Positions 1 through 13,301 of a stretch of DNA of 13,301 bases are shown here, one piece after another. The notes below the pieces were generated by a model. That model was not told the origin of the DNA, ran no database searches, and saw only the letters and a list, made by a program, of their open reading frames with translations. The position numbers were made by a program, and so were the translations under genes. Source of the DNA: Candidatus Vampirococcus lugosii (GTDB lineage Bacteria; Patescibacteriota; Gracilibacteria; Absconditabacterales; Absconditicoccaceae); the NCBI RefSeq assembly GCF_018420025.1, contig NZ_JAEDAM010000025.1, positions 1 to 13,301 of the forward strand, written 5' to 3'. Every line of letters starts with the position of its first letter. Positions within the stretch are counted from its first letter, which is position 1.

Positions 1-445
1 TATCATATTCATCTATCAATATTACTACTTGTTTTCCTGTTTTTTCATATATTTTTTTTGCAAGTGTACCTATATTAAAACTTTTTGTAAAATCTTCTAA
101 ATTATATATTTTTCAATCATAAAATATTTCAAGCTTTTCATTTATAAATTCATTTACATCTTCAAATTCGTTATAACTTGCAAAACTCATATATACTACT
201 GGATTTGTTTCTTCAAAATTTCGTTTATCATAAATATATGTATTTTGGAATAATTCTTTTTCTCACATATACAAATATTTTATCATTGATAATGTCAATG
301 ATTTCCCAAATCTTCTTGGTCTAGACAAAAAATAATACCTATTACTTATCAATAAATTATGTATTGTTTTAGTTTTATCTATATAATATCATTTTTCATT
401 TATAAATGTTTTGAAATCTTGTGTTCATATCAATATTTTTTTCAT
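1..445 (-). CDS. AAA-ATPase-like protein (Pfam PF09820-type N-terminal domain; family usually ends in a PD-(D/E)XK PF08011 domain). Only the 5' part is present; the gene runs off the window at position 1
   Basis: Reverse-strand ORF from ATG (445-443), open to position 1, no in-frame TAA/TAG. With TGA=G it reads MKKILIGTQDFKTFINEKGYYIDKTKTIHNLLISNRYYFLSRPRRFGKSLTLSMIKYLYMGEKELF...GTLAKKIYEKTGKQVVILIDEYD. G.YY.DKT, YFLSRPRRFGKS (Walker-A-like) and VVILIDEYD (Walker-B-like) are the signature of the predicted AAA-ATPase family. Confidence 0.8.
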
Positions 446-514
446 TTCTTTAATTTTTTTAATTTTACTAAATCCTTTTCATTATATTTTTTTCTTTACC
501 AAAATCAACATCTT

Positions 515-532
515 TTCCCGCCCGGGCGGGAA
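515..532. terminator. Perfect 18-nt palindrome TTCCCGCCCGGGCGGGAA (14-nt all-G/C core) abutting the hsdS stop codon. Candidate stem-loop terminator or protein/recombinase binding site
   Basis: Read directly: cccgcccgggcggg at 517-530 equals its own reverse complement and is extended by tt/aa. It can fold as a 7-bp stem with a CCGG loop. It lies between the hsdS stop (533-535) and the downstream AAA-ATPase start (445). No clean U-tract follows on either strand, so the terminator role is uncertain. Confidence 0.4.
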
Positions 533-1792
533 TTAAACTTTAACTCTTACTTTGCCCGTCAATAAGTCCTTCATAAGTCATTTTTTAATATTTTCAAGTT
601 TATGTTTATATGCTTGTTCTTTTTCTATTTTTTCATCTGCATTTGATAAAATTTCTGCTATTTTTTGTTGTTCTTGAAGAGGAGGATTTTTTATTTTAAA
701 ATTTCTTAAAACATTTAATGGAACAAAATTTTGACTAGTTCATGATAAAATAGATTCAATATTTTTATTAAATAAAGAAGTATTTAAAAAATAATAAAAA
801 TATTTAGATTGAATCATATTTCAATTAAATCTAAAAATTCAAACATTTTTGACAGAAAAATTGATTTTATCATTTAAAATAATAACAGGATTTCAAATAG
901 TTCATATCATTCAAAATAATATATCATATTTTTTAACATAACTTCTTTTATTTATATTTAAATAGTCATTATATGATATATTATAGAAATCATCTAATTT
1001 TAATTTTCAATAATTTCATAAATTCTTTGATGTATATAATGGATATCAAAAAATTACTGGTTTAGGTGTATCATGTGTTCAATCAGTAATACTACTACAA
1101 ACTTCAATTGATTCTTTCACCTCCCAACTCTCTGGAATTTTCCCCAACTCACTATCTTTAAATTTTGTATGAGGTTTTCAAGTATTTATATCAATTCATT
1201 TTGTAAATAAATCTTCCATCAATCAAGTTTTGATTTTTTTGTATTTTTCTATCAAATCATCAGTTTTTTGTATAGCTTCATCTACTGTTGAAAGTATTTT
1301 TGCTATTTTTTGTTGTTCTTGAAATGATTGAGGAAAAGTAATAAAAATATTTTTTAAATCTCAGTTATTTATAGCTTCTTGAGTACTTCATTCAGCATAT
1401 AAATCTTTTTGTTTATTAAAATCATCTGACAATATAAATTGATAAAGATAATCAGAATTTATTGATGTATTTAATCATAAAAATCAAGTAGATAATATAT
1501 ATTTATTATATAGTTCATTATTAGCTTTTATTACTTTTAAAGTATATCTCATTTTAGCAAAATATATATTATCAATGATAGCTTGTATATTTGCTCTTGA
1601 AGGTCTTTTATTAAATGTAATATATTCTTCAAAAGAAATAATTTTATTTCATTGAATTGATGAAGTAGATAAATATTTTTTTTCTCAGTTAAAATTTATA
1701 ATTCAGCTTCATTGAATTTTAAAAAAGTTTTCATCTACAAGATTTGTTGTTTTCCACCCTTCAGGAATTTTCAAATTTTCTATATTAGTCAT
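533..1792 (-). CDS. hsdS: Type I restriction-modification system specificity subunit HsdS (full length, two target-recognition domains)
   Basis: Reverse-strand ORF from ATG 1792-1790 to TAA 535-533, 419 aa, no in-frame TAA/TAG. With TGA=G: MTNIENLKIPEGWKTTNLVDE...LSTGFLGL...AEGSTQEAINNGDLKNIFITFPQSFQEQQKIAKILSTVDEAIQKTDDLIEKYKKIKTGLMEDLFTKGI...ELGKIPESWEVKE...ITDGTHDTPKP...LFGMIGTIGNP...SGTSQNFVPLNVLRNFKIKNPPLQEQQKIAEILSNADEKIEKEQAYKHKLENIKKGLMKDLLTGKVRVKV*. This is the classic HsdS layout: TRD1, central conserved region, TRD2, C-terminal conserved region. Confidence 0.93.
656..678 (-). repeat. 23-nt direct repeat copy 1 inside hsdS (encodes QEQQKIA of the C-terminal conserved region)
   Basis: tgctattttttgttgttcttgaa at 656-678 is identical to 1301-1323. 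Confidence 0.85.
1301..1323 (-). repeat. 23-nt direct repeat copy 2 inside hsdS (encodes QEQQKIA of the central conserved region)
   Basis: Identical 23-mer to 656-678, 645 nt away. It matches the duplicated conserved spacers that flank HsdS target-recognition domains. Confidence 0.85.
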
Positions 1793-1992
1793 AATTTTAT
1801 TATTTTAAATAAAATAGTTATTATCCCCAAAAACAAACTTTTTTGCAAATATTTATTTTATATAATTTTTTATAATATATAAAAAAAATTTTATTTCAAT
1901 AAAAAAACTATTGTATAATTATAAATTACTTGAAATATTTAATAATATCTATATTATGATAGGTAAATTATTTAAATTTAACATAATTTTTT

Positions 1993-4020
1993 ATGAAAAA
2001 TATTCGTAATTTTTGTATTATAGCACATATTGATCATGGTAAATCTACTTTAGCTGATAGAATGCTTGAAATTACTTGAACAATAAAAAAATCTGATCAT
2101 TGACAAGTACTTGATAAGTTAGATCTTGAACAAGAAAGATGAATTACTATAAAATTAACTCCCGCTAGGATGCAATGGAAATGATATGAACTTAATTTAA
2201 TTGATACTCCATGACATGTTGATTTTCAATATGAAGTTAGTAGATCATTGTCTGGGGTAGAATGAGTAGTTTTACTAGTTGATGCAAGTCAATGAATTCA
2301 AGCTCAAACACTTAGTACATTATATATGGCATTAGATTACAATTTGGAAATAATTCCTGTTTTGAATAAAGTTGATTTACCAGCTGCTGATCCTGAAAGA
2401 GTTTGAAAAGAATTAGAAAATTTAATTTGAGTTGATCAAAATGATATAATAAAAATATCTGCAAAAACATGAGAAAATGTAGAATTAGTGCTTGATTCAA
2501 TAATAGATAAAATATTAAGTCCTGATGTTTTTTTGGATATATACAAAGATATGTATTATCATAAAATTGCTCCTGAAAAAATTAAAGATGACAATAATAT
2601 AACTAGAGCTTTAATATTTGATAGTGTATTTGATAGATATAAATGAGTTGTAGCTTATATAAAAGTTCTTAGTGGTTCCATAAAAGTATGAGATCATATA
2701 AAACTTTCTCATACCAAAATTTGATTAACTCCTACGGAAGTTGGGCATTTTGCTCCTGATTATGAAAAAGATAAAGAAATTAGAGAATGACAAATATGAT
2801 ATATTCTTACAGGTCAGAAATCTGTAAGAGATGCAAAAATTTGAGATACAATTATTAATATTCAAGATGATAAATTAAAAATTAAAGATTATGATTTATT
2901 ATTTGATAATAAAAAAATTCCACTTAAAGATCTTGCTATTCCTTGATTTAAGAGAATAAAACCTTTTGTATATTCATGAGTTTATCCTTTGAACACAAAT
3001 GATTATGAGAAATTAAGAGATAGTTTTGAGAAACTTACACTTAATGATAGTGCTATTGAATATGAATATGAAAATAGTTTAGCTTTGTGAAATTGATTTA
3101 GAGCTTGATTTTTGTGAACATTACATATGGATATTATTAGACAGAGATTGGAAAGAGAATATTGAATAGAAACAATATTTACAGTTCCTAATGTTATATA
3201 TCTTGTCAAACTTAAAGATTTAACCTTGGAAAAAGTAAAAACTTGAAATAATATATTGGAAATAGTAAAATCTTGATATCATAAATTTGTAATTGATGAT
3301 TTTGATGAAAGAGATTCAAATTTATCTGATGCCGAAATAGCTGATAAATATTTGGAACAATTAAAATACTGGATGATAATTAGATCAGGTAGTGAAATGC
3401 CAGAGCCTGGGAAAATAGAGTTAATATGGGAACCTATTTCAGAAGTAGAAATTGTTGGTCCACAAGATTATAGTGGTAATATAATGGATTTGGCACAAAA
3501 TCATAGATGAGTTTTGAAATGAATGGAATATATTGATAATGATAGAGTTTTGCGAAGATATAGAATTCCTTTGGCAGAAATAATAGTTGATTTTTATGAT
3601 ATATTAAAATCTACTACTAAATGATTTGCAACTATGAATTATGATTTTAAATGATATGAACAAAATGATTTAGCAAGAGTAGATATTTTGGTAAATAATG
3701 AAAGAATTGAAGCTTTTAGTTTAGTAACTCATAAAGATAAAGCTTATAATCTAGGCAAAAGTATAGTTTCCAAATTGAAAGAACATATTCCAAAACATTT
3801 GTTTGCTGTACCTATACAAGCTGCAATATGAACTAGAATAATAGCAAGAGAAACTATTCCTGCTATGAGAAAAGATGTAATAGCAAAATGTTATGGATGA
3901 GATGTTACTAGGAAAAGAAAACTTTTGGCAAAACAAAAAGAATGAAAAAAGAAAATGAAACAAATGTGATCTGTAAATGTGCCAAATGATATATTTATTA
4001 AAATGGTAAGTAGAAATTAA
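1993..4020 (+). CDS. lepA: Translation elongation factor 4 (LepA / EF4 GTPase), 675 aa
   Basis: ATG 1993 to TAA 4018-4020, with an in-frame TAA upstream at 1984 and no internal TAA/TAG. With TGA=G: [31 protein letters not shown]...LDLEQERGITIK...[18 protein letters not shown]...[18 protein letters not shown]...[13 protein letters not shown]...[28 protein letters not shown]...[28 protein letters not shown]...[58 protein letters not shown]1-G4 GTPase motifs and the LepA C-terminal domain are all present. By hand count there are about 33 in-frame TGA codons. Confidence 0.97.
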
Positions 4021-4210
4021 TTATATTAAAATTAGTTTATAATTTAAAATTTATTGTTTAATAATTTGATTAAATTAGGTTTAAAAATAATATTAAAATA
4101 TATCAAAATAATGATACATTTTTTTTGTGAATATTTTGTTTATATTTCAAAATATCTTTAGTACAAAAATACTTTTTGTAAATAATTTTATTTTTTAAAA
4201 ATAATAAAAA

Positions 4211-5203
4211 ATGAAAAAATGATTTAATTTATGATATATATTATTATGAATTATTATTTCATTTACATTTTTTTTGTTATTTTATTCTTATCAAAATTGA
4301 GATATTGTTTTTGAAAAAAAATTTGAAAATTCAAATTTGGAAAATACAGAATGAATTTTATATTTTTCTCCTACTTACGATCACGAACGATATTTAGATT
4401 ATATTGATGAAAATACTGAAAATTTATGGATTTATATTTATTCTTTTATTTATGATCCAATTATTGATAAATTTGATAAAATATCAAAAGATACAGATAT
4501 AAAAATTATTATAGAAAATAATAAGTTTAGACATAATGACAAAGATTATTTGCAATTAATTGAAAGATTCAAAAATAATTCAAATATTGAAATAAAAAAC
4601 GATGAGGATTTAGATATTAATTTTATGCATGCTAAAACTTTTTTGTTTGATGATAAATTTATAATACAAACAGCAAACTTAACTTATTCTGCATTTTTTA
4701 GATCATCAGAAATATTTTTTGTGTGATATAATAAAAATATTTTGAAATCATTAAAATATATTTTTGAACAAGATTGGAAATGAGAAAGTATAGATAAAGA
4801 TAAAATACATCCAAATCTTTTGGTTTGTAATATAAATTGTAGAGAAACTTTTGAAAATTATTTATCAAATGCTAAAACTAGTATTAAAATATTTAATCAA
4901 AGTCTTTCAGATCCTAATATAACAAATATATTGAACAATTTTGATTGAGATTTAAAAATTATTTTATCAGATAATGAATATAATTATTCAAATAAAGAAA
5001 TTTTTGATAATAATGAATTGCAATTTTTGGAACAAATATATTTACATGCAAAATCAGTTTTGATAGATGATAAATATTTGATAGTATGAAGCACTAATTT
5101 CACTACTAACTCAATTGACAATAATAGAGAAATTAATATAGTTATCATTAATAATGATTTAATTAATGATTTTAATAAAAATTTTTCTAAATATTGGAAA
5201 TAA
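4211..5203 (+). CDS. Phospholipase D / HKD-superfamily protein with two HKD motifs and an N-terminal transmembrane anchor (330 aa)
   Basis: ATG 4211 to TAA 5201-5203, no internal TAA/TAG. With TGA=G: MKKGFNLGYILLGIIISFTFFLLFYSYQNG... (hydrophobic N-terminal helix). First HKD: NFMHAKTFLFDDKFIIQTANLT (HxKxxxxD with a degenerate GSxN). Second HKD: LHAKSVLIDDKYLIVGSTNFTTNSIDNNRE (complete HxKxxxxDxxxxxxGSxN). Confidence 0.85.
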
Positions 5204-5313
5204 ATATTTAATTTAAAATAAGATTTGCGAAAAAATAAAAATATTTTTATATACTATACTCTCTTTTTTATATAAAAATTTAACTAATCTCGTAATTTTT
5301 ATATTTATATTCA

Positions 5314-5343
5314 TTGAAACAGTCTAGTATAAAAAAGTATAAT
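5314..5343 (+). promoter_or_regulatory. Candidate sigma70-type promoter (TTGAAA, 18-nt spacer, TATAAT) upstream of the receiver-domain gene
   Basis: TTGAAA at 5314-5319 and TATAAT at 5338-5343, about 83 nt upstream of ATG 5426. Hexamers like these arise easily by chance at this AT content, so support is weak. Confidence 0.3.
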
Positions 5344-5425
5344 TTTGTCTTGAAATATTAAGTATATTACTATATTATATAACACTAAATAAAAAAATTT
5401 AAATTAAATTAATATAAAATAAATA

Positions 5426-5761
5426 ATGCTAATATGATTAATAGATGACAAAGATTATTGAATAGAACAAATAAAAAAATCAGTTCCAAATAATATAAAA
5501 TATAAATTTAAACATTTTTTTAGTTACAAAGATGCTATCAAAGAAACTTTTGATATATTATTTTTGGACTATTATTTAGATAAAGATTGAGTAAAATGAA
5601 AAGAAGTAATCCAACTTATGGAAGCAAATATAATTATAGGATTTAGTTCTGTTCCTGAATGTAATAATATATTATTAATTAAAGGTGCAGATTATTGAAT
5701 TACTAAATTAAAATCAGATGATAATGAAGATTTAAATAAACTTATGAAAACAATATTATAA
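5426..5761 (+). CDS. Stand-alone CheY-like response-regulator receiver (REC) domain protein, 111 aa
   Basis: ATG 5426 (in-frame TAA two codons upstream, at 5420-5422) to TAA 5759-5761. With TGA=G: MLIGLIDDKDYGIEQIKKSVPNNIKYKFKHFFSYKDAIKETFDILFLDYYLDKDGVKGKEVIQLMEANIIIGFSSVPECNNILLIKGADYGITKLKSDDNEDLNKLMKTIL. Motif spacing follows REC: acidic pair (IDD), putative phospho-acceptor (DILFLDYYL..G), S/T position (IIGFSS), and GADYGITK with the conserved Lys. Called from motifs only. Confidence 0.6.
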
Positions 5762-5775
5762 TTTAATTTTAATGA

Positions 5776-5807
5776 AAAAAAGAAATATTTTATTATATTT
5801 CTTTTTT
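5776..5807. terminator. Candidate bidirectional stem-loop terminator between convergent genes
   Basis: aaaaaagaaatat (5776-5788), loop tttatt, atatttctttttt (5795-5807): a 13-bp perfect inverted repeat with A-run and T-run arms. It sits between the + strand REC stop (5761) and the - strand Cys-rich gene stop (5883). The stem is nearly all A:T, so stability is modest. Confidence 0.45.
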
Positions 5808-5882
5808 ATATTATTAAAAATGAATTATATACTACAATATTATTTATAAATAAAATTTTTTATCATAAATAAACAAAAAATG

Positions 5883-6461
5883 TTAATATTTTTGCACACA
5901 TTCATTATTTTCACACTTAATTTCACTAAAGATACAATCACATATCCTATCATCAAAACAACTTATATTATCTAATACAAATTTTTCATAAGATTTTATA
6001 TAATTCACATTCATAATTCTTCAACAACAATAATCATCAGCAATACCACAATCTGAATCAGTATCACAATAATTTATATTACCAAATTTTTTATTAATAA
6101 CATTTCAAATATTATTACATGATATTTCTGATAAATTATTTTTTTCATCTTCTATATTTTTTAGAACTCTAGAAACATTATTTTCTCATATTCAAGTTTC
6201 TAATTTTTCTAACAAAACAATAATTATAGCTTTATTTCTTTTATTTTCAGTAATATCATATATTTTATCTATATGATTTATATACGATATTACTTTTACA
6301 TCTGTTTTTGAAGTATTTATAATTATATTAGCAACTTCTTGAATTTTATTTCTTTTGACCTGTGATATTTTTTCTTCATACATAGTATTAGAATACATAG
6401 AATTAGAAGTTCATAATCATATGATTATTGAAAACAATCATAAAACAAATAACTTTTTCAT
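5883..6461 (-). CDS. Secreted hypothetical protein with a signal peptide and a Cys-rich C-terminal module (192 aa)
   Basis: Reverse ORF from ATG 6461-6459 to TAA 5885-5883, no internal TAA/TAG. With TGA=G: MKKLFVLGLFSIIIGLGTSNSMYSNTMYEEKISQVKRNK...EISCNNIGNVINKKFGNINYCDTDSDCGIADDYCCGRIMNVNYIKSYEKFVLDNISCFDDRICDCIFSEIKCENNECVQKY*. The N-terminus is signal-peptide-like, and there are 10 Cys in the last ~80 aa. The supplied 6192..6398 minus-strand ORF is an internal fragment of this gene. Confidence 0.7.
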
Positions 6462-6499
6462 ATTAAATTAAATTAAATTTATATAAAATATATAATTAT

Positions 6500-7894
6500 T
6501 TACAACAATTCATCAATTTTTATTCTTTTTTGTTGCATAGTATCTCTATCTCTAATAGTTACAGTTTGATCTTGTAAAGTTTGATTATCAATAGTAATAC
6601 AATAAGGAGTTCATATTTCATCTTGTCTACGATATCTTTTTCAGATATTTCAAGATTTATCAAATTCACAAACATATTTATCAGAAAGTTTTTCAAAAAA
6701 TTCTTTTCATTTATCCAACATTTCTTGATTTTTTTCCATCAAAGGAAGTATAGCATATTTTATTGGTGCTATATTGAAAGGGAATTTAATTACAATTCTA
6801 TTTTGCTCATTTCATTTTGGATCAATATATTTTTCTTCATTATAATAATTTGCCATCACAACAAAAGCAGTTCTATTAAGTCATATACTAGATTCTATAA
6901 CATAAGGAATATATCTAAATCAAGTTTTGGGATCAGAATATTGCATATCTACCCCACTATGTTTTTGATGATTTTTGAGATCATAATCAGTTCTATTATT
7001 CAAAGCTTGAATTTCTCACCAAGCCCAAGGAAATTTATATTCAAAATCATGAGTACAATCTGAATAATGTGCTGCTTCTTCTTTTGGTAATTCTCTAGCT
7101 TCTATTTTTTCTTTATCTATTCATAATATATCAGTCCACCATTTATAAAATTCATCTTTCCAATATTCATAAGAATCTTTTGCATCATCAGGATGTACAA
7201 AATATTCTATTTCCATTTGCTCAAATTCTCTCTGTCTATAAATAAATTGTCATGGTGTTATTTCATTACGAAAAGCTTTTCCTACTTGTGCAATACCAAA
7301 TGGAACTCTAACTCTCATAGTATTTAAAATATTTTTGTAATCAACAAAAATTCATTGACAAGTTTCTGGTCTAAGATATACTAAATTTTCATCATTATCA
7401 ATTACTCATTGATGAGTTTTGAACATAAGATTAAATTTTCTAATTTCTGTATAATCCAATGCTCAACATTTTGGACATATGATATTTTTTTCAATAATAT
7501 ATTCTGACAAATTTTCTGTTGGTGTTCACTCCCCTGCCCAATTTTTGGGAACTTGAGAATCATTAGATTTATTTATATATTCTTCTATTAATTTATCTGC
7601 TCTAAATCTATTTTTACATTTTTTACAATCCATAAGTGGATCATTAAAACCTGCCACATGTCAACTTGCTTGCCAAACTTTTTTATTCATAAGAATTTGA
7701 GTATCCAAAGCTATTATATCTTGTCTTTTATGAACAAATTCTTTCCACCAAAGATCTCTTATATTATTTTTAAGTTCTATTCAATAAGGTCAAAAATCCC
7801 ATGCATTTCCAAGTCATCAATAAATTTCACTACCAGGATATACAAATCATTTTCTTTTTGCCCATGAACTAATAGTATCAAGTTTAATTTCCAT
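6500..7894 (-). CDS. glyQS: Glycine--tRNA ligase (class II, homodimeric alpha2-type GlyRS), 464 aa
   Basis: Reverse ORF from ATG 7894-7892 to TAA 6502-6500, no internal TAA/TAG. With TGA=G: [53 protein letters not shown]...[17 protein letters not shown]...[11 protein letters not shown]...[34 protein letters not shown]...[10 protein letters not shown]...[51 protein letters not shown]. Class II motifs 2 and 3 and the C-terminal anticodon-binding domain are recognisable. EIYGG is encoded as gaa att tat TGA TGA. Confidence 0.95.
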
Positions 7895-8034
7895 AATAAT
7901 ATTTAATATTTTTATATATAATAAATATATACTTTATATATAAAATATATAAGTTTTCAAGATTAAGTTAATTTTTTATCTAATATTAATACAAGGATTT
8001 ATAAATTTTAGTCTACAAAGATAAATTTAATAAT

Positions 8035-11000
8035 TTATGAAAGTCGCCATTTTTTTGAATTAATTTTCTTTACATTGTCTTGACAAGATGGATTTAATCT
8101 TAATTTTTTATTATATATAGTATATCCTTCTGGAGACAAAGAATTATCAGGATTTATATCAATATCTAATCAAATATCATTCGCCAATTCTCTAAGATAA
8201 TTATCTACATAATATTCTAATGGTGTTTCCAAATTTCATGAATAATAATAATTGTAATCAAGTTTATATCTAGATAATTTTTTATTATCTCAAATAGCAA
8301 TAATAAATCTTGCTATTATTTTTCAATTTTCATCAGCAATATTAAATACTCATTTATTTACATCTATTGTATTACTTATAGATGACCACCAATATTCTCA
8401 TAATGATCATCTAGTATGAAATTTATCAATATCAATAGATTTTCATACTCAAAGAGATTTTAATGGATTTTTTTCTCTTTCTATCTTAATTTTATTTAAA
8501 AAACTTTTAGAATCTCAAGTAAAACTATCTCATCTAAAAAGACAATCTATTTTACGAGTATAATTATCATTCAATTCTCTCAAATTTTTTATTTGTAATT
8601 CCAATTCATCCCATATTTCTTTATCTAAAGAAATTATAGAATCTTTATATTTTAAAATATTTTGACTAAAATAATCCAATAAATTATTAATTGTTATATT
8701 AAAATAAGATTCTTTATCTGTATATACACTAGAAACAAAAATAGTCTTAAATTTTATTTTATTTAGATTTTTATCTAAAACTCATAAATTATTTATTTTT
8801 TCTATACTTTTTATAGCTAATTCAAATGGATTATCTATTGATAATCATATATTTTCAATTTCTTTATTTTTAAATATTTTAGTATTTGATGATAACCATA
8901 TTTTCTGTTGTTCTTGTGATAAAGATTTATCTAATCGTTCTTTATTTTTTTCCAAATCATATTGCAATAAATTATCAGGACTTAATTTTTCTTGTTCATC
9001 AAATTCTCAATTTAAATATCATATTAATATTTCAATTATATATTCTCTTTCTCAATTATATAAATGTGAATTAAAAGAATATTCCTTATTATACAACATT
9101 TTAAATGCATTTATAAAATCTGGATTATCAAATTTATTTTTATCTATTTTAGATATTTTATCTATTTTTTCTTTAAGATTTACAAAAGCAAATTTTTTCA
9201 ATTCACTAATTATTTTTTTATAATACATATTATCAAATTTTTTTAATACATTTTGCATAAAAAGTTCTTCAAGTCATTCTATATTTTCATTTTCAATAAA
9301 ATAATCAAAATATTTTAATTTTTTTTCACAATTTTGTGTATTATTTTCTTTTAATATTTCTTCAAACTCTTTTTTTAGACTATCAAAATCTAATTTTCAA
9401 GTTTTTTTATCTATAAAATAACTAATTGTTTTGGGTAATTCTTTTTGTTCTAATTCAAGATCTAATTCTTTAATTAAAGATAATTTTTTTATTGAATCAA
9501 TAAGTAATTGATTTTCATATTTTACACAATATCAAATTATATCATCAAAAATATTTTTTTGCAAACTTGAATCTGGAGTAGAATCAATAATATATATTGA
9601 TTTTAAATATTCTTGTATATCTGAATTATTACACTTTTGTATAAATTCATCAATTGTATTAGATAATAAAATGAGTAATTTTATTTTACTTTCATTTCAA
9701 TATATCAAAATATTTCTAACATATTTATTACTCAACAATTTATCAAAATCTTGTAAAGAATTACATAATCAAATTATAAATCTAATATTATTTTTATTTC
9801 AATTTACTAACATATTTCTAACATATTCATTATTAGACAAGCTTTTAAAATCTTGTGAAGAATTACACAATCAAATTATAGAATTAATATTATTTTTATT
9901 TCAATTTATTAATATATTTCTAGTATATTCATTATCAAACAATTTTTCAAAATCTTCCAAAGAATTACACAATCAAACTATAGAATTAATATTTTTTTCA
10001 TTTCAATCTATCAAAATATCTTTAACATATTCATTATTAAATAATATATCAAAATCTTGTGAAGAATTACATAATCAAACTATAGAATTAACATTTTCTT
10101 GATTTCAATCTATCAAAATACTTTTGGTATATTCATTAGCAGACAAGTTTTCAAAATCTTCCAAAGAAGATAATTTCAAAAAACTTTTTATATTATTTTT
10201 ATTTCAATATATCAAAATATCTCTAATATAAATATTATTAAATAATATATCAAAATCTTGTGAAGAATTACATAATCAAACTATAGAATTAACATTTTCT
10301 TGATTTCAATCTATCAAAATACTTTTGGTATATTCATTAGCAGACAAGTTTTCAAAATCTTCCAAAGAAGATAATTTCAAAAAACTTTTTATATTATTTT
10401 TATTTCAATATTTTAATATATAATTAATTTTTTCATTCTCACATAATTCATAAAAATCTTGTGAAGAATTACATAATCAAACAATAGATTTAATATCATC
10501 TTCATTTCGTTTTATTAAAATATTTTTGGTAGATTCAGTATTACACAATTTATAAAAATCTTGTGAAGAATTACATAATCAAATTATAGCTTCAATATTT
10601 TTTTCATTTCATTTTTCCAAAATAATAATAGTATGTATATTACAAATATTTAGAAAATCCTGTGAATCTTTACACAATCAAATAATAGATTTAATATTAT
10701 TTTCTTTTCAATTCATCAAAAGTTCTTGAATAAAATTATTATTATATAATAATTCAAAATCTTGGTAATTATTACATAGTCAAACAATAGATTTAACATT
10801 TTCTTTATTAGAATTTTGAAGAAATTTACTAGTATATATATTTATATTATTAGACAATTTTTTAAAATCTTCATATGAAGAACATAATGAAATTATTGAA
10901 TTAATATTAGTTTCATCTCAAGTTATCAATAAATAAGTAGTTTTTTGATCACATATATCCAAAAAATCATCATATGTTTTCAATAGTCATATAATAGAAT

Positions 11001-11889
11001 TAATATTATTTTCTTTTCATCTCATTAAAACATTAATAGAATTTTCATTATTACATATTTTTTTAAACTCATCCAAAGAATTACATAATCAAAGAATAGA
11101 TTTAATATTATTTTTATTTCAATTTATTAATATATTTCTAACATATGTATTATCACAAAATTTACTAAATTCTTGAAACGAAGAAGATAACAAAATAATA
11201 TCTTCAATATATTTTTCATTTAAATTTATCAAAAGATTTCTAAGATATTCATGTTTATTTTTATCTTTACATAATTTATCAAAATCTTCCAAAGAAGATA
11301 ATCAAAGAATAGATTCAATATATCTTTCATTTCAATTCATCAAAAGATTTCTAGTATATGTATAATTACATAATTTATTAAAATCATTAAATCAAGAACA
11401 TAATCAAACTACAGATTCTAAATTTTTCTCTTTTGAAGAAATTAAAATATCAACAATATATTCATTATTACATAATTTATTAAAATCATTAAATCAAGAA
11501 CATAATCAAACTACAGATTCTAAATTTTTCTCTTTTGAGTTTATTAAAACATTTTTTATATTTTGATTATTACACATTTTTTCAAATTCTTCAATATTTT
11601 GTCAAAATATTATTTTTTCTACAAAAGAAAAAGAAAAATTTTTTCCAAAATATTTTTCCAATATTTGAGAATAATCTTTTAATCATTTTATATATCATTC
11701 CATCAAATAAAATTCATCTTTAGTTATTCATACTTCATTTTCTTTTTTTTCATCTCATTTTTTCAAGACATCAAATATATAATTTCTTATACAATCTTTT
11801 ATACTTTCCAAATCATTTGAATCTTTATAAAGCTCTTTTATTTCAGATATTGAAACATTTGATAATGTTCAAATATTTAATTTATCCAT
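8035..11889 (-). CDS. Giant hypothetical repeat protein (1,284 aa): ~112-aa N-terminal region, 19 tandem ~34-aa repeats, ~525-aa non-repetitive C-terminal region. No family recognised
   Basis: Reverse ORF from ATG 11889-11887 (in-frame TAA 8 codons upstream) to TAA 8037-8035, 3,855 nt. I checked all 1,285 codons and found no in-frame TAA/TAG, which is very unlikely by chance at this AT content. By hand count there are about 55 in-frame TGA codons and only two GGN codons. N-terminus MDKLNIGTLSNVSISEIKELYKD has no signal peptide. The supplied 9052..9258 minus-strand ORF (MQNVLKKFDNMYYKK...) is an internal fragment. Confidence 0.85.
10033..10411 (-). repeat. Perfect 178-bp direct duplication (10033-10210 = 10234-10411, offset 201 nt), i.e. 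a duplicated two-repeat block
   Basis: I compared the two copies base by base and they are identical. They encode KSFLKLSSLEDFENLSANEYTKSILIDGNQENVNSIVGLCNSSQDFDILFNN twice. Confidence 0.9.
11365..11538 (-). repeat. Perfect 72-bp direct duplication (11365-11436 = 11467-11538, offset 102 nt) covering repeats 1 and 2
   Basis: attacataatttattaaaatcattaaatcaagaacataatcaaactacagattctaaatttttctcttttga occurs twice. It encodes SKEKNLESVVGLCSGFNDFNKLCN in both units. Confidence 0.9.
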
Positions 11890-12040
11890 TTTTACAAAAT
11901 ATTTATATATTTAAAATTTATTATAATTTTAATTATTAATATATATTTTTAAATTAAAGTCAAGACAAAATATTTAATATAGCAGTCTATTTCAAATGTG
12001 TACGACTACGGGCGAAAACAAAAAATTTATTTCAAATTGA

Positions 12041-13301
12041 TTAATTTTCAATAAGAATATCAATATTATTATTATTTTCAAATGTATTATTACTCTCTAA
12101 ATTTAGTTCATCTAAATTGACTAAATTATTATTAGAATCATACTTTTCTGGAACATAAAGACCATTATTATTATTTTTTATACTATTGTTTTTTATTTCA
12201 ATAGTATCATTAATAATATTACTTTTTACTCGAATTCAACTTTCTTCATTATCAAATATAATATTTCAATCTATATTTAAATTGTAAGAATTATCAATAT
12301 ATATTCAATCTCAAAATCATGTATTACTAGATTGAGTATGATTCTTAGTTCAAGAAATAATATTATTTTTTATTGTTGATTGAGAATTTTCATAAATAGG
12401 TCAATCATCTTCTCAAGAACAAAAAGTAAATCATCGAACAGTTGAGCAACTTTGAGAAGTACCATTTATATGATTAATGGTTAAAGCACTTCAATAATTA
12501 TCTTTTATTTCATTATTTTCTACTTCTACACTAATTGTATTAATGAATGTATTATAAATACCTCATTCAACTCATAATAAAACTCATCATGCATTTCTCC
12601 AATCTGTCAAAGCATGAGAGTTTCAAATTATTTTATTATCTTTTATCTTAACATATTTCTCTTCTTCTATTGCACCAGAAGCAGAAGCTTGATATGAAGC
12701 ATGATAAATTCATCTTTCTCAATTATTTAAAACTTCTGTATTTACTAACTCACCATATGAATAAAAACCTATCCCATCGTTAGCATTTTCTTCAAATTTT
12801 GAATTTCTTATTGAAATATTTTTCGAACCTGTTACCCTAATTCAATCAACATTATTATTATGAGAATATACATTATCAATTAATATATTATTTGAAAATT
12901 CAGCATAAATACCTCTTTGACCAAACTCTTTAATTTCAAAATTTTTAATTTCAATATTATCAAAATTATTAATAAAAATTCAATGTTCATTAATACTAAC
13001 ACCATCCAATACAGGTCTATCTGTACCGATACCTATTAAAGCAATTCATTCTTTATCTATTATTAAATTCTCTTTATAGGTTCAAGATTCTACACATATC
13101 ACATAATCTGCTTGAGCATCATCTATTGCATTTTGTATATTTTCTCAATTTTTCACTGTTATGTCGCATTTATCACTTGCTCAGCTTGAAATACTACCAC
13201 CACTTTCTTTAAAATAAGTATCTGATTCTTTTTCAACCTCACTTAAATCTCAAGATCAAGATATTTTTTCATTTATTTCTTTATTTTCTGTTAAATCACT
13301 A
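12041..13301 (-). CDS. Right-handed parallel beta-helix repeat protein (NosD / pectin-lyase-fold-like). Only the C-terminal 420 aa are present; the N-terminus lies beyond the window end
   Basis: Reverse frame is open from position 13301 to TAA 12043-12041, no in-frame TAA/TAG. With TGA=G: ...NGENIQNAIDDAQADYVICVESGTYKENLIIDKEGIALIGIGTDRPVLDG... (the typical IQ.AID.A..GD.I.V..GTY.E.L.I.K...L.G entry motif). This is followed by beta-helix rungs such as GIFINNFDNIEIKNFEI, RGIYAEFSNNILIDNVYSHNNNVDGIRVTGSKNISIRNSKFEENANDGIGF, GIYIDNSYNLNIDGNIIFDNEESGIRVKSNIINDTIEIKNNSIKNNNNGLYV. Confidence 0.8.

Follow-up and report, generated by a model that had tools for sequence, protein, structure and literature searches.

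Gene content and reading frames of the window

The window, by which is meant the whole stretch of DNA analysed here, is a complete chromosomal contig of 13,301 bp from Candidatus Vampirococcus lugosii, an epibiotic predator of the Absconditabacteria/SR1 group, and has a GC content of 20%. Under translation table 11 it appears nearly devoid of genes, with a longest ORF of 160 aa, the limit stated in the original prediction, only two ORFs of at least 100 aa (160 and 143 aa), and a longest stop-to-stop stretch of 196 codons. When TGA is taken as a sense codon, nine large ORFs are found across both strands and cover 91% of the window, in agreement with the nine ORFs and almost fully coding DNA that had been described. 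The size classes given for these ORFs were accurate in part: the 3.9-kb ORF is present, but the number of further ORFs above 1.2 kb is four instead of three, and one of these is cut by the contig end. The features are as follows.

2..445, minus strand: 5' part of an AAA-ATPase_like gene (PF09820; Pfam E=9.5e-34), running off the contig start; 4 TGA, one CGA (codon 75, 221-223)
533..1792, minus strand: hsdS, type I restriction-modification specificity subunit (Pfam Methylase_S); 22 TGA; stop TAA
1993..4020, plus strand: lepA, elongation factor 4 (Pfam GTP_EFTU, EFG_C, LepA_C); 33 TGA, 11 GGN, 3 TGG, one CGA (codon 521, 3553-3555)
4211..5203, plus strand: phospholipase-D-like (PLD) protein with two HKD domains (Pfam PLDc_2, PLDc); 9 TGA, 0 GGN, one CGA (codon 60, 4388-4390)
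5426..5761, plus strand: 111-aa ORF, function unassigned, open solely with TGA as sense; 5 TGA; stop TAA
5883..6461, minus strand: 192-aa ORF whose N-terminus is hydrophobic and whose C-terminal part is rich in Cys, open solely with TGA as sense; 7 TGA
6500..7894, minus strand: glyQS-type (alpha2) glycine--tRNA ligase, GlyRS (PDB 8u2q, E=4e-131); 20 TGA, 7 GGN, 11 TGG
8035..11889, minus strand: 1284-aa repeat protein, from its ORF and codon counts; 55 TGA, 2 GGN, three CGA (10507-10509, 8935-8937, 8044-8046)
12041..13300, minus strand: 3' part of a right-handed beta-helix protein gene (Pfam Beta_helix), running off the contig end; 25 TGA, 15 GGN, two CGA (12434-12436, 12230-12232)

The table-25 translations of HsdS, LepA, PLD and GlyRS are identical to the deposited Ca. 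V. lugosii proteins MBS8121951.1, MBS8121952.1, MBS8121953.1 and MBS8121948.1, respectively, and the two terminal fragments are identical to NCBI partial proteins of Ca. V. lugosii (an AAA family ATPase and the beta-helix protein). LepA, which matched PDB 3cb4 with E=2.8e-153, has its nearest named relatives in Ca. Absconditicoccus praedator and the SR1/Absconditabacterales; these relatives and the exact protein identities confirm the SR1/Absconditabacteria lineage that had been proposed. The 1284-aa protein contains about 19 tandem repeats of 34 aa (102 nt) within 9658-11574 (period 102, 15.7 + 3.2 copies). Pfam gave no family for this protein or for the 111-aa and 192-aa ORFs, and the C-terminal part of the repeat protein had no relatives in JGI metagenomes.

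The long frames are opened by TGA as a sense codon alone, not by TAG or TAA. The longest open stretch with TGA as sense is 1291 codons; with TAG as sense the longest stretch was still 196 codons, and with TAA it did not exceed 281. As a control, 200 sequences were simulated from a first-order Markov model; reading TGA as sense in these gave open stretches of no more than 188 codons. The nine frames hold 180 in-frame TGA among 4050 codons (4.4%). All seven complete genes terminate in TAA, and TAG is not used as a stop by any gene in the window.

TGA as a glycine codon

The amino acid specified by TGA is seen most clearly in LepA. Compared with 21 standard-code orthologs, 25 of the 31 alignable TGA columns have a majority of Gly, the opposite of the pattern of mainly non-Gly columns that the original prediction had named as counting against it. 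The mean Gly fraction at these columns was 0.75 against a background of 0.067, and the log-odds score for Gly was +76.8 bits, while the runner-up amino acid already stood at -92; all other well-sampled codons scored as standard. In comparisons with the solved structures, TGA columns were Gly in 24/31 cases for E. coli and 26/31 for Aquifex LepA, and included the predicted glycines of the ERGITIK, DTPGHVDF, DASQGIQAQT and CYGGD motifs. In GlyRS, 17 of 20 TGA columns were Gly in the solved bacterial enzyme (8u2q), with both glycines of EIYGG as expected, and TGG columns were Trp in 7 of 11, the Trp pair of DLWWKEF among them, which upholds the claim that TGG is still used for Trp. The AAA-ATPase adds TGA codons 7 and 61, which are Gly in 106/117 and 112/117 homologs. 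The HsdS motifs could be checked only in part because the protein is hypervariable, but LFGMIGTIG does align with LFAMYGSIG of the solved 1yf2, and TGA also lies at the Gly of IKKGLM, a motif common to both proteins. Among 13 relatives, the 33 TGA columns of the LepA gene are occupied by GGN 232 times and by TGA 130 times, and orthologs in relatives retain the same frames across the TGA codons. Judged from these alignments, TGA is read as glycine in the window, and nothing substantive stands against it.

About six of the 31 LepA TGA columns are non-Gly in the standard-code orthologs. Glycines encoded by GGN behave similarly, with 6 of 11 being Gly in E. coli.

Two other readings of TGA were weighed. 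A small, AT-rich genome in which UGA is a sense codon brings to mind translation table 4 (UGA = Trp), which is used by Mycoplasmatales (Mycoplasma), Entomoplasmatales, Spiroplasma and several insect endosymbionts, and both the 20% GC and the reduced-genome lifestyle resemble such organisms. Moreover, public translations of 30-43 of 150 PLD representatives have W at TGA columns, but these look like the product of table-4 gene calls and not of biology. The amino acid in the window differs from that of table 4: Trp occurs in none of the 31 LepA and none of the 20 GlyRS TGA columns of standard-code references, and TGA = Trp is excluded for this reason, as had been claimed in setting this code apart from the Mollicutes type. 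Nor is Trp among the top-scoring residues in LepA, TGG is retained where Trp is conserved, and relatives exchange TGA with GGN, not with TGG. A role for Trp at TGA is accordingly very improbable. Even less credence can be given to the view that the window is non-coding or a graveyard of pseudogenes under the standard code, or that TGA is a stop codon subject to readthrough or selenocysteine insertion. The lack of any table-11 ORF above 160 aa is what such a view would explain, but it is at odds with nine frames, the longest of 1291 codons, that contain 180 TGA and neither TAA nor TAG, with the conservation of these frames in relatives, and with LepA and GlyRS being full-length relative to solved structures. 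The TGA codons are not sparse, as selenocysteine codons would be, and lie at Gly and not Cys/Sec positions; an Rfam search of the window gave no match.

TGA is also the dominant Gly codon, with 180 TGA and 45 GGN in the window (80% TGA), and the hand counts reported earlier for lepA and the giant ORF proved exact. The TGA share of Gly codons is likewise high, at 64-100%, in L001, L057 and Ca. A. praedator, other members of the group with low GC. The dominance of TGA over GGN follows low GC in relatives and is not peculiar to Ca. V. lugosii, in line with the AT pressure that had been suggested as its cause.

The finding that TGA encodes Gly is correct but not new, because the group was already known to read TGA in this way, as the original prediction itself acknowledged. 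The 2021 Ca. V. lugosii genome paper used Prodigal with table 25 and stated that UGA = Gly (PMC8080830), the reassignment in SR1/Gracilibacteria goes back to Campbell et al. 2013 and Rinke et al. 2013, as cited in PMC8629427, and proteomics has confirmed it in a BD1-5 bacterium (PMC4032931). The window is like other code 25 DNA of SR1/Gracilibacteria in having TGA at Gly, TGG for Trp, TAA stops, low GC and a shared lineage, and there is no difference in kind; its TGA share is high, yet is matched in low-GC members. It is almost certainly a complete chromosomal contig of Ca. V. lugosii with genes written in this known code.

CGA and tryptophan

A further change of code is probably present. CGA is rare in the window (8 of 4050 codons), CGG is absent, and Arg is specified by AGA (92), AGG (5) and CGT (4). 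At the CGA column of the AAA-ATPase, 84 of 117 homologs (72%) have Trp and none has Arg. In PLD, the two nearest orthologs, L057 and L056 (Ca. Absconditicoccus praedator), both have TGG at the CGA column. In LepA, standard-code orthologs have L, I, V or M at the CGA column, where relatives show CGA six times and TGG five times. Across LepA of the 13 relatives, CGA and CGG share columns with TGG but never with AGA, AGG, CGT or CGC, while at the window's 30 Arg columns (AGA, AGG, CGT) CGA, CGG and TGG are all absent from these relatives. PLD orthologs likewise have CGA or CGG in place of TGG at the conserved Trp 189 and 329, and elsewhere these codons align with Phe or Tyr. The comparison covers four of the eight CGA codons, the other four being without usable homologs, and three of the eight lie at columns where homologs or orthologs show Trp or TGG.

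Among more distant homologs of PLD, polar residues of varying kinds occupy the CGA column. A 150-sequence MAFFT alignment placed R or K at this column, a reading that was set aside because the codon-level alignment gave TGG in the nearest orthologs, and distant homologs vary and carry many gaps here.

The competing reading is that table 25 is complete, CGA is an ordinary Arg codon, and its association with Trp columns reflects chance or tolerated substitution. Only eight codons are involved, the deposited Ca. V. lugosii proteins render CGA as Arg, and for the beta-helix protein the sole standard-code homolog, L054 (37-42% identity), has an Arg encoded by AGG opposite the CGA at 12230-12232, a site that also parallels a GIRV motif, written with AGG, closer to the N-terminus of the beta-helix protein; the homolog search for this protein returned just six proteins, too few to judge CGA columns. 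Against it are the columns in the AAA-ATPase, PLD and LepA described above, and the fact that CGA/CGG = Trp has been predicted for Absconditabacteria twice independently, by Codetta (Shulgina and Eddy 2021, PMC8629427) and again by KACI (bioRxiv 10.64898/2026.04.02.715157), although neither paper names Vampirococcus. The window resembles that predicted code in that CGA is rare and, in three genes, stands where Trp or TGG is found, and differs from it in one CGA column that looks Arg-like. An ordinary Arg codon is therefore the less likely reading, though one that retains some weight, and CGA in the window is probably read as Trp rather than Arg. The original prediction took table 25 to govern all reading here; this holds for TGA, but the eight CGA codons, which are likely to mean Trp instead of Arg, probably make table 25 an incomplete description of the window's code.

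Decoding and consequences for the lineage

The tRNA-Gly expected under code 25, with anticodon UCA, would have G1:C72, C2:G71, G3:C70 and U73. A Trp-type tRNA(UCG) would be marked by G73 and the lack of A20, and the Arg identity elements are A20 and, in an Arg-type context, A73 or G73. ARAGORN gave no tRNA gene in the window, and neither tRNA(UCA) nor tRNA(UCG) in 36 related loci. A Pfam search found no release-factor gene in the window, and no tRNA or prfB table was found in the supplement of the Vampirococcus genome paper. From published work on the lineage, UGA would be decoded by tRNA-Gly with anticodon UCA, which the window's own GlyRS would charge, and release factor 2 would have been lost from the lineage, so that nothing would terminate at UGA. 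The reading of CGA as Trp, as predicted for Absconditabacteria, is a probable addition to this scheme.

We consider it likely that Ca. V. lugosii uses a code with three changes, UGA = Gly and CGA (and CGG, if present) = Trp. Its deposited proteome would then contain systematic substitutions of Arg for Trp, among them one at the Trp conserved in the AAA-ATPase family and others in LepA and PLD. To our knowledge, such a three-change code is in no NCBI table. In the boldest version CGA would still be ambiguous, mostly Trp with Arg at a few sites, and would represent an observable intermediate of sense-codon reassignment.

The analysis adds no new biology to the published work on the SR1/Absconditabacteria code, and its importance is practical. 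Table-11 calls in the window are fragmented and table-4 calls put Trp for Gly, and translations of relatives made with table 4 can be seen in public protein collections. If CGA = Trp, then eight CGA codons are wrongly rendered as Arg by table 25 and in the deposited proteins, an error that probably touches conserved Trp residues in the deposited proteins and the structure and function predictions derived from them.

Open frames and gene content

The window (13,301 bp, GC about 20%) has just two ORFs of at least 100 aa under the standard code (table 11), of 160 and 143 aa. When TGA was read as sense, nine long frames covered 91% of its length and the longest stop-to-stop run reached 1291 codons, in agreement with the original prediction, which had claimed no long ORFs under table 11 and nine with TGA as a sense codon. 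The opening of long frames is specific to TGA: freeing TAG as a control had no effect (longest stretch still 196), freeing TAA gave stretches of at most 281, and with TGA as sense no stretch of more than 188 codons arose in any of 200 first-order Markov simulations. The seven genes whose 3' end lies inside the window are all terminated by TAA, and none by TAG. Pfam searches were run with TGA masked as X, so that no amino acid was presupposed; Rfam gave no match in the window.

Genes of the window (coordinates, strand, product)
2-445 (-), AAA-ATPase_like fragment (Pfam)
533-1792 (-), HsdS (Pfam)
1993-4020 (+), LepA/EF4 (Pfam)
4211-5203 (+), PLD-like protein with two domains (Pfam)
5426-5761 (+), small ORF without Pfam family
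5883-6461 (-), small ORF of 192 aa without Pfam family
6500-7894 (-), GlyRS of the alpha2 type (Pfam)
8035-11889 (-), 1284-aa repeat protein without Pfam family (giant ORF)
12041-13300 (-), right-handed beta-helix fragment (Pfam)

The hsdS gene is solitary, hsdM and hsdR being absent from the contig, and has lepA on one side and the AAA-ATPase_like fragment on the other. In the 192-aa ORF the N-terminus is hydrophobic and the C-terminal part contains at least 10 cysteines (CDTDSDCGIADDYCCG...CFDDRICDCIFSEIKCENNEC); the product may be a small secreted Cys-rich protein. The giant ORF carries about 19 tandem repeats of 34 aa (102 nt) at 9658-11574, with nearly identical 201-nt blocks; two TGA-encoded glycines keep a fixed position across most units (rough consensus ILIxGNxxNIxSIxGLCNSxxDF). 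Relatives of its C-terminal 358 aa were not found in JGI metagenomes. Giant surface proteins are abundant in Vampirococcus (PMC8080830).

Table-25 translations (UGA as Gly) were identical to deposited NCBI proteins of V. lugosii encoded on a 13,301-bp contig, namely LepA (MBS8121952.1), GlyRS (MBS8121948.1), PLD (MBS8121953.1) and HsdS (MBS8121951.1). The deposited 'AAA family ATPase, partial [Candidatus Vampirococcus lugosii]' equals the window fragment outside the masked positions, and the beta-helix fragment likewise matches a deposited V. lugosii protein. The window is therefore an entire contig of the published genome. Three 'partial' AAA-ATPase_like genes (2-445 (-) and database proteins P0122 and P0123) share 76-78% identity, and each forms the end of a separate V. 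lugosii contig (13.3, 14.7 and 17.6 kb), which suggests a repeated family that breaks the assembly.

TGA as a glycine codon

Alignment to conserved proteins, from which glycine had been assigned to TGA, upheld that assignment. Glycine occupied 24 of 31 LepA TGA columns against the E. coli structure, 26 of 31 against that of Aquifex, and 17 of 20 GlyRS columns against a bacterial structure. Tryptophan stood at none of the TGA columns in these LepA and GlyRS comparisons and was found at 7 of 11 GlyRS TGG columns, so that the further claim, that TGG is still Trp and the code is not of the Mollicutes type, also stands. Each lepA codon of the window was then scored against the alignment columns of 21 orthologs that table 11 translates without interruption (Omnitrophota, Gammaproteobacteria, Planctomycetia and others). 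For TGA, glycine scored +76.8 bits and the next best amino acid -92; glycine was the majority residue at 25 of 31 alignable TGA columns, with a mean fraction of 0.75 against a background of 0.067, and all other well-sampled codons scored as standard. Of 117 homologs of the AAA-ATPase fragment, 106 have Gly at one TGA column and 112 at another.

At the DNA level, the 33 lepA TGA columns held 232 GGN and 130 TGA codons in 13 relatives with in-frame TGA. As the LepA and GlyRS TGA columns are mostly occupied by glycine and never by tryptophan, and TGA interchanges with GGN, a reading of TGA as Trp is ruled out; the same alignment and DNA-level evidence rules out selenocysteine, readthrough and pseudogenisation. 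At the level of sequence, the code of the window is TGA for Gly, TGG for Trp and TAA for stop.

Across the nine genes, glycine made up 5.6% of all codons and was encoded by 180 TGA and 45 GGN (80% TGA); earlier hand counts for lepA (33 TGA, 11 GGN) and the giant ORF (55 TGA, 2 GGN) were right. Among glycine codons, TGA alone has a single G or C, and the proposal that it dominates through AT pressure therefore fits. The TGA share also tracks GC content across relatives: in lepA it was 15-30% (7-14 TGA of about 45) at a locus GC of 0.30-0.42 and 89% (40/45) in locus L001 (GC 0.22), while it was 64-100% in L057 (GC 0.26), a locus with lepA-PLD synteny whose LepA is 82.5% identical to that of the window, and 69-86% in the cultured Ca. 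Absconditicoccus praedator (GC 0.27). TGA dominance is thus a trait common to low-GC members of the clade.

The reassignment had been put forward as already known, and it is documented both for the clade and for this very sequence: in V. lugosii UGA is reassigned to glycine, and its genes were called by Prodigal with table 25 (Moreira et al. 2021, PMC8080830). The Codetta paper (PMC8629427) traces the initial description of this code to SR1 and Gracilibacteria; Codetta, a codon-reassignment caller, recovered it in six of six Absconditabacteria species tested (PMC8629427), and proteomics confirmed it in a BD1-5 bacterium (PMC4032931). The main claim is correct, and without novelty.

CGA codons and decoding

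Codetta also predicted CGA and CGG as Trp in Absconditabacteria (PMC8629427), a result found again by the 2026 screen KACI (bioRxiv 10.64898/2026.04.02.715157). Neither names Vampirococcus, and a literature search returned no paper combining 'Vampirococcus' and 'CGG'. The window contains 8 CGA, 0 CGG, 25 TGG, 92 AGA, 5 AGG and 4 CGT codons, and the comparison rests on four of the eight CGA. At codon 75 of the AAA-ATPase fragment (221-223), 84 of 117 homologs have Trp and none has Arg, and PLD codon 60 (4388-4390) is TGG in both nearest orthologs. At LepA codon 521 (3553-3555), every one of the 21 standard-code orthologs has L, I, V or M, and the 13 relatives have CGA (6), TGG (5) or CTN (2). 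In these relatives, CGA or CGG appeared five times at the window's three lepA TGG columns, whereas its 30 lepA Arg columns (AGA, AGG, CGT), taken as a control, were free of CGA, CGG and TGG. PLD orthologs compared at the DNA level have CGA/CGG in place of TGG at conserved Trp 189 and 329; at other sites these codons align with Phe or Tyr. Against this reading, the beta-helix CGA at 12230-12232 lies opposite an AGG-encoded Arg in the sole standard-code homolog (37-42% identity) and parallels an AGG-encoded GIRV motif of the same protein. On balance, CGA probably specifies Trp in the V. lugosii genome; it is read as Arg in the deposited proteins. A prediction published for the clade would thereby be extended to a further organism whose genome was already sequenced, which helps annotation and is no surprise.

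From published work on the clade, UGA would be decoded by a tRNA-Gly(UCA), RF2 would have been lost, and CGA would be read by a Trp-type tRNA(UCG); the GlyRS encoded here would be the enzyme having to accept the UCA anticodon. The window contains no tRNA genes (ARAGORN) or release-factor gene (Pfam), and ARAGORN found neither tRNA(UCA) nor tRNA(UCG) in 36 related loci.

The lepA locus and database records of relatives

The lepA-PLD neighbourhood is kept in the nearest relatives (window 1993-5203; L057 7949-10987; L056, Ca. Absconditicoccus praedator, 1-2993). The two genes adjoin in L057, are separated by a 255-aa ORF in L056, and lie 6-8 kb or less apart in six further Absconditabacteria loci. 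An intervening stretch of 0.6-1 kb splits lepA just past the GTPase domain in some SR1 relatives (L020, about 10000-12545; L050, about 10000-12998), and in oral SR1 genomes (L040-L047, about 10001-10570) the first 180-190 codons alone were found within 10 kb. Some LepA proteins in databases, 797-813 aa long, contain endonuclease-like domains (PDDEXK_3 or DUF559; P0047, P0074, P0107), and the site may be subject to mobile insertion. Relative to E. coli, the window LepA has extra segments at about aa 175-200 (the same site) and about aa 407-462.

Among 150 PLD family representatives (P0255-P0404), 30-43 show W at the window's TGA columns, from table-4 gene calls (UGA as Trp), and 26-45 show R at its conserved Trp columns, where CGA/CGG was read as Arg; both variants arise from the way databases translated the code and do not reflect genuine substitutions. 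MAGs labelled 'Candidatus Peribacteria' (among L003, L005, L006, L010, L013, L021, L024, L037 and L050) have 7-14 in-frame TGA in lepA, and therefore use the UGA = Gly code; L039, labelled 'Candidatus Gracilibacteria', has zero. The taxon labels of records are an unsafe guide to genetic code.
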